From NCBI GenBank assembly GCA_964634365.1, contig CAZWJU010000001.1, forward strand, positions 86,585 to 150,584: 64,000 nucleotides of DNA. The letters are read 5' to 3'. The position numbers and the translations under genes were made by a program. Origin of the DNA: an uncultured Candidatus Saccharibacteria bacterium (lineage in GTDB: Bacteria > Patescibacteriota > Minisyncoccia > Phycocordibacterales > UBA9973). Shown in pieces: positions 1 through 64,000 of this stretch; position 1 is the stretch's first letter, and each line of letters begins with the position of its first letter. Under the pieces are notes generated by a model. That model did not search any database. It was not told the origin of the DNA and saw only the letters and a list, made by a program, of their open reading frames with translations.

Positions 1-3000
1 GAAGTAGATAGTTCAACAGGGTCTCTTGTTTATAATTATCCAATCTACACAGCTCCCGGAAGAAATAATTTAACTCCAGAACTTTCTCTTTCATACAATT
101 CATCCACAGTAAATAATACTTCGATTGCAGGATTTGGTTGGAATATAGGTATACAGAGTATTGAAAGACTTAATAAAGATGGCGTATATGAATTATACGG
201 AGAAGATAATTTTACGTCTTCCATGTCAGGTGAATTAATTGGGGTTGATGCTACCAATTATGTATCAAAAGTTGAATCTGGAGATTTTATTTCATATGCA
301 AAAAGTGGTTCTGGATGGATAGCAAAAGACAAGAACGGTACTGTTTATAGTTTCGGTCTATCTGCTTCTTCAAGACAAGATGATCCTTCTGATAGTTCAA
401 AAGTATACAAGTGGATGATTGATAAGATTGAAGATACTAATGGAAATACAATCATATTTGAATATACAAAAGATAATGGACAAATATATCCAAGTAATAT
501 TTCTTATGTGAACGATGCAGTGGGAGCTATGACTATGGATATAGATTTTACTCTTATTTCCAATAGTCATCCATACAAAGAATACAAAACAGGTTTTGCT
601 GTAAAGAATAATTACCTAATAGACCAGATAACTATGTCAGTGGCAGGTTCATGGTTTTTAAAATACGATCTTGATTATACATATAGTTACCCAAACAACA
701 GAGCCCTTCTTTCTTCTATAGAAACCACAGGTAGAGATTCATCTTTAAATGAAGTAACGCAGGATCCAGTTGAATTTGAATATCAGCAATGGAGTTCAAA
801 TTGGATCGAAGATACTACATGGGAATCTCTTTTTCCGTATTATTCACCATCTTTATCTATCGGTTCTTATTCCTTTGGCGAAATAAACGGAGATGGATTG
901 CTCGATGTTGTTTGTGGAAAAGCATATCTGGGAGGTTACTGTTCAAATGACAATCCTGTAGTTGCTATAAACAACGGTGATGGATGGGAATCTTCCACCT
1001 TTGGATTCCCGGAAAAACCAGATGTACCTACGCAAAGAGAGAGGTTTATAACTTCTAGTGGTGAAGATAGTGGGCTAAGATTTTTTGATGTCAACGGAGA
1101 TAATTTGACTGATTTTGTGAGATCGACTGCTGATGGTTCATATGTATATATAAATGATGGTACAGAATGGGTTTATGATGCTTCGTGGGATATGATCCTT
1201 CCTTTTTCTGGAGGATATACAATACCAGGATCTTATTCTTTTGGAGATGTAAATGGAGATGGCCTTATAGATGTTGCATGTGCACAGGGGCAGTCTGATC
1301 ATAATTGCAACACATCGAATCCTTATTGGACGCTCGTTAATACAGGGTCTGGTTGGGAAAATACTGAAAACTATGGAGGAAGTGACGCGCTCGTAAGTTC
1401 TACCGAAGAAGATACTGGGGTGAGAATGGTAGATGTAAACGGCGACGGTCTAGTCGATTTCATGCGTGCAAAAAATTCTGATAACGAAACTTATATAAAC
1501 ACAGGCAATGGATACGTTGTGGATCCAGTCTGGGACTCACCACTTCCTTTTGTCGATAGCCTTACAATCCCTGGCTCAATTTCTTTTGGAGACGTAAACG
1601 GTGACGGATTAATTGATATCGCATGTGCACAAGGACAATCGGATCATTACTGCAATACATCTAATCCACAAGATATATACATAAACAATGGTGCTGGGTG
1701 GTCGGCTCAACATGTATATGGTGGACCAGATTCTTTTGTTGATGAAAGCGAAGAAGATACTGGGGTAAGAATGATGGATATAAATGGCGATGGGTTAATG
1801 GATTTTATCAGATCATATGAATCTGGAGGTCTACAAACAGATGTAAATATAAACGGAGGATTGAAGACAGATTTACTAAAAACAATCACTTCTTCTTCTG
1901 GAGCCGTTGCTTCTTTTGAATATAAACCTAGTACTCAGTATTTAGATGGATCAGGGGATTTGTTAAACAGCACTCTCCCTATAACCGTAGATACAGTAAA
2001 TAGCATCACGACTGATGATGGTTTTGGGAATGAATCCACAGAAACTTATACATATGCAGATGGTTTTTATTATTTCAACACACCTCACGATCGTAAATTT
2101 GCAGGTTTTGGACTTGTTACAAAAAATGATGGAGTTGGAAATGTAACAAAAACATATTTTCATCAAGGTAATGTCACCGATACTGCAAATGGTGAATATG
2201 ACGATCATATTTCAAAAGCAGGAAGACCTTACAGGGTAGAAGAATATAACGACTCCAATGACTTATATCGTTTGACGGTAAATAAGTGGGATAAATATAA
2301 TATCGGAACTAATCATGATTTTGTAAAGTTAGTCAGGAGTACAATACTAAATTATGATGGTGACGCCGATCATAAAGATACTGCAACTGAATATACTTAC
2401 GATAATGCAAATGGAAATCTTCTAACTAGCATAAACTGGGGCGAAGTTACAGCTTCCACAGATGGGTCATTTACAGATACAGGTAGTGACAAGTCAACAG
2501 AGACATCAACCTATACTTCGAATATTGGGGCAAATATTTTAGGCCTTCCTTCGCAAATTACTACTGTCGATCAGTCTGCAAATAAGGTTAACGAAACTAG
2601 ATATTTCTATGACAATCAGACATTTGGCAATGTGACAGATGGAAATATTACAAAAGAACAAAAATGGGTTTCTGGTACAACATACCAGACATGGAAAAAG
2701 TCATATAATGCAAATGGAACAGTAGCAACTGAAACAGATCCAAGAAATAAGGTTACTGCCTACACAACATATGATTCATATGGATTGTATCCGCTAACAG
2801 TTACCAATCCATTATCACAGACAACAACATATTCCTATGATTACTCTTCTGGAAAAGCCATCGAAGTAACTGATGGCAACGGATCAAAAAAAGAAATGGT
2901 TCTTGACGGATTCGATCGTCCACTTGAAGAAAAAATTTCTGATCCAACCAGTGGAAGTCAGGTAACCAAGACTACATATGCATACAACGATACATCTTTC

Positions 3001-5670
3001 CCGCATTCCGTTACAAAGAATGATTATCTTGATTCAACAATTGCTCGAACATCTTATTCATATATAGATGGACTTGGACGAACAGTACAGGTAAGAACAG
3101 AGATGGAGGATTCTGGAGACTACTCAGTTAAAGATACTGTATACAATGAGCTTGGATTGGTGGAAAAAGAATCTTTACCATATACGGATACTGGGTCTTC
3201 ATACGAGTCTCCTACAGGGACTACATCGCTGTATACGAATTACACATATGATGCTCTTAAACGTCCGCTTACAATCGCAAATAATCTTGGGACAACAACA
3301 AATTCATACGATCAATTGATGACTACCACTACTGATCCACTAGGAAAAGTGAAAGATTATATCAATGATGCACGAGGAAATCTAACTAGTGTTGTTGAGC
3401 ATGATGGAGCGAGTTCATATACCACAAACTATGAATGGAATTTAAATGGAATGCTTACTAAAATTACTGATTCTTTGTCAAACATAAGAAACTTCACTTA
3501 TGACGGTATTGGCAATAGATTAAGCGCAGAAGATTTACATGCTGTCGGAGATGCAACATTTGGTGCATGGACCTATTCTTACGATGCTTCTGGAAACATG
3601 GCACAGTCTGTTTCTCCAAAGGGTGATACTGTGAATTACACATATGATGATATAAATCGACAACTTACAGAGAATTGGACAGGAGGAACAGGAACTGAGA
3701 TCACCTATACATATGATTCATGCACCGAAGGAATAGGATATCTTTGCTCTGCAACTGTTTTAGGAGGAGTGGCAACTACATATGTTTATACTCCAAATGG
3801 ACTCATAAAGTCGGATACAAGAACAATTTCAGGAACTGGATACACAACTTCTCGTATTTATGACAGACAAGGAAGTATCACACAAATGCAACTCCCAGAT
3901 TCATCACAGATGAGGTATACCTCCAACTCTGCGGGACTAAAGGAGACAATGCAGAAAAAAGAAGTTGGAGGAAGCTGGACCAATGTCCTTACTGACATCG
4001 ATTATGCACCAACAGATCAAGTTGCATATCTTGCATACCAAAATGGAGTGACAACAACAAATACTTTTGATTCGACAAAACTCTATCGTCTCACAAATAA
4101 AGTGACTGCAAAGACGGGTGGCTCAACATTCCAAAGCATTGCATATACATATGACGCTGTTGGCAATATCACAAATCTTGTTGATAGTGGTGCAACAGGA
4201 GGAGCAAAGACATTTGCAATGACATATGATAACCTCCATCGTCTCACATATATAAATGCAACAGGTCTCGGAACAGGAACTGCGTACAATCAGACTTTCG
4301 CATATAACTCAATCGGAAATATCACTTCCGTCACAGGTACTGGAGGAACTCTCTATCCTACAACCCAATACAACGGTTTCGCTGGTTCAAGTTATGCGAA
4401 CCCTCATGCCGCAACAAAGATAGGAGGAGTAAACCGTACATATGATCAAAATGGAAACATGTTAGGTAACGGTACTCTAACTAATACTTGGAATTACAAA
4501 AATGAATTGACACAAACAGTTGTAGGAGCAAATACCATGAGTTATACATATGACCACAATGGTGATCGTATGACATATACAAATCCAACTGTAACTACAA
4601 TTACTCCAAGCAAAGAATATGAAGTTACAGGAACCCTTAAAAAGAAATCACTTTATCTTGGTGATGAACTTATCGCAACAACTGAGGATAATGCAGGTAC
4701 AATCACTCCTCACTATGCTCATACAGATCACTTGTTTGGTTCATCAGTCATGACCTCAAGTACAGGAACACAGGATGAACTAGTAGACTACTATCCATTC
4801 GGAGAAGGTAGAGTAGATACTCTTGCGGGCTCTTTCAAGGAACGTCATAAGTTCACAGGACATATCAGAGACGAAGACACTGGACTTGAGTATGCAAAAG
4901 CGAGATACTTGAATACGAAGTATAATCGGTTTATTTCGCAGGATAAAGTGTTTCAGAGTTTGGGAGACAAACAAAGAACTAATGAGTTAAGTGGTCAAGA
5001 TGATCAACTAATACTTCAAGATCCACAATCTTTAAATTCATATGCATATGCAAGAAATAATCCGTTCAAGTACGTTGATTATGATGGAAATTGGTATAGT
5101 GAATTCTTGAGTGGACACCAATCAACTTCAAGTTTTGTTGGAGAAGTTGGGAATGCGGCTGCTCATCTTGGTCCAACCTGGCAATCTGCTATGAATCATC
5201 CCGTTGCTACAGGCGCGATTGTAGGTGTAGGAGCTGGTGCGGTGGCTCTGGGAGGATCGGTAGGAGCTACGGCTTTAAGTGCCGAGTTGCTTGGTAGTGC
5301 AGGAACTGCTTGTGTTGCAGCATGTGGTAATATACAAAAAGTAATTCAAGAGTCCCCGCAGTCTCTTGGAAAAGCCGGAGAAGTTGCTTCAGGTTTAGTG
5401 AAAAATACACAAAGAATTGAGTCTGCAACAGGGTCTGCAAAATATAGAATACCTGATGGATTGGATCATGCGAATAGAATTATTAGCGAAGTTAAAAATG
5501 TTAATCAGCAAAGTTTAACTAGTCAAATAAGAGACTCAATTATCTACTCTCAGAGAAATGGTTATAGATTTGATCTATATACAAGATCGACAACACAAAC
5601 TTCAGGACCACTTAAAGATTTAATTAGTAAAGGTCAGATTGTATTAAAAAATCTTGGTAATATAAAATAG
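1..5670 (+). CDS. Rhs/YD-repeat polymorphic toxin, 5'-partial (continues upstream of window). SpvB-like N-terminus, FG-GAP/VCBS-type repeats, RHS repeats, RHS-associated core and C-terminal PD-(D/E)xK-like nuclease tip
   Basis: Frame 1 is open from base 1, so the ORF is truncated by the window edge. N-terminal SIAGFGWNIGIQSIERL resembles the SpvB/TcB N-domain. Repeated FGDVNGDGLIDVACAQGQSDH units are FG-GAP-like. Dozens of YTYDxxGN(L/M) YD/RHS repeats follow. RHS core end ...NTKYNRFISQD...YAYARNNPFKYVDYDGN has a degenerate DPxGL motif. The final ~190 aa contain a Gly/Ala-rich hydrophobic stretch, then RIPDGLD...ISEVKNV, a PD-(D/E)xK-like motif. Confidence 0.85.
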   Translation, partial: EVDSSTGSLVYNYPIYTAPGRNNLTPELSLSYNSSTVNNTSIAGFGWNIGIQSIERLNKDGVYELYGEDNFTSSMSGELIGVDATNYVSKVESGDFISYAKSGSGWIAKDKNGTVYSFGLSASSRQDDPSDSSKVYKWMIDKIEDTNGNTIIFEYTKDNGQIYPSNISYVNDAVGAMTMDIDFTLISNSHPYKEYKTGFAVKNNYLIDQITMSVAGSWFLKYDLDYTYSYPNNRALLSSIETTGRDSSLNEVTQDPVEFEYQQWSSNWIEDTTWESLFPYYSPSLSIGSYSFGEINGDGLLDVVCGKAYLGGYCSNDNPVVAINNGDGWESSTFGFPEKPDVPTQRERFITSSGEDSGLRFFDVNGDNLTDFVRSTADGSYVYINDGTEWVYDASWDMILPFSGGYTIPGSYSFGDVNGDGLIDVACAQGQSDHNCNTSNPYWTLVNTGSGWENTENYGGSDALVSSTEEDTGVRMVDVNGDGLVDFMRAKNSDNETYINTGNGYVVDPVWDSPLPFVDSLTIPGSISFGDVNGDGLIDIACAQGQSDHYCNTSNPQDIYINNGAGWSAQHVYGGPDSFVDESEEDTGVRMMDINGDGLMDFIRSYESGGLQTDVNINGGLKTDLLKTITSSSGAVASFEYKPSTQYLDGSGDLLNSTLPITVDTVNSITTDDGFGNESTETYTYADGFYYFNTPHDRKFAGFGLVTKNDGVGNVTKTYFHQGNVTDTANGEYDDHISKAGRPYRVEEYNDSNDLYRLTVNKWDKYNIGTNHDFVKLVRSTILNYDGDADHKDTATEYTYDNANGNLLTSINWGEVTASTDGSFTDTGSDKSTETSTYTSNIGANILGLPSQITTVDQSANKVNETRYFYDNQTFGNVTDGNITKEQKWVSGTTYQTWKKSYNANGTVATETDPRNKVTAYTTYDSYGLYPLTVTNPLSQTTTYSYDYSSGKAIEVTDGNGSKKEMVLDGFDRPLEEKISDPTSGSQVTKTTYAYNDTSFPHSVTKNDYLDSTIARTSYSYIDGLGRTVQVRTEMEDSGDYSVKDTVYNELGLVEKESLPYTDTGSSYESPTGTTSLYTNYTYDALKRPLTIANNLGTTTNSYDQLMTTTTDPLGKVKDYINDARGNLTSVVEHDGASSYTTNYEWNLNGMLTKITDSLSNIRNFTYDGIGNRLSAEDLHAVGDATFGAWTYSYDASGNMAQSVSPKGDTVNYTYDDINRQLTENWTGGTGTEITYTYDSCTEGIGYLCSATVLGGVATTYVYTPNGLIKSDTRTISGTGYTTSRIYDRQGSITQMQLPDSSQMRYTSNSAGLKETMQKKEVGGSWTNVLTDIDYAPTDQVAYLAYQNGVTTTNTFDSTKLYRLTNKVTAKTGGSTFQSIAYTYDAVGNITNLVDSGATGGAKTFAMTYDNLHRLTYINATGLGTGTAYNQTFAYNSIGNITSVTGTGGTLYPTTQYNGFAGSSYANPHAATKIGGVNRTYDQNGNMLGNGTLTNTWNYKNELTQTVVGANTMSYTYDHNGDRMTYTNPTVTTITPSKEYEVTGTLKKKSLYLGDELIATTEDNAGTITPHYAHTDHLFGSSVMTSSTGTQDELVDYYPFGEGRVDTLAGSFKERHKFTGHIRDEDTGLEYAKARYLNTKYNRFISQDKVFQSLGDKQRTNELSGQDDQLILQDPQSLNSYAYARNNPFKYVDYDGNWYSEFLSGHQSTSSFVGEVGNAAAHLGPTWQSAMNHPVATGAIVGVGAGAVALGGSVGATALSAELLGSAGTACVAACGNIQKVIQESPQSLGKAGEVASGLVKNTQRIESATGSAKYRIPDGLDHANRIISEVKNVNQQSLTSQIRDSIIYSQRNGYRFDLYTRSTTQTSGPLKDLISKGQIVLKNLGNIK

Positions 5671-5674
5671 TAAT

Positions 5675-6076
5675 ATGGAAAATATAAAGGAGTTGCAGAT
5701 AACATTAACAGACCTTGCGGTAAAGGTTGCATTGTTTTATAAAGTGAAACTTGATTTTTCTTTAAACTCAGTAAAAAAAGTTGAAGATGTTTTATCAAAA
5801 ATAAGCGAAGAATACAAAAAAAATCAGAACGAGGAAGGTATAGAAGGCATTGCTCTCGAGTTTGCCGCATATATTATCACTGTTATCGAGAGGAATTTGC
5901 TTTTAGGTAAATGGCAACGAGACTCAGAATTAGGAAAGGATACATTTCCATATGATCTTGGAAATAACAATTATATTTTCCCCTATGCATGGTGTCAAAA
6001 AAGAATATTTGATGGCGATGAAGACAATGTTTGGCAAAAGTTTAAAACTTTGGTTTTAGATAAGTATCAAAATTAA
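5675..6076 (+). CDS. putative cognate immunity protein of the Rhs C-terminal toxin (133 aa, no recognisable family)
   Basis: Starts 5 bp after the toxin stop on the same strand. Small acidic cytoplasmic protein. This is the canonical toxin-immunity gene order of polymorphic toxin loci. Confidence 0.4.
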   Translation: MENIKELQITLTDLAVKVALFYKVKLDFSLNSVKKVEDVLSKISEEYKKNQNEEGIEGIALEFAAYIITVIERNLLLGKWQRDSELGKDTFPYDLGNNNYIFPYAWCQKRIFDGDEDNVWQKFKTLVLDKYQN

Positions 6077-6232
6077 AAATAGTCCAAAAAGTGTCTCACT
6101 TTGTCCTATTTTCGTATACGCACGAGAAGGGTCATCGTGGTATTGTAAAAAGGTACTAATTAACCTTGTGGGGTAAGGAATCAAAAAGTTCTATCTCGAG
6201 AAGGCTCACCCCATCATATTTCATCTAAGTAA

Positions 6233-7957
6233 GTGAAATATGTATATAAAATTATATTTACTATCGTTTTCATAACATTAAATAATATGTCTATAAAAAG
6301 TGTGTCTACAGAACTTAAACGTTTTTTAGAATCAAAAGATCCTGAGGTAATCTGTATTATGGGTAAATGGGGTATAGGTAAAACTTATACTTGGAAAAAA
6401 TACTTACAAGAAACATCACAAGCAAAGAAAATTGGTCTTAAACGATATTCTTATGTGAGTTTATTTGGATTGAATACAATTGAATCAGTAAAAAACACTC
6501 TCTTTGAAGCAACAGTAGAAACTGATTGTATTAAGAATGGGCCAAATATAAAAACATTTCAAGATAATTTTAAGTCAATGGAGGTAACCGGACGTGCTCT
6601 TACAAGATTAGCCAGGAATCTTCCGAAAATTAAAGATTATGTTCCTGATATGTTCATTACTGTTCGTAATCAAATTATTTGTATTGATGATTTAGAGCGA
6701 ACAGGCGGTAATTTAAGTACTATAGAAATATTCGGCCTCATTTCCTTTCTTAAGAACGAGCGTAACTGCAAAATAGTCCTTCTTTTTAATGATGAGCAAC
6801 TTAAAGATGCAGAAAGCGCAGAATTCAAGAAGCAGCTTGAGAAAGTAATTGACATTAAGATAAGATTTGAACCTCTTCCGGAGGAAGCAGCAGATATAGC
6901 AGTAGACAAAACCACATCCTTTTGTGAGGAGTTGTCAAAAGTAACTACTGCACTGGGTATAACTAATATAAGGGTAATTAAGAAGATTGAAAATTTATTA
7001 AAAAAATTAGAAAAATTACTTATTGATAATGACAGGAGAATATTTAATATTTCAATCTCTTCAGTAGCGCTTCTTAGTTGGTCAATTTACGAACCAACAT
7101 TTGCTCCATCATTGGACTTCATAAAAAACTTTGTTAAATATGCCGATATATTTCTTGATAAGGACAAACAAGAGTCTGAAAATGAAAAAAAATGGCGCTT
7201 AATGATAAATAGTATTCAATTTTCTAATTTTGATGAATGGGATGCATTATTATTGACTATAGTGCAAAATGGCTATATTGATGAAGAAATTTTACAAGAT
7301 AAAGCAAAAGAACTAGATAAGCAGTGGGAACTACAAGATAATGATAATTCGTTTCATGAAGCATGGCAAAAATATCGTCACTCTTTCGATCTAAATGATG
7401 ATACTGTCTTAAATGGGCTTTATGAAGCATTTAAGAAAAACGTGCAATCCGTTAGCCCAACTAATTTAGATGCTACACTTGTTTTGTTTCGTAAATTTAA
7501 TAGAAATGATCAAGCAAATGAAATGGTTGATTTGTATATGAATACAAGAGATGAAAAACCAGAATTCTATGATTCTAATCGATCTATGTTTTTAAATATC
7601 AAGGATCCAGTTTTAATTACAGCTTTTACAAAAAAACTATCAAGTTTTAAGGACTCTAGAAGTACTCAAGAGATTTTGGAAAAAATTGCAAAAAATAGTG
7701 GCTGGAACCCAGAAGATATCGAAGCATTAACTGCAGTTTCAGAAAATGAATTTTATGATTTATTTAAAAAAACTAAAGGGAACCAATTAATAATAATAGT
7801 GAGCCAAGCGCTTAAATTTGCTTCTTATAATCCTTCTGATGAAAAAATGGAAAGAATTAGTCTAAATGCAGAAAATGCATTAAAGAGAATTGCAAAAGAA
7901 TCAAAAATGAACTCTGAAAGAGTTAAATCTTTATATGGCATAACCATAGATGATTAG
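6233..7957 (+). CDS. KAP-family P-loop NTPase
   Basis: Walker A ICIMGKWGIGKTYTW matches the KAP hallmark GxWGxGK[ST]. Walker B IICIDDLERT. 574 aa, mostly alpha-helical C-terminus. Confidence 0.6.
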   Translation: MKYVYKIIFTIVFITLNNMSIKSVSTELKRFLESKDPEVICIMGKWGIGKTYTWKKYLQETSQAKKIGLKRYSYVSLFGLNTIESVKNTLFEATVETDCIKNGPNIKTFQDNFKSMEVTGRALTRLARNLPKIKDYVPDMFITVRNQIICIDDLERTGGNLSTIEIFGLISFLKNERNCKIVLLFNDEQLKDAESAEFKKQLEKVIDIKIRFEPLPEEAADIAVDKTTSFCEELSKVTTALGITNIRVIKKIENLLKKLEKLLIDNDRRIFNISISSVALLSWSIYEPTFAPSLDFIKNFVKYADIFLDKDKQESENEKKWRLMINSIQFSNFDEWDALLLTIVQNGYIDEEILQDKAKELDKQWELQDNDNSFHEAWQKYRHSFDLNDDTVLNGLYEAFKKNVQSVSPTNLDATLVLFRKFNRNDQANEMVDLYMNTRDEKPEFYDSNRSMFLNIKDPVLITAFTKKLSSFKDSRSTQEILEKIAKNSGWNPEDIEALTAVSENEFYDLFKKTKGNQLIIIVSQALKFASYNPSDEKMERISLNAENALKRIAKESKMNSERVKSLYGITIDD

Positions 7958-8096
7958 TCCTCGAAAGACTGGAAAGATTTTAAATTAATTTTCTATATAT
8001 CCTGAATGTTTAATCTTGTTAACAATAATGCCTTTGTTTGTTCAGAAAGTTATTCTGTGGAATTACAGCATAATTATTTCATGCTAAAATAATCCC

Positions 8097-8486
8097 ATGA
8101 ATCATTTTGGAGAACATGTAACCTTGGATGGTTACGGGGGAGACGAAGAATTGCTAAACAGCAAAGATGTAGTACTGGCTTGTCTTAAAAATCTGCCTGA
8201 GCTACTCGACATGCATATACTCGCAGAGCCTGTTGTGTATTTTGCAAAAGGCAACGACGACAAAGATCCAGGTGGCTGGAGTGGATTTGTAGTGATAGAG
8301 GAGAGTCATATCAGTATCCATACATTTCCAAAAAGGGGATTTGTGAGTATCGATGTGTATACCTGCAAGAATGGTATGGATCAGAAATATATAGAAGATT
8401 ATTTTATAAAAGAATTCAAACTCACTGACACAGAAACGAACTTCATAATCCGAGGCAAGAAGTATCCTGAGAAGAATCTAGTGTAA
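8097..8486 (+). CDS. speH: S-adenosylmethionine decarboxylase proenzyme, pyruvoyl-dependent archaeal/Gram-positive type
   Basis: Motif EESHISIHTFPKRGFVSIDVYTC matches the AdoMetDC self-cleavage/active-site region (ESHISIHTWPE...IDVFTCG). Confidence 0.8.
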   Translation: MNHFGEHVTLDGYGGDEELLNSKDVVLACLKNLPELLDMHILAEPVVYFAKGNDDKDPGGWSGFVVIEESHISIHTFPKRGFVSIDVYTCKNGMDQKYIEDYFIKEFKLTDTETNFIIRGKKYPEKNLV

Positions 8487-8492
8487 ATATTA

Positions 8493-8526
8493 AACCCCAT
8501 TTCAGTTGAAATGGGGTTGTATTTTA
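8493..8526. terminator. bidirectional intrinsic terminator (AACCCCATTTCAGTTGAAATGGGGTT + T-tract)
   Basis: Perfect GC-containing hairpin followed by TTGTATTTT. Lies between convergent genes. Confidence 0.6.
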
Positions 8527-8877
8527 TAAACTGAGGAACTCGAATAAAATCATCATTAGTTTTCCAAGTTCATCATTTAAAACGTTTAAACCAGTGACAA
8601 CATTCCTGCGCTTTTCTTTTTCTAATGTCTTTTCGATCTCTGCAGATACTTCTTTGATCAAGAATATGGCATTGTAGAAACTGTCTTTATGGAATGTAGT
8701 ATTTTTGTGTGCTATTTGCGGATTATCCATCTTGATAGCATGAATAATTCCTGGTTCAAATTTTTGCTCAAAGTATTTCTTAAAAGCTTTGTTGGAAGGG
8801 GAATAAGTCATTATTTCATCTATGGACTTCAGTGCAAGATGTAACTTTAAGGAGAATTTATAGCTGTTGTTTATCAT
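8524..8877 (-). CDS. hypothetical protein (117 aa)
   Basis: Clean ORF between two terminator hairpins. No recognisable motif. Confidence 0.4.
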   Translation of the reverse strand: MINNSYKFSLKLHLALKSIDEIMTYSPSNKAFKKYFEQKFEPGIIHAIKMDNPQIAHKNTTFHKDSFYNAIFLIKEVSAEIEKTLEKEKRRNVVTGLNVLNDELGKLMMILFEFLSL

Positions 8878-8950
8878 TTTTTTGGTACATTTAGTTTATA
8901 AAACAATAGCATAATTTTATCAAAAAGTCAAATAAATTTAAAAAAAATTA

Positions 8951-8977
8951 AAACCCGGGACTTCCGGGTTTTTTTTG
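8951..8977. terminator. intrinsic terminator (AAACCCGGGACTTCCGGGTTT + T8)
   Basis: Hairpin plus U-tract. Confidence 0.6.
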
Positions 8978-9331
8978 TTATTTCTTCATTTTGATTACTA
9001 CCTCGAGAAATTTCTCGGTGATGCAGTATCTTCCCAGCTCATCTTTTACCAGGTATCCAGGGCTAAGATAACATGTTGTGAAGGCAACTGGGGCACCTCC
9101 TTCTACTAAAGCTCTCAATACAAGTCCTTCACTATTTGTGACATTGTGCTCACAAAGTCTTTTATAATCTTCCCATGAAAATGGTGTCCATTTGTCTGGG
9201 TTGATTTTGTTTTGAATAAATATGATATTTTGTGAGATTATTTCAGTCTCACGGCTTTGCCAAGAGCTACCTCCAAGGCTTATACCTGCAAGATCTTTTG
9301 GGAATATTTCAGTTAAGATTTTATTTTCCAA
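8978..9331 (-). CDS. hypothetical protein (117 aa)
   Basis: ORF with no recognisable family. Downstream terminator at 8951-8977. Confidence 0.4.
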   Translation of the reverse strand: MENKILTEIFPKDLAGISLGGSSWQSRETEIISQNIIFIQNKINPDKWTPFSWEDYKRLCEHNVTNSEGLVLRALVEGGAPVAFTTCYLSPGYLVKDELGRYCITEKFLEVVIKMKK

Positions 9332-9379
9332 TTTTTTTAATTTTCTATATTATACATTTTAATTATCAAATGTCAAACA

Positions 9380-9412
9380 AAAACACCTCAGACTGAGGTG
9401 TTTTTGTTTTTA
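9380..9412. terminator. intrinsic terminator (AAAAACACCTCAGACTGAGGTGTTTTT)
   Basis: Perfect hairpin flanked by A- and T-tracts, therefore bidirectional. Downstream of trxB (minus) and of the 8978-9331 gene region. Confidence 0.6.
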
Positions 9413-10345
9413 TTTATTCTTGTGAACCCAGATATACAGGTCTTCGAGGGCTTTGACAGCATCCCCGGCTGCTATGTTGTTTTGGTGGTATAGGCCGTTT
9501 GTAGCGTCTCCTGCAGCCCATATACCAGCTACTGAGGCTCTTTGGTTCATAGGGTCGACGATTATCTTGCGTTCCTTGTCGAGCTCTACAAAACCAGTCA
9601 AAAAGTCAGTATTTGGCAACTGGCCGATTTCTACGAATATTCCAGTTGTAGGTAGTGTTATTTCCTCGCCTGTATTTTTATCTTTGTAACTTATAGACTC
9701 TACAAATTGTGAGCCACTTACTTTAGTGATTTCTGCATCGGTTATGATTTTTGCTTTTGGATTTGCTCGAAGTTTTTCAACGGTTACTTCATCTGCGCGG
9801 AACTCAGAGCTTCTGTGGATTAGAGTTACGCTTTTACAATATGCAATAAGTTGGAGCGCAGATTCAAATCCAGCGTTGCCTCCACCTAGTACCACTACAT
9901 CTTGGTCAGAGAAAAGTGGGCCATCACACGATGCGCAATATGTGATACCTTTGTTTTCGTATTCAGTAGCTCCAGGTACATCGATTTTTCGTCTTTTTGA
10001 ACCAGTTGTGATAAGTACACTTCGAGTTTCGATTTGTTTACCATCGTTTGTACTAACTACAAATATATCGTCTTTCTTTTCAATTTTTTCTGCGCGCACA
10101 CCTTCCATGAGTGTTAGGGATTTACCATTGTAGTCTTCAGCGTGTTCTTTTAGACTCTTTGCTAGCTCCGCGCCAGAAATAGCCTTAGTTCCAATCCAGT
10201 TGTATATAGTTTCAGAGACGCTTGATTGTCCTCCAAATTCTTCTGCTATTAAAAGTGTCTCAAGGCGCTTGCGTGCGGCGTATACTGCGCCTGCTACTCC
10301 AGCTGGCCCTCCTCCTAAAATTATTAGATCGTATGTCATAGACAA
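9410..10345 (-). CDS. trxB: thioredoxin-disulfide reductase
   Basis: FAD-binding YDLIILGGGPAGVAGAVYAARK, redox-active CASCDG motif (CxxC), NADPH-site VVLGGGNAG. 311 aa. Confidence 0.85.
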   Translation of the reverse strand: MSMTYDLIILGGGPAGVAGAVYAARKRLETLLIAEEFGGQSSVSETIYNWIGTKAISGAELAKSLKEHAEDYNGKSLTLMEGVRAEKIEKKDDIFVVSTNDGKQIETRSVLITTGSKRRKIDVPGATEYENKGITYCASCDGPLFSDQDVVVLGGGNAGFESALQLIAYCKSVTLIHRSSEFRADEVTVEKLRANPKAKIITDAEITKVSGSQFVESISYKDKNTGEEITLPTTGIFVEIGQLPNTDFLTGFVELDKERKIIVDPMNQRASVAGIWAAGDATNGLYHQNNIAAGDAVKALEDLYIWVHKNK

Positions 10346-10456
10346 TGATTATAGCATATTAGGGAATAGTGATAAGGGATAAGGAATAGTTAATAATAAC
10401 CCGCCTCTGTCGGGGTTTATTTTTCTAATCGTTACTTTTTCAAAAAATAACTCACT

Positions 10457-10546
10457 TAATAGTGTTTCAAAAGACACGAAAATTTACTGCTATAAATTTT
10501 CTTTGTTTCGCGCCGTCGCACTACACAGAGTCTTTTGAAACACTAT
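10457..10546. repeat. 18-bp perfect inverted repeat pair (AATAGTGTTTCAAAAGAC ... GTCTTTTGAAACACTATT) enclosing ~55 nt
   Basis: Read directly from the sequence. Long-stem hairpin in the 518-bp trxB upstream / ftsZ downstream intergenic region. Confidence 0.6.
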
Positions 10547-10613
10547 TTGCGTTCGTCTAGATATGTAAATCTACAAGGCAAAGCTAGGGTTCAAGAATTC
10601 TAAATACACCAAT

Positions 10614-10727
10614 CCCCGACCTTTTAAAAGACTAGTGAGGGTTGATTAGCAAATCATGTCGGGAGACAAGAGCCGAGCTCGAGGAATTTTATAGCAATAA
10701 AATATCCGTACTTTTAAAAGGTCGGGG
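10614..10727. repeat. 17-bp perfect inverted repeat pair (CCCCGACCTTTTAAAAG ... CTTTTAAAAGGTCGGGG) enclosing ~80 nt
   Basis: Read directly from the sequence. Second long-stem hairpin, adjacent to the first. Confidence 0.6.
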
Positions 10728-10795
10728 ATGCAAAGAAAGTTTTCCAGAAACTAGACTCTAAGTTACCGCTAATAAAATTAAGGTTATGGGAAAAA

Positions 10796-10825
10796 AGAAA
10801 AATCCCCAGAGGGGATTTTTCTTTT
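10796..10825. terminator. intrinsic terminator (AAAAATCCCCAGAGGGGATTTTT), probable ftsZ terminator
   Basis: Perfect hairpin with flanking A/T tracts, immediately 3' of ftsZ on the minus strand. Confidence 0.65.
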
Positions 10826-10863
10826 ACTAGAAATTAGTTGCCTAAATTCTAATCTTACTATTT

Positions 10864-12072
10864 TTATTTCTTAGGTCGTCTTAGGAAAGCCGGCACCGCA
10901 CTCCAATCATCTGTATCATCTTCAAAAATATCATCTTCTTTTACCTCTGCTTTTTTTAGGTAGTCTGAAGGTAGAGAGTTGTGTATTTCTTTCTTTGGTT
11001 CGATTATTGTTTCAGGTTTAGGGCTAGGTTGTATTACAGGCTTTGCTTCAAATTCTTTTTGTCCTTGGAAAAGAGATCTCTTTGAAGAATCAGTAGGGAA
11101 TCCAGTTGCAATAACTGTAACCTTCATTTCACCTTTTTTGAGTCTTTCATCGCGGATTGTTCCGAATATTACACGTGCATCTTTGTCTATAGATTCTGTA
11201 ATTATTTTCGCTGCTTCTTGGATTTCTAGTATTCCCAAGTCATCTCCACCTGAGATTGCAAAGAGTACTCCGCGTGCTCCGTTTATAGATAGATCGAGTA
11301 GAGGAGAGTTTATAGCTTGTAGTGCTGCAGTTTGTGCGCGGTTGTCTCCAGATCCAAATCCGATACCCATGAGTGCACTTCCTGCATCTGACATAACTGC
11401 CTTGATGTCTGCAAAGTCTACGTTGATTATACCTGGAGTTGTGATCAGGTCTGAGATTCCTTCTACAGCTTGGCGCAAGATTTCGTCGCAAAGTGCAAAA
11501 GCTTGTTTGAATCCAGTGTCTTTATCAGCAATCATTAACAGACGGTCGTTTGGTATTACGAGTATTGCATCAACTTCTTTTTCAAGCTCACTTAGTCCAT
11601 TTTCTGCAAGCTTCATGCGTTGATTGCCTTCAAATGAGAATGGTTTTGTAACTACTGCTACTGTTAGTATCCCTTGTTCTTTTGCTGCTCGAGCTACGAT
11701 TGGAGCTGCTCCAGTACCTGTTCCTCCTCCCATACCGCAAGCGATGAACACCATATCTGCGCCTTTTATTGTGTCTTGGATTTCAGCTTTTGTTTCTTCT
11801 GCAGCTTTCTTGCCCACATCAGGGTTCATACCAGCACCAAGACCTTTGGTAAGGTTTTTACCAATGTGAATTTTCTTGTCTGCTAGAGACTTGTGGAGGT
11901 CTTGTGTGTCAGTATTCATACATATGAATTCAACACCCTTTACCTTAGAGCTAATCATGTGGTTTATGGCATTGCCGCCGGATCCTCCGACTCCAATAAC
12001 CTTTATTCGTGCAAATGTTTCAATTTCTGGGTTTATTTTAGGCATACAAAACGGCATTTGGGGATCCCCCAA
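10864..12072 (-). CDS. ftsZ: cell division GTPase FtsZ
   Basis: IKVIGVGGSGGNAINHM and tubulin signature GMGGGTGTGAAPIVA. The true start may be an internal Met (MPKINPEI). Confidence 0.9.
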   Translation of the reverse strand: MGDPQMPFCMPKINPEIETFARIKVIGVGGSGGNAINHMISSKVKGVEFICMNTDTQDLHKSLADKKIHIGKNLTKGLGAGMNPDVGKKAAEETKAEIQDTIKGADMVFIACGMGGGTGTGAAPIVARAAKEQGILTVAVVTKPFSFEGNQRMKLAENGLSELEKEVDAILVIPNDRLLMIADKDTGFKQAFALCDEILRQAVEGISDLITTPGIINVDFADIKAVMSDAGSALMGIGFGSGDNRAQTAALQAINSPLLDLSINGARGVLFAISGGDDLGILEIQEAAKIITESIDKDARVIFGTIRDERLKKGEMKVTVIATGFPTDSSKRSLFQGQKEFEAKPVIQPSPKPETIIEPKKEIHNSLPSDYLKKAEVKEDDIFEDDTDDWSAVPAFLRRPKK

Positions 12073-12152
12073 ACGCGTACTAAAAGTAGTAATGGACCAA
12101 AACTGTTATACCAGTCACTATACCAGATAATATTGAAAAGACACAAGGGGTA

Positions 12153-13307
12153 CTAGGGGAGTAGCTGTTTACCCAAAATTCTGAAGAATTTTTTGAGATT
12201 TGTGAGTATTCCGCCCCCGCCTCCTATCATAGATGATTCTTTTTGTATTATCGCAAGACCAAATGCGTTGCTCCAAACAGAATCACGGATTTTACCTTTT
12301 GATATTTCTACTAGTTGATCTATTCCTAGTCTTGCAGGAAGTTTAAGTGAAAGTCTTGCTCCTTCTTCGAGATTCGTAAACTGAGAACTGCCTCCGATAA
12401 ATATTGCACCTGCAGGTAACAGTCCAGATCTACGAATTTTTTTCAAATGTGTATCTATTAGCTCGAACATATCAGAGAGTCTTGCTTCAATAATGTCGTC
12501 GAGTTTTCTTTTTGTGAAATTACTCATTATGCTTCCAGTTTTTATACCTTCTGCTTCTTCTAGAGGAATTTTCAATCCGAGTGCGATATCGTTTGTTATG
12601 TCGTTTCCTCCAATAGGGAAGACTGACATTGTTACAGGTTGGTTGTCTTCATAGACTACGATACTTGTAGTTTCAGAACCGATATTTACAAGTACGCAAC
12701 CTGCGGTTTTTTGTTTTTCACCAAGGTGTATTACTCCTGCAGCTACAATACTAGGTACTATATCTATAATATCTACTCCAGCTTCACTAACAGCTCCTAT
12801 AAGCAGATCCAAATGTTGAGCTAGGGAAGTATTGAAAAGTGTTTTTACTTCAAGCTTTACACCCTTCATACCGATTGGCGAACCTAAAACATTTTTACCG
12901 TCTATACGAAAAGCGATCGGGTGGTTGTCGATTATTTTTTTGTTGGCTAGAGTGAGTTCTTCTTCGGATTCTAGTATGGCTTTTTCTACGTCTAAGTGAG
13001 TAACTTCACTGTCTGCCTTTGATATGATCGCAGAGCCAGAGCTTGTCTCGCACGCTAGTGTGACTCCGCCTACACCTAGCATGACTCTTTTTACAGATAC
13101 TCCAGAATTTTTCTCAGCATCTTTTAGAGCACGTAGGACTGATGCAGAAACATGAGCCTGATTTACGACATATCCATGTCGCATACCTCGAGTAGGAGCA
13201 GAGCCAAGTCCAATAACCCTTGGGTATTGTTCACCCTGTATTTTTTCACACACAACAACACGTGTAGTTTGTGTGCCTACATCTAAACCGGCTGTAATAT
13301 TTCGCAT
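12153..13307 (-). CDS. ftsA: cell division protein FtsA (actin-like ATPase)
   Basis: N-terminal ITAGLDVGTQTTRVVV phosphate-1 motif, actin fold, directly upstream of ftsZ. Confidence 0.85.
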   Translation of the reverse strand: MRNITAGLDVGTQTTRVVVCEKIQGEQYPRVIGLGSAPTRGMRHGYVVNQAHVSASVLRALKDAEKNSGVSVKRVMLGVGGVTLACETSSGSAIISKADSEVTHLDVEKAILESEEELTLANKKIIDNHPIAFRIDGKNVLGSPIGMKGVKLEVKTLFNTSLAQHLDLLIGAVSEAGVDIIDIVPSIVAAGVIHLGEKQKTAGCVLVNIGSETTSIVVYEDNQPVTMSVFPIGGNDITNDIALGLKIPLEEAEGIKTGSIMSNFTKRKLDDIIEARLSDMFELIDTHLKKIRRSGLLPAGAIFIGGSSQFTNLEEGARLSLKLPARLGIDQLVEISKGKIRDSVWSNAFGLAIIQKESSMIGGGGGILTNLKKFFRILGKQLLP

Positions 13308-13334
13308 ACTTGTATTTGGAATTCGAAAAGAGGA

Positions 13335-13727
13335 TTATTTTATGTGAAAATATTTTTTCCACTTTTCTTCCTTGCTTTCCATTGTACTACCATGATCGAA
13401 TCCTAACAAATGCAGCATTCCGTGGATAATTAAAAATCCTGTAAAATTTTTTACATTCATACCAAACTTAGGCGCTTCTTTTTTTATTACGTCTGGAGCT
13501 AGTAGTATTTCGCCAGATTTTTCTGTTAGAGAGAAAGATAGTACGTTGGTCGATTTGTTTTTGCCTCTGTATTTTTTGTTTATCTTTTTTATTTCTTTAT
13601 CTTCCATGAATACGATTGAGAGTTCGTATTTTTTACCCAAAATCTTTTCTTTCATATTCGCAAAAGGCAAGCGTGGAAGCTTGCCTTTCGTTTGGTTGAT
13701 GATACTTGTTGTATCTAGTTTCAACAT
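13335..13727 (-). CDS. ybeY: rRNA maturation endoribonuclease YbeY
   Basis: Zinc-binding motif HGMLHLLGFDH (HxxxHxxGxDH). 130 aa. Confidence 0.85.
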   Translation of the reverse strand: MLKLDTTSIINQTKGKLPRLPFANMKEKILGKKYELSIVFMEDKEIKKINKKYRGKNKSTNVLSFSLTEKSGEILLAPDVIKKEAPKFGMNVKNFTGFLIIHGMLHLLGFDHGSTMESKEEKWKKYFHIK

Positions 13728-13730
13728 ATC

Positions 13731-13970
13731 TTAACGAGAACGTTCTACAATTTTACCTAGTTTCTTTAGTCGTTCCATGTTTTTTCTCTTCGCAAGATTT
13801 TTTAGTTTACCTTTTTTTAGTGCTAGTTTTGAAAGCGCTCTTTCGCTGTATCTGTTACCTTTCACTTTTTGAAGTAAACCAGCTTCTTGTACTCGACGAG
13901 TAAAACGTCTTAGGACACTGGCATTGTTTTCGTTTGCGTTCTTTTTTATTTCTATACTTACGGTTGACAT
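13731..13970 (-). CDS. rpsU: 30S ribosomal protein S21
   Basis: VSIEIKKNANENNASVLRRFTRRVQEAGLLQKVKGNRYSE...KRK matches the bS21 pattern. Start assigned to the internal Met (MSTVSIEI) of the 91-aa ORF. Confidence 0.7.
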   Translation of the reverse strand: MSTVSIEIKKNANENNASVLRRFTRRVQEAGLLQKVKGNRYSERALSKLALKKGKLKNLAKRKNMERLKKLGKIVERSR

Positions 13971-14014
13971 AAGTGTAAAGATACCATAGTAATACCAGTC
14001 TTGCAAGGGGGTAT

Positions 14015-15943
14015 TTATAGGATACTACTAGGATTTATCTCTATTTCTATATCTAGAGGTAGGCTTCTTAGGCTGGACTCTATACCGCTGTCTAGATCTT
14101 TCTTTTGGGCCAATTTTTCCATAGACCATGAATTCTCGGGTATTTTTAGAAGAAGAGAGACTTTATATTCGTCTTTTTTGCCTGCGACTACACTTTCCCA
14201 TATATCAAATTGCACACCAGAGAATATTTCTATTAGAATTTTTGATATTTCTGTGACCTTTTCTTTTTTACCCTTTGCTACGATTTTGAATATTGTTGAA
14301 TATGGTGGGTAAAAGAAATTTTTCCTATCAGATAGTTCGTTTCTGAAAAAAGAATGTAGTGTTCCGTGCATATATGCTTCCAAGACATCTTCTCCGCTTC
14401 TGGATTGGATTAGTAGTTCGTCTTTTGTGTTTATGGATATGTCGTCTAGAAGTCTGATCACTTTTTCGCTGATCGTATAAGACGGAATCGAAAACAGTGT
14501 GTCAAAAGATACGATTACAGATACCGGTACTTTTTTTGTAAAATAGTACATTGCAAGTTCGGTTCCGACTAAAATACTTCCTGGAGAATTTTCGAATTCC
14601 TCGATTAGTGCCACAGCTTCTTTGTGGGATTTTATGCGTTCTTTGTCTATTTGAAATATTTTTCTAGAAGGGAAGCGTTCAGAGAGTGCTTCGTAGACTC
14701 TGTCTGTCCCGATTCCGAGTGCTACAAGATTCCAGCTTCCACAAGATGAGCAAGTTATGTTTGTGCGCTCTTTGTATTTACATTTTTGGCACATAAAGCT
14801 ACGAGCTCCAGTTTCGTTTTTCTTGTCGGCTCCGAGTAGGAACAGAGGGGTTTTGCATTTTGGGCAACGCACACGCTCACCACAATCGTTGCAAACTGTT
14901 GTAGGAGCGAAGCCTTTTCGTAGCGCAAACATAAAAACACTAGTTTTGTTTTCCTCGGTCTTTGCCAATAAGTTTTCTACTTCTTCTGAAAATATAAAGC
15001 CCTGCTTTTTATCACTTTTAACACTGCGGTCGATTAGGGTTACTGAGTTTGGTTTTTCAATTCTAAAATTTAGAGGTCGAATTTCTAAAAATTCGTGAGT
15101 TTCTAGTTTGTATAAAGTTTCTGAGCGAAGTATCGTGTCGCATAAAAGCAATCTTATCTTATAAGTATGTGCGTAGAAGTATGCCACTATCCGCATATCT
15201 ATATGTGGTGTAGATATAGTTTTGTATGCATCGGAGCTTTCATTTTCAACTATCAGGGTACCGATATCTTTTCTCGGTACACACAAAAAACTTCCTGTAC
15301 CTATGATGCATAGCGGGTGTGGTTCCTCGGATATTTTCTTGAAAGATTTTACTAACACAGAATCTTTTTCTCCACTGTACAAGAGAACTGAGTACTCTTC
15401 TATTCCGCGCGACAGGAAGTCGTAAAGTTTCTGAGCATCAAACCATGTTGGGACCATTATGAAGACAGACTCTTTGCGAGCAAAAGATTCACGGATTAGT
15501 GTTTTGTAATAAAGTTGCCGCTCGCTCTTAGAAGCTTGTAGGATAAATTTTTCTACTGATTTTTTGTTTTGGCTTGCGATTTCTTGGTCCGGTTTTTTAT
15601 CCAATTTTATTTTCTGAATAAATATAGACGGTATGAGTGCGCTGAAAACACTAGGTCCAGTTGCAACAAAGTATCTTCTGGTCATTTCTACAACTTCGAG
15701 AAATTTTTCACTTAGAAAAGTGTGTCCTTTTACACGTGATATTTTTTTAAGCTTAAAGGAAGCTCTTTTGAATTCTTGTTTATCGGTTTTTAAGTCTTTG
15801 CATTCGAGTACGAGTGCGTCTACCTCTCTTCTGCCTATTTCTACACTAACTACACTCCCTGGCTCTATGGGATTTCCTGAAAAATAAGTTAGCTCTTCTA
15901 ACTTAGCTACTTTTTTAATTGGCACTACTCGGACGCTGTACAT
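14015..15943 (-). CDS. priA: primosomal protein N' (PriA)-like, with degenerate Walker A and Walker B motifs
   Basis: PriA Cys-rich zinc region CNDCGERVRCPKCKTPL...CQKCKYK...CSSCGS. Helicase-like layout, but SKSER replaces Walker A GSGKT and LIVENESS replaces VIVDEEHD. The longer start at 15988 is possible. Confidence 0.7.
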   Translation of the reverse strand: MYSVRVVPIKKVAKLEELTYFSGNPIEPGSVVSVEIGRREVDALVLECKDLKTDKQEFKRASFKLKKISRVKGHTFLSEKFLEVVEMTRRYFVATGPSVFSALIPSIFIQKIKLDKKPDQEIASQNKKSVEKFILQASKSERQLYYKTLIRESFARKESVFIMVPTWFDAQKLYDFLSRGIEEYSVLLYSGEKDSVLVKSFKKISEEPHPLCIIGTGSFLCVPRKDIGTLIVENESSDAYKTISTPHIDMRIVAYFYAHTYKIRLLLCDTILRSETLYKLETHEFLEIRPLNFRIEKPNSVTLIDRSVKSDKKQGFIFSEEVENLLAKTEENKTSVFMFALRKGFAPTTVCNDCGERVRCPKCKTPLFLLGADKKNETGARSFMCQKCKYKERTNITCSSCGSWNLVALGIGTDRVYEALSERFPSRKIFQIDKERIKSHKEAVALIEEFENSPGSILVGTELAMYYFTKKVPVSVIVSFDTLFSIPSYTISEKVIRLLDDISINTKDELLIQSRSGEDVLEAYMHGTLHSFFRNELSDRKNFFYPPYSTIFKIVAKGKKEKVTEISKILIEIFSGVQFDIWESVVAGKKDEYKVSLLLKIPENSWSMEKLAQKKDLDSGIESSLRSLPLDIEIEINPSSIL

Positions 15944-16049
15944 ATTCCAAAAATACCATATTGGCCGGTTTCTAACTATTCTTGCCAAAGTGTGTTTTAT
16001 TCTGTACTATCCGAATTAATATTGCTCACTAAAACAAAATTTAATATAG

Positions 16050-17219
16050 ATGCAAAAAATAACCGCAGAGACTACTTTTTCTACTCACCTGATTGACTCA
16101 ATCAAGAATGAGGCTGAGATTGCCATGAGGGCAGGAATATTTCCGGGTTGCGTGATTGGCTTGATTAAGCCAAATGCAAACAACGGCAGGGATATCGATG
16201 ATGTTTTTGATTCGCTCATATTGAGTTACGGATCCGCTACGTATGGGCACTCACTACTTCTCGGTCAATATTCCGTGTACGATATAGCGAGTATTACAAA
16301 AACTTTTACTGCCATGCTCGCACTAAAGCTAGTAAATGATGGAAAAATATCACTCGATACAAAGATTGCAAGCATCTTGCCTTTGGAGGGTGAATATATA
16401 GAAGATATAACTTTGTATCACCTGCTTACATTTACTATTGAATTCAATTTGCGAGAAGGTATAGATGTTTTATGGAATATGCCTACAGAGAAAATATTGA
16501 AAACTATTTTTACAGTAGGACTTCGAGAGGCTCCAGGCACACATCATCAGTATCGAAACTCCACAACATTACTTTTGGGATTGGTAATTGAGACGGTGGC
16601 TGAAAAACCGCTTGATATATTCATGAAGGAGGTAATTTTCGAGCCTTTCGGTATGCACTACACTACATACCACCCGAGTGATTTTTGCCTTTGGAAAGAT
16701 GCGATTGTTCCAACTGAGTATGATGAAAAATTCAGAAAGAGATTGATCGTAGGAGAGGTACATGACGAATTATCTTGGAAGTTTTATCAGGATAATAAAA
16801 GATGTACTGGAGTAGCTGGAGTTTTCTCTACGCCAAATGACCTTGTTCAATTTGCAAAAGCAGTGTTGCGAGGATGCCAGATCGGTGGATACAAACTTTA
16901 TCCAAATGGTTTTCAAGATGAAAGAAACATCGGTATCCAAATGCAAAAGGATCAACTCACTCATCTGCCGGGACACAGATTCGGTTTTGGGTGGGATAAG
17001 TTTTTTCCTGAATATTCGCATTGCAGATGTTTTACTGAAAATGCGATCGTAGCTACGGGTTTTACTGGATGTTCAGTAACGCTTCATACTGAGAAAAAGC
17101 TTGGGATTGTGATTTGCACAAACGTTGTACATCCTAAAAGGCGCACAGATAAAGCGATGAAAGAATTTCGTCAGCGCATAGCGAATCTTGTGGTGTATTG
17201 CAAGCATTGCGATGAATGA
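16050..17219 (+). CDS. serine hydrolase of the beta-lactamase / low-MW PBP family
   Basis: S-x-x-K active-site motif in YDIASITKTFTAMLAL. 389 aa. Similar in layout to the AmpH/PBP4* class. Confidence 0.7.
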   Translation: MQKITAETTFSTHLIDSIKNEAEIAMRAGIFPGCVIGLIKPNANNGRDIDDVFDSLILSYGSATYGHSLLLGQYSVYDIASITKTFTAMLALKLVNDGKISLDTKIASILPLEGEYIEDITLYHLLTFTIEFNLREGIDVLWNMPTEKILKTIFTVGLREAPGTHHQYRNSTTLLLGLVIETVAEKPLDIFMKEVIFEPFGMHYTTYHPSDFCLWKDAIVPTEYDEKFRKRLIVGEVHDELSWKFYQDNKRCTGVAGVFSTPNDLVQFAKAVLRGCQIGGYKLYPNGFQDERNIGIQMQKDQLTHLPGHRFGFGWDKFFPEYSHCRCFTENAIVATGFTGCSVTLHTEKKLGIVICTNVVHPKRRTDKAMKEFRQRIANLVVYCKHCDE

Positions 17220-17267
17220 TTTTACAAACGACTCGAAAAAGGGTCGTTTTTTTGTTATTATTTTTTT

Positions 17268-18764
17268 ATGACAGAAGAAGCTAAAAAATATTACGAGGAG
17301 AAATTGAAGGTTTTACCGGATGCAGATATAAGAAATACAAGACGAAATGAACCTGAAAATATTGATCAGATTAGGAGAGTTCATCTTACAGGTGTTTGTG
17401 GTACTGCTATGGGATCTTTGGCTGGGCTTTTTCAAGAGGCGGGATATGAGATTAGTGGTAGCGACGAAAAATGCTATCCACCGATGAGTAATTTTATAAA
17501 AAATAATAATATAAAATTTTACGAAGGTTTTAGTGCAGAAAATATTAATGGAAAAGATTTGTCTATTACTGCAAATATGTTCGGCGCAGACAATACAGAA
17601 GCAGTTGTTGTAAGAAATAATTTTCTACCTCAGCTTTCAATGGCAGATGCAATCAATAAATTTTTTATTAAAGATAGAAAATCGCTAGTAGTCTGTGGTA
17701 CTCATGGTAAAACCACAACAACAGGACTTTTAGAACATGTTTTCACTGTTTGTGGTAAAGACCCAGGATATCTAGTAGGTGGGATACCTGTAGGTAGTGA
17801 GAAAAGTTACAACGTAGGGACTGGCGAGCATTTTATAATTGAAGGCGACGAGTACGATACATCTTATTTTGATAAGAGTCCTAAGTTTTTGCATTACAAT
17901 CCATATATCGCGATTGTAACTTCAATTGAGCTTGATCATGTAGATATATATAGAGATTTGGAAGACTATAAACAAGCTTTTAAGTTTTTGGCGCAGACAG
18001 TAGCGGAAAATGGTTTATTGGTATTGTGCAATGAGAACCCGAACGCATTGGAGCTTAAAGATTTTACAAAAGCAGAAGTTGTGACTTATGGTTTTGATGA
18101 AAGTGCAAATATTTTTGCTAAAGATATAAAAAATAGTCTGTCTGGGCAAAGTGCAGATATATATATGAATAAAGTTTTACTCGGCAGAATAGAAACTCCA
18201 CTTTTTGGTAAATACAATTTACTTAATACTTTATCGGTTGTAGCGGTCGCTATGCGCGAAGGGATTTTGTTCGATGACATAGTCCATGCACTAAAAACTT
18301 TTCGAGGCATGAAGAGAAGACAGGAGATAATAGGTATAGAAAATGGAATAACTGTTATAGATGATTTTGCTCATCATCCTACTGCAGTGCGAGAGACTTT
18401 GTCTGGTATTCGAGAAAGATTTCAAGACAAAAGAATCGTGGTATTTTTTGAGCCACGTTCTGTGACAAGTAGAAGAAAGATTTTTGAAAATGAATATGGC
18501 AAAGCATTTTCTGATGCGGATTTAGTATTTTTATCCATGCCAGAATTGCGCTCTGTAGACAATAAAGATGATTTTGTTGATCCAGAAAAAATTACTTCAA
18601 TAATTCGTTCAGAAAACAAAGAAGCATATCCATTGAAAAATGCTACAGAAGTTTTAGAAAAATATTTACCAATATCAAAAGAAGGTGATGTGGTTGTTGT
18701 TATGAGCAACAGCTCTTTTGATGGGATACACAAAAAGCTTCTAGAAAAGTTGAAAAACCTATAA
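17268..18764 (+). CDS. Mur ligase of the MurC/Mpl family (UDP-N-acetylmuramate-L-alanine ligase or murein peptide ligase)
   Basis: N-terminal HLTGVCGTAMGSLAGL...GSDEKCYPPMS (Mpl/MurC Rossmann motif, YPPMS is Mpl-like). ATP-site GTHGKTTTT. 498 aa. Confidence 0.8.
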   Translation: MTEEAKKYYEEKLKVLPDADIRNTRRNEPENIDQIRRVHLTGVCGTAMGSLAGLFQEAGYEISGSDEKCYPPMSNFIKNNNIKFYEGFSAENINGKDLSITANMFGADNTEAVVVRNNFLPQLSMADAINKFFIKDRKSLVVCGTHGKTTTTGLLEHVFTVCGKDPGYLVGGIPVGSEKSYNVGTGEHFIIEGDEYDTSYFDKSPKFLHYNPYIAIVTSIELDHVDIYRDLEDYKQAFKFLAQTVAENGLLVLCNENPNALELKDFTKAEVVTYGFDESANIFAKDIKNSLSGQSADIYMNKVLLGRIETPLFGKYNLLNTLSVVAVAMREGILFDDIVHALKTFRGMKRRQEIIGIENGITVIDDFAHHPTAVRETLSGIRERFQDKRIVVFFEPRSVTSRRKIFENEYGKAFSDADLVFLSMPELRSVDNKDDFVDPEKITSIIRSENKEAYPLKNATEVLEKYLPISKEGDVVVVMSNSSFDGIHKKLLEKLKNL

Positions 18765-18803
18765 CTTTTAGGCCTGTAAAAATATGCTATAATACCGGGA
18801 CTG

Positions 18804-19817
18804 ATGGGATTTTTTTCTAAAAAACTCGGTATAGATTTGGGGACGGCAAACACGCTAGTGTTTTTGCCAGGCAAGGGAATTGTTCTAAACGAACCTTCTG
18901 TTGTCGCTGTGTCTGAAGTAGACAACAAGATTTTGGCTGTGGGCAATGATGCAAAAGATATGATCGGCCGAACTCCAGATAGTATTATCGCTTATCGTCC
19001 TATGAAAGACGGTGTTATAGCAGACTATAGAGTAACAGAAGCGATGCTCAGGTATTTTATAAGCAAGGCTATGGGTAAATGGAATTTTATAAAACCTGAA
19101 GTGATGATATCTGTTCCCGCTGGAGTAACCTCAACAGAACGTCGCGCTGTGGTAGAAGCTGCTATAAAAGCTGGTGCTAAAAGTGCGTATGTTGTTAAAG
19201 AGCCGATACTTGCTGCAATAGGTGCTGGTATCCCGATTCATGAATCGAGAGGGTATATGATTGTCGATATCGGTGGAGGGACTACAGACGTTGCTGTGAT
19301 ATCACTCGGAGGTATCGTGTCATGTACTTCAGTTAAGTGTGCTGGAAATAAAATCGATCAAGCGATCGCTGACTATATAAAGAAAAAGTTTTCACTTGCA
19401 ATTGGAGACAAGACTGCAGAAGAGGTAAAGATAAACATAGGAGCAGCAGTAATGCTCGAAGAAGAATTTACAATGACTATAAAAGGCCGAGACTTTATCC
19501 AAGGTCTTCCTCGTACTGCTCAGGTTTCAACAAACGAAATTGTAAAAGCTATAGACGCAGAGCTCAAACAAATGGTCCGTGCAATCAAAGATGTACTACA
19601 AGATACTCCACCTGAGCTTGCAGCAGATATCATAGACCAGGGGATAATCATGACCGGAGGATCTTCTATGCTGCGATCTTTGCCTGATCTCGTATATAGA
19701 AAAACTGGCGTGAAAGCTCGCCTTGCGGACGATGCGCTGTATTGTGTGGTAAAGGGAACAGGTGTCGCACTAAACCACCTCGACACATACAAAAAAACAA
19801 TCATTTCAAAAAGATAA
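18804..19817 (+). CDS. mreB: rod-shape determining protein MreB
   Basis: GIDLGTANTLVF, DIGGGTTDVAV, and a 337-aa actin fold typical of MreB. Confidence 0.9.
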   Translation: MGFFSKKLGIDLGTANTLVFLPGKGIVLNEPSVVAVSEVDNKILAVGNDAKDMIGRTPDSIIAYRPMKDGVIADYRVTEAMLRYFISKAMGKWNFIKPEVMISVPAGVTSTERRAVVEAAIKAGAKSAYVVKEPILAAIGAGIPIHESRGYMIVDIGGGTTDVAVISLGGIVSCTSVKCAGNKIDQAIADYIKKKFSLAIGDKTAEEVKINIGAAVMLEEEFTMTIKGRDFIQGLPRTAQVSTNEIVKAIDAELKQMVRAIKDVLQDTPPELAADIIDQGIIMTGGSSMLRSLPDLVYRKTGVKARLADDALYCVVKGTGVALNHLDTYKKTIISKR

Positions 19818-19818
19818 A

Positions 19819-20517
19819 ATGCTAAAAGTATTTTTAGAAAATATTACTCTAGAAAAATTAGACGCTACTCTAATATTAGAAGGAGATAAAGATAAAGTTT
19901 TTGAGCTTGTAAAAGATTTTTTAGACAGATCTGGAATAAAACATGTGGGCAATCCAGATGTGTGTATAGAAGAATTCTCGACTTTTACTGTCGGTAACGC
20001 AGAGGATTTGATTCGGCGTTCAAATTTGATGTCTCACTCAAACAATAAAACTTTTGATATTTTCTACTGTTCCTCTATGACACCTGAGGCGATGAATAAA
20101 ATCTTGAAGCTTTTTGAAGACCCGAAAAAAGACAAACATTTTATACTCGTAGTTCCTAGGAAAACAGATATACTACCGACTCTTTTATCTAGAGCAACAG
20201 TGCTCTCACTAGAAGGCAACAGGATTGATGAAAATGCAGAAAAGTTTATGTCTATGGATATCGCAAACAGATTTGAATTTGTAGTAGAGCTTTTAGATAA
20301 GTTTGAAGACGAAGAGGATACTGGAGCGAAAAGAGATAGTATGGTCAGGATGCTAGATTCAATAGAAATTATTTTAAACAAATCTGGTGGAGTAGCAGAA
20401 AATTTGAATTCTCTAAAGTTGATATCCAAATATAAAAATTATTTGGGTCTCAGAGGATCTTCTCCTAAAATGTTGCTCGAACATCTAGCGCTAATTTTAC
20501 CTAAAATCAAATCTTAA
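19819..20517 (+). CDS. DNA polymerase III delta'-like clamp-loader subunit (minimal, no Walker A)
   Basis: Sensor-2-like LPTLLSRATVLSL resembles the clamp-loader TIxSRC motif. Start overlaps the mreB stop. Weak assignment. Confidence 0.4.
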   Translation: MLKVFLENITLEKLDATLILEGDKDKVFELVKDFLDRSGIKHVGNPDVCIEEFSTFTVGNAEDLIRRSNLMSHSNNKTFDIFYCSSMTPEAMNKILKLFEDPKKDKHFILVVPRKTDILPTLLSRATVLSLEGNRIDENAEKFMSMDIANRFEFVVELLDKFEDEEDTGAKRDSMVRMLDSIEIILNKSGGVAENLNSLKLISKYKNYLGLRGSSPKMLLEHLALILPKIKS

Positions 20518-20547
20518 AATTTATCATAAATATGCTACAATAATCTT

Positions 20548-21084
20548 ATGTATTCAATAGACACATTCGTACAAAATGCAAAAAAGGCCGGAGAATGGCT
20601 TTCAAAAGAGTATTCACAAATTCACACAGGCCGAGCTAGTCCGACTGTTTTAGACGGAGTTAGCGCGGAGGCTTATGGAGTTTTACAGCCTTTGAAAAAT
20701 ATTTCATCTATAACTATAGAAGACCCTAAAACTTTGCGTGTTGTACCTTGGGATAAAACTTTGGTTAAGTCGATAGAAAAAGCTTTACAATCTGCAGACA
20801 TAGGACTCTCTGTTGCGACTGACGACTCAGGTATCAGAGTAATATTTCCTGCGCTTACAACCGAGAACAGAACAAAGCTAGTTAAAATTTTAAAAGAAAA
20901 GTTAGAAGATGCTCGCATAACAATCCGCAAAGAGCGTGAAGATGCGATCAGCCAGATGGAATCCGATAGTCTTCCAGAAGATCAAGAGTTTCGTATGAAA
21001 GAAGATTTGCAGAAAAAAGTTGGTGAAGCAAATGCAAACCTAGAAGCTATATTTGAAAAGAAAGAAGCTGAAGTAATGAATTAA
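20548..21084 (+). CDS. frr: ribosome recycling factor
   Basis: 178 aa. Conserved RRF blocks (ITIEDPKTLRVVPWDK, IRVIFPALTTENR, ITIRKEREDA). Confidence 0.9.
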   Translation: MYSIDTFVQNAKKAGEWLSKEYSQIHTGRASPTVLDGVSAEAYGVLQPLKNISSITIEDPKTLRVVPWDKTLVKSIEKALQSADIGLSVATDDSGIRVIFPALTTENRTKLVKILKEKLEDARITIRKEREDAISQMESDSLPEDQEFRMKEDLQKKVGEANANLEAIFEKKEAEVMN

Positions 21085-21093
21085 TCCGATTTT

Positions 21094-22191
21094 ATGTCCA
21101 TAATTATTTTTATCGTTGTTTTATTGGTATTGGTTTTGGTCCACGAGCTTGGGCATTTTCTTGTTGCGAAAAAATTTGGAATTCGTGTAGATGAGTTTGG
21201 TTTCGGTTTTCCTCCTCGCGCAAAAACTCTTTTTAAAAAAGGTGAGACTATATACAGTTTGAACTGGATTCCTTTTGGTGGTTTTGTGAAAATTTTTGGA
21301 CAAGACAGAGACGACGAAGCAGTAAATGGTCCAGATAAAGATAGAGCTATGATAAACAAACCTAGATATGCGCAGGCGCTTGTACTTGTGGCAGGTGTTG
21401 TGTTCAATCTTGTTTTAGCTTGGCTTCTGTTTACGGTTGGTTTTGCCAGTGGTATGCCTACGTCTTCTAGTTCACTGCCTGAAAATACAATTCTTGAAAA
21501 TCCTGCGCTAATGGTAACTGATGTCTTGAGTGATTCTCCTGCGCATAGTGCAGGGTTGATGCCGGGAGACAAGATTGTCTCGCTTTCTGCAGGAGATGAA
21601 ATATTGGATGGGCTCATAACACCAGCAGAGCTACAGGCTTTTGTACAAATTCATGAAGACGATTCTATATCACTAACTTATGACAATGGTAAAGAAATAA
21701 AAGTCACAGATATAATCCCAGAGACAAACGATTCTGGTAAAAAAGTTATTGGTATCTCTATGGATACAGTCGGGGTAGTAAAACTTCCTTTTTTCAGAGC
21801 CATCGCCGAAGGTGCTAGATACACAGCCATAACAACATGGGGTACAGTTTTGGGATTCTATAACTTAATACATGATGCAATCGTCGGTTCTGGAGATATT
21901 AGTTCTGTGACTGGTCCAGTAGGAATAGTGAAGATAGTCGGCTCAGCTTACGACATAGGTTTTATATATCTACTGTCTTTCACTGCAATAATTTCAGTTA
22001 ACTTGGCAGTGATAAATATGATTCCATTTCCAGCGCTCGATGGAGGTAGATTGCTATTTTTACTTATTGAAAAAATAAAAGGTTCTAGTATAAATCAAAA
22101 ATTTGCAAATACAGCAAACTTTGTAGGGTTTTGTATATTGATCGGTCTAATGCTCATCGTGACATATCACGACATAGTGAAATTGTTTTAG
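21094..22191 (+). CDS. rseP: site-2 protease RseP (zinc metalloprotease with PDZ domain)
   Basis: HELGHFLVAKKFGIRV (HExxH), second LDGG motif near the C-terminus, multiple TM segments. Confidence 0.85.
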   Translation: MSIIIFIVVLLVLVLVHELGHFLVAKKFGIRVDEFGFGFPPRAKTLFKKGETIYSLNWIPFGGFVKIFGQDRDDEAVNGPDKDRAMINKPRYAQALVLVAGVVFNLVLAWLLFTVGFASGMPTSSSSLPENTILENPALMVTDVLSDSPAHSAGLMPGDKIVSLSAGDEILDGLITPAELQAFVQIHEDDSISLTYDNGKEIKVTDIIPETNDSGKKVIGISMDTVGVVKLPFFRAIAEGARYTAITTWGTVLGFYNLIHDAIVGSGDISSVTGPVGIVKIVGSAYDIGFIYLLSFTAIISVNLAVINMIPFPALDGGRLLFLLIEKIKGSSINQKFANTANFVGFCILIGLMLIVTYHDIVKLF

Positions 22192-22278
22192 CTTTTTACT
22201 CTTGCTAAACATCAAAAATATTGTTAAAGTAAAAATGCCTTAAATCTCGGGCATTTTATTTTTATACTTATACGATTC

Positions 22279-24057
22279 ATGTCTATTAGAAATATTGCAA
22301 TCATTGCACACGTTGACCACGGAAAAACTACATTAGTAGATGCACTTATGCGCCAAGCAGGAATGTTTGAAGCTGGTTCATCTATGGACTCAAACGCTCT
22401 AGAACAAGAGCGTGGTATTACTATATATTCTAAAAATACTTCTCTTATCTACAAGGGTACAAAAATCAATATAGTAGACACTCCTGGTCACGCTGACTTC
22501 GGCTCTGAGGTTGAGCGTGTTTTGCGTGCAGTAGACTCAGTTGTCCTGCTTGTCGATGCCCAAGAGGGACCAATGCCACAGACTCGTTTCGTTTTGAAAA
22601 AATCTTTGGAGTTAGGTTTGAAACCTATTGTTGTTATAAATAAAATCGACAAACCAGCTGCTGACGTAGCGCGTGTTCACGATCAGGTACTAGAGCTTTT
22701 CATAGAGCTCGGTGCTACAGATTCACAAATAGATTTTCCTACACTTTATGCTATTGGTCGCGACGGTGTTGCTAAAAGAGAGCTCACTGACGAATCAAAA
22801 GATCTATCTCCACTACTCGATGTAATCTTGGAAAAAGTTCCAGAAGCTAGCACAAGAGCAGACGAGCCTTTTCGTGCTCAAGTTTTCAATCTCGCATACG
22901 ACAACTTTTTGGGACGTTTGGCTTTGGTTCGAATATATTCTGGAAGTGTAAAAACTGGAAAATCTATTTTTGTTAGATTGCCTGATGGGGAAGTTCGTAC
23001 AGCAAAGATCACAAAGCTAAATACATTCGAAGGATTGAATCGAAAAGAAGTCCCAGAGATTATCGCTGGAGATATCGCTATGATTGCCGGGATTAGTGAT
23101 GTGTATATTGGTGAGACAATCAGTGAAGAGGCAAATGCAGAAGCTCTGCCAGCTATCGGTATCGATGAACCTACAATCTCTCTAGACTTTTTTGTGAACG
23201 ATTCTCCTTTTGCTGGACGTGAAGGTAAGTTTGTTACTAGTCGTCAGATTCGCGAGCGTTTGGAAAAAGAACTCGAAATAAACGTTGGTCTAAGAATAGA
23301 TTTCAACAATATGGACAAACTAACTGTGTTTGGTCGCGGAGAGTTGCATATCGCAGTCTTGCTCGAGACGATGCGTCGCGAAGGTTTTGAACTTTCTGTA
23401 TCTCAACCACAAGTAATTGTGAAGCATGAAAATGGCGTAGATCTAGAACCATTCGAGGAAGTTATTGTCGATGTACCTGTTGAAAGTGCGAGTGCAGTTA
23501 TCGAGAAGCTTACAAAACGTCGTGCTTCTATGACAGAGATGCGTGAACGCGAGGGTATAAATCGTCTTGTTTTCGAAATGCCAACACGTGGGCTTTTGGG
23601 ATATCGTGGTCAGTTTGTGATTGATACAAAAGGTGAGGGGATCATATCTTCACGTGTGTTAGGTTTTCGTCCATATGCAGGTGAAATCAAACTTCGTGAA
23701 GTGGGTTCTATGACTTCTATGATTTCTGGTAAGGCTGCTGGGTATGCACTCTGGAATCTTCAAGATAGAGGTGTTTTGTATATTGGTCATGGAACAGAGG
23801 TATACGAAGGTATGGTTATAGGTAACACTTCAAAGGGAGATGAGATGGCTGTAAACCCAGTAAAAGGAAAGAATCTTACAAACGTGCGCTCTTCTGGAAA
23901 CGACGAAGCTATTGTGCTAAAACCACCGTTTACACTATCTATTGAAAGGGGTCTTGAGACTATGAGTGACGATGAATATCTAGAGATAACACCAAAATCA
24001 GTACGCCTTCGCAAGAAGTATTTAACAGAGCAAGATAGAATAAAAGCCAATAGATAA
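22279..24057 (+). CDS. typA: translational GTPase TypA/BipA
   Basis: G1 [11 protein letters not shown]3 [12 protein letters not shown]; 592 aa with EF-G-like domains. Confidence 0.9.
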
Positions 24058-24084
24058 ACCAGATTGTCTAGTTTTCCACAGTCC

Positions 24085-24113
24085 TTGACTAATTTATTGA
24101 CTTCTGTTATATT
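24085..24113 (+). promoter_or_regulatory. sigma70-type promoter candidate TTGACT-N17-TATATT
   Basis: Consensus-like -35 and -10 with a 17-nt spacer, ~55 nt upstream of the 24169 start. Confidence 0.45.
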
Positions 24114-24168
24114 CTAAAGTATAGTTTAGATACAATTTTAATTAATTTTTAACATTTTATAAAAAAGT

Positions 24169-25197
24169 ATGGCAACCACGACTTTCAAACCAAAACAGGT
24201 CACAAAAAAAATCCTATCACCACTACAGGATCGAGCTTATGATGTAATCATAAGTAGATTTGGTCTTGATGATAGTGCAGAAAGAAAGACTCTAGAGGCT
24301 ATAGGCGAGACTTATGGTATTACACGTGAGCGTGTACGCCAGATAGAAAACGCAGCTCTACAATCAGTCCGCAAATCTGATTCATACAAGGAACATGCTC
24401 CTGTTTTCAACGAACTTCGTTCAATAATCGAAGAGCTCGGTGGTGTTGTATCTGAAGACGATCTACTCTCAAATCTAGCTAAAGACAAATCAACTCAAAA
24501 TCATTTTCATCTATACTTAGTATTGGGTGATGAATTTACAAAACACAAAGAAGACGATCATTTCAAATCACGCTGGTCAGTAGATTCTGAAACAACAGAG
24601 AAAGTTCACGAATCTCTAAAGAAGCTTTACACTTCACTAAAAGACGAAGAACTTATCCCAGAAAGTGATCTAATAGAAAAATTTTTGGATCATGTAAAAG
24701 ATGTTTCAGCTGAATACCGCAACGAAGAAATTGCACGTCGCTGGCTATCTATCTCAAAGACAATAAATAAAAATCCTCTTGGAGAATGGGGTAAGGCAGA
24801 TTCATCAAACGTAAAAACTCGTGGTATCAAGGACTATGCTTTTCTTATGATGAGAAAAAATGGCGAACCTATGCACTTCCGTGATGTTGCTGATGCAATA
24901 TGCAAGACTTTTGGAAAGAAGACTCACGTTGCTACATGTCACAATGAACTTATCAAAGACTCTCGTTTCGTACTTGTTGGTCGCGGTAAGTATGCTCTAA
25001 AAGAGTGGGGCTACAAGCCAGGTGTTGTGAAAGATGTTATAAAGGAAATTCTTAAAAAAGAAGGACCTCTATCAAAAGATGATGTTGTAGAGAAAGTTAT
25101 GAAAGAAAGATTCCTAAAGAAAAACACAATTCTAGTAAACCTACAAAATCCAAAGTATTTCAAGAAAAACAAACAAGGTCTATATACTCCAGCATAG
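24169..25197 (+). CDS. protein with N-terminal sigma-70 region-4-like HTH fused to an uncharacterised ~270-aa domain
   Basis: LEAIGETYGITRERVRQIENAALQSVRK is a textbook sigma region 4.2 HTH. No sigma region 2 is detectable. Confidence 0.5.
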   Translation: MATTTFKPKQVTKKILSPLQDRAYDVIISRFGLDDSAERKTLEAIGETYGITRERVRQIENAALQSVRKSDSYKEHAPVFNELRSIIEELGGVVSEDDLLSNLAKDKSTQNHFHLYLVLGDEFTKHKEDDHFKSRWSVDSETTEKVHESLKKLYTSLKDEELIPESDLIEKFLDHVKDVSAEYRNEEIARRWLSISKTINKNPLGEWGKADSSNVKTRGIKDYAFLMMRKNGEPMHFRDVADAICKTFGKKTHVATCHNELIKDSRFVLVGRGKYALKEWGYKPGVVKDVIKEILKKEGPLSKDDVVEKVMKERFLKKNTILVNLQNPKYFKKNKQGLYTPA

Positions 25198-25216
25198 TAT
25201 TGCGACTGAATAAAAG

Positions 25217-25244
25217 AAAAATCCCCTCCGGGGATTTTTCTTTT
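25217..25244. terminator. intrinsic terminator (AAAAATCCCCTCCGGGGATTTTT)
   Basis: Perfect hairpin plus T-tract after the 24169-25197 gene. Confidence 0.65.
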
Positions 25245-25276
25245 GAATAGGTTTTACTTTTGATATACTAATACCA

Positions 25277-25759
25277 ATGAATCAAAAAGGTTTTGCAAAC
25301 TTACTTCTAATAATATTTGGTTTTATCCTAGTAGCTTTTATTGTTGGGTATTTTGCGTCTAGGCAAAGCTATTCTCCGGTTATGTTTCCAAATATTACTG
25401 GCGAAAGTAATTCTCCTTTTACAATGTACAGCCAAAACAAATGCGGACTCTCTATAACCGATCCTTCTGCAAATGAATCCGTCGGTAGAACTATAAATAT
25501 AAGCGGTTATGTAAATGGTTGCGGATGGAAGCTAGACGGTTCTAGTGCGGGTACTGTTCAGGCGCTAAATTCCGGAGGTCAGGTTATAAGCGGTACTTAT
25601 AATCTATACGTGGCAAAGCACTCACCGTTCAGTGCTTCATATTTCAATGCTACTTTATATATAAATGGTCAGACTTCTGATACAGGCTCACTACTTTTTA
25701 GAAGCACAGGGAATCCAGAAGATTCTAAGCTTATAGTCTTGCCTATAGATTTCAAATAA
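25277..25759 (+). CDS. hypothetical secreted/membrane-anchored protein (160 aa)
   Basis: N-terminal hydrophobic helix LLLIIFGFILVAFIVGYF, then a Ser/Gly/Asn-rich extracellular part. Confidence 0.45.
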   Translation: MNQKGFANLLLIIFGFILVAFIVGYFASRQSYSPVMFPNITGESNSPFTMYSQNKCGLSITDPSANESVGRTINISGYVNGCGWKLDGSSAGTVQALNSGGQVISGTYNLYVAKHSPFSASYFNATLYINGQTSDTGSLLFRSTGNPEDSKLIVLPIDFK

Positions 25760-25786
25760 ATTCACTAATCGTGTAAGATATATTAT

Positions 25787-27049
25787 ATGCAACCTGATTT
25801 TTTCATCGGAACACTAATCCAACTACTACTTTTTATTTCATCGCTCGCTCCTATATGGGTGCCGATTATGCTTATAATCGTGGCTTGGCATATGTGGGTG
25901 AAATATTTGCGAGTTAGTTACTTGGCCAGCCTAGAGTGGTCAATGCTTGAAATTCGTATTCCTCGTGACGTTTTTAAATCTCCTGAAGCGATGGAAATAG
26001 CTTTAGTAAATGCTTTTCATCAAGGTGGAGGGATGGGTAACTGGTATCAAAAGTATTGGCAGGGTCGTGTACACATGTGGTTTTCTCTTGAGATAGTTTC
26101 GCTCGAAGGCAAAGTGTATTTTTTCATAAGAACTCCAAAAACTTTTCGTTCACTAGTTGAGTCTCAAATATATGCACAGTACCCTCAGGCTGAAATAAGT
26201 GAGGTGAGTGATTATACAGGTAGAGTTCCTCATTCAAAGATTGGGGAGTGGAGTATGTTTGGTAGTGAATTTAAATTAACAAAGCCAGACCCATACCCGA
26301 TCAAAACTTACGTAGACTATGGACTAGATAAAGCATCTAGCTCTCTTGATCCAGAGCAACAGATAGACCCTATAACTCAGATGTTAGAATTCATGGGTTC
26401 TATAGGCAAGGGTGAACAGATTTGGTTTCAGATATTGATAAAAGTACACACAAGTAGATATCACAAACCAGGAACATGGTTTGAAACTCGTGATTGGAAA
26501 GATTTAGCCAAAGAGGAAATTCAGAAAGTTATAAAAGGTGGGCTGATGGTTACAGACGATGCAGCTGCTCGTACAACATTGAATCTCACAAAAGGCCAGC
26601 AAGAAGTTATAGCTGCTATAGAGCGCAATGTTAACAAGCAAGGTTTCGATTGTGGTATGAGAGTTATTTATTTAGCTGAAAAAGATAGATTCAATCCTAT
26701 CAATATTACTGGTGTGCTTAGTATGGTAAAGCAATACAACTCTCCATCTCTAAATGGTTTTGCTCCAGCAAATGCGACAGGCTTTGATTATCCTTGGCAG
26801 GATCCAAAAGGTCGCCGCACACAAGCTTTGAAGCTTGAAATGTACAACGCATACCGTGAAAGATCTTTTTTCTATCCACCACATCATTCGAAAAAAGTCG
26901 CAAATAAGAAAGTTCACAGAAAACCTTTCGTGCTTTCTAGTGAAGAGCTCGCTACGGTATTTCATTTTCCTGGTCGCGTGGCTGAAACACCATCGTTTAA
27001 ACGTATCGATTCCAAGAAAGTTGAACCGCCTGTCAATCTGCCTATGTAG
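25787..27049 (+). CDS. hypothetical membrane protein (420 aa)
   Basis: N-terminal TM segments then a large soluble domain. No family recognised. Confidence 0.45.
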   Translation: MQPDFFIGTLIQLLLFISSLAPIWVPIMLIIVAWHMWVKYLRVSYLASLEWSMLEIRIPRDVFKSPEAMEIALVNAFHQGGGMGNWYQKYWQGRVHMWFSLEIVSLEGKVYFFIRTPKTFRSLVESQIYAQYPQAEISEVSDYTGRVPHSKIGEWSMFGSEFKLTKPDPYPIKTYVDYGLDKASSSLDPEQQIDPITQMLEFMGSIGKGEQIWFQILIKVHTSRYHKPGTWFETRDWKDLAKEEIQKVIKGGLMVTDDAAARTTLNLTKGQQEVIAAIERNVNKQGFDCGMRVIYLAEKDRFNPINITGVLSMVKQYNSPSLNGFAPANATGFDYPWQDPKGRRTQALKLEMYNAYRERSFFYPPHHSKKVANKKVHRKPFVLSSEELATVFHFPGRVAETPSFKRIDSKKVEPPVNLPM

Positions 27050-27052
27050 TTT

Positions 27053-28063
27053 ATGGATACACAAGAACCTATAAATATTCAAAATACAGTACAAACAGAT
27101 ACAAGCAAATGGTCTGGTCAGAGAATACGAAATCTAGTCGTATCTTTTGTCGTACTAGTTTTATTTTTACTGACAGTTAGGGCAATATTTATACCACCAA
27201 GTGGTTTTGTTAGTGGTGTATCTGTAGAAGTTCAGTACGGAGATAGTCTTATGACCATATCCAACAAGCTCTATGAAGCCAAAGTAATAAAATCCGTACC
27301 CGTATTTCAGTTTTTTGTTGTTTTGTATGGAAACGACAAAAATATATTGGCTGGAAATTATTATTTTGATAAACCTATTTCTACAATCCATGTCGCGTTG
27401 CGTATGGCCAAAGGTGACTACAACAAAGAAGAGGTTAGAGTTACTTTTCCAGAAGGTATGACCGTGTATGAGATGAGTGCTTTATTGGAAGAAAAAGTTT
27501 CAAATTTCGATAGAGAAAAATTCTTGGATTTGGCAGAAGACAAAGAGGGTTATCTGTTTCCTGACACATATTTTATATCTCCGAGTGCAAGCGAAGAAGA
27601 TATAGTAGATCAATTAAGTAAAAACTTTGATAAAAAAATAGCCGAAATCGAAGATAAGTTTCTCTCCTCAGGTCGCTCTATGGAGGACATAATAACAATG
27701 GCTTCTATAATAGAAAAAGAAGCGAGTGGAGACGACGATAGGTCAGTTATATCAGGTATACTCTGGAAGAGGATTCGTATAGGCATGGCTCTGCAAGTCG
27801 ATGCGACACTAACATATATAACCGGCAGGGATTCTAGTGAGCTAACACTAGACGATTTAGATAGCGACTCTCCTTTCAACACTTATGAAAACAAGGGACT
27901 GCCTCCAGCTCCAATTTCAAATCCAGGTATACTATCTATAGTGGCAGCACTAGAGCCAACAGAAAGCCCATATCTTTACTATCTACATGATAGCTCTGGG
28001 CAGATTCACTACGCGAGAAATTTTGAAGAGCACAAGAAAAACAAAGCTCTATATTTACAATAA
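27053..28063 (+). CDS. mltG: endolytic murein transglycosylase MltG (YceG family)
   Basis: N-terminal TM anchor. YceG motifs GYLFPDTYF and SPFNTYENKGLPPAPISNPG. Confidence 0.8.
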   Translation: MDTQEPINIQNTVQTDTSKWSGQRIRNLVVSFVVLVLFLLTVRAIFIPPSGFVSGVSVEVQYGDSLMTISNKLYEAKVIKSVPVFQFFVVLYGNDKNILAGNYYFDKPISTIHVALRMAKGDYNKEEVRVTFPEGMTVYEMSALLEEKVSNFDREKFLDLAEDKEGYLFPDTYFISPSASEEDIVDQLSKNFDKKIAEIEDKFLSSGRSMEDIITMASIIEKEASGDDDRSVISGILWKRIRIGMALQVDATLTYITGRDSSELTLDDLDSDSPFNTYENKGLPPAPISNPGILSIVAALEPTESPYLYYLHDSSGQIHYARNFEEHKKNKALYLQ

Positions 28064-28084
28064 TAATTTTAATTTTTAAAAAAG

Positions 28085-28636
28085 ATGCATAAACAGAATC
28101 TGGCTTTTATTGATACTGAGACTACAGGACTTGATCCAGAAAATCATGAGATTATTCAGATTGGTTGTGTTTTGGTTTCTCAAAATGTAGATGCAGACGG
28201 CAATCAGGTATATGAAATACTCGAAGAGTTTGAGCTTAAAGTAAAGCCCGAGAAAATTGAAAACGCAGACAAGGTTGCTCTCCGTATAAACGGATACAAT
28301 GAAGCCGATTGGGTTTTTGCTTATACTCTAAAAGAGGCAATGCAGATATTCTCAGACAAAACAAAAGATGCGATTATGGTAGCGCACAATATGCCTTTTG
28401 ATTTTGCCTTCTTACTCAAAGCATTTTCTACAACAAAAGTAGAAAATAAATTGCACTATCATAAACTAGACACTATATCGATTGCTTATGCGAAAGCTAA
28501 AAAACGCGATGATATAAGTCGTTTCTCTCTACGCTTCTTGTGTGAAGTATTCAAAATAGAAAACAAAAATGCACATACTGCACTTTCAGACTGTAGAGCG
28601 ACTTTTGAACTTTATAAAAAGCTTATGAAGTTATAA
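28085..28636 (+). CDS. DEDDh 3'-5' exonuclease (DnaQ/epsilon-like)
   Basis: Exo I motif AFIDTETTGLD, Exo II MVAHNMPFDFAFL, Exo III HTALSDCRAT. Confidence 0.75.
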   Translation: MHKQNLAFIDTETTGLDPENHEIIQIGCVLVSQNVDADGNQVYEILEEFELKVKPEKIENADKVALRINGYNEADWVFAYTLKEAMQIFSDKTKDAIMVAHNMPFDFAFLLKAFSTTKVENKLHYHKLDTISIAYAKAKKRDDISRFSLRFLCEVFKIENKNAHTALSDCRATFELYKKLMKL

Positions 28637-28645
28637 TTTTCTTTT

Positions 28646-28664
28646 TTTGCAAAATTACAAAATA
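28646..28664 (+). promoter_or_regulatory. fourth copy of the TTTTGCAAAATTACAAAAT motif, 9 nt upstream of the mnmA GTG start
   Basis: Identical 19-mer to the motif clustered around the ArsR gene at 57.6-58.3 kb. Confidence 0.4.
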
Positions 28665-28672
28665 AAGGTAGA

Positions 28673-29752
28673 GTGTCTACTGTGAGAGAAAATAAATCTA
28701 AAAAAGTATTTGTAGGCGTTTCTGGAGGAGTGGATTCTTCAGTTGTTGCCCATATTCTAAAAAAAGACGGGTATGAAGTAACCGGTGTTTTTATTCGTAC
28801 TTGGACCCCAGACTTTATAGAGTGTACTTGGCGCGACGAGAGGCGAGATGCCATGCGGGTTTGTGCAAGCTTAGATATACCGTTTATGGAGTGTGATGCA
28901 GAGGAGGCTTACAAAAAAGGTGTTGCAGATTATATGATCGAAGAGTATAGACTGGGGCGTGTTCCAAACCCGGATGTTATGTGTAATCGAGAGGTGAAGT
29001 TCGGTGTGTTTTGGGATTTTGCGCGCTCTCACGGAGCAGATTTTATTGCTACTGGTCACTATGCACAGAACAGACTAAAAGACGGAAGCTATGAACTATT
29101 GGTAGGCAAAGATGATTCTAAAGATCAAAGCTATTTTCTATGGAAGTTAAACCAAGAAGATTTAGCACACACTCTTTTTCCAATTGGGCACTTAGACAAG
29201 ACAAAAGTAAGATCAATCGCAAAAAAAGCTGGATTGTTTACTGGAGAAAAGAAAGATTCTCAGGGAGTTTGTTTTTTGGGTCCTCTTGATATGAAAGATT
29301 TTTTGAAACACTATATAAAAACTAGCAAAGGATTTGTTTTAAATACAGACGGCGAGATTATAGGTGAACACGATGGTGCGCTATTTTTCACTCTAGGCGA
29401 AAGACATGGTTTTACTATTACAAAAAAGACAAATCAAGATACTCCATACTATGTTGTATCAAAAGATATAAATAAAAATACAATAACAGTTAGCCACGAA
29501 CCAAAATCTCTCGAAGCAGAAAAGAATATAAAAATTATAAATACAAACTGGATTAGTGTGGTGCCAGAAGAGGGTAAAATATTTTCTGCACAAGTCCGCT
29601 ACCATGGAGAATATTATCCTTGTTCGCTAATCGGTGTAAAAGACACAGGGTCCAGTGTGATTTTTGAAAATGAAAAACCTCTTGTCTCTAGTGGTCAATC
29701 TATAGTTTTGTATGATGGAGAAAAGTGTATAGGAGGTGGCGTGATTGCATAA
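28673..29752 (+). CDS. mnmA: tRNA-specific 2-thiouridylase MnmA
   Basis: PP-loop VFVGVSGGVDSSV, catalytic Cys region DVMCNREVKFG. 359 aa. GTG start. Confidence 0.9.
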   Translation: MSTVRENKSKKVFVGVSGGVDSSVVAHILKKDGYEVTGVFIRTWTPDFIECTWRDERRDAMRVCASLDIPFMECDAEEAYKKGVADYMIEEYRLGRVPNPDVMCNREVKFGVFWDFARSHGADFIATGHYAQNRLKDGSYELLVGKDDSKDQSYFLWKLNQEDLAHTLFPIGHLDKTKVRSIAKKAGLFTGEKKDSQGVCFLGPLDMKDFLKHYIKTSKGFVLNTDGEIIGEHDGALFFTLGERHGFTITKKTNQDTPYYVVSKDINKNTITVSHEPKSLEAEKNIKIINTNWISVVPEEGKIFSAQVRYHGEYYPCSLIGVKDTGSSVIFENEKPLVSSGQSIVLYDGEKCIGGGVIA

Positions 29753-29789
29753 TCCTATAAATATTGTATAGTGAGAAAAATTCTTAGCT

Positions 29790-30239
29790 ATGCAGATAGA
29801 AGATACTTTGCTATTACAGATTCTCGTGACGAGATGGCTGTTTTTATTTTTGGCTGTATTTATTGTAGGGGAGCCCGTGAAGTGGATTTTCCCAAAATTT
29901 TACGCTTGGTACAGCGACTATTGGTACCGAACAAAATACAGATTCATATCTGTTGAACTTCGTAGTTACTTGTGGTTCAGAGGATATTGGTTTGTTTTTT
30001 ACTTTTTGGTAGCAGCATACCATTGCTACATGTATTACAATCATTTCAATTCTGTGCTTATAGCATTTAGTACAGGATTGCTTGTAAGCGCCGGGATAGT
30101 AGGGCTCATAAAATACTATGGCAGAAAAAGAAACGTGTATGCGCAGAGTACGTATTCTGTAGTTACGATTGCAGTTGCGCTGTTGCTCATACATTTTCTT
30201 GAGCCGTGGCTTATAGAAAAGTTGTTGCCACTTGTATAA
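29790..30239 (+). CDS. hypothetical aromatic-rich membrane protein (149 aa)
   Basis: Three hydrophobic helices, many W/Y. Preferred over the overlapping antisense ORF because of operon orientation. Confidence 0.35.
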   Translation: MQIEDTLLLQILVTRWLFLFLAVFIVGEPVKWIFPKFYAWYSDYWYRTKYRFISVELRSYLWFRGYWFVFYFLVAAYHCYMYYNHFNSVLIAFSTGLLVSAGIVGLIKYYGRKRNVYAQSTYSVVTIAVALLLIHFLEPWLIEKLLPLV

Positions 30240-30243
30240 TTTT

Positions 30244-30275
30244 AAACCCTTCCACAGCGGAAGGGTTTTGTTTTA
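30244..30275. terminator. intrinsic terminator (AAACCCTTCCACAGCGGAAGGGTTT + T-tract)
   Basis: Hairpin plus U-run. Confidence 0.6.
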
Positions 30276-30302
30276 TTTTGGATAGGATATAATTCAATAC
30301 AT

Positions 30303-30785
30303 ATGGATCAAATATTTAGTGCAGAGAATTTATTTTTTATAGAAAGACTTGGTTTTGCGATGTTGCTAGGTATGGCGATAGGCGCAGAGCGTATCATAGC
30401 TCACAAGACTGCTGGCATGCGAACATACTCGCTTGTTGCTATGGGTTCAGCTTTGTTTGTCATAATTTCTGAGATGATAATAGAGATGCATCCAGGTCTC
30501 GACAACAACCCTGCACAAATCCCATCTCTTGTTATAAGTGGTGTGGGATTTTTAGGAACAGGTCTCATGATTTGGAAAGATTCAAAACTTTTCGGTTTGA
30601 CTACTGCTACAAGTATTTGGGTTGCGGCAGGTATTGGTATTGCTTGTGGATTTGGCTTTTTCGAACTCGCAGTATTAGCGACTATACTCACTCTATTTAT
30701 ATTCGTAGTATTGTGGTTTTTAGAAAACAGACTTCGTCACTCATCTTTGGTTCAACACAGTGACCCAGAGGATTTCAATATATAG
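30303..30785 (+). CDS. MgtC/SapB family membrane protein
   Basis: GMAIGAERIIAHKTAGMRTYSLVAMGSALFVIIS matches the MgtC N-domain signature (ER...K.AG.RT..LV..GS). Confidence 0.75.
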   Translation: MDQIFSAENLFFIERLGFAMLLGMAIGAERIIAHKTAGMRTYSLVAMGSALFVIISEMIIEMHPGLDNNPAQIPSLVISGVGFLGTGLMIWKDSKLFGLTTATSIWVAAGIGIACGFGFFELAVLATILTLFIFVVLWFLENRLRHSSLVQHSDPEDFNI

Positions 30786-30796
30786 ATTTATAAAAT

Positions 30797-30828
30797 AAAA
30801 AAGCCGCTCTGTAGCGGCTTTTTTATTT
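30797..30828. terminator. intrinsic terminator (AAAAAGCCGCTCTGTAGCGGCTTTTTT)
   Basis: Perfect GC stem plus T-tract. Confidence 0.65.
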
Positions 30829-30854
30829 ATGAAAAATAAGCTATATTTTAGATT

Positions 30855-32597
30855 ATGAAATCAGACGAAATCCGCAAACGATTCCTAGCTTTTTTTGAGA
30901 AGCGAGGACACTCTATAGTACCTTCATCACCACTAGTTCCACAGAACGACCCATCTGTGCTTTTTAACACTGCTGGCATGCAACCACTTGTTCCATACTT
31001 GATGGGGCAAAAACACCCGCTCGGTTCTCGTATTGCCGATATTCAGAAATGCGTTAGAACCGGAGACTTGGAAGACATAGGAGACAATCGACACTTTTCA
31101 TTTTTTGAAATGATGGGGAACTGGTCTCTCGGAGACTATTTTAAAGAAGACGCAATAAAGTGGAGTTACGAATTTCTAACTTCTAAAGAGGAAGGCTTAG
31201 GCCTAGATTCAAAATTACTTTATGTAACTATTTTTGAAGGTGATGAAAATGCGCCACTCGATGAAGAATCTAAAAATATATGGATGAGTCTCGGCATACC
31301 AGAAAATAGAATCTATGCACTTCCAGCAGACGATAACTGGTGGAGTCCTGGTGACAACGGCCCTTGTGGTCCATGTAGTGAAATGTTCTACGATATGACA
31401 GGAGGTAGTGTCGGTGATTTGTCACATGAAGATTTTATAAATTCAGTTAGAGACGAGCGCGTGATTGAGATCTGGAACGATGTTTTCATGGAATATGAAA
31501 AGAAAGATGGAAAAGTTGTAGGAAAACTTGCTCAGAAAAACGTAGACACTGGCGCTGGGCTAGAGCGCATGACCGCTGTTATGCAAGGTAAAAATACTGC
31601 TTATGACACAGACATGTTTGATGGCATTATGGTTCATGCAAAAACTCTGTCGCAAGATGTTTCTTCACAGAGAGTTATTGCTGATCACATGAGAACAGCG
31701 GTATTTATGATTGCTGACGGAGTTCTGCCTTCAAATACAAAACAAGGTTATGTTCTAAGAAGACTTCTTAGAAGAGCAGTTCTAAAATCTGACAACAAGG
31801 AAATAGAAAGCGGCAAGATTTCTGTTCTTGTAGATTCTGTTGCGGATTTTTACGAACAATTTTATCCAGAAATAAAACAAAAGATTGGAATAATAAAAGT
31901 AGAGATTGAAAAAGAAGTTTCAAAGTTCAAAGAGACATTGCAGTCTGGGTTGAAAGAGTTTGAAAAAGGAACTGATCCGTTTATTCTCGCTACAACTTAT
32001 GGTTTTCCTATTGAGTTAACAGAAGAGTTGGCAAAAGAAAAGGGAATCGAGATCGATATGGTCGATTTCAACAACAAGATGTCCGAACATCAGAAGCTCT
32101 CTCAGACTTCTTCCGCAGGTATGTTCAAAGGAGGTCTCGCAAATCACAACGAACAAACTATAAAACTTCACACTGCTCACCATCTTCTCCTCGCAGCACT
32201 TCAGCAGGTACTAGGCAAGGAAGTAAAACAGCGGGGAAGTAACATCACCGAGGAGAGGCTTCGTATGGACTTCGCCTTTGATCGCAAGATGACCGACGAA
32301 GAGAAAGCGAGAGTTGAAGAAATCGTGAACACATATATTTCACGTGGACTCAACGTTGTTCGTCGCGAGATGCCACTTGCTGAAGCAGAAAAGATCGGCG
32401 CGGAGATGGAATTCGGTGCAAAATATCCTGAAACTGTTTCTGTTTACTTCGTAGAAGATGAAAACGGCAACGCTATATCAAAAGAGTTCTGTGGCGGTCC
32501 TCACGTAGAAAATACTTCCGTTCTCGGAACATTCAAGATTCAAAAAGAAGAAGCTTCTTCACAGGGTGTGCGACGCATCAAAGCAGTGTTGAATTAA
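30855..32597 (+). CDS. alaS: alanyl-tRNA synthetase, short form (catalytic plus editing domains, no C-Ala domain)
   Basis: N-terminal RFLAFFEKRGHSIVPSSPLVP...FNTAGM, editing-site HTAHHLL and CGGPHV motifs. Only 580 aa versus about 870 aa in typical bacteria. Confidence 0.85.
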   Translation: MKSDEIRKRFLAFFEKRGHSIVPSSPLVPQNDPSVLFNTAGMQPLVPYLMGQKHPLGSRIADIQKCVRTGDLEDIGDNRHFSFFEMMGNWSLGDYFKEDAIKWSYEFLTSKEEGLGLDSKLLYVTIFEGDENAPLDEESKNIWMSLGIPENRIYALPADDNWWSPGDNGPCGPCSEMFYDMTGGSVGDLSHEDFINSVRDERVIEIWNDVFMEYEKKDGKVVGKLAQKNVDTGAGLERMTAVMQGKNTAYDTDMFDGIMVHAKTLSQDVSSQRVIADHMRTAVFMIADGVLPSNTKQGYVLRRLLRRAVLKSDNKEIESGKISVLVDSVADFYEQFYPEIKQKIGIIKVEIEKEVSKFKETLQSGLKEFEKGTDPFILATTYGFPIELTEELAKEKGIEIDMVDFNNKMSEHQKLSQTSSAGMFKGGLANHNEQTIKLHTAHHLLLAALQQVLGKEVKQRGSNITEERLRMDFAFDRKMTDEEKARVEEIVNTYISRGLNVVRREMPLAEAEKIGAEMEFGAKYPETVSVYFVEDENGNAISKEFCGGPHVENTSVLGTFKIQKEEASSQGVRRIKAVLN

Positions 32598-32601
32598 AAA
32601 T

Positions 32602-32961
32602 ATGATTCTACAAATTTTTCATATTAGAAAAACTATTCGTGACATAAAAGACGCAAGTGAAAATCCTGCTAGTTTTGCAGTAGGGCAAGGCAAGGAGCTT
32701 TTTCTAGGTGCAGTATTACCACTACTCTTGCCTGTAGTTGTACTAACTATTGTTTTAGCTGTGTTTGCATTTAGTTCGCTACTTGGTGGTCCATTTTTAC
32801 TTGCGAAGATACTTTTCTGGATAGTTGTATTTCCAGCTTTCGTATCTGTTTTAGTGATAAGAAAGCTGTACTTGATTCTTTTTTCTAGAAAAAATATACC
32901 AACAAAAAATACAGACAAAGTCGTAGCTACTTACGATAGTGAAGGGAAGAGAATAGACTAA
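32602..32961 (+). CDS. small membrane protein (119 aa)
   Basis: Two long hydrophobic helices. Co-directional with alaS, 4-nt gap. Confidence 0.4.
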   Translation: MILQIFHIRKTIRDIKDASENPASFAVGQGKELFLGAVLPLLLPVVVLTIVLAVFAFSSLLGGPFLLAKILFWIVVFPAFVSVLVIRKLYLILFSRKNIPTKNTDKVVATYDSEGKRID

Positions 32962-33018
32962 ATTTGCTTAAATTGTAAAAGTGTTGTATAGTTTTGGTAA
33001 ACCAAAACGCACAAACTT

Positions 33019-33459
33019 ATGCTTAAATTCAATATCGAAGAGATCGAAAATTTTAGTCCCAGAATGGTAGCCGTGGGAACTTTTTTATTAGTGGAAGATA
33101 AAATCCTTCTACTTCAAAGAGCTTTTCACAAACCTCAAGGTGGTACATGGGGTCAGCCTGCTGGTAAGGTTGAGTCAGGAGAATCTTCAAGATGTACAGC
33201 TCGTCGTGAATTACAAGAAGAGACAGGCTTGTCAGTTTGGGAAGAGGTTTTTGAACCGATAAGTACTGCCTATGTACGATACGACGATTATGATTTTGTG
33301 TATGAGACTTTTATTTTGAGACTACCTGATTTTCCAAGAGTGCAGATTGATCCAAAGTCACATATTGGATTTATGTGGACGACTCCACAAATGGCGCTCT
33401 CCATGAATCTGATTCAGGATATGGATGAGGTCATCAAACACACCTTCAATCTGTCCTAA
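33019..33459 (+). CDS. Nudix hydrolase
   Basis: Nudix box GKVESGESSRCTARRELQEETGL (Gx5Ex7REUxEExGU). Confidence 0.8.
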   Translation: MLKFNIEEIENFSPRMVAVGTFLLVEDKILLLQRAFHKPQGGTWGQPAGKVESGESSRCTARRELQEETGLSVWEEVFEPISTAYVRYDDYDFVYETFILRLPDFPRVQIDPKSHIGFMWTTPQMALSMNLIQDMDEVIKHTFNLS

Positions 33460-33465
33460 ACTTAT

Positions 33466-33496
33466 AAAGAGCCTAAAAGGCTCTTTTATTTTTTTA
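33466..33496. terminator. intrinsic terminator (AAAGAGCCTAAAAGGCTCTTT + T-tract)
   Basis: Hairpin plus U-run. Confidence 0.6.
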
Positions 33497-33515
33497 ATTT
33501 TGATATACTAGATGT

Positions 33516-34697
33516 ATGAATTTTTTTAGTAGAAAAAATCACGAAGATCTTGCGCTTGTGCTCGACATAGGTTCAGCATCTGTTGGAGGTGCTTTGGTAA
33601 AATTTTCGAAAGATAAAAAAAATACAAAACCTACTATTGTATACAGTACTCGCACAGATTTAGTTTTCGAAGAAGACTTAAATTTTGAAAGTTTTCTAGC
33701 GAAGATGTTACTCGCTCTCGCCGATGTTGTGAAGAAAGTTCACGACGCTAGAATCGGTGCTCCAAAATTTGCCTATTGTACACTCGCATCGCCTTGGTAT
33801 GCATCTCAGACTAGAGTTATAAAGCTATCGAAAAATACTCCTTTTGTTTTTTCACACAAGCTCGCCGATGAGCTAATAGACAAAGAGCGCAAGACTTTTG
33901 AGAACGAACATGCTGGAAAGTATCGCGAACTTGGTGAAAATGTTCGCATACTAGAGGCGAAGACTATCCGTGTGTCTCTAAATGGATACAGGGTAAAGGA
34001 GCCGATTGGTGTAAAGGCAAACGAGCTAGATATGACTCTTTATCTATCTATGTCACCAGAAGCGATCCTAGTTTCCATAGAAGAAGTGATAGAGAAAGTT
34101 TTCAGATTGAAAAAAATATCATATTCATCTTTTGCCTTTGCTTCGTTCATATCTACAAGAGATCTTTTTGTACATGAAGATAACTTTATTCTTTTGGATA
34201 TTGGCGGGGAGCTTACTGATATATCAATCATAAAAGATGGTATGTTAGTAGAAAGCGTTTCTTTTCCTTATGGTAAAAACTTTTTACTAAGAAAAATCAG
34301 TCGCGCTCTCAAGAAAAGCGGAGGCGAGGCTCTGTCTTTATATCGTATATATTCAGATCTAAAGTTAGAGAAAAATTTGGCAGATAAATTTTCAGAAGTA
34401 TTGAAAGAGGCTCAGTCCGAGTGGTTAAGCAATTTTAGTAACGCACTGGCTGGTATTTCTGTTGATCTAGGTATACCTGATACAGTATTTCTTACTGCAG
34501 ACAAGGATACTTCTAGTTGGTTTATTGCAACACTAGAAAGTGAGGAGTTCCACAAATACACTACGACCGAACATCAGTTCAGAGTTATATCTCTCGGCTC
34601 TGTTGCGACAAGTGACTATCTTAATTTTTCTGGTTCAGTTATTAGAGATCCGTTTATTATGTTAGAAACTATTTTTATTACTAGAATTCGAGTATAA
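33516..34697 (+). CDS. actin-fold ATPase-like protein (PilM/FtsA-like)
   Basis: Phosphate-1-like ALVLDIGSASVGGAL and phosphate-2-like ILLDIGGELTDISII, spaced as in the PilM/FtsA family. Confidence 0.5.
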   Translation: MNFFSRKNHEDLALVLDIGSASVGGALVKFSKDKKNTKPTIVYSTRTDLVFEEDLNFESFLAKMLLALADVVKKVHDARIGAPKFAYCTLASPWYASQTRVIKLSKNTPFVFSHKLADELIDKERKTFENEHAGKYRELGENVRILEAKTIRVSLNGYRVKEPIGVKANELDMTLYLSMSPEAILVSIEEVIEKVFRLKKISYSSFAFASFISTRDLFVHEDNFILLDIGGELTDISIIKDGMLVESVSFPYGKNFLLRKISRALKKSGGEALSLYRIYSDLKLEKNLADKFSEVLKEAQSEWLSNFSNALAGISVDLGIPDTVFLTADKDTSSWFIATLESEEFHKYTTTEHQFRVISLGSVATSDYLNFSGSVIRDPFIMLETIFITRIRV

Positions 34698-34704
34698 TAT
34701 ATTT

Positions 34705-36063
34705 ATGGCAAAAAATGTTGTAGAAGATATCATAAAAACACCAAAGCGTGAACCTTCTGTATTTTTTTCTGAGCTTGCAAAAGCTACTAACAAAACTCTC
34801 TCCAATCAAGAGATAAAACCAAAAGCTCCAAAAAGTACTGCAAAAAGTACTCCGGCAAGACAGGCTCCGCCAGCAAGACCACCTAAAAATTCTGTGAACC
34901 CTGTTTTCGTGGAGAGAAAATATCACAGACATGCTCGCATATGGATTTTTGCAGCTCTATCACTATGTGTTTTGTTCTTTGCACTGTCTTTTCTGTTTTC
35001 AGGCGCAAGTGTGACTGTATCACCAAAGACTGTGTCTATTGATCTAGCTACAGATTTTTTTGCAGAGAAAGATGCTGTACTGCCTAGTCTACCTTTTCAG
35101 CTAATGGCCATAAATGCTACAGAAAAAGTTTCTTCACCTTCTACTGGATCTAAAGTTGCTAGTACTAAAGCTACAGGTACAGTGGTATTGTTCAACGAAT
35201 ACAGTACTACTCCACAAAACTTGTTGATAAACACTCGTCTCGAAGCTCCAAATGGAAAAATCTATTACACCGACAAAGCAGTTACAATACCAGGATATAA
35301 AAAATCTGGTACTAGTATCACACCAGGTTCAGTCGATGTAAAAGTTACAGCAGCCGAAGCGGGGGAAGACTACAACAGTCCGCTTACAGATTTCACCATA
35401 TTAGGTTTTAAGACCAACGCCGATAAATACGCAAAGATGTATGGACGCAGTAGAACAGAGATATCTGGTGGTGCAACTGGAAACATGTACACAATCAGTG
35501 CCGAAGAAGCTAGTGCTTCATATGAAAAAGCTCGCGAGACTCTAAACCAGACTCTTATGACTCAGGCGCGCACAGAACTCCCAGAAGGTTTTGTCCTTTT
35601 CGACAATGCGCTATTTATATCAATAGACGAAAGTAGTCCAGTAACAGATTCAAAGGAGACAGAAGTCACACAGACAGCTACTGGTACAGCCCAAGCGTTT
35701 ATATTCAAGCGATCTGATCTGCACGAAGTAATTGCTCGTAAATTTATTCAAGATTATGATGGCGCGCCTGTACATATACCAGAGTTAGACAATTTAGTTT
35801 TTGAACTCAAAAACAAAGATTCTATAGTACCTGCTACAGTAGAGGATATAACCATCAGTCTTGCCGGAAGTGCGAACATCATATGGGATGTAAACAAAGA
35901 AGATATAATCTCTTCTCTAGTAGACAAGCGCAAGAAAGATTTTCAGTCTATTATGTCTTTGAATCCAAACATACAGAGCGCTGAAGTTATAATAAAACCA
36001 TTTTGGGAGAGAAAATTCCCAAGTAAAACAGAGTCGATAGAAGTTATAGTAAACGAAGCTTAG
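34705..36063 (+). CDS. single-pass membrane protein with large extracytoplasmic domain; possible partner of the upstream PilM-like protein
   Basis: Lys/Pro-rich cytoplasmic N-terminus, one TM (IFAALSLCVLFFALSFLF), then ~340 aa Ser/Thr-rich. 8-nt gap to the upstream gene. Confidence 0.45.
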   Translation: MAKNVVEDIIKTPKREPSVFFSELAKATNKTLSNQEIKPKAPKSTAKSTPARQAPPARPPKNSVNPVFVERKYHRHARIWIFAALSLCVLFFALSFLFSGASVTVSPKTVSIDLATDFFAEKDAVLPSLPFQLMAINATEKVSSPSTGSKVASTKATGTVVLFNEYSTTPQNLLINTRLEAPNGKIYYTDKAVTIPGYKKSGTSITPGSVDVKVTAAEAGEDYNSPLTDFTILGFKTNADKYAKMYGRSRTEISGGATGNMYTISAEEASASYEKARETLNQTLMTQARTELPEGFVLFDNALFISIDESSPVTDSKETEVTQTATGTAQAFIFKRSDLHEVIARKFIQDYDGAPVHIPELDNLVFELKNKDSIVPATVEDITISLAGSANIIWDVNKEDIISSLVDKRKKDFQSIMSLNPNIQSAEVIIKPFWERKFPSKTESIEVIVNEA

Positions 36064-36123
36064 TTTATATAGTTATAAATTTGACTAATAAGCTTTAATT
36101 TGCTATTGTTATCTAGCTAACGC

Positions 36124-36336
36124 ATGAGTGATAAAAAAGAAATTTCACGAATTGCTTCTGTTGAAGAAGCATTACCAAGTACTCTTTTCAGAGTTGCTTT
36201 TGAGGATGGTGAGACCATCCTTGCTTACTTGTCCGGTAAAATGCGCATGCATCGTATAAAGGTTATGATTGGCGACAGAGTAGAAGTTGTTATAGACCCA
36301 TACGGTGGAAAAGGACGTATTGTCAAAAGACTTTAA
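36124..36336 (+). CDS. infA: translation initiation factor IF-1
   Basis: 70-aa S1-like OB-fold protein, ...KMRMHRIKVMIGDRVEVVIDPYGGKGRIVKRL. Confidence 0.9.
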   Translation: MSDKKEISRIASVEEALPSTLFRVAFEDGETILAYLSGKMRMHRIKVMIGDRVEVVIDPYGGKGRIVKRL

Positions 36337-36423
36337 ATAGAGTATTATATACAGGCATTTTAACAAATAACCCAAAAATGCTTGTAAACAAAGGGTTTTA
36401 TACCCTTCATTTTCCATTATTTC

Positions 36424-36534
36424 ATGAAAATTAGAGCAAGAGTAAAAAAGATGTGTGCAAAATGCAAACTTGTTAAACGCAAGGGTCATCTTCGCGTTAT
36501 TTGTGATAATCCAAAACATAAACAAAAACAATAA
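36424..36534 (+). CDS. rpmJ: 50S ribosomal protein L36
   Basis: Absent from the ORF track (below size cutoff). Translates to [36 protein letters not shown], the L36 zinc-ribbon CxxC...C...H signature. Sits between infA and rpsM as in most bacteria. Confidence 0.85.
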
Positions 36535-36540
36535 AATCAA

Positions 36541-36921
36541 ATGAGAATACTAGGTATAACAATTCCAAATGAAAAGCGCATTGAGATAGGTCTTACTTCT
36601 CTTTACGGTATAGGTCTAACAAGATCAAGAAAAGTTCTTGATGAAGTTAAGGTCCCTTACAATAAAAAGGCAAGTGAGCTTACTCCAGATGAAGAAAACC
36701 AGATCCGTAAGCTTATCGAAGATTACAAAATCGAAGGAAACCTAAAGCGCGAAATCGCATCAAACATAAAACGTTTGAAAGATATCAAAGCTTACCGAGG
36801 AATCCGCCACATGCACAAGCTGCCAGTACGAGGACAGAGAACAAAAACAAACTCTAGAACTGTACGAGGAAACGTTCGAAAGACAATGGCAAGTGGACGC
36901 CGAAAACTTGAAAAGACTTAA
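36541..36921 (+). CDS. rpsM: 30S ribosomal protein S13
   Basis: MRILGITIPNEKRIEIGLTSLYGIGLTRSRKVL is canonical uS13. Confidence 0.95.
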   Translation: MRILGITIPNEKRIEIGLTSLYGIGLTRSRKVLDEVKVPYNKKASELTPDEENQIRKLIEDYKIEGNLKREIASNIKRLKDIKAYRGIRHMHKLPVRGQRTKTNSRTVRGNVRKTMASGRRKLEKT

Positions 36922-36960
36922 AATTTGAATTTTATTTAATTTACTAAATTTATAAAAACC

Positions 36961-37404
36961 GTGGGTAAAAAGAAAATTACAACAAAAGACGATGCACAAG
37001 AAGTAGAAGCTACAGAAAAAGCTCCTGTTTCTGCGCAACCAAAGACTCCAAAGAAGAAGATCACTGCTGCAACAATGCACGTAGATGCTACTTTCAACAA
37101 CACAAAGATAGTTATATCTGACAAAGCTGGAAATACACTTTTCTGGTCTTCAGCAGGAGCTATGGGATTCAAAGGTGCAAAGAAAGGTACTCCTTTTGCT
37201 GCGTCAAAGGTAGGTGAAGTATTGGCTGACAAAGCTAGCGCACTAGGTATCAAAGAATTTGATGTAATTATCAGAGGAGTTGGGTCAGGTCGTGAGAGTG
37301 CTATCCGCACATTTATGGCAAGAGGCTTTGACCTTACAGGTATTCGCGATATGACTCCTGTCCCACACAACGGTCCAAAACCTAAAAAACCACGAAGAGT
37401 TTAA
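36961..37404 (+). CDS. rpsK: 30S ribosomal protein S11
   Basis: NNTKIVISDKAGNTLFWSSAGAMGFKGAKKGTPFAA...IIRGVGSGRESAIR is canonical uS11. Short Lys-rich N-terminal extension. Confidence 0.95.
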   Translation: MGKKKITTKDDAQEVEATEKAPVSAQPKTPKKKITAATMHVDATFNNTKIVISDKAGNTLFWSSAGAMGFKGAKKGTPFAASKVGEVLADKASALGIKEFDVIIRGVGSGRESAIRTFMARGFDLTGIRDMTPVPHNGPKPKKPRRV

Positions 37405-37433
37405 TTTTTAATAGTATTTAAAACGATTGAGTT

Positions 37434-38036
37434 ATGATTACAGGTCCAAAATATAAAATGTGTCGAAGATTGGGTTCAGGTGTTTTTGAAAAATGCCAAA
37501 CTCAAAAATACACTCTCTCTGAGGGTCGTAAGTCTGCGTCTGGAAAAAGACCAAAGCAACTTTCTGGATACGGAGAACAACTTCTAGAAAAGCAACGCAT
37601 TCGCTTCAGTTATGGAGTTAGTGAAAAGCAATTCAAAAACTACGTTAAAAGCGCTAGTTCTATTAAAGGTGCAAATGCTTCAGAAAAACTATACGAAGCT
37701 TTAGAAGCTCGCCTAGACAACATAGCTTACAGACTTGGACTTGCTCACACACGAAATCTTTCACGTCAGATGGTTTCTCATGGTCATATTTTGGTAAACG
37801 GCAAGAGAACAACAGTGCCTTCATTTAAAGTTAAAATTGGAGATGTTATTACAATACGCGAAGGGTCGAAGAAAAGCGTTTTGTTTGCAGATTTAGAGAA
37901 AAAGCAAAAGAATTATTCTATGCCAAATTGGTTGTCTTTTGACACAGCTCGCATGGAAGGTAAGGTTATCGGTGTTCCAAAAAACGCAGATGCGTTCCTC
38001 AATTTTAATGCAGTGCTTGAGTTTTATAGTCGCTAG
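37434..38036 (+). CDS. rpsD: 30S ribosomal protein S4
   Basis: [10 protein letters not shown] start. S4 domain [37 protein letters not shown]. Confidence 0.95.
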   Translation: [200 protein letters not shown]

Positions 38037-38069
38037 TCATTATTAGTTTAACTAATCGATATAATATAT

Positions 38070-39056
38070 ATGTTAGATCATTCAATTATGTTACCTTCAA
38101 AACCTCGTGTTGTTTCAGAAGATGCAACAAAAGGTATTTATGAAATCGACAATCTATATCCAGGCTACGGACACACACTCGGTAATTCTCTACGCCGCAT
38201 AATCCTATCTTCACTACCAGGAGCAGCGCTTACATCAATCTCTATTGATGGTATTTCACACGAGTTCTCTACAATAGAGGGCGTAAAGGAAGATGTTATC
38301 ATGATTATCCTTGCTCTTAAAAAAGTTCGCTTTAAAGTTAGTAGTGACGAGCCTCAGCAAGTAACTCTAAAGGTCAAGGGACCAAAGGTTGTTACTGCAG
38401 GAGATATAGTTTGTCCTGGACAAGTTGAAGTTATCAACACAGACGAATATATCGCAGAAATCACAGGCAAAGGCAAAGAACTTTCTATCACTATGAACAT
38501 TGAAACTGGACTAGGCTTTGTACAAAAAGATGTACACCAAAAGTCAAAGACAGACATAGGCACAATCGCTCTCGATGCAATCTTTTCTCCAATCCGTCGC
38601 GTTGCTTATGAAGTTGAAAACATGCGCGTTGGTGACAAGACAAACCACAATCGTCTACGTATGATAATCGAAACAGACGGTAGCGTTGATCCTCGCGAAG
38701 CTCTAAAGAGATCAATCGAGATCATGATCACTCAGCTCAAAGCTATATTCGATTTCAAATTTGAAGACGAGGTTATGCCTATGGCAAAAGAGGACTCTTC
38801 TTCTGATGAGCCTGTTATAGAATCAGCAGAATCAAAAGATTCTGGTGAAGATATGTCAGATATTTTGAAAACTCGCATCGATACACTAGACCTTTCTACT
38901 CGTACACTAAACGCTCTAAATTCTGCAAACATCCGTACAGTTGGAGGTATCGCTCGCAAGAAGAAAGAAGATCTTCTTGAGCTTGAAGGTATCGGAGAGA
39001 AGGGTATACAAGAGATTCGTCGTATGTTATCAAACTTTGGTATTACCCTAAAATAA
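38070..39056 (+). CDS. rpoA: DNA-directed RNA polymerase subunit alpha
   Basis: N-terminal GHTLGNSLRRIILSSLPGAA, C-terminal helix-hairpin-helix alpha-CTD (LDLSTRTLNALNSANIRTVGGI). 328 aa. Confidence 0.95.
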   Translation: MLDHSIMLPSKPRVVSEDATKGIYEIDNLYPGYGHTLGNSLRRIILSSLPGAALTSISIDGISHEFSTIEGVKEDVIMIILALKKVRFKVSSDEPQQVTLKVKGPKVVTAGDIVCPGQVEVINTDEYIAEITGKGKELSITMNIETGLGFVQKDVHQKSKTDIGTIALDAIFSPIRRVAYEVENMRVGDKTNHNRLRMIIETDGSVDPREALKRSIEIMITQLKAIFDFKFEDEVMPMAKEDSSSDEPVIESAESKDSGEDMSDILKTRIDTLDLSTRTLNALNSANIRTVGGIARKKKEDLLELEGIGEKGIQEIRRMLSNFGITLK

Positions 39057-39091
39057 TCCCATTCACTAATTACTAATTACTTTTTACTAAT

Positions 39092-39445
39092 ATGAGACAC
39101 GCAAACAACGTAAGAAAATTTGGCAGAACATCGAATGCAAGAAGAGCTCTTCTGAAGAGTCTTGCTCTATCGCTTATAAAACACGAGCGAATCACAACAA
39201 CAGAAGCAAAGGCAAAAGAATTGCGTCCTTATATTGAAAAGCTAGTTACTCGTGCACAAAAAGGCGATCTTGCTACACGTCGCGCAATCGTTGCTCGTCT
39301 TATGAACAGAAAAACTGAGACAAAAAAGCTTTTCGATGAGATTGCACCAAAGTATGCAAAGAGAAAAGGTGGATACACACGAGTATTGAAGCTTCCACAA
39401 AGAAAAGGCGATGCAAGTAAAATGGCGATTATTGAATTTGTATAA
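39092..39445 (+). CDS. rplQ: 50S ribosomal protein L17
   Basis: MRHANNVRKFGRTSNARRALLKSLALSLIKHERITTTEAKAKELRPYIEKL is canonical bL17. Confidence 0.95.
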   Translation: MRHANNVRKFGRTSNARRALLKSLALSLIKHERITTTEAKAKELRPYIEKLVTRAQKGDLATRRAIVARLMNRKTETKKLFDEIAPKYAKRKGGYTRVLKLPQRKGDASKMAIIEFV

Positions 39446-39480
39446 TATATAAAAATACGGTAGTATATCGAAACACAACT

Positions 39481-39825
39481 ATGGAATACACACTTGATGC
39501 AAAAGGAATAACAGTAGGAAGAACTGCCACAAAAGCAGCGATGATTTTGATGGGTAAAAATAAACCAGGAAGCAAGAAAAACGTTATAGCTGACAACAAA
39601 GTTACAATCGTGAATGCTTCAAAGGCAAAGATCAACGCAAAGAAGGCTCGCGAGACAGTACTTGAACGTTACACTGGATATCCTAGTGGTCTTATACTAC
39701 AAAATATCGACGAGGTAATCGCAAAGAAAGGTCATGCTGAGCTTTTCAAGCTAGCAGTCTACGGTATGCTTCCAGGTAACAAGCTTCGTGACAAGATTAT
39801 GAAGAATCTAATAATTACAGAATAG
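39481..39825 (+). CDS. rplM: 50S ribosomal protein L13 (short form)
   Basis: GRTATKAAMILMGKNKP and AVYGMLPGNKLRDKIMKNL match uL13 blocks. 114 aa. Confidence 0.85.
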   Translation: MEYTLDAKGITVGRTATKAAMILMGKNKPGSKKNVIADNKVTIVNASKAKINAKKARETVLERYTGYPSGLILQNIDEVIAKKGHAELFKLAVYGMLPGNKLRDKIMKNLIITE

Positions 39826-39826
39826 T

Positions 39827-40237
39827 ATGTCTGAAAAAACTACAACAAAAAGATACATTGAGACAATCGGTCGCCGCAAAACAGCAAGTGCGCGTGTTAG
39901 ACTTACTCCAAGTTCAAAACTTTCAATAGAAGTAAATGGAAAAGAACACTCAGCATATTTCCCAACAGATGAACACAGAGCTATTGTTATCGACCCATTT
40001 ACAAAAGGCAAGATTGATCCAAAGTTTACAATCACTGCTCTCGTAACTGGCGGAGGAATACATGCTCAAGCTGAAGCGATTCGTCACGGTATAGCTCGTG
40101 CAATCGTAGAGCTCGATGAAAACGAACACACAAAGATCAAGAAACTCGGTTTCCTAAAACGTGATCCTAGAGCAAAAGAGCGCCGCAAGTTCGGTCTCAA
40201 GAAAGCTCGTAAGTCACCACAATGGTCAAAACGCTAA
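39827..40237 (+). CDS. rpsI: 30S ribosomal protein S9
   Basis: IETIGRRKTASARVRL and C-terminal KKARKSPQWSKR are canonical uS9. Confidence 0.95.
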   Translation: MSEKTTTKRYIETIGRRKTASARVRLTPSSKLSIEVNGKEHSAYFPTDEHRAIVIDPFTKGKIDPKFTITALVTGGGIHAQAEAIRHGIARAIVELDENEHTKIKKLGFLKRDPRAKERRKFGLKKARKSPQWSKR

Positions 40238-40254
40238 AACAAAGAGTCGCCTGC

Positions 40255-40415
40255 GCGACTCTTTGTTCGTTTTGACGGCCGGAGCGATGTCGGCTTGCCG
40301 ACCGCGAGGCGGGCTCGCAAGTACTTAGTCCGCACAGGTGTAATCACCGAGCAGGCTTAGTAACTTGTGAGGTAAACGCTAATAACTAAACCCCCTCTCG
40401 GGATTTTTGTTTGAC
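40255..40415 (+). ncRNA. GC-rich structured non-coding RNA candidate, possibly small SRP RNA (ffs/4.5S-like)
   Basis: About 130 nt of >60% GC in an AT-rich genome, no ORF. Several short perfect hairpins (GTCGG-CTTG-CCGAC; GCGAG-GCGGG-CTCGC). Segment CACAGG-UG-UAAU-CA-CCGAGCAGG resembles the SRP RNA helix-8 core (CAGG...apical loop...AGCAG). Followed by a hairpin/T-tract at ~40391-40415. Strand and identity uncertain. Confidence 0.3.
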
Positions 40416-40457
40416 AAAGATATATTTTAGTGTATTATTTTAAAAAACGTACACACT

Positions 40458-40904
40458 ATGGATAAAAAATTAAAAAGAAGTCTGCGCCACAAAGCAGCTT
40501 TCTATGCAATATTTTTAAAAGGAAACATCATCATTGTGATGTTGATGGCCGTATTTTCATCCGCGGCATATCAGCTTTTTGCTTTTGATGATATGCATAT
40601 GCAGATGAAGCTAATACCTCTGGTTGTTTCATTCGTAGTATCATTTGTTTTTGTGTATATTCTTGCAATGTACACAGACTCTGATATTGAGAGTGTTGCA
40701 GTAAGTTGGCAATGCCGGAACAACGAAGAAATCATTGAGTTAATGGTAAAAGTGAAGTATCTCGAAGAAAAACTCAACAGCAATCCCGCTCCTGCAGGTT
40801 TTCTCGATGAGCGAGAGGCTGATTTATACGATTATAAAAAAAAGATCGTACGTCTCGAATCCGAGAACAAAGAGCTCGAAAAAGTGAGCACTTCGTTCAC
40901 ATAA
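40458..40904 (+). CDS. hypothetical membrane protein with C-terminal coiled coil (148 aa)
   Basis: Two TM helices, then a heptad-like EEKLNSN...ESENKELEKV segment. Confidence 0.45.
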   Translation: MDKKLKRSLRHKAAFYAIFLKGNIIIVMLMAVFSSAAYQLFAFDDMHMQMKLIPLVVSFVVSFVFVYILAMYTDSDIESVAVSWQCRNNEEIIELMVKVKYLEEKLNSNPAPAGFLDEREADLYDYKKKIVRLESENKELEKVSTSFT

Positions 40905-40973
40905 AAAATAAACCCTTCATGTTTGGAGGGTTTTAATTTTGCCAATTTTTTAAATCTAAGTATAATCGTGTAT

Positions 40974-41576
40974 ATGAAAGACGAAGAAGACAAGAAAATA
41001 GATGAATCTGTGGTAGAAAACCGAGACGTAGAAGTCGACGATGATGTTGTCGAGTTTGTTTTTGACGACAACGGGGAAGAGGATATAAAAGCTACTCTAA
41101 AAAAACTCAGAAAAGATTTAAAAGAAGCTCAAAAGGAAAAGACTGAATATCTCACAAACTGGCAACGAGAGCGTGCAGATTTTACAAATTACAAAAAAGA
41201 CGAACAATCTCGCAGAGAAAGCACATTAGCTTATGCTAGAGAGAGTTTTGCCGAGGAACTGCTCCCAGTGCTCGACGCTTATGATATGGCATTTTCAAAC
41301 AAAGATGCTTGGGAAAAGGTAGATAAAAATTGGCGCATGGGTGTCGAGTATATCCACGCTCAGCTTTTGAAAGTTCTAGCAGACAATAGTGTAAACCCTA
41401 TCAAAGTATCTATCGGGGATAAAATTGATCCAAAATTCCATGAAGCCGTAGAAAATGTTCCAACAGAAGATGAGTTAGCGGATCATACTATCGCCGAAGT
41501 TACTCAGTCTGGATACATAATAGGCGAGCGAGTGCTCAGAGCAGCGAGAGTAAAAGTATTTGAATTTAAAAAGTAG
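40974..41576 (+). CDS. grpE: nucleotide exchange factor GrpE
   Basis: Long helix NWQRERADFTNYKKDEQSRRE (GrpE tail) plus C-terminal beta domain HEAVENVPTEDE...VTQSGYIIGERVLRAARVKV. Start at the internal Met, downstream of an upstream-gene terminator and a TATAAT box. Confidence 0.85.
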   Translation: MKDEEDKKIDESVVENRDVEVDDDVVEFVFDDNGEEDIKATLKKLRKDLKEAQKEKTEYLTNWQRERADFTNYKKDEQSRRESTLAYARESFAEELLPVLDAYDMAFSNKDAWEKVDKNWRMGVEYIHAQLLKVLADNSVNPIKVSIGDKIDPKFHEAVENVPTEDELADHTIAEVTQSGYIIGERVLRAARVKVFEFKK

Positions 41577-41586
41577 ATATAAAATA

Positions 41587-41610
41587 ATAAGCACATTTCA
41601 ATGTGCTTAT
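41587..41610. terminator. intrinsic terminator (ATAAGCACATTTCAATGTGCTTAT)
   Basis: Hairpin followed by TTAAT; 3' of grpE. Confidence 0.5.
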
Positions 41611-41864
41611 TTAATAAGAAGCGCCTTGCATTTTTCGATCTTTTGCATTTCGCACGGTGACGCCCAAAAGACAAAAATGCTTAAAAGAGAAACAGCGACC
41701 ATTTGTTAAAATCCTCATTTTTTTACTTCAGTTGGCGGATTGATCCTTCTGAAAATAGTCTTTAATTTTAAATGATACAAGACCAAACTCTCATCATCCC
41801 CAATGGTTTACTTTGAATGGAGAACCACAAATGAATATCGGCGCTTTCTAATATGAGACTAACA

Positions 41865-42398
41865 CTATTTCCCAAACATTTCAAACAAAACTTTTTGTGT
41901 TTCTGTGTCCATCGTATCAGTAGTAAAAATAATTATTTCACTCGTCAATCCGAGATCTTTTTTTATATTTTCAAATAAATGTTCAAAAGGGTATGGAGAT
42001 ATCCATGCGCTATTTTTCAAACACACGAAACCAGCTTTTTTTAGCAGGTAGCGCAAACTCTCGCGTTCATTTTTTCTAGACTCAGGTAAATCTAGGAGTA
42101 TTATTCTCCATTTTCCATCCCACTTTGGATCGAGTATCGCATTGTCACTTTCGAGTTTTAGACTGTTAGCTTTCTTTTTACCTTCATTTGTTAGTCTCGT
42201 ATATTTTGTCCTATCTGAGGATAGATTCTCCACCAGACCTGCCTCTTTTAGACCCTTTAGAGAGCGATTTATGGCGTATACAGGCACTTTAGTGGCTGGT
42301 TTTGGGATAATACGTTCACTGAGTTCAGAAACCGAAATAACCGGTTTTTCAGACAGTATTTTGAGTATTTTCTTTGAAAAATCTGGCTTTTTTTGCAT
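41865..42398 (-). CDS. PaaX-like winged-helix transcriptional regulator
   Basis: N-terminal wHTH (KILKILSEKPVISVSELSERI). C-terminal WDGKWRIILLDLPESRKNERESLRYLLKKAGFVCLKNSAWISP matches the PaaX C-domain pattern (WDG.W....LP......R..LR..L...GFG.L...VWI.P). Confidence 0.6.
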   Translation of the reverse strand: MQKKPDFSKKILKILSEKPVISVSELSERIIPKPATKVPVYAINRSLKGLKEAGLVENLSSDRTKYTRLTNEGKKKANSLKLESDNAILDPKWDGKWRIILLDLPESRKNERESLRYLLKKAGFVCLKNSAWISPYPFEHLFENIKKDLGLTSEIIIFTTDTMDTETQKVLFEMFGK

Positions 42399-42506
42399 AT
42401 CTAGATATTAACATACTTTTCGCGAACGCAAAATACTTGTCAAAAAGTTATCCACATGTATAATAGGGGTATAGTTATTAAATTATCAGTAATTTACATA
42501 AAACAT

Positions 42507-44402
42507 ATGTCAAAAATAATTGGAATCGACCTAGGAACTACAAACTCAGCTGTTGCCATTATCGAGGGCGGACAGCCAAAAATAATTGAAAATATTGAAG
42601 GCAATCGTACAACGCCTTCTATTGTTGCGACTGCTAAAAATGGAGATCGTCTTGTTGGACTTTTGGCAAAACGCCAATCTGTTACAAATCCAGAAAATAC
42701 AGTTTACGGTATCAAGCGCTTTATGGGTCACAGATTTGATGATGCAGAGATCCAGAAAGATCGCGGTACTGCTCCATATAAAATAGAAAAAGGTGAAAAC
42801 GATGGTGTTGTTGTAAAGATGAGTGACAAAAATTATCGCCCAGAAGAAATCTCTTCTATGATACTTGCAAAAATCAAAGCTGATGTAGAAGCAAAGCTCG
42901 GAGAAAAAGTTGCTGAGGCTGTAATCACAGTACCGGCGTATTTCAATGACTCACAACGCAAGGCTACAAAAGACGCGGGAGCAATCGCAGGACTAGATGT
43001 AAAACGTATCATAAACGAACCTACAGCCGCGGCACTCGCATATGGATTCAATACTAAAAAAGATGAGAAGATAGTTGTATACGACTTCGGAGGAGGAACT
43101 TTTGACGTATCAGTACTAGAAGTTGGAAACGATGTTATCGAAGTAAAGTCTACAGACGGAGATTCTCACATGGGAGGAGAAGATATCGATCAGAAGATTA
43201 TCAAATGGATTGCCGAAGAATTCAAAAAAGAATCTGGTGTGGATATTACAAAAGATGTTCTTGCTCTACAGCGTCTAAAGGAGGCAGCAGAAAAAGCAAA
43301 GCATGAACTTTCTACTACAACAGAAACTGAAATCAATATTCCATTTATTACTTCTACTGCAAGTGGACCTCAGCACCTACTTATCAAGATGAGTCGTGCA
43401 CAGTTAGAGTCACTCGCAGATGAATTCATCACTCGCTCAATCGAGATCACAAAGCGCGCTATTGAAGCTTCACCGTTTAAAATTGGTGAAATCAACGAGA
43501 TCATAATGGTTGGAGGTCAAACTCGTATGCCAAAGATTATCGAGGAGGTTAAGAAACTTTTTGGCAAAGAACCAAATCGCTCTATCAACCCAGATGAAGT
43601 TGTAGCACTTGGTGCAGCAGTACAAGGTGGAGTTTTGAAAGGTGATGTTCGAGATGTTCTACTTCTCGATGTTATCCCTCTATCACTTGGAATTGAAACT
43701 TTGGGTGGAATCGCAACAAAGCTTATCGAGCGCAACACAACTATCCCAAATTCAAAATCTCAGATTTTCTCAACAGCTGCCGACAACCAAACTTCTGTAG
43801 AGATTCATATTACTCAAGGTGAGCGCCAAATGGCTAGTGACAACAAGTCTCTCGGAAGATTTATCTTGGATGGTATTCCACCTGCACCTCGAGGTATGCC
43901 TCAGGTTGAAGTGACTTTTGATGTCGACGCAAACGGAATACTTTCTGTAACTGCAAAAGACAAGACAAGTGGCAAAACTCAATCTATTCGCATCGAAGCA
44001 TCTTCAGGTCTAACTGACGAAGAGGTAAAGAAAATGCAAAAAGACGCAGAGCTTCATGCCGAAGAAGATAAAAAGAAAAAAGAAGCAGTTGATATAAAAA
44101 ATACTACAGAGATGATTCTCTACACTGCTGAAAAAGCTCTCAAAGATAGTGAAGGTAAAATATCCGATGATATTAAAAATTCTGTGCAGGCAAAGATCGA
44201 TGCACTCAAGGCAGTAAAAGACGGAAGTGATCTAGAAGCTATCAAAAAAGCATCCGAAGAACTTTCAAACGAGATGGGTAAAATTGGTGAGGCGATGGCT
44301 AAAGCAAACGCTGAAGCTGCGCCAAATCCTGAGGCTAACACTGAAACAAAGGCCGACGAGCCAATCCGCGATGCGGAAACAGGTGAGAGTGAAGCAAAAT
44401 AA
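42507..44402 (+). CDS. dnaK: molecular chaperone DnaK (Hsp70)
   Basis: [32 protein letters not shown] signatures. 631 aa from the internal Met. Confidence 0.95.
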
Positions 44403-44416
44403 CCATTAATCGAAAT

Positions 44417-44449
44417 AATCAAAATCCGCAGTTTATGCGGATTTTGATT
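44417..44449. terminator. intrinsic terminator (AATCAAAATCCGCAGTTTATGCGGATTTTGATT)
   Basis: Long perfect hairpin 15 nt after the dnaK stop. Confidence 0.65.
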
Positions 44450-44471
44450 TATAGATTAAAATTTAAAATTT

Positions 44472-45149
44472 TTGATATACTTGAATTTATATATGGATAA
44501 AAGACTTCCAGGAGGAGAGCTAAGAAGCTCAGAAATATACAAGACAAAAGAACTCAACATTATTGATATTGTTCAGAGATCAGGCTTGGAATTGAACGAA
44601 GTTAATCCGATGATTTTGGAAATGTTTACAGACAAAGATTTTGTTTTTAGCCTACCAGAAGCTATAAAAAGTGATCCAGATAAATTGGCTGCATGGCTAA
44701 AACATTCCAATGCTTTCAACTCAATTCGTCACAATAATGAAATCTTTGGGGAAAATATAATTATTCCTGAAACAAAACACGCAGACGGTAGAATCAGAAG
44801 AGAAGAGTCCGGACAAGAAATCTTAGTAGATCAAATTGAAAAATTAGAGATTGATCCAGAGAGTGTTCTTTTCTTTAGGAGAACTCAACCAACAAGCGAG
44901 GTGAGTAATCCAGAGCATTATTGGACGAGTGATTATTGGGAAACAGTTTCGGGTTTACAACAAGAAATTTCAGGCGAAAATAGAGAAAAGTCTGTTATTT
45001 TATGTTCTTCTCTTGCTGATATATCTTCAGATAGCAAGCTCATTGCAGATATAAATGATGATAATGGTCTCCCTGTTCGAAGAGTTGCTGATTTAGCATA
45101 TGATCAAAAACGCTGTTTGTTTGTAATTAATTCATTTAAAAATATATGA
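44472..45149 (+). CDS. hypothetical protein (225 aa)
   Basis: Acidic soluble protein, no recognisable family. Stop overlaps the msrA start. Confidence 0.4.
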   Translation: MIYLNLYMDKRLPGGELRSSEIYKTKELNIIDIVQRSGLELNEVNPMILEMFTDKDFVFSLPEAIKSDPDKLAAWLKHSNAFNSIRHNNEIFGENIIIPETKHADGRIRREESGQEILVDQIEKLEIDPESVLFFRRTQPTSEVSNPEHYWTSDYWETVSGLQQEISGENREKSVILCSSLADISSDSKLIADINDDNGLPVRRVADLAYDQKRCLFVINSFKNI

Positions 45150-45697
45150 AAAAAGAGGCAATATATGCAGGTGGATGTTTCTGGTGTACAGAGCAAGACT
45201 TACGCAAAGTCGATGGAGTTTTGGATGTTTTACCTGGTTATATAGGCGGAGACGAGACTAGTGCGACATATATGAAAGTCGCAAGTCATCAGACAAAACA
45301 CCGCGAAGCAGTAAAAGTAGAATACGACGATACAAAAACTTATTTCAAAAAGATCACACAATTTTTCTTGGATCATATAGATCCGACAGATGCAGGTGGT
45401 CAGTTTTTTGACCGTGGAGACAATTATAAAACTGCGATTTATTTCTCGAATCCAGAAGAAGAGATTATCGCCAAGTCTCTTTTAACAGAGCTCGGAGAAA
45501 GTGGGATATACGACAAGCCTATCGTAGTCGATGTACTACCAGTTTTGCCTTTTTATATTGCTGAGTCTGAACATCAAAACTACGCCGAGAAAAATCCAGT
45601 TCGTTATAGTGCATACAAGCAAGGTTCAGGTAGAGAAGGTTTTACAAACATGGTCTGTGCTATCAGGGATGAAAAGAAAATAAATTGGAAAGATTAA
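45146..45697 (+). CDS. msrA: peptide-methionine (S)-S-oxide reductase MsrA
   Basis: Active-site AIYAGGCFWCTE (GCFWC) and downstream conserved blocks. Confidence 0.9.
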   Translation: MKKEAIYAGGCFWCTEQDLRKVDGVLDVLPGYIGGDETSATYMKVASHQTKHREAVKVEYDDTKTYFKKITQFFLDHIDPTDAGGQFFDRGDNYKTAIYFSNPEEEIIAKSLLTELGESGIYDKPIVVDVLPVLPFYIAESEHQNYAEKNPVRYSAYKQGSGREGFTNMVCAIRDEKKINWKD

Positions 45698-45701
45698 GAA
45701 G

Positions 45702-46211
45702 ATGAAAAACAAAAAAGTTATAGTAAACGATAAAATGCAAAAAGGTTATAGTTATTTTCTAACTGAACCTATGGGTAAAAATTTTGCAAAAGATTTCAAG
45801 CCACAACTCTCACCAAAACAGATGCTTGCCCTCGGTGTATTTGGAGGTGTGTATATGCGTGACTGTACTCGCGAATTTCCACGTGACTGGTTTACGCGCG
45901 CTAAGTTTGCAAAAGACGCGCGCGAAGCGAAGATAAACTATTTTAAAGTAAATGCGTCGCAGCCACTTTCTGTCTGGAGAAAAAAAGGTTGGATATACAA
46001 AGATGATCCACGCGGATGGTTTCAGTGGTACTGTCGCTATTATATGGGGCGTAGAATTCCTGCAGAAGATGCTCGTCAGATAAAACGTTACAATGCTATT
46101 CGTCGACATGTCGGACAAGTTGTAGCAAATTGTAGAGTGGGGGATATAAATTGCCGACCTCGTCAGCGTCAGGCGCTACTGCACTGGGCGTATGATTCTC
46201 GAAAAATCTAA
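45702..46211 (+). CDS. conserved hypothetical protein, Arg/Trp/Tyr-rich (169 aa)
   Basis: Clean ORF 4 nt after msrA. Distinctive GWFQWYCRYYMGRR segment. Family not recognised. Confidence 0.45.
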   Translation: MKNKKVIVNDKMQKGYSYFLTEPMGKNFAKDFKPQLSPKQMLALGVFGGVYMRDCTREFPRDWFTRAKFAKDAREAKINYFKVNASQPLSVWRKKGWIYKDDPRGWFQWYCRYYMGRRIPAEDARQIKRYNAIRRHVGQVVANCRVGDINCRPRQRQALLHWAYDSRKI

Positions 46212-46260
46212 GTATTCACAAAATACTAAAAATATGGTATAAAGTATCAAATTTTTTAGT

Positions 46261-46920
46261 ATGGCATTTTATAAAAGAAAAGTATTACCAACTCAAGCTG
46301 AGATAGACGCTCTCGAAAAAGATTTCGTAGGCCCAGATTTTAACTGCAAAAAAATTGAAAGCACTGATATATTGGCTTCGCTTTCCAAATATGAAAAGAA
46401 GGCGCCAAGAAAAACCGAAGGTATCGAAAGGGGTTATGTTTTTATTCCGACCAATCCAGAAAACGACTACCGTGTGATTATCTGGGGTACAGCCAAAGAA
46501 GGCGGTGGAGTTAAGATATCTGATTACGGATGGGTTCTTATTCTAAAAGGAGACAAGCCAGTCTACTTTGCAAAGAGAATGGAGCGAACGAAGAATTATA
46601 TTTTGAATATCAAGCGTAGGGCTTGGGTCACAATATATAAAGTCCGCAATCGTCCGCACTGTCCACATCCGGGATGTGAGCGCCTTATGGAGATTTCAAA
46701 AACTTCCATTATTGGTGCTGTGGTATGGAAATGTGAAAACAAGGCAGTCCATGCTCGTCCGCATTTTCGCAATTGGGACTATGGTTTACCAAAAAAGGCC
46801 AAGGCTTTTGTAAACGAGAGTCGTAAGTCTCGAGCGAGATATTACAAAAAGCACAAAAAAGAGAACAAGGTTGTAGTACCAGCGCAGTTTGTTCGCAAAA
46901 AAAGAAAGCTGAAAAAGTGA
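46261..46920 (+). CDS. hypothetical protein with C2HC/C4-type zinc-binding motif and polybasic C-terminus (219 aa)
   Basis: CPHPGCERL...CENKAVHARPH and a KKHKKENK...RKKRKLKK tail. Confidence 0.45.
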   Translation: MAFYKRKVLPTQAEIDALEKDFVGPDFNCKKIESTDILASLSKYEKKAPRKTEGIERGYVFIPTNPENDYRVIIWGTAKEGGGVKISDYGWVLILKGDKPVYFAKRMERTKNYILNIKRRAWVTIYKVRNRPHCPHPGCERLMEISKTSIIGAVVWKCENKAVHARPHFRNWDYGLPKKAKAFVNESRKSRARYYKKHKKENKVVVPAQFVRKKRKLKK

Positions 46921-47068
46921 ATTAAATCCCGTAAGGGATTTTTTATTTTGGGTGCTATACCCCATTAGATAAACGTTGTTTTATTTTATAACTTATTTGA
47001 CTTATAAACAAAAAATAAATATAAAAACATTTGAGATAACTATCTAACGGGGTATACTATCCTCACAA

Positions 47069-48733
47069 ATGACTCAACGTGAAGCCCTAAATATATTAAA
47101 AACTGGTGCAAATGTATTTCTAACTGGCGAACCTGGCGCTGGAAAGACTTATGTTATTCGTGAATATGTAGAATATTTACGCGAGCATGGACTGGAACCA
47201 GCCATAACTGCTTCGACCGGTATTGCTGCTACACACATCCACGGGCAGACTATCCACTCTTGGAGTGGTATCGGAATCAAAGATTCTCTGTCCATGTATG
47301 ATCTCGAAGCATTGTCAGAAAAAGAATATTTAGTAAAGCGCATAAAAAACACCACTACACTCATTATCGACGAGATATCTATGCTTTCGAGTTCTACTCT
47401 GGATTCTGTAGACAAAGTTTGTCGCAAACTTCGAGATGTCGACGAACCTTTTGGTGGAGTGCAGGTTGTACTGGTTGGAGATTTTTTTCAGCTCCCGCCG
47501 ATTTCAAATGCAGGCAGTGTAAAAGATTTTGCTTATAACAGTAGAGCATGGAAACAACTTGCTCCGGTGATCTGCTATTTGTCCGAACAGCACCGCCAAG
47601 AAGATACAGAACTTCTCTCACTCCTATCAGCAATCCGTAGAAACGAAGTCGAGGAAATGCATTTTGAATATATACAATCTCGCATAAACACAGGTGAAGA
47701 AATCGGAGAGTCTATCACTCGTCTTTTTACAAAAAATGTATCTGTAGATGCGCTCAACATGCAATCTCTCGGTAAACTCGAAGGTATGGACCATACTTAT
47801 AACATGGATTCAAAAGGTAAAGCCTCCATGGTCGAAGCTTTGAAAAAAGGATGCTTGTCTCCAGAAGTTTTGATCTTAAAAAAAGATAGTGTGGTTATGT
47901 TTACAAAAAACAATCCACAAGCAGGTTTTGCAAATGGTACTTTAGGGAAGGTTGTCGAATTCGATAATCTGTCGCATTACCCAGTAGTGCTTACTCGTAG
48001 CGGAAGACGTATCACTGTCGAACCAGCTGAATGGGCCATAGAAGAAGACGGTAAAGTTCGCGCGCGCATATCTCAGCTACCTCTCCGGCTTGCTTGGGCG
48101 ATTACAGTTCATAAGTCACAAGGTATGTCTCTAGATGCGGCAGTGATGGATTTGCGGGATGTATTTGAGTACGGACAAGGCTATGTCGCGCTATCTCGTG
48201 TACGCACACTAGCAGGTATATATCTGCACGGTATAAACCAAAAATCTCTGCAGGTTCATCCAGAAGTTTTAGAAATAGACGAATCTTTTCGTAGGAAATC
48301 TACTGACGCCGCTTATCATTTTGAATCACTCGATACCGGAACTATAAAGACCATGCATGAAAATTTTATCAGGGCTTGTGGGGGTAGTGTAGAGAAGCTT
48401 GTAGGAGAGAGAGTTAGTAAAAAGAACAAAGAGAAGACTGAAGATAAAACTCTCGCACTACTAGAAGAAGGATGTTCAATCGAAGATATAAAAGAGCGTA
48501 GGGGATTGAGTGAAGGTACGGTTATCGATCATATTGCCAATCTTGTTAAAAATGGAAAGTTTGAAAAAGATCGAGTGCGCCAATTGTGTTCGAGTGACCT
48601 GCTCAATTGTCTGCCTTCTATATTTAAAGCGTTTAAAACAGAAGGTTTTGAAAAGCTTGCACCGGTACATGCATATCTAAAAGGTTCATATACATACGAA
48701 GAGCTAAAATTGGCTCGGATTTTATTCCAATAA
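47069..48733 (+). CDS. Pif1/RecD2-like superfamily-1 DNA helicase with C-terminal HTH-like domain
   Basis: Walker A LTGEPGAGKTYV, Walker B LIIDEISML, motif VGDFFQLPP, late motif TVHKSQGMSLD typical of Pif1/RecD. Extra ~120-aa helical C-terminus. Confidence 0.8.
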   Translation: MTQREALNILKTGANVFLTGEPGAGKTYVIREYVEYLREHGLEPAITASTGIAATHIHGQTIHSWSGIGIKDSLSMYDLEALSEKEYLVKRIKNTTTLIIDEISMLSSSTLDSVDKVCRKLRDVDEPFGGVQVVLVGDFFQLPPISNAGSVKDFAYNSRAWKQLAPVICYLSEQHRQEDTELLSLLSAIRRNEVEEMHFEYIQSRINTGEEIGESITRLFTKNVSVDALNMQSLGKLEGMDHTYNMDSKGKASMVEALKKGCLSPEVLILKKDSVVMFTKNNPQAGFANGTLGKVVEFDNLSHYPVVLTRSGRRITVEPAEWAIEEDGKVRARISQLPLRLAWAITVHKSQGMSLDAAVMDLRDVFEYGQGYVALSRVRTLAGIYLHGINQKSLQVHPEVLEIDESFRRKSTDAAYHFESLDTGTIKTMHENFIRACGGSVEKLVGERVSKKNKEKTEDKTLALLEEGCSIEDIKERRGLSEGTVIDHIANLVKNGKFEKDRVRQLCSSDLLNCLPSIFKAFKTEGFEKLAPVHAYLKGSYTYEELKLARILFQ

Positions 48734-48750
48734 AGGTTTTTATATTGGTA

Positions 48751-48779
48751 TTGACAAAGTGAGCGCAATTTGCTATACT
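48751..48779 (+). promoter_or_regulatory. consensus sigma70 promoter TTGACA-N17-TATACT
   Basis: Exact -35, 17-nt spacer, near-consensus -10, 45 nt upstream of the 48825 start. Confidence 0.55.
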
Positions 48780-48824
48780 ACTGGTCGCTTTAATTAGTTC
48801 ATTTTTTCACCAAAAACAACGCGC

Positions 48825-49208
48825 ATGAGAAAAACGTTTTTTGCTATTTTGACTGCGGTTGCCTTTGTTGCAATGATTGCATGGTCACCCCCTGCATATG
48901 CTGCACCGAAGACAAAAACCGCTGAATTTAAAACTGCCGCCGGTAGCGAAATGATCATCCTGGACACCGGGCCGATAGACAATATCGCACCTGATATTCC
49001 GGAAATTACGATCGATCCTGCTACCCTCACTGCCGCGACCGCTGCAAACGAAAAACCGGATGCCATGGAAATGGATACCGGCCCGGAAATCGGAAATATT
49101 ATTTATATCAATACCACCGATCCGGAACTTAATAACAATGCAGCAACCACCGACCCTGCCGCTACTCGCACTAAATGGCCTTCGACGAAGGCATATCTAT
49201 GCGACTAG
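48825..49208 (+). CDS. hypothetical secreted protein (127 aa) in a locally GC-rich segment
   Basis: Signal peptide MRKTFFAILTAVAFVAMIAWSPPAYA. Coding sequence is visibly GC-richer (about 50%) with CCG/GCC codons unlike the flanking genes. Confidence 0.45.
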   Translation: MRKTFFAILTAVAFVAMIAWSPPAYAAPKTKTAEFKTAAGSEMIILDTGPIDNIAPDIPEITIDPATLTAATAANEKPDAMEMDTGPEIGNIIYINTTDPELNNNAATTDPAATRTKWPSTKAYLCD

Positions 49209-49307
49209 GCCGCTAAGCTCGGAAGACAAGCTCCACACAGCCCTCTGTAACACAGAGATATTGTGTGGGGTTTTTTTATTTCAATAAAATTTTGTTATAG
49301 TGATTGT

Positions 49308-49970
49308 ATGAAAAAACAAACACAAAACATAATTGCAATTTTAGGTATTATTATTTTTGGATTTTTAGCTTTTACATATAGAGATAGCAACACTGAGAAT
49401 AGTGGTCGTGTTATGGCACCACAAGATTTGGTGCTTGGTGTCGGGGGCAGTGGTGAAGCTCTCGGGCTCACTGTTACATTCAACTCACTTGTAAACGACT
49501 ATCGTTGTCCAGTAGACGTACAGTGCATAGAAGGTGGTGCGGTAAATACAAACATAACTCTAAAAGATAGCGAAGGGGAAGTCACGATGAATTATTCATC
49601 CGACGGAGTTCCTTATTCTTTCAATGGATACGAAGTATCGATTGTCGGAGTGTCTCCCGATCTTTACTCAGAAAAGTTTATTGACCCAGCTAGTTATGTT
49701 GTTACATTCAATGTAAAAAGTGCTATGACTGGTATCGTAGACAATCCAGATTATTCTGGTGGAGCAGGTGGTACAGTTCCTAGTGGCGAGAATCCATGTT
49801 CCGCTTTAGGTGGATTTTGGGATGGAGTAAATCTAGAGTGTCTCGGTGTAGATAAAAATACATGTCAGGAAATTGGTGGAAATTTCAACGAATGCGCAAG
49901 TGCTTGTCGCAATGACCCAACGGCAGAAGTCTGTACTATGCAGTGTGTGCAAGTGTGTGAGTTTAAATAA
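49308..49970 (+). CDS. hypothetical secreted protein with Cys-rich C-terminus
   Basis: N-terminal signal/anchor IIAILGIIIFGFLAF. 10 Cys in the last 70 aa (CSALGGFWDGVNLECLG...CTMQCVQVCEF). Confidence 0.45.
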   Translation: MKKQTQNIIAILGIIIFGFLAFTYRDSNTENSGRVMAPQDLVLGVGGSGEALGLTVTFNSLVNDYRCPVDVQCIEGGAVNTNITLKDSEGEVTMNYSSDGVPYSFNGYEVSIVGVSPDLYSEKFIDPASYVVTFNVKSAMTGIVDNPDYSGGAGGTVPSGENPCSALGGFWDGVNLECLGVDKNTCQEIGGNFNECASACRNDPTAEVCTMQCVQVCEFK

Positions 49971-50104
49971 AAGCTGTATATAAATAAACCTCCGAAAAAA
50001 GCCTTAAAACTAGGGCTTTTTTCGTATCTTTTTAATTGACTTTTGTGTATTTATATGATATAATTCTGTAGTATTTAGTTCACAAAAAACCAAATTTCAT
50101 ATAG

Positions 50105-50992
50105 ATGAAGAAAATCCTAAGCTTAGTATTTTTTCTGTTTGCAACATTCGCGTGTTTCGCAAAAGAAAAAAAGCAACCGGCATATCTCGACAAAGATAAT
50201 GTGCCGAAACCAACTTCGTATTTCGTAAATGATTTCACAGGCAAGGTTCTCGAACCCGAAGAGATCACTTCACTCAACACAAGGTTACAAAAGTACGAAG
50301 ATTCTACGTCCACGCAAGTGGTGGTGATCATTATGTCAACGTTGCCCAAAAACTGGGGCGACATATCGGACCTTGCCTTTGAAACTGGTGACCGATGGAA
50401 AATCGGCCAAGAAGACAAAGACAATGGTGTTCTGATACTGATCCTGTTCGATGAACGCAAGATGTTCATCGCGACTGGATACGGCGCAGAAGGTGCTCTG
50501 ACAGATATGTTGTGTGCGAGAATTGTCAGGAATGATATGGCCCCGCTTTTCAAATCCGGAGAATACTACAAAGGTATCTCTGCTGGTATTGATAAAATTC
50601 AACTCGCTATGAAAGGTGAGTATACCGAAGCAGATGCTGCCGAGCTCGAGAGTGTTCAGTTCAGAAAAGGTTTATGTCTGTTTATATTGGTCGTTGCTGT
50701 TTTTATATTCAGCATCGTAGGTGCGGCATCGAATCCTCTGATCGGAGGATTTTTGCAAGCCATTGCGACATTCATAACATGGTCCGTATTATTTGGAGCA
50801 ATATTCAGTCCATTTTGGATTATATTGATAATCGGAGTAGTGGTGGTTCTGATCCTCTCTCTGGCTTTTAGTTCAGGCGGAGGAGGTGGTTTCTCTGGCG
50901 GAGGTGGAGGGTTTTTCTCCGGTGGCGGAGGAGGTGGTTTCTCTGGCGGAGGCGGAAGCTTTGGCGGAGGTGGCGGAGGCGGAAGCTGGTAA
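50105..50992 (+). CDS. TPM-domain protein (YgcG-like) with TM segments and Gly-rich C-terminal tail
   Basis: Signal peptide, then TPM/DUF477 core (VNDFTGKVLEPEEITSLNTRLQKYEDSTSTQVVVII...ILILFDERKMFIATGYGAEGALTD), then 2 TM and a GGGGGFSGGGGGFF tail as in YgcG. Confidence 0.8.
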   Translation: MKKILSLVFFLFATFACFAKEKKQPAYLDKDNVPKPTSYFVNDFTGKVLEPEEITSLNTRLQKYEDSTSTQVVVIIMSTLPKNWGDISDLAFETGDRWKIGQEDKDNGVLILILFDERKMFIATGYGAEGALTDMLCARIVRNDMAPLFKSGEYYKGISAGIDKIQLAMKGEYTEADAAELESVQFRKGLCLFILVVAVFIFSIVGAASNPLIGGFLQAIATFITWSVLFGAIFSPFWIILIIGVVVVLILSLAFSSGGGGGFSGGGGGFFSGGGGGGFSGGGGSFGGGGGGGSW

Positions 50993-51083
50993 AGCTCCTT
51001 TCTTCAAAATATAAAAAACTGGTTTTAACAAACCAGTTTTTATTTTTTTTATTTACCTATGTTTTGTTGTTTAAAGTTTTATT

Positions 51084-51542
51084 TTGTGGGATGATTGGAG
51101 TATGGAATTCTCATCTACATTCATAACTCTCGCAGGGTTTATCATCGGACTCGGTGCAGTGACAGTCATCGACCTGCATGGTTTTCTCGGACGCAAGTCT
51201 TCATACTGGACCGAGGCAACTATCCGCACACACAAAGTCACGAAGCCTCTCATCTGGATCGGGATACTACTTGTTGCTATCGGAACATTTCTGTCTGGTA
51301 CAAACGAACTTATAACTTCTAATGATTTTGCGTTTAGACTTGTCATTGTATTTTTCATGATTTTAAACGGAAGCTTTTTGTCTTTTGTTATTTCACCGGA
51401 GCTTTTGAAAAGAGAAAAGGAGAGTAGAGCGAGCGAACTTTTACCACAAGTTATGCAGAACAAGATTGTCATAAGTTTTGTTGTTTCGTTTGTTCTCTGG
51501 TGGGGACTGTTGGCGTATATCGTAAACTCGATCATTTTCTAG
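51084..51542 (+). CDS. hypothetical polytopic membrane protein (152 aa)
   Basis: Four hydrophobic helices. Preferred over the fully overlapping antisense ORF. Confidence 0.45.
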   Translation: MWDDWSMEFSSTFITLAGFIIGLGAVTVIDLHGFLGRKSSYWTEATIRTHKVTKPLIWIGILLVAIGTFLSGTNELITSNDFAFRLVIVFFMILNGSFLSFVISPELLKREKESRASELLPQVMQNKIVISFVVSFVLWWGLLAYIVNSIIF

Positions 51543-51554
51543 ATTTTGCATTTT

Positions 51555-51590
51555 AAAAGCCCTTCAATCTGAAGGGCTTTTGTTTTTTAT
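51555..51590. terminator. bidirectional intrinsic terminator (AAAAGCCCTTCAATCTGAAGGGCTTTT + T-tract)
   Basis: Perfect hairpin between convergent genes. Overlaps the last codons of the minus-strand gene. Confidence 0.65.
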
Positions 51591-52100
51591 TTTCTTGAAT
51601 ATTCTTTTATGATCTTCAAAGAAAAGTGTATTCTTCTGATACCAATATGCACCTGTGCAAGGGGATTTGTGTTTTTTTGATCTATATCCTGCGATCAAGT
51701 CTCTACTTGTAACAACCTGATATCCTTTGAATAGCGCGGATTGTGTAGTTTCGTATACACAGAAGCCTGCATTTATGCCCATAATCAAGATAGTTTTAGT
51801 TTTTAAAGTCTCGAGAAGAGAATCGAGTTTCGTATTGTAAAATGCATCATTGTATTTCTTTTCCAAGAAATGTATATTATTCCCTGATCTATTTTCCACT
51901 ACTGATCTTATATTTTCTATTGTTTTTCCAAATCCAGCATATTCAAATATGACAATAGGGACAAGATTCGCATTGCAAAATTCCAAGATTCTTACCTGAT
52001 TAGGAACTATTCTCATTTTCCTATAGTTTTTTTCTACAAACTTATCCTGCATATCTATCAATAAAACACAAAGACCCCTGAGGTCTATTTTTCTGCCCAT
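51564..52100 (-). CDS. isochorismatase-family cysteine hydrolase
   Basis: LCVLLIDMQDKF (N-terminal Asp motif), ...TILIMGINAGFCVYETTQSALFKGYQV (catalytic Cys block). Confidence 0.7.
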   Translation of the reverse strand: MGRKIDLRGLCVLLIDMQDKFVEKNYRKMRIVPNQVRILEFCNANLVPIVIFEYAGFGKTIENIRSVVENRSGNNIHFLEKKYNDAFYNTKLDSLLETLKTKTILIMGINAGFCVYETTQSALFKGYQVVTSRDLIAGYRSKKHKSPCTGAYWYQKNTLFFEDHKRIFKKIKNKSPSD

Positions 52101-52149
52101 CGGTACTGATTTTCAAAAACTCTATTACAGAGTACTTTTGTTGTCAAAT

Positions 52150-52178
52150 AAAAAATCCCCGAAAAGGGATTTTGTTGT
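52150..52178. terminator. intrinsic terminator (AAAAATCCCCGAAAAGGGATTTT)
   Basis: Hairpin 3' of the minus-strand gene 52181-52591. Confidence 0.6.
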
Positions 52179-52180
52179 GT

Positions 52181-52591
52181 TTAATTTTTTATTTTCATGA
52201 CCTCTGCATGCAGGAGGTAGTAAAAGTTCGCACCATTTCTTACTACCATACCCGAGGTTATGTAAACAATCTCAGCACCACGTTTTATCCTGCGTCTGTT
52301 CATGCGCAGGACTGCATCTTCGTATGCTTCATACGGGTTTGCGCCGACTCCGATTTCGGACAAGTTTTTCCGGTAAGAAAAACAATTTATCTCATTTGGA
52401 ATTAGATCATCAGCGTCTTCTGGCCAAGCCGTTTGAAATGCTTTTTTAGGCCTACCCCAATACATAGCTCCCCAGAAATTAAATACTATATGTTTTCTGT
52501 CATCCTCGAGTTTCTCTGGGATGTTCGGGATGATGCCAAATAGGCTGATTACTTCAAGTCTTCTCTGGTCTTCTTTTGTAGTATCTTTCAT
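52181..52591 (-). CDS. hypothetical protein (136 aa)
   Basis: ORF bounded by a terminator. No family recognised. Confidence 0.4.
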   Translation of the reverse strand: MKDTTKEDQRRLEVISLFGIIPNIPEKLEDDRKHIVFNFWGAMYWGRPKKAFQTAWPEDADDLIPNEINCFSYRKNLSEIGVGANPYEAYEDAVLRMNRRRIKRGAEIVYITSGMVVRNGANFYYLLHAEVMKIKN

Positions 52592-52709
52592 CTGTAACTT
52601 TTTTCAAACAATACACTTCATTGGTGTATTTGTCAAAGATTAATCCATCCCGCCTCGTATCCTCGAGGCGGCTTTCTCTAACCCAAACCCCGTTGTTTTG
52701 TGAGGGGAT

Positions 52710-53069
52710 TTGTGGGATGATAGGGCCATGGAACCAAGGTTTGAGGAACTAAAGGCGAGAATACAGAAATTCTGTGATGACCGTGACTGGTCGCAATTTC
52801 ACGATCCGAAAAACCTTGCTATTTCACTCAATTTGGAAGCTTCAGAAGTCCTCGAACTCTATCAGTGGACAAAGGACAATCAACTCAAACCTGAACGCGC
52901 TGGAAAGATAAACGAGGAACTCGCGGATGTTTTCTATTGGCTTATCATGCTTTCAAATCACTACAAGATAGATCTTCTCGAAGCTCTACAAAAGAAAATG
53001 GACGAGAATGAGACAAAGTATCCTGTAGAAAAAGCGAAAGGAAATTCCGCAAAATATAACGAACTATAA
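52710..53069 (+). CDS. MazG-like nucleoside triphosphate pyrophosphohydrolase (small all-alpha NTP-PPase)
   Basis: LKARIQKFCDDRDWSQFHDPKNLAISLNLEASEVLELYQW and EELADVFYWLIMLSNHYKIDL match the MazG/HisE-type EExxE/D motifs. First gene of a 5-gene same-strand cluster. Confidence 0.7.
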   Translation: MWDDRAMEPRFEELKARIQKFCDDRDWSQFHDPKNLAISLNLEASEVLELYQWTKDNQLKPERAGKINEELADVFYWLIMLSNHYKIDLLEALQKKMDENETKYPVEKAKGNSAKYNEL

Positions 53070-53070
53070 A

Positions 53071-54651
53071 ATGTCAGAAATTCAGTCATTCAAATTTAAC
53101 AAAGATTATTTTCATCAAATACGAGAATATCGCTTTGGTAAAAATTGGCCTGCTGTTTATATTATCGAAAACAAAAAAGAAGTGTACGTTGGCGAATCGA
53201 CGAGTGTATACAGCAGAAGTCGACAGCATTACGACAATCCAGAACGCAGAAAATTAAATACGATTCATGTTCTCAGTGATGAAGAATTCAATAAATCAGC
53301 AGCACTCGATATAGAGTCATGGCTTATACAGTACATGTCCGCAGATGGAGTATTTACTCTTCAAAATGGAAACGGTGGGATGCAAAACCACAACTATTTT
53401 GATAGAGAAAAATACAAAGCAAAATTTGAACTTGCTTGGGAAAAACTCCGAAAACTTGGTCTTGCTCGTAATACTCTTACAGATCTAAAAAATAGTGATC
53501 TATTTAAATATTCACCTTACAAAACTCTGACTGAGGATCAGCTTGTTGTTGCAGAAGAAATATACAAATACATAAAGTCGGGAGAAAAAAGAACTATTAT
53601 CGTAAACGGTAAGCCTGGTACAGGGAAAACAATTCTTGCAACTTTTCTTTTCAAGTATTTGAAAGAGCAAGAAGAAACAAGGAATCTTTCAATTGCTTTG
53701 GTGGTGCCTATGACGTCGCTTCGTCAAACTGTAAAAAAGGTTTTTAGTAAAATAAAAGGCCTTTCTGCTTCGATGGTTATTGGTCCAAATGAGGCGACTC
53801 AAAAATACTATGATTTGCTTATTATAGACGAAGCACACCGCCTGCAAAGAAGAAAAAATATTATGGGAATGGGTGCATATGACAATATAAACAGACGACT
53901 TGGTCTCGGAAAAGAAAATACTCAGCTCGACTGGATAGTGAGGTCTTCAAAGAATCAAATATTTTTCTATGATGAAAACCAAAGTGTAAAACCATCAGAT
54001 GTAAGAAGTGAAGATTTCAAAAAACTTAATGCAAAGCACTACACACTCACAACTCAAATGCGCGTTGCAGCGGGGGAAGAGTATATCGAATTCATAGAAA
54101 GTGTATTTGACTTGAAACCTATAAAGAAAAAGGATTTTGGAGACTATGAATTCAAAATATACGACGACATCCACAAAATGTTTGCGGATATAAAAGAAAA
54201 AGACAAAAAGCATGGACTTTCTCGTGTGGTTGCTGGCTATGCTTGGCCATGGCATACAAAACCGGGAAGAAATTCTTCACAAAAGCATGATATTGAGATC
54301 AACGGACTCAAGGCTGTTTGGAATTCGACTGCGACTGATTGGGTTAATTCTAAGAATGCTATCAACGAAGTTGGTTGTATCCACACAGTACAAGGTTATG
54401 ATCTTAATTATGTTGGAGTAATAATTGGCCCGGAGTTTGGTTATGATCCAGATAAAAAGAAGTTTTTTGTAGACAAAGAAAAATATTTTGATAGAAATGG
54501 TCGAGCAGGAATTCAAGATCCAGCGGAGCTCGAGCAATACATAAAAAATATTTATAAAACACTTCTAACAAGAGGGATAAAGGGTACGTTTATTTATATA
54601 AGTAATGATAATCTTAGAAAGTATATGGACTATTTTTTAAACCAACGTTAA
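53071..54651 (+). CDS. GIY-YIG nuclease domain fused to DUF2075-like (Schlafen-helicase-like) P-loop ATPase
   Basis: N-terminal PAVYIIENKKEVYVGESTSVYSRSRQHY plus downstream R/E/N residues is GIY-YIG-like. Walker A IVNGKPGTGKTILA, Walker B LLIIDEAHRL. 526 aa. 2-nt gap from the MazG-like gene. Confidence 0.7.
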   Translation: MSEIQSFKFNKDYFHQIREYRFGKNWPAVYIIENKKEVYVGESTSVYSRSRQHYDNPERRKLNTIHVLSDEEFNKSAALDIESWLIQYMSADGVFTLQNGNGGMQNHNYFDREKYKAKFELAWEKLRKLGLARNTLTDLKNSDLFKYSPYKTLTEDQLVVAEEIYKYIKSGEKRTIIVNGKPGTGKTILATFLFKYLKEQEETRNLSIALVVPMTSLRQTVKKVFSKIKGLSASMVIGPNEATQKYYDLLIIDEAHRLQRRKNIMGMGAYDNINRRLGLGKENTQLDWIVRSSKNQIFFYDENQSVKPSDVRSEDFKKLNAKHYTLTTQMRVAAGEEYIEFIESVFDLKPIKKKDFGDYEFKIYDDIHKMFADIKEKDKKHGLSRVVAGYAWPWHTKPGRNSSQKHDIEINGLKAVWNSTATDWVNSKNAINEVGCIHTVQGYDLNYVGVIIGPEFGYDPDKKKFFVDKEKYFDRNGRAGIQDPAELEQYIKNIYKTLLTRGIKGTFIYISNDNLRKYMDYFLNQR

Positions 54652-54663
54652 TTTTTAAGTGTA

Positions 54664-55734
54664 ATGAAGCTGATACATCAAAGTGAAAAATATTTAAGAT
54701 ATTCCAGACGAATCGCTCGGAAAGCTGAAAAGCATAGGCTTCGCAACAAAAATAGAGATAAGTCTGAACGCATAATTACCGCTAAAATGTCTCCAAAACA
54801 GAGACAAGAGTGGAATGCAAAAAAGCAATATAAAGCGGTAGTAAAAGCTCCTGTGAATTTATCTTTTCTCGATGACCCAGAATCAGTAACCGAATTTATA
54901 ACTAAGACAGAAAAAATTATTCAAGGTAGTCCATCTTTGTACTTTGATATGCGACAAGTAAGAAAGATCGATTACCCTACAATAGCAGCACTTCTCGCAG
55001 TTACGTACCGCTCAGTAAAAAGTGGTATAAAAATTAACGGTAATTTTCCAGATGACAATACATCGAAAAGTATTCTTATGAAATCTGGATTTTTATATAC
55101 AATGTTCAGTAAAAATCCCGATGCAGGCCATAAACATGATATCAATGCTGATAATCAGTTGTTTACGTTAGATACGGCCGATCTAAAGGTTGTTGCTGAG
55201 ATAATTAAGTATGTCTCGATAGCTCTTTTTTCAAAAGAAAAAAAGCTTCCTGGATTAAAACTGATTCTGGGTGAACTAATGGATAACACAAGAAATCATG
55301 CTGCAAAATCACCCAATGTCCCTGAAAGATGGTGGTTATCAATAAATTACGACCGTAGTTTTAAAAAGGTTAGTTTTGTATTTATAGACTATGGTGTTGG
55401 GATATTTACCAGTCTTTCACAAAAAACAGAAGATCACGCAGTAAAGCGTTTATGGCTTAAGGCACAATTAATTTTTGGATCAGAAGCTACAGATAGACAT
55501 TTAAAAGCAATAGTTACAGAATCTGCTGGAAAAATACATAAACTTCCCGGTGGGCACGGTCAAGGTATTTATGGTATATACCAGTCTCTTCAAAGATCAG
55601 AAGTCGAGAAACTTTTTATTATAAGCAATAACGCCTTTGGTAATATTAGAGATGATGATTATAAAAAATTAAGGAACGAACTAAATGGAACATTGTATTA
55701 CTGGGAGATTTGTGATAAGAATATAAATTTATAG
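54664..55734 (+). CDS. GHKL-superfamily ATPase (histidine-kinase/RsbW-like HATPase_c) with possible N-terminal STAS-like region
   Basis: N-box ILGELMDNTRNHA, G1 box FVFIDYGVGIF, G2 box GGHGQGIYGI. Basic N-terminal 50 aa. Region 60-130 (VNLSFLDD...DYPTIAALLAV...GIKINGNFPDD) is STAS-like. Confidence 0.55.
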   Translation: MKLIHQSEKYLRYSRRIARKAEKHRLRNKNRDKSERIITAKMSPKQRQEWNAKKQYKAVVKAPVNLSFLDDPESVTEFITKTEKIIQGSPSLYFDMRQVRKIDYPTIAALLAVTYRSVKSGIKINGNFPDDNTSKSILMKSGFLYTMFSKNPDAGHKHDINADNQLFTLDTADLKVVAEIIKYVSIALFSKEKKLPGLKLILGELMDNTRNHAAKSPNVPERWWLSINYDRSFKKVSFVFIDYGVGIFTSLSQKTEDHAVKRLWLKAQLIFGSEATDRHLKAIVTESAGKIHKLPGGHGQGIYGIYQSLQRSEVEKLFIISNNAFGNIRDDDYKKLRNELNGTLYYWEICDKNINL

Positions 55735-55746
55735 TATAATAAAATT

Positions 55747-56079
55747 ATGATAGTTATATCAGTAGCCAAAGATTTCTCTAAAACCCCAGGCTTTAGATAC
55801 AGAAGTCAGAGTCCAGATACTTCTGGAGAACAATTTAGAGACGAGATTCTTGAACCGAAGTATCTAGAAGCTGTTTCAAATGGAGAAAAACTTCAGGTCA
55901 TTTTGGATGGCACTGATGGGTATCTTACTAGTTTTATTGAAGAGTCTTTTGGTGGGCTACAGAGAAAAAATTCTAAAAATAATATTCTCAATTCTATTGA
56001 AATAATCTCAAATGATGAAAGGCACTGGATTGAGGATATAAAACGCTATGTCAAAGAAGCTCTCGAAAAATCAAAATAA
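55747..56079 (+). CDS. small STAS-like protein (DUF4325-like)
   Basis: 110 aa. PGFRYR...GEQFRDEIL...LQVILDGTDGYLTSFIEESFGGL fits the DUF4325 pattern (G.R...GE.FR, v.lDf.gv.g.sSSF.dE.fg.L). Confidence 0.5.
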   Translation: MIVISVAKDFSKTPGFRYRSQSPDTSGEQFRDEILEPKYLEAVSNGEKLQVILDGTDGYLTSFIEESFGGLQRKNSKNNILNSIEIISNDERHWIEDIKRYVKEALEKSK

Positions 56080-56668
56080 CTACCTATTCTCTATTTTGGT
56101 AGGGGTTTTTTTCGGATCCTTAACCTTTTTTATACTATTTGCTTCATTCAATTCTTTTAGGGTAAATACAGAAATTAGTTTTGGGGTTAATCCAATTGAT
56201 TTTATTTCGCTTTTAATTAATACAATTTTGGTGATGTATGTGTTGCGGACTCTTAGTCGTAAAGATGATAATGATAAGGTCGAGCGAGAATTACTCATTG
56301 GATATTTTACTAAATTTGAAGATGACTTCAGTAGTGGTATCCATAGAATGACCTCTTCCTGTGGTATTGAAGGAGAAGAAGTTTCGGCTTTTTTTAAAAA
56401 ACATAGCATGTATCTACAAGAACTTATAGACTTATCAGAAGATCATCGGCCAGAAAATGCCCCAAACTTAGGATCTTTACAATCTAGTTTTAGTGAAATT
56501 TTAGACCTTTTATCTAATACTCCTCGTGAGGGAGAAATTGAAGATGGAGTACGTATAGAAAATGGTTATATTTTTTATTCCCCACGACATCTAGCAGAAA
56601 TTACTAAAAGTATGGGAAAATTTAAAAAAGCAGTATTTAATGTTAGTGTTTGTATAAATAGATCTTGA
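56048..56668 (+). CDS. hypothetical 2-TM membrane protein (206 aa), last gene of the cluster
   Basis: Start overlaps the end of the DUF4325-like gene. Two N-terminal TM helices, then a soluble C-terminal domain. Confidence 0.4.
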   Translation: MSKKLSKNQNNYLFSILVGVFFGSLTFFILFASFNSFRVNTEISFGVNPIDFISLLINTILVMYVLRTLSRKDDNDKVERELLIGYFTKFEDDFSSGIHRMTSSCGIEGEEVSAFFKKHSMYLQELIDLSEDHRPENAPNLGSLQSSFSEILDLLSNTPREGEIEDGVRIENGYIFYSPRHLAEITKSMGKFKKAVFNVSVCINRS

Positions 56669-56763
56669 TTTTTTAAATACACCCAACAAGTTTTTACCTT
56701 TCCAAATTATCACTTCTTATATTTACAGAACGAATAATTTGATTATATACTTGCTAAATAGCT

Positions 56764-56784
56764 CTTTAATAAAATGACAGAGGG
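56764..56784. repeat. left copy of 21-bp inverted repeat CTCT(T/C)TAATAAAATGACAGAG flanking the yegP-like gene
   Basis: CTCTTTAATAAAATGACAGAG here; reverse complement CTCTCTGTCATTTTATTAGAGAG at 57123-57145. Confidence 0.6.
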
Positions 56785-56925
56785 TAAGGCCATTTCCGGA
56801 TAATTTTGGACTTTATCTACTTAGAAGGTCCCGGATAGATACTTTGAATAACTCAAGGTCTTTATTCGGGGATCCATTCTAGGTCGATACCCCAATTTAC
56901 TAGAAAATAATCTTTAAATAATTTT

Positions 56926-57105
56926 ATGAAATTTGAAATTTATAAAGATAGCCGTGGTGATTTCCGGTGGAGATTCGTTTCTTCAAATGGAAAAATCATT
57001 GCAGACGGTTCTGAAGGTTATTCTTCAGAAGCAAATGCTATTAATGGTATTAATATCATTAGAGAATACGCGGCTGGTGCAAAAATCTATCGACTTAACT
57101 ATTAG
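56926..57105 (+). CDS. YegP/DUF1508 (UPF0339) family small protein
   Basis: Absent from the ORF track (59 aa). MKFEIYKDSRGDFRWRFVSSNGKIIADGSEGYSSEANAINGINIIREYAAGAKIYRL matches the DUF1508 repeat (F...DK.G.YRFRL.A.NGE.IA.SEGY.SK..A..GIESVK.NA). Confidence 0.7.
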   Translation: MKFEIYKDSRGDFRWRFVSSNGKIIADGSEGYSSEANAINGINIIREYAAGAKIYRLNY

Positions 57106-57122
57106 TTAATTGATAGATGAAA

Positions 57123-57145
57123 CTCTCTGTCATTTTATTAGAGAG
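57123..57145. repeat. right copy of 21-bp inverted repeat; also forms a local hairpin/terminator after the yegP-like gene
   Basis: CTCTCTGTCATTTTATTAGAGAG followed by TTTCC. Confidence 0.6.
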
Positions 57146-57222
57146 TTTCCGCTATGTACAAATCTTGTTTTGCTAGTTATGCATTTAAAACTTAATTTTT
57201 TGATACAATTAGATTGTAATTT

Positions 57223-57519
57223 ATGATCAAAGAATACATGCAATATCTGAAAGGTAATCCGGAGAGGTTGTGGTTCAAGCGCAAGCTCTATGGCTGGGGT
57301 TGGACTCCGGTTACATGGCAAGGGTGGGTTGTGATACTTATATACGTCGCACTTGTGATGCTCTTTGCCTTTACCATCGACGAAACTTCACCTACTCGCG
57401 AAGTAGTCTTCACTGGCATGTTGCCCATAGCCATACTGACATTTGCGCTTATCCGTATCTGCTACCGGTTCGGCGAGAAGCCTCGCTGGCAATGGGGAAA
57501 AGTGAAAGAAGATAAATAG
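57223..57519 (+). CDS. small membrane protein (98 aa)
   Basis: Two hydrophobic helices. Preferred over the overlapping alternative-frame ORF. Confidence 0.4.
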   Translation: MIKEYMQYLKGNPERLWFKRKLYGWGWTPVTWQGWVVILIYVALVMLFAFTIDETSPTREVVFTGMLPIAILTFALIRICYRFGEKPRWQWGKVKEDK

Positions 57520-57595
57520 TAAATTTAAAAAAGTTATTTTGAAAAAATTGAATTTAATTAAATTGAACCCAACTCATCCATCCTGTATATCATTC

Positions 57596-57620
57596 TAGCA
57601 TTTTGCAAAATTACAAAATG
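57596..57620 (+). promoter_or_regulatory. palindromic promoter/operator motif AGCATTTTGCAAAATTACAAAATG (copy 1), 30 nt upstream of the DUF1801 gene
   Basis: Contains the inverted repeat CATTTTG/CAAAATG and the perfect palindrome TTTTGCAAAA, followed by an AT-rich -10-like box. Confidence 0.5.
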
Positions 57621-57649
57621 TCATAATTATTTAAACACAAAATATATCA

Positions 57650-58009
57650 ATGCAAACATATAAAAACATAAACGAATATATAAAAAACGTTCCGAAGGAG
57701 CATGTGGCGCGGGTGCGGGAGATGCGAGCGCTTTTGCAAAAGCTTGTGCCGGACGGAGAGGAGGCGATACGCTACGGTATGCCGACGATGCAGATCGAGG
57801 GCAAGAACTTGCTTCACTATGCAGCGATGAAGGGTCACTTCGGATTTTATCCCGCACCATCTGGTGTAAAAGTGTACGAGAAAGAATTGAAAGCAAAGGG
57901 GATAGAGTATTCAAAAGGTTGTATCCGTTTTCCATACGACAAGCCTCTGCCCGTGGCACTCATCCAGAAGATCATCAAATTCCGCCTCAGTGAAATAAAC
58001 AAAAAATAA
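57650..58009 (+). CDS. DUF1801 (YdhG/YdeI-like) domain protein, GC-rich gene
   Basis: KNINEYIKNVPKEH...RVREMRALLQKLVPDGEEAIRYGMPTMQIEGKNLLHYAAMKGHFGFYP matches the DUF1801 pattern. Coding region is much more GC-rich than its neighbours. Confidence 0.65.
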   Translation: MQTYKNINEYIKNVPKEHVARVREMRALLQKLVPDGEEAIRYGMPTMQIEGKNLLHYAAMKGHFGFYPAPSGVKVYEKELKAKGIEYSKGCIRFPYDKPLPVALIQKIIKFRLSEINKK

Positions 58010-58018
58010 ATTATCATT

Positions 58019-58044
58019 TCAGCATTTTGCAAAATTACAAAATG
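58019..58044 (+). promoter_or_regulatory. palindromic promoter/operator motif (copy 2), 19 nt upstream of the ArsR-family gene
   Basis: TCAGCATTTTGCAAAATTACAAAATG followed by ATATAAAAT. Confidence 0.5.
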
Positions 58045-58062
58045 ATATAAAATATATTTAAT

Positions 58063-58329
58063 ATGGATTTTAGAAAAATTGAGAGAATCGCAAAAGGTTT
58101 CGCAAACAAGCGTAGGCTTGAGATTCTGGAGCTCTTGGACCGCAAGCCAGAACTTTCAGTATCTGATATATCAGAAAAATTGAAGCTAGGCTATGAAAAT
58201 ACCTCTGACCATGTGCGCAAAATGACTTCTGCAGGACTCCTCATGAAAAGAAGTGATGGTCCAAATATCCGCCACAGACTAACTCCTCGCGCAAAAGACA
58301 TTCTAGCATTTTGCAAAAAGCTGAAATGA
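58063..58329 (+). CDS. ArsR/SmtB-family winged-helix transcriptional regulator (88 aa)
   Basis: NKRRLEILELLDRKPELSVSDISEKLKLGYENTSDHVRKMTSAGLL is the ArsR-type HTH. Confidence 0.75.
   Translation: MDFRKIERIAKGFANKRRLEILELLDRKPELSVSDISEKLKLGYENTSDHVRKMTSAGLLMKRSDGPNIRHRLTPRAKDILAFCKKLK
58301..58328 (+). promoter_or_regulatory. partial third copy of the motif (TTCTAGCATTTTGCAAAAAGCTGAAATG) overlapping the 3' end of the ArsR gene
   Basis: Shares TTCTAGCATTTTGCAAAA with copy 1, then GATATAAAT. Lies upstream of the DUF1761-like gene. Confidence 0.4.
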
Positions 58330-58384
58330 TATAAATATCTGCAGGTTGGTATCCAATTTATTTTTTTATTGTATAATTTATATT

Positions 58385-58807
58385 ATGGAAACAACAATAA
58401 ATTATTTTGCAATTTTAGTTTGTGCAGTTCTATCTTTGGTAGTAGGTGCGATATGGTACGGCCCTTTGTTTGGAAAAGCGTGGGCTAGAGTAGTCGGTGC
58501 AGATCAATATGATCTAGAGAGGAGAAAAGAAATGCAGAAAAAAGCAATGCCACTGTATTTTATACAGTTCGTACTCGTCTTTTTTCAAGTTTTAGTACTT
58601 GTTCATTTGATAGCAGATACACAAACTGTCTCTGGTCTATCTCGCTCGCTGTGGATTTGGGGAGCATTTATAGTGCCGACAATCGCTGGGACAGCTATGT
58701 GGAACAATGATTCTAGCAAGGTATCTTGGGCACGATTTTTGATCCAGTCTGGATATCAGCTTGTAATATTTTTTATATTTGGACTTATACTTACTTTTTG
58801 GCAATAA
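58385..58807 (+). CDS. DUF1761-like membrane protein
   Basis: INYFAILVCAVLSLVVGAIWYGPLFGKAW plus three further TM helices. Internal Met chosen as start. Confidence 0.5.
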   Translation: METTINYFAILVCAVLSLVVGAIWYGPLFGKAWARVVGADQYDLERRKEMQKKAMPLYFIQFVLVFFQVLVLVHLIADTQTVSGLSRSLWIWGAFIVPTIAGTAMWNNDSSKVSWARFLIQSGYQLVIFFIFGLILTFWQ

Positions 58808-58859
58808 ATAAGAAGTAAAATCGGATATAATCGCTTCTCGTCTCGGAGGTTCTTTGGCG

Positions 58860-59092
58860 ATTTGATTTTTATTTTTTAGGTGATATGTTGTTTAAAACGA
58901 AGGCTTGACCAAAGTAGTGGCGAGCGAAATGGTTATGGGTCTAAAGTTCTTTCTTCTGAAGAGCGGTTGAGGGGTCCTGTGAAAGTGATACCCCAAGTAA
59001 AGCAGTCTTCGATTGCTTGAATTCTGCCAGCACCAGCTGGCGACCCTAATGCCTTTGTTAGCCTCGGTTTTGCGACCGAGGCTTTATTTTTA
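58860..59092 (+). ncRNA. candidate structured leader or small RNA ending in a strong intrinsic terminator
   Basis: About 330-nt ORF-free gap. Internal hairpin CCAGCACCAGCTGG. Terminator AGCCTCGGTTTTGCGACCGAGGCT + T-tract at 59060-59090, ~50 nt before the next start codon. No riboswitch class recognised by eye. Confidence 0.3.
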
Positions 59093-59140
59093 CTCTAGAC
59101 TTTTATTTTTTTGGGTGTAATATGGTAAAAAACTTTTGTC

Positions 59141-59542
59141 ATGTTCGATTCAATACTGTTTCAGATCCTTTTAGGGATTGCCAGTGCCGTATTTTGTGTA
59201 ACAGGCATCATGTACTTCTTTATAAAAATCGGAAATGTTGAGTTTAAAAAGACAAAAACTCAAAAAATCGAAGTCTCTGTTTTTAGCGAAGAGGAAGATC
59301 CAAGTAATGAAAAAAATTTTTCAAACTTCGTTATTGCGATGACTGACTGGGAAGAATGCTCGGAGAAAATGAGCAAGGAGGAGATGATAAGCGCACTGGA
59401 GAATGCAAGAAACGATATGACTTTTGATTTCTTCAGTTCACCTTTTTATAAAAAAGGTATACTTGCCTTGTATGACCCGCGGCAATTTTATTCGGATCTT
59501 CTCGATAGGGTTTACGACGAGGGGAGGGTAAAATTTAAATAA
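59141..59542 (+). CDS. hypothetical membrane-anchored protein (133 aa)
   Basis: One N-terminal TM helix, acidic soluble domain. Confidence 0.4.
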   Translation: MFDSILFQILLGIASAVFCVTGIMYFFIKIGNVEFKKTKTQKIEVSVFSEEEDPSNEKNFSNFVIAMTDWEECSEKMSKEEMISALENARNDMTFDFFSSPFYKKGILALYDPRQFYSDLLDRVYDEGRVKFK

Positions 59543-59560
59543 TAAGAAACTACCTAAAAG

Positions 59561-59983
59561 GTGGTTTTTATTTTTGGTTATGTTAATATCAAAAAAAGAG
59601 TCCTTATGGGAATGAAGATATTTTCAATTTTTATTAAAAGCAAAGTACAAGAAATTCCAAAAGAAGTAGTTTGTGTAAGGTGTGGAAACAACATATCTCC
59701 TTACAAAAATTGTTGTATCTTAGGATATGACAATAGAAGTAATTCCAGTGTCTCATCAGAAGGCATAGAAGTTATATGTTATATATGCACAAGACATTTG
59801 GGTTTTGAGCCAAACGCTATATCCGGGGTAGGTGGGGTTGTCCCATCGATATTTTGGACAGCAGAAGGTATTGCTAAACTTAGAGGATTAGGAGAAAAAA
59901 TTCATATCAGAAATATAGCAAAAAGAGAAAGGAGAAGAAAAAACAAAAGAAGGAATAAAATAAAAAGAAAACGCCGTACATAA
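59561..59983 (+). CDS. hypothetical zinc-ribbon protein with polybasic C-terminal tail
   Basis: CVRCGNN...C...C and CYICTRH Cys pairs. Tail RERRRKNKRRNKIKRKRRT. Confidence 0.4.
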   Translation: MVFIFGYVNIKKRVLMGMKIFSIFIKSKVQEIPKEVVCVRCGNNISPYKNCCILGYDNRSNSSVSSEGIEVICYICTRHLGFEPNAISGVGGVVPSIFWTAEGIAKLRGLGEKIHIRNIAKRERRRKNKRRNKIKRKRRT

Positions 59984-60018
59984 TGGTGTTTTATTTTTAT
60001 AAATATTAATATAAATAC

Positions 60019-60273
60019 ATGAAATACATAATCGATGTTCGCACAAAAGAAGAGTTCGATAGTGGTGCAGTAGAAGGTGCACTGAACTTTGAACTTGCTC
60101 GGATCGAGGAGGGTGAGACACCCGATGTTCCGATAGATACAGAGCTGTATCTATATTGTCGCAGTGGCGGTAGATCTGGTAGAGCTCTGGAGATACTTTT
60201 ATCACATGGATTTACTAACGTCACAAACCTGGGTGGTCTTGAAGATGCAAAGAAATACTTTGCAAAAATTTGA
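60019..60273 (+). CDS. single-domain rhodanese-like sulfurtransferase
   Basis: 84 aa. Active-site loop YLYCRSGGRSGRA (CRxGxR) after IDVRTKEEFDSGAVEGALNF. Confidence 0.8.
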   Translation: MKYIIDVRTKEEFDSGAVEGALNFELARIEEGETPDVPIDTELYLYCRSGGRSGRALEILLSHGFTNVTNLGGLEDAKKYFAKI

Positions 60274-60286
60274 TATAATTATATAC

Positions 60287-60682
60287 ATGAACAACTTCAC
60301 TTCTTATTCGGAGCTTTTAAAACCCTCGTGGGCTCCACCGTCGTGGATATTTGGTCCAGTATGGACTTTTCTATACATATTGATCGCGTATTCATTTGGA
60401 ACTGTATTTTACAAACTAGTGACCAAGCAAATACCTTTTGTTGTCGCGCTACCGTTTATTTTAAATCTGATATTCAATTTTTCTTTTACATATTTTCAGT
60501 TCGGTCTCAAAAACAACACTCTTGCTGCGATAGATATATTGCTAGTACTAGGGACACTTGTGTGGGCGATGATCGCAATATTTCCACACGCTCGCTGGAT
60601 CACGTATATACAGATTCCGTATGTGCTCTGGGTTAGTTTCGCTACAGTATTACAACTTACAATCACATTTATAAATAGATAA
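60287..60682 (+). CDS. tspO: TspO/MBR family tryptophan-rich sensory protein
   Basis: LKPSWAPPSWIFGPVWTFLYILIAYSF and five TM helices. Internal ATG used as start. Confidence 0.75.
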   Translation: MNNFTSYSELLKPSWAPPSWIFGPVWTFLYILIAYSFGTVFYKLVTKQIPFVVALPFILNLIFNFSFTYFQFGLKNNTLAAIDILLVLGTLVWAMIAIFPHARWITYIQIPYVLWVSFATVLQLTITFINR

Positions 60683-60691
60683 ATAAAATAT

Positions 60692-61120
60692 ATGACAAAA
60701 ATTTTTTCAAAAGTGTTCTCCATCACTACACTTCGCTTGTTGATGGGCTTTATATTTCTCTGGGCTTTTTTAGACAAGACTTTTGGTTTAGGGATTGCGA
60801 CCGAGTCTAGCAAGGCCTGGATCGCTGGCGGAAGTCCAACAACAGGATTTCTTGCAAACGCCGTCCAGGGACCTTTTGCTACATTTTTCAATAGCTTGGC
60901 GGGAGTTGTGCTGGTTGATTGGCTTTTCATGCTCGGACTTTTATTTGTCGGAGTAACATTGATCCTAAACAGATACGTGAAGTGGGGAGCGGTCGCAGGT
61001 ATTTTTATGATGCTACTCATGTATGCGTCTCTGCTTTTCCCTGAAAATAATCCTTTTGTCGACGATCACTTGGTATATGCAGTATTGCTAGGATATATCG
61101 CAATAAATTCCAAGAGATAA
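60692..61120 (+). CDS. DoxX-family membrane protein
   Basis: LRLLMGFIFLWAFLDKTFGLG and four TM helices match the DoxX-like pattern. Confidence 0.55.
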   Translation: MTKIFSKVFSITTLRLLMGFIFLWAFLDKTFGLGIATESSKAWIAGGSPTTGFLANAVQGPFATFFNSLAGVVLVDWLFMLGLLFVGVTLILNRYVKWGAVAGIFMMLLMYASLLFPENNPFVDDHLVYAVLLGYIAINSKR

Positions 61121-61145
61121 AACTGGTACAAACTGATCGGTTTTT

Positions 61146-61424
61146 ATGAAGAAGAATTTTACAATCAAAACAAAGGTGTGGCGATGGCCGGGAGACGGTG
61201 GCTGGCATTTTGTAACACTAGACAAGAAGCTTTCGCAAGATATTCGAAAAGTATTTACCAAAGGTTTTGTAAAAATCCGCGTCGAGATTGGCAAGAGTGC
61301 TTGGGATACTTCGCTTTTTCCTCACAAAGAATCTGGATACTTACTCTGTATAAACAAGAAAATCCGCTCCAAGGAGGGGATTTTCGAAGGCGATGAGGTG
61401 AGTATAAAGATAAAAGTGCTCTAA
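61146..61424 (+). CDS. DUF1905 domain protein
   Basis: FTIKTKVWRWPGDGGWHFVTLDKKLSQDIRK...GDEVSIKI matches the DUF1905 beta-barrel signature. Confidence 0.65.
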   Translation: MKKNFTIKTKVWRWPGDGGWHFVTLDKKLSQDIRKVFTKGFVKIRVEIGKSAWDTSLFPHKESGYLLCINKKIRSKEGIFEGDEVSIKIKVL

Positions 61425-61675
61425 GCTTTTTTTAGAAATTCTGTTTTTAAAACAATACCTTTCATACCATCTACACTGCACTCTATCTCGTTTGGTTCAT
61501 CAGTTAGGCGGATACTTTTAACTTTAGTGCCTTTCTTTATAACAATAGAGCTGCCTTTTAATTTTAAGTCTTTAATCAAAATGACAGAGTCTCCGTGTGC
61601 GAGAGTGTTGCCATTGCTATCTTTTGTTTCGATCAATTCTTCTATTTCGTCTTCATCTTCGTATACTTTGTTCAT
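61421..61675 (-). CDS. PhnA/YjdC-like protein (C-terminal domain only)
   Basis: DSNGNTLAHGDSVILIKDLKLKGSSIVIKKGTKVKSIRLTDEPNEIECSVDGMKGIVLKTEFLKKA closely follows the PhnA C-domain consensus. Confidence 0.7.
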   Translation of the reverse strand: MNKVYEDEDEIEELIETKDSNGNTLAHGDSVILIKDLKLKGSSIVIKKGTKVKSIRLTDEPNEIECSVDGMKGIVLKTEFLKKA

Positions 61676-61724
61676 AAAAATGATTATATACTCAATCTAA
61701 TTTAAATGGTAGGATTCGATACAT

Positions 61725-61955
61725 ATGCAAGAACACCCAAACAACCCACGGCAAGGCAAAACGCTCGAGCACATACTCAATTTTCTAGTTGAGCAATACG
61801 GCTGGGAAGAGCTCGGCAACGAGATCAATATCAATTGTTTTATAAATGACCCGAGTATCAAATCTAGTCTGACATTTTTACGCAGAACCCCATGGGCTCG
61901 CAAGAAGGTTGAAAATCTGTATATCTATACTACAAAGAAGACGGGTCTAAAATAA
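61725..61955 (+). CDS. DUF2132-like small protein
   Basis: [51 protein letters not shown] matches DUF2132/VF530. Confidence 0.5.
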
Positions 61956-61965
61956 AACTAAAGGC

Positions 61966-62472
61966 ATGGTGATCATTTTAAATAAAACAGAAGATAAATT
62001 TTTTCAAATCAAAAACACACGCAATGGTAACGGTGTTTTCACTCGCACCAATTTCAAAAAAGATAAAAAACTTTTTGAGATAAAAGGGAAGTTTGTCACT
62101 TGCGATGAAGACGACGATATGGACGAGACAGAAAGATCAAATGCATATCGTTTCAATAAAAATCTTTTTATCAGCCCCAAAAACAGGTTAGCTGATATGG
62201 TAAATCACTCGTGCCTACCCAATGCAAAAGTTTTAAAAGATAAAAATAAACTCTATATATATTCAATTTGCGACATCTTGAAAAATGAAGAGGTGCTGAT
62301 CGACTATTCGACAATCTTGGCTAGTGACGATATCTGGACCATGAAGTGTAACTGTGGGGCTAGTGGGTGCAGGAAGTTTGTTAGAAATTTTACAAAGCTA
62401 CCCAAATCAATCCAAAATCAGTATATAAAAGACAAAGTTGTACCGGACTTTATATTGAAAATACGAGATTAG
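61966..62472 (+). CDS. SET-domain protein (putative lysine methyltransferase) with post-SET Cys cluster
   Basis: NHSCLPNA (classic SET NHSCxPN motif), ELIDYS (Tyr-containing C-terminal SET motif), CNCGASGCRKF post-SET. Confidence 0.75.
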   Translation: MVIILNKTEDKFFQIKNTRNGNGVFTRTNFKKDKKLFEIKGKFVTCDEDDDMDETERSNAYRFNKNLFISPKNRLADMVNHSCLPNAKVLKDKNKLYIYSICDILKNEEVLIDYSTILASDDIWTMKCNCGASGCRKFVRNFTKLPKSIQNQYIKDKVVPDFILKIRD

Positions 62473-62513
62473 CGCACTGTACTATTTATGAAAATTAGTT
62501 TAATATTGAACAT

Positions 62514-62654
62514 ATGGCAAAAAGAATAAGTCAGGATATCAAGCCTCAAAATCATCACCCTCGCAAGACAAAGAAGCGTCTTGCTATAAAAAAGGCGATG
62601 CTTGCGGCTAGAAAACCAAAGAAGAATCGCAAAAGTAAGAGAAGAAAAAAGTAA
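62514..62654 (+). CDS. possible tiny polybasic protein (46 aa)
   Basis: MAKRISQDIKPQNHHPRKTKKRLAIKKAMLAARKPKKNRKSKRRKK. ATG 40 nt after the SET gene, followed by a hairpin terminator at 62663-62695. Not in the ORF track. Confidence 0.3.
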   Translation: MAKRISQDIKPQNHHPRKTKKRLAIKKAMLAARKPKKNRKSKRRKK

Positions 62655-62662
62655 ATTCTCAC

Positions 62663-62695
62663 AAAAAACCCTCATGAACTGAGAGGTTTTTTGTT
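62663..62695. terminator. intrinsic terminator (AAAAAACCCTCATGAACTGAGAGGTTTTTTG)
   Basis: Hairpin plus T-tract. Confidence 0.55.
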
Positions 62696-62721
62696 TGTGT
62701 TTTGTGTTGTATAATAAAAGT

Positions 62722-63120
62722 ATGAAAGGATATAAAGACAACATAGAAAAACTAACACTCAAAAATGAGAATTTTCGAAAAGTATTGTATACAGGCAAGC
62801 ATTCTCAGCTTGTGCTGATGACTCTTTTGCCAGGTGAAGAGATCGGTCTAGAAGTTCACAAAGAAAATGACCAATTTTTCAGATTTGAAAAAGGTGTGGG
62901 TCAGGTGATAATCGATGGCAATATTTATGAAGTTAGCGACGGAGATGCTGTTGTTGTACCAGCTGGTGCAGAACACAACGTAGTCAACACTTCAAGCACA
63001 GAGAGTTTGAGACTTTATACTATATATTCTCCAGCTCACCACAAAGACGGGATCGTACGAGAGACAAAGAAAGATGCTATGGAAAACGAAGCAGAATTTG
63101 ATGGAACCACAACAGAATAG
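62722..63120 (+). CDS. cupin-domain protein
   Basis: Cupin motifs LLPGEEIGLEVHKENDQFFRFEKGVG and GDAVVVPAGAEHNVVN. Confidence 0.7.
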   Translation: MKGYKDNIEKLTLKNENFRKVLYTGKHSQLVLMTLLPGEEIGLEVHKENDQFFRFEKGVGQVIIDGNIYEVSDGDAVVVPAGAEHNVVNTSSTESLRLYTIYSPAHHKDGIVRETKKDAMENEAEFDGTTTE

Positions 63121-63126
63121 AAAGAT

Positions 63127-64000
63127 ATGAAGAGTAGCGAAATATACGATTGCATAGTAGTAGGCGGAGGAGCTAGTGGGATGATGGCCGCTGGTGTTGC
63201 TGCCGAGTCCGGCAAACGAGTTTTAGTGATTGAGAAGAATCGATCTCTCGGAGAAAAACTCAAGATTACTGGTGGTGGTAGATGTAACATAACAAATGCC
63301 GAAGAAGACTTACGTACTTTTCTAAAGTCCTACGACAAGGCAGCGGATTTTTTATTTTCGCCTTTTTCACAATTTAACAACAAAGATACTTTTACTTTTT
63401 TTGAAAAATTGGGCTTACCTATAGTAGTACAAGCTCGCAAACGTGCATTTCCTGAAAGCGAAAAAGCTTACGACGTGTATATGGCAATGAAAAAGTATCT
63501 TGAAAAAGGCAAGGTTGAACTGAAGTTAGGCCAATCTGTACTAAAAGTTACGCGTGATGGTAGTGGTAAAAATATTGCTAGCGTACAGACAAAGGATGGA
63601 ATATACAAAGCCAAGTCTTTTATATTTGCTACAGGTGGAGTATCGCACCCAGAAACCGGATCGACTGGTGACGGGTTTAAGTGGCTAAGCGATCTAGGGC
63701 ATGAAGTTGTAGATCCGACACCGACGATTGTGCCAATCAAAGTAAAAGATAAGTGGGTACACACACTGGCTGGAGTATCTATGTCTTTCATGAAGATAAT
63801 ATTTTATTTAGATGGTAAAAAACAGTTTTCAAAAACTGGTAAAGTACTCTTTACACACTTTGGTTTATCTGGGCCATTGATATTAAATAGTTCAAAAAAA
63901 GTTTCTGAACTACTGCACAGCGGTTTGGTGACTGCTAAAATCGATGCCTATCCAGATACAGAACTTGGAGATTTAGAAAAGAAAATAATAAAAGTATTTG
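63127..64000 (+). CDS. HI0933/YhiN-family FAD-dependent flavoprotein, 3'-partial (runs off window end)
   Basis: YDCIVVGGGASGMMAAGVAAESGKRVLVIEKN (FAD Rossmann), KITGGGRCNITN (HI0933 signature), FATGGVSHPETGSTGDGFKW. Open frame to position 64000. Not in the ORF track because no stop codon falls within the window. Confidence 0.8.
   Translation, partial: MKSSEIYDCIVVGGGASGMMAAGVAAESGKRVLVIEKNRSLGEKLKITGGGRCNITNAEEDLRTFLKSYDKAADFLFSPFSQFNNKDTFTFFEKLGLPIVVQARKRAFPESEKAYDVYMAMKKYLEKGKVELKLGQSVLKVTRDGSGKNIASVQTKDGIYKAKSFIFATGGVSHPETGSTGDGFKWLSDLGHEVVDPTPTIVPIKVKDKWVHTLAGVSMSFMKIIFYLDGKKQFSKTGKVLFTHFGLSGPLILNSSKKVSELLHSGLVTAKIDAYPDTELGDLEKKIIKVF

Follow-up and report, generated by a model that had tools for sequence, protein, structure and literature searches.

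A predicted autoregulatory ArsR-type repressor–operator module in Patescibacteria, with one operator embedded in the 3′ end of the regulator gene

A palindromic motif of about 30 bp that recurs around an 88-aa ArsR-type regulator, in a 64,000-nucleotide stretch of Patescibacteria DNA (hereafter the window), is very probably the DNA-binding site of that regulator, which is itself very probably autoregulatory. We estimate a probability of roughly 75% that the two form an autoregulated repressor–operator module, in which the palindrome would be bound by a dimer of the regulator; the pair itself is conserved throughout the Paceibacteria/Parcubacteria. An earlier sequence-only reading of the window had proposed a specific operator of the adjacent ArsR-family regulator rather than a generic promoter, and related genomes bear this out. 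In a comparison set of 79 species-level genomes (GC 36–58%, one orthologous regulator locus each), one palindrome is embedded within the 3′ end of the regulator gene at 79 of 79 loci, with a single core mismatch at one of them, and a second lies 24–84 nt upstream of the regulator start codon at 77. Computed results are the sites and their conservation, the accompanying codon constraint, the placement of the sites at promoters, and co-variation between operator core and recognition helix. Little is known of how CPR/Patescibacteria regulate transcription, and literature searches on the core sequence and on Parcubacteria/Patescibacteria regulators found no description of either the motif or the regulator.

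The features of the window are as follows; a slash marks the dyad of each operator copy.

28635–28664, + strand: copy 4, core and variant right arm only, AATTTTCTTTTTTTG/CAAAATTACAAAATA (exact 19-mer; 14.7 bits on the family matrix)
57591–57620, + strand: operator copy 1, CATTCTAGCATTTTG/CAAAATTACAAAATG (exact match; 28.2 bits)
57650–58009, + strand: DUF1801 gene, 119 aa (Pfam PF08818, E = 5.6e-14)
58015–58044, + strand: operator copy 2, CATTTCAGCATTTTG/CAAAATTACAAAATG (exact match; 23.0 bits)
58026–58053, + strand: promoter-like pair, TTTGCA–16 nt–TAAAAT (consensus scan)
58063–58329, + strand: regulator, 88 aa, minimal ArsR/SmtB-type winged helix (Pfam HTH_5, 32.4 bits)
58299–58328, + strand: operator copy 3, embedded, CATTCTAGCATTTTG/CAAAAAGCTGAAATG (36.9 bits, the top site of the window)
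58385–58807, + strand: DUF1761 membrane-protein gene (Pfam PF08570, E = 7.3e-22)
59060–59093, + strand: intrinsic terminator closing the DUF1801–regulator–DUF1761 unit (10-bp stem, six GC pairs, T tail)

The recurrence of the motif, first noticed in the sequence-only reading, is confirmed: the exact 22-mer CATTTTGCAAAATTACAAAATG occurs twice in the window (57599–57620 and 58023–58044), the exact 19-mer TTTTGCAAAATTACAAAAT occurs three times, and a further copy overlaps the regulator stop codon. One 19-mer is at 28645–28663, a single base from where it had been placed (28646–28664). With up to three mismatches allowed, shuffled sequence is expected to yield about 0.01 matches to the 22-mer and about 0.19 to the 19-mer, and no shuffle reached the observed count. 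The block common to the copies is a 30-mer (CATTCTAGCATTTTG/CAAAA...), longer than the 22-mer, and its axis differs from the one emphasised at first: rather than a CATTTTG-N8-CAAAATG repeat, the family-wide axis is the centre of TTTTG/CAAAA, with arms TTCTAGyr and yrCTAGAA. The intergenic copies of the window are asymmetric, with a canonical left arm and the variant right arm TTACAAAAT; in copy 1 (dyad between 57605 and 57606, followed by TGTCATAAT) both the left arm and the core are canonical. Copy 1 ends 29 nt before the start of DUF1801, copy 2 (dyad between 58029 and 58030) 18 nt before that of the regulator, and copy 4 lies 9 nt before that of mnmA. These distances had been given correctly to within 1 nt, and the gene calls (DUF1801, an ArsR-type winged helix, DUF1761 and MnmA) were correct. 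Copy 3 (dyad between 58313 and 58314) contains AGCATTTTGCAAAA at 58305–58318 and overlaps the last codons of the regulator and its TGA stop; taken at first for a partial copy, it is a full 30-mer with the highest matrix score and a conserved, codon-constraining operator. A TATAAT-like box follows three of the copies, as claimed for all four, but the sole such box near the mnmA copy lies upstream of it.

Copy 2 lies across the predicted promoter of the regulator. The –35-like hexamer of that promoter is the operator core, the –10 box is at +19 to +24 from the dyad and the ATG is 9 nt further on, such that the regulator mRNA would have almost no leader. At orthologous loci the modal position of the ATG is +31 from the upstream dyad, with the –10 box placed as in the window; a TANNNT box lies 5–8 nt before the ATG at 51 of 78 loci, and SD-like sequence is present at two of 78. 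This places the upstream copy in the –35/spacer region, outside the regulator transcript. A subset of loci has TGATATAAT at +29 to +37, and there the dyad would fall near –43, a position that activators also use.

The family consensus, TATTCTAGTrTTTTG/CAAAAyACTAGAATA, is palindromic over about 30 bp, and its 10-bp core is invariant. The distribution of matrix scores has two modes: in 1.2 Mb, 204 sites reach 14 bits or more, and almost none fall between 6 and 26 bits. In 1.14 Mb of related loci, high-scoring sites number about 2.6 per locus, mostly adjoining the regulator, and gather within about 2.5 kb of the regulator or paralogue gene, ahead of individual small genes. The hybrid site with a variant right arm is conserved in other species, the variant arm being downstream in about 12 of 13 interpretable cases, an asymmetry that a simple homodimer-on-palindrome model leaves unexplained. 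The embedded copy is retained where the next gene is convergent (RuvC at locus L034, GH18 at L078). The two operators of the regulator are 283–357 bp apart with no helical phasing (Rayleigh test, periods 10–11.3 bp, p > 0.25), and a DNA loop between them is thus not supported.

The embedded copy covers codons 79–88 and the stop codon at 79 of 79 loci and specifies a C-terminal peptide ILxFCKxL of the dimerisation helix; in the window it encodes I-L-A-F-C-K-K-L-K, corresponding to the end of helix α5, and runs two bases into the stop codon. Conserved residues in the body of the gene use two to six codons, the commonest at a frequency of 0.23–0.80 (mostly 0.3–0.6), as against the last ten codons, in which the commonest are TCT 0.92, CTA 0.96, TTT 1.00, TGC 0.99, AAA 1.00 and GAA 1.00. 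This codon freezing is a nucleotide-level constraint. Because the synonymous sites are frozen here, the ‘invariant’ Cys84 owes its conservation at least in part to the operator core.

In two sister subfamilies the recognition helices are different (IN.KTAS.H..RL and IELKNTAQHVAKL), as are the cores, and the two-site layout is the same, including an embedded operator at the 3′ end of the regulator gene. The sister core GTTCTTAAGAAC, present at four of four loci, encodes ILKFLRTLE and a stop, and the core GAATTCTATAGAATTC encodes ILEFYRILE and a stop. The operator core thus co-varies with the recognition helix across subfamilies. A fourth subfamily has no embedded copy, and the palindrome therefore does not follow trivially from the protein sequence. 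Where one genome has paralogues, each has its own arm class, upstream and embedded alike, and basic wing-tip residues accompany the CTAACA class.

The regulator scores above the Pfam cut-offs of HTH_5 (32.4 bits, cut-off 22), HTH_20 (31.5, cut-off 27) and HTH_24 (32.9, cut-off 21.9) and slightly below that of NCBIfam HTH_metalloreg (51.7, cut-off 55); against PDB profiles it matches CadC at E = 4.7e-10. An AF2 model (pLDDT 91.8) has helices at residues 3–13, 16–27, 33–40, 44–56 and 75–87 and strands at 60–65 and 68–73, in the order α1-α2-α3-αR-β1-β2-α5, and its Foldseek matches include CadC, PagR, CzrA and NolR at TM 0.83–0.89. The protein is a canonical member of the ArsR/SmtB fold and not a recognisable metallosensor. 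An alignment of 33 homologues has one cysteine (C84) and no CXC motif, and by inspection α5 is short and without the His/Asp/Glu ligand set; the sensing Cys pair of the BigR/SqrR type is likewise absent from it, in agreement with the earlier remark that no paired Cys was apparent, and NCBIfam BigR gives 19.5 bits (cut-off 155). To judge from its sequence, the regulator is without any known ArsR-family metal or thiol sensor site. More than 300 homologues, 64–77% identical, occur across named candidate phyla, the closest among the GTDB representatives listed being 75% identical, and the family is confined to Patescibacteria.

Known ArsR/SmtB autorepressors (CadC, CzrA, SmtB, NolR, PagR and HlyU) share the fold of the regulator (TM 0.83–0.89; CadC profile E = 5e-10), which resembles them also in being a small winged-helix protein, presumably a dimer, encoded beside a palindrome overlapping its own promoter. 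Unlike them it is minimal (88–90 aa), lacks the Cys pairs and the metal sites (α3N, α5 and others) of the sensor subgroups, and has a 30-bp palindrome and a second operator in its own last ten codons.

From this arrangement we infer binding by the regulator, repression and a roadblock. A regulator dimer on copy 2 would exclude RNA polymerase, since this copy overlaps the promoter and its core is the –35-like hexamer, and negative autoregulation would result; copy 1 would act likewise on DUF1801, the putative first target in the local unit. That the regulator represses rather than activates is assumed from the behaviour of the family and the position of the operators. Copy 3 may serve as an auxiliary operator or a roadblock. 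Like LacI bound at O3, the regulator there would halt polymerase no later than the stop codon, limiting both its own synthesis and read-through into the downstream gene. DUF1761 has a –10 box of its own (TGTATAAT, 58370–58377), 7 nt before its ATG. As this box lies about 60 nt beyond copy 3, the latter is not an obvious operator for DUF1761, which may in addition be transcribed by read-through of the regulator gene. In some genomes the embedded TAGAAT arm may double as the –10 box of a leaderless downstream gene. The role of copy 3 is most likely tied to the regulator gene itself and sometimes to the downstream gene too. An apparent LSU-rRNA-like match at 58907–59000 was an artefact of where the search region had been cut, and disappeared once the region was extended.

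The closest precedent for the embedded site is LacI O3, an operator that likewise comes at the 3′ end of the transcription unit of its repressor. LacI bound to O3 blocks elongating polymerase, so that the lacI mRNA is truncated and its product is tagged by SsrA (PMC3711431). O3 serves a protein of the LacI/GalR family as a weak auxiliary site, acting together with O1 through looping, whereas the embedded site described here is the top-scoring one, spans the stop codon, dictates the peptide, is kept in every species examined and shows no looping-type phasing with the other operator of the regulator. If the roadblock reading is true, reduced genomes would have conserved as a design principle what was a curiosity of LacI and O3. 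The embedded operator is in any case a clean natural example of overlapping protein and DNA-binding codes. Its ‘invariant’ residues, the only cysteine included, are explained by nucleotide-level selection, which calls for caution when sensor residues are inferred from conservation. As the regulator is 64–77% identical across many candidate phyla, it offers a good entry point to regulation in CPR/Patescibacteria, and it comes with a predicted operator, a leaderless promoter architecture and local targets.

A bolder version of the module, which we offer tentatively and think may well be wrong, is self-referential dual coding, in which the bound operator DNA encodes the regulator's own α5 dimerisation helix and stop. 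Polymerase would stall before the stop codon, with feedback through non-stop mRNA and trans-translation, and the whole would be a portable regulator-plus-operator cassette controlling whatever gene lands downstream. If this were so, operator specificity and the protein C-terminus would be forced to co-evolve, as in the FCK, FLR and FYR subfamilies, which have the TTTTGCAAAA, GTTCTTAAGAAC and GAATTCTATAGAATTC cores, respectively.

Among the alternatives to an autoregulated repressor and its operators, it is unlikely that the protein is a centromere-binding or nucleoid factor, comparable to archaeal AspA or to ParB–parS, with structural palindromes and autoregulation as a side effect. The reading draws on AspA, an ArsR-like centromere protein, being among the PDB matches (E = 4e-5, TM 0.77), on the unusual conservation of the protein across the named candidate phyla, and on sites within housekeeping coding regions as well as in the protein's own gene. 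One B. subtilis parS is within spo0J, and the ParB–parS and AspA systems likewise have a palindromic site in or beside their own gene that can be coding DNA. They differ in that no ParA-type or ParB partner was seen here among the annotated neighbours (the window and the top families of 114 neighbouring proteins). The spacing of sites to –10 boxes and start codons is tight and promoter-like, high-scoring sites cluster near the regulator or a paralogue before single small genes in the manner of operators, and paralogues with private operator classes suit regulators better than a chromosome-wide system.

It is less probable still that the palindrome works at the RNA level, as a hairpin of the regulator mRNA governing stability, processing or translational coupling, rather than as a DNA operator. 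The consensus folds at –18.9 kcal/mol compared with –2.4 for shuffles, yet in the window copies and the conserved hybrids the sequence is kept but the hairpin is not (other pairing, –5 to –6 kcal/mol), and the palindrome has no loop. Although the arms co-vary beyond shuffled controls at ±6, 7, 8, 10, 11, 12 and 15, complementarity at the variable positions is just 55–81%, and the core changes along with the recognition helix across subfamilies. The embedded copy is transcribed, and at seven loci the downstream ORF is called from the right-arm ATG (an ATGA overlap); at most loci, however, the upstream copy lies in the promoter before the –10 box and a leaderless ATG, outside the regulator's transcript. 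Rfam has no family at gathering score in the window, and near the sites chance-level matches only.

The sequence-only reading raised the possibility of a sulfur- or persulfide-stress regulon (rhodanese, DoxX, MnmA) under a CstR/SqrR/BigR-like sensor, which is not supported and which we consider very improbable. In its favour are a rhodanese gene 1.7 kb downstream of the window's regulator, the 19-mer copy ahead of mnmA, a rhodanese gene directly 3′ of the embedded site at locus L006, and BigR and SqrR as distant structural matches that share the fold. Unlike BigR/SqrR and CstR, however, the regulator has no Cys pair and no conserved link to sulfur genes, its only Cys codon being part of the operator core, and the window and 4.3 kb beyond have no site before the rhodanese, TspO or DoxX-like genes. 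Genes adjoining sites in the 79 genomes are heterogeneous accessory genes without a sulfur theme (among them HAD, HI0933-like, MscL, TspO, DUF1905, OmdA, GIY-YIG, ABC-F and GNAT). Across the loci, which extend at most 10 kb either side of the regulator, TspO is found at 17 of 79, DUF1905 at 11, cupin at 10, rhodanese at three and MnmA at none, and clustering of 299 neighbouring ORFs gave no dominant family besides the regulator itself and antisense artefacts. The mnmA copy (14.7 bits on the family matrix, against 23–37 for the other three) occupies a 36-nt gap between a dnaQ-like gene and mnmA, a region with no promoter or terminator call. It is best read as a weak, half-canonical site inside an operon and not as a chance match. 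Equivalent sites in relatives lie inside the coding sequence of mnmA (locus L097) or alaS (L087), and genuine sites within coding regions are found in alaS, mnmA and an F420-ligase-like gene.

That the palindrome is a mobile or self-propagating repeat (MITE- or REP-like), only incidentally associated with the regulator, is scarcely credible. There are several copies per genome; the 30-mer of copy 1 upstream of DUF1801 recurs with 30 of 30 identities in another species, inside the alaS of L087, where AlaRS is 56% identical; and the site takes differing positions within the dnaQ–mnmA–alaS cluster of three genomes. At these sites, however, the AlaRS alignment is gapless and the MnmA alignment gains two residues only, so the copies in coding regions did not arise by insertion. 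Neither target duplications nor terminal structures were seen, and across 79 species, as in the two sister subfamilies with other cores, the palindrome keeps its two positions relative to the regulator gene, which indicates selection for function and not spread.

A generic promoter architecture, to which the –35-like core (TTGCAA) and the –10-like boxes after three copies might point, has a likelihood close to nil, as the motif is not at a large share of promoters, the outcome that the sequence-only reading had named as fatal to an operator, but in three of 46 intergenic gaps of the window, other window genes use sigma70-like promoters (TTGACA-N17-TATAAT or extended –10) without it, and sites in related loci lie mostly beside the regulator. 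A metagenome scan with the exact 19-mer returned 120 matches, most in unrelated AT-rich DNA and about nine loci genuine. The matches in L083, L107 and L115 proved to be group II intron reverse-transcriptase genes, whose other strand reads YADDFVILQN.

The motif copies in the window lie in or beside the following genes, all four of which had been correctly named in the sequence-only reading.

57650-58009, DUF1801 gene
58063-58329, forward strand, regulator gene encoding an 88-aa ArsR-type winged-helix protein
58385-58807, DUF1761 gene
28673-29752, MnmA gene

Inspection of 57300-58900 and 28500-28800, together with a search of the window, places the exact 22-mer CATTTTGCAAAATTACAAAATG at two positions, 57599-57620 (copy 1, 5′ of DUF1801) and 58023-58044 (copy 2, 5′ of the regulator); a window search finds the exact 19-mer TTTTGCAAAATTACAAAAT additionally at 28645-28663 (copy 4, 5′ of mnmA), and AGCATTTTGCAAAA at 58305-58318 falls within the final codons of the regulator gene (copy 3, the embedded copy). 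Shuffled controls allowing up to three mismatches gave ~0.01 matches for the 22-mer and ~0.19 for the 19-mer. Copies 1, 2 and 4 and the part-copy over the regulator end are all borne out. The block in common is a 30-mer starting CATTCTAGCATTTTG, and the 22-mer proposed earlier was thus too short. Scored with a position matrix from the upstream and embedded sites of 79 related loci, copies 1, 2 and 3 and the mnmA copy reach 28.2, 23.0, 36.9 and 14.7 bits; copy 3, previously described as partial, is the conserved element of the family. Copies 1 and 2 have a canonical left arm and core, and a variant right arm, TTACAAAAT. The refuting outcome named earlier, a motif that is merely the generic promoter, does not arise: of 46 intergenic gaps (30 nt or longer) only three hold it, and the regions 5′ of all window genes carry TTGACA-N17-TATAAT or extended -10 promoters of the usual kind. 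The core TTTTGCAAAA occurs seven times in the window versus 0.53 expected under a first-order Markov model. Three of these are further perfect cores in coding regions (8240-8249, 45782-45791, and 57732-57741 inside DUF1801 between copies 1 and 2), with non-canonical flanks and matrix scores of 3.0, 3.9 and -19.1, which may be weak sites or may have arisen by chance.

Homologues of the regulator number more than 300 in Parcubacteria/Paceibacteria (64-77% identity), and their C-terminus, ILxFCKxL, is almost invariant in the alignment. A scan with one genome per GTDB species yielded the 79 loci (GC 36-58%), with record titles naming Kaiser-, Wolfe-, Nomura-, Vogel-, Taylor-, Adler-, Lipton- and Moranbacteria and Paceibacterota. 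The embedded copy is present in every one: over its final ~30 nt the gene has the sequence aTTCTAGyrTTTTGCAAAAyrCTAGAAT and then the stop codon, forming a long palindrome centred on TTTTG/CAAAA. A second full copy lies close 5′ of the start codon in 77. Matrix scores are bimodal, with 204 sites of at least 14 bits in 1.2 Mb and the 6-26 bit range nearly empty. The earlier proposal that the motif is an operator and the regulator autoregulatory is well supported by this comparative evidence, and we regard the module as a predicted ArsR-type autoregulator with its operator.

Some genomes encode two or three paralogues of this FCK subfamily, each with a private arm class shared by its upstream and embedded sites; one such genome is E14_metabat.bin.131 (L032, L040, L070), and further cases lie at L022:18369 and L040:16486. 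The CTAACA arm class accompanies Arg/Lys at the wing tip, where other regulators mostly have Gly-Pro, Asn or Ser, a pairing that is suggestive and is confounded by phylogeny. At one locus (L066) a second partial regulator 3′ end (..GGGGAATCTGTTCTAGTGTTTTGCAAAAGAC..) lies ~58 nt past the stop codon and the usual upstream copy is absent; the extra copy resembles a locally duplicated embedded operator.

The AlphaFold2 model of the regulator (pLDDT 91.8) has the order alpha1-alpha2-alpha3-alphaR-beta1-beta2-alpha5, with CadC, PagR, CzrA and NolR as Foldseek neighbours (TM 0.83-0.89), and a profile search of PDB sequences recovers CadC (4.7e-10), HlyU (~1.5e-9) and CzrA (~1e-6). A check for a Cys pair, proposed alongside the persulfide idea, found none in the homologue alignment, and metal-site residues are likewise absent from the regulator and its aligned homologues; it is a member of the ArsR/SmtB fold, and nothing marks it as a sensor of metal or persulfide. 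In this family alpha5 is the dimerisation helix; here it spans residues 75-87, and the embedded operator encodes its second half.

A codon alignment of 80 regulator genes shows the consequence for codon choice. In the gene body a conserved residue is written with 2-6 synonymous codons, of which the commonest reaches a frequency of 0.23-0.80 (mostly 0.3-0.6); in the last ten codons, at the embedded operator, the choice is nearly fixed. This DNA constraint is independent of coding, because the invariant core is also present in the non-coding upstream copy, and for the same reason the invariant F-C-K, including the sole cysteine of the regulator, would be set at least in part by the operator.

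Codon use at the end of the regulator gene (residue, codon, frequency)
S79, TCT, 0.92
L81 (six-fold degenerate), CTA, 0.96
F83, TTT, 1.00
C84, TGC, 0.99
K85, AAA, 1.00
E88, GAA, 1.00

A profile search against 1.84 billion representatives gave 206 clusters with E <= 1e-10; the FCK ending is found in only 8 of the best 150, most of which end IL(K/A)F(L/V)R(T/A)LE. The outer arms ATTCTA..TAGAAT are common to the subfamilies, and the core differs along with the recognition helix; the sister cores are GTTCTTAAGAAC (ILKFLRTLE) and GAATTCTATAGAATTC (ILEFYRILE), both upstream and embedded. The predicted two-site layout is thus a family design, and the putative embedded operator is not an automatic outcome of the protein sequence, as the fourth subfamily lacks it.

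Subfamilies (C-terminus; helix; palindrome; position; loci)
ILxFCKxL (window regulator); GYEN.SDH.RK; ...TTTTGCAAAA...; upstream and embedded
ILKFLRTLE-stop; IN.KTAS.H..RL; ATTCTAAaGTTCTTAAGAACtTTAGAAT; 32-58 nt 5′ of ATG and embedded, 4/4 independent loci; L201, L202, L204, L206
ILEFYRILE-stop; IELKNTAQHVAKL; ATTCTAGAATTCTATAGAATTCTAGAAT; embedded and one upstream copy; L208
TLKFIKDLK-stop; MTLKLSSAHLKRL; none; embedded palindrome absent; L210, L211

The regulator ATG is modally at +31 from the dyad. Of 78 loci, 51 have a TANNNT box ending 5-8 nt 5′ of the ATG and only two have a Shine-Dalgarno-like sequence, which indicates that the mRNAs are probably leaderless or near-leaderless with the palindrome across the -35/spacer region. 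At copy 2 a consensus scanner independently calls TTTGCA-16 nt-TAAAAT (58026-58053), with the ATG 9 nt further. A dimer bound at the upstream palindrome would exclude RNA polymerase, the classical repressor geometry; some loci have TGATATAAT at +29 to +37 from the dyad, placing the dyad near -43, and activation is conceivable there. Many window gene starts have a -10 box 6-7 nt 5′ of the ATG without a Shine-Dalgarno sequence, which suggests that leaderless mRNAs may be common in the source organism and its relatives. A terminator lies at about 59060-59083, at the 3′ end of the DUF1801-regulator-DUF1761 unit. A sub-threshold LSU-rRNA match at 58907-59000 (23 bits) was an artefact of a region cut at 59000, and disappeared on extension.

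Because a TGTATAAT box of its own lies 7 nt 5′ of the DUF1761 ATG (58370-58387), copy 3 is not clearly the operator of that gene. The sequence 3′ of the embedded copy varies greatly between loci. In 61 of the 79 an ORF in the same direction begins 13-152 nt from the embedded dyad; by ORF calls it begins at an ATG within the right arm in seven (ATGA overlap), and at some loci the TAGAAT arm is 5-7 nt 5′ of the downstream ATG, a leaderless geometry. Yet the embedded site is intact where the next gene is convergent, as with RuvC (L034) and GH18 (L078). Since it is universal and independent of the 3′ neighbour, it most probably serves the regulator gene itself. The nearest precedent is LacI bound at O3, a roadblock that stops polymerase at the end of lacI, so that the mRNA is truncated and the product SsrA-tagged (PMC3711431); by analogy, the embedded operator would act as a roadblock on the regulator's own transcription. 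DNA looping is unsupported, because no helical phasing was found in the distances between the two operators (283-357 bp). The predicted operator in the regulator's own C-terminal codons, in several subfamilies, is unusual and apparently undescribed; a literature search found no description of such an arrangement.

A centromere or nucleoid role of the AspA/ParB type is improbable, as the annotated neighbours include no ParA partner and the spacing of the sites is that of promoter operators. That the palindrome acts as an RNA hairpin is less probable still: the upstream copy sits in the promoter, complementarity is only partial (55-81%), the window copies do not keep the hairpin, and Rfam matches are absent. 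A mobile repeat is likewise disfavoured, given positions fixed across species and coding-region sites without indels.

The operator reading must also accommodate asymmetric sites. A second right-arm class, TTACAAAAT followed by A or G, or TTACGTAAT, combines with a canonical left arm in conserved hybrid sites (window copies 1, 2 and 4; L044, L048, L049, L079, L159, L167, L170, L177, L198). The variant arm is gene-proximal/downstream in ~12 of 13 interpretable cases, and a simple symmetric homodimer model would not account for this conserved asymmetry. Copy 4 fills the 36-nt spacer between a dnaQ-like gene and mnmA, lacks the canonical left arm, and has no promoter or terminator call in its region. 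Housekeeping genes of related species also contain genuine hybrid sites, placed in frame (..SSILQNYK..) and in variable regions: inside alaS (L087, residues ~377-387, 30/30 nt identity to copy 1, in an AlaRS 56% identical to that of the window and aligning without a gap at the site), inside mnmA (L097, +2 aa, sharing TTTTGCAAAATTACAAAATAAAGG with copy 4) and inside an F420-ligase-like gene (L122). The putative site thus recurs in the dnaQ-mnmA-alaS cluster in three species, at three different positions.

The sulfur-stress regulon proposed earlier is not upheld. Of the 79 loci, which reach at most 10 kb either side of the regulator, 17 hold TspO, 11 DUF1905, 10 cupin, only three rhodanese and none MnmA, and a window scan finds no matrix site 5′ of the rhodanese, TspO, DoxX-like or other genes of the accessory island. 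This island (60019-63120, continuing on the source contig past the window end) holds rhodanese, TspO, DoxX-like, DUF1905, YjdM, VF530, SET, cupin and HI0933-like genes, and recurs partly near the regulator in other genomes. Genes beside the embedded and other sites of related loci are heterogeneous, including HAD hydrolases and HI0933-like flavoproteins (three loci each), MscL, TspO, DUF1905, OmdA/YdeI, GIY-YIG, ABC-F, LapA-domain and GNAT (two each), as well as rhodanese, YjdM, cupin and extra regulator paralogues.

A metagenome scan with the 19-mer returned mostly chance matches, about nine loci being genuine, with a canonical left arm, L087, L097 and L122 among them. Reverse-transcriptase genes of the group II intron type (L083, L107, L115) contain the 19-mer on the opposite strand; it encodes YADDFVILQN there and gives false positives in scans with this motif.
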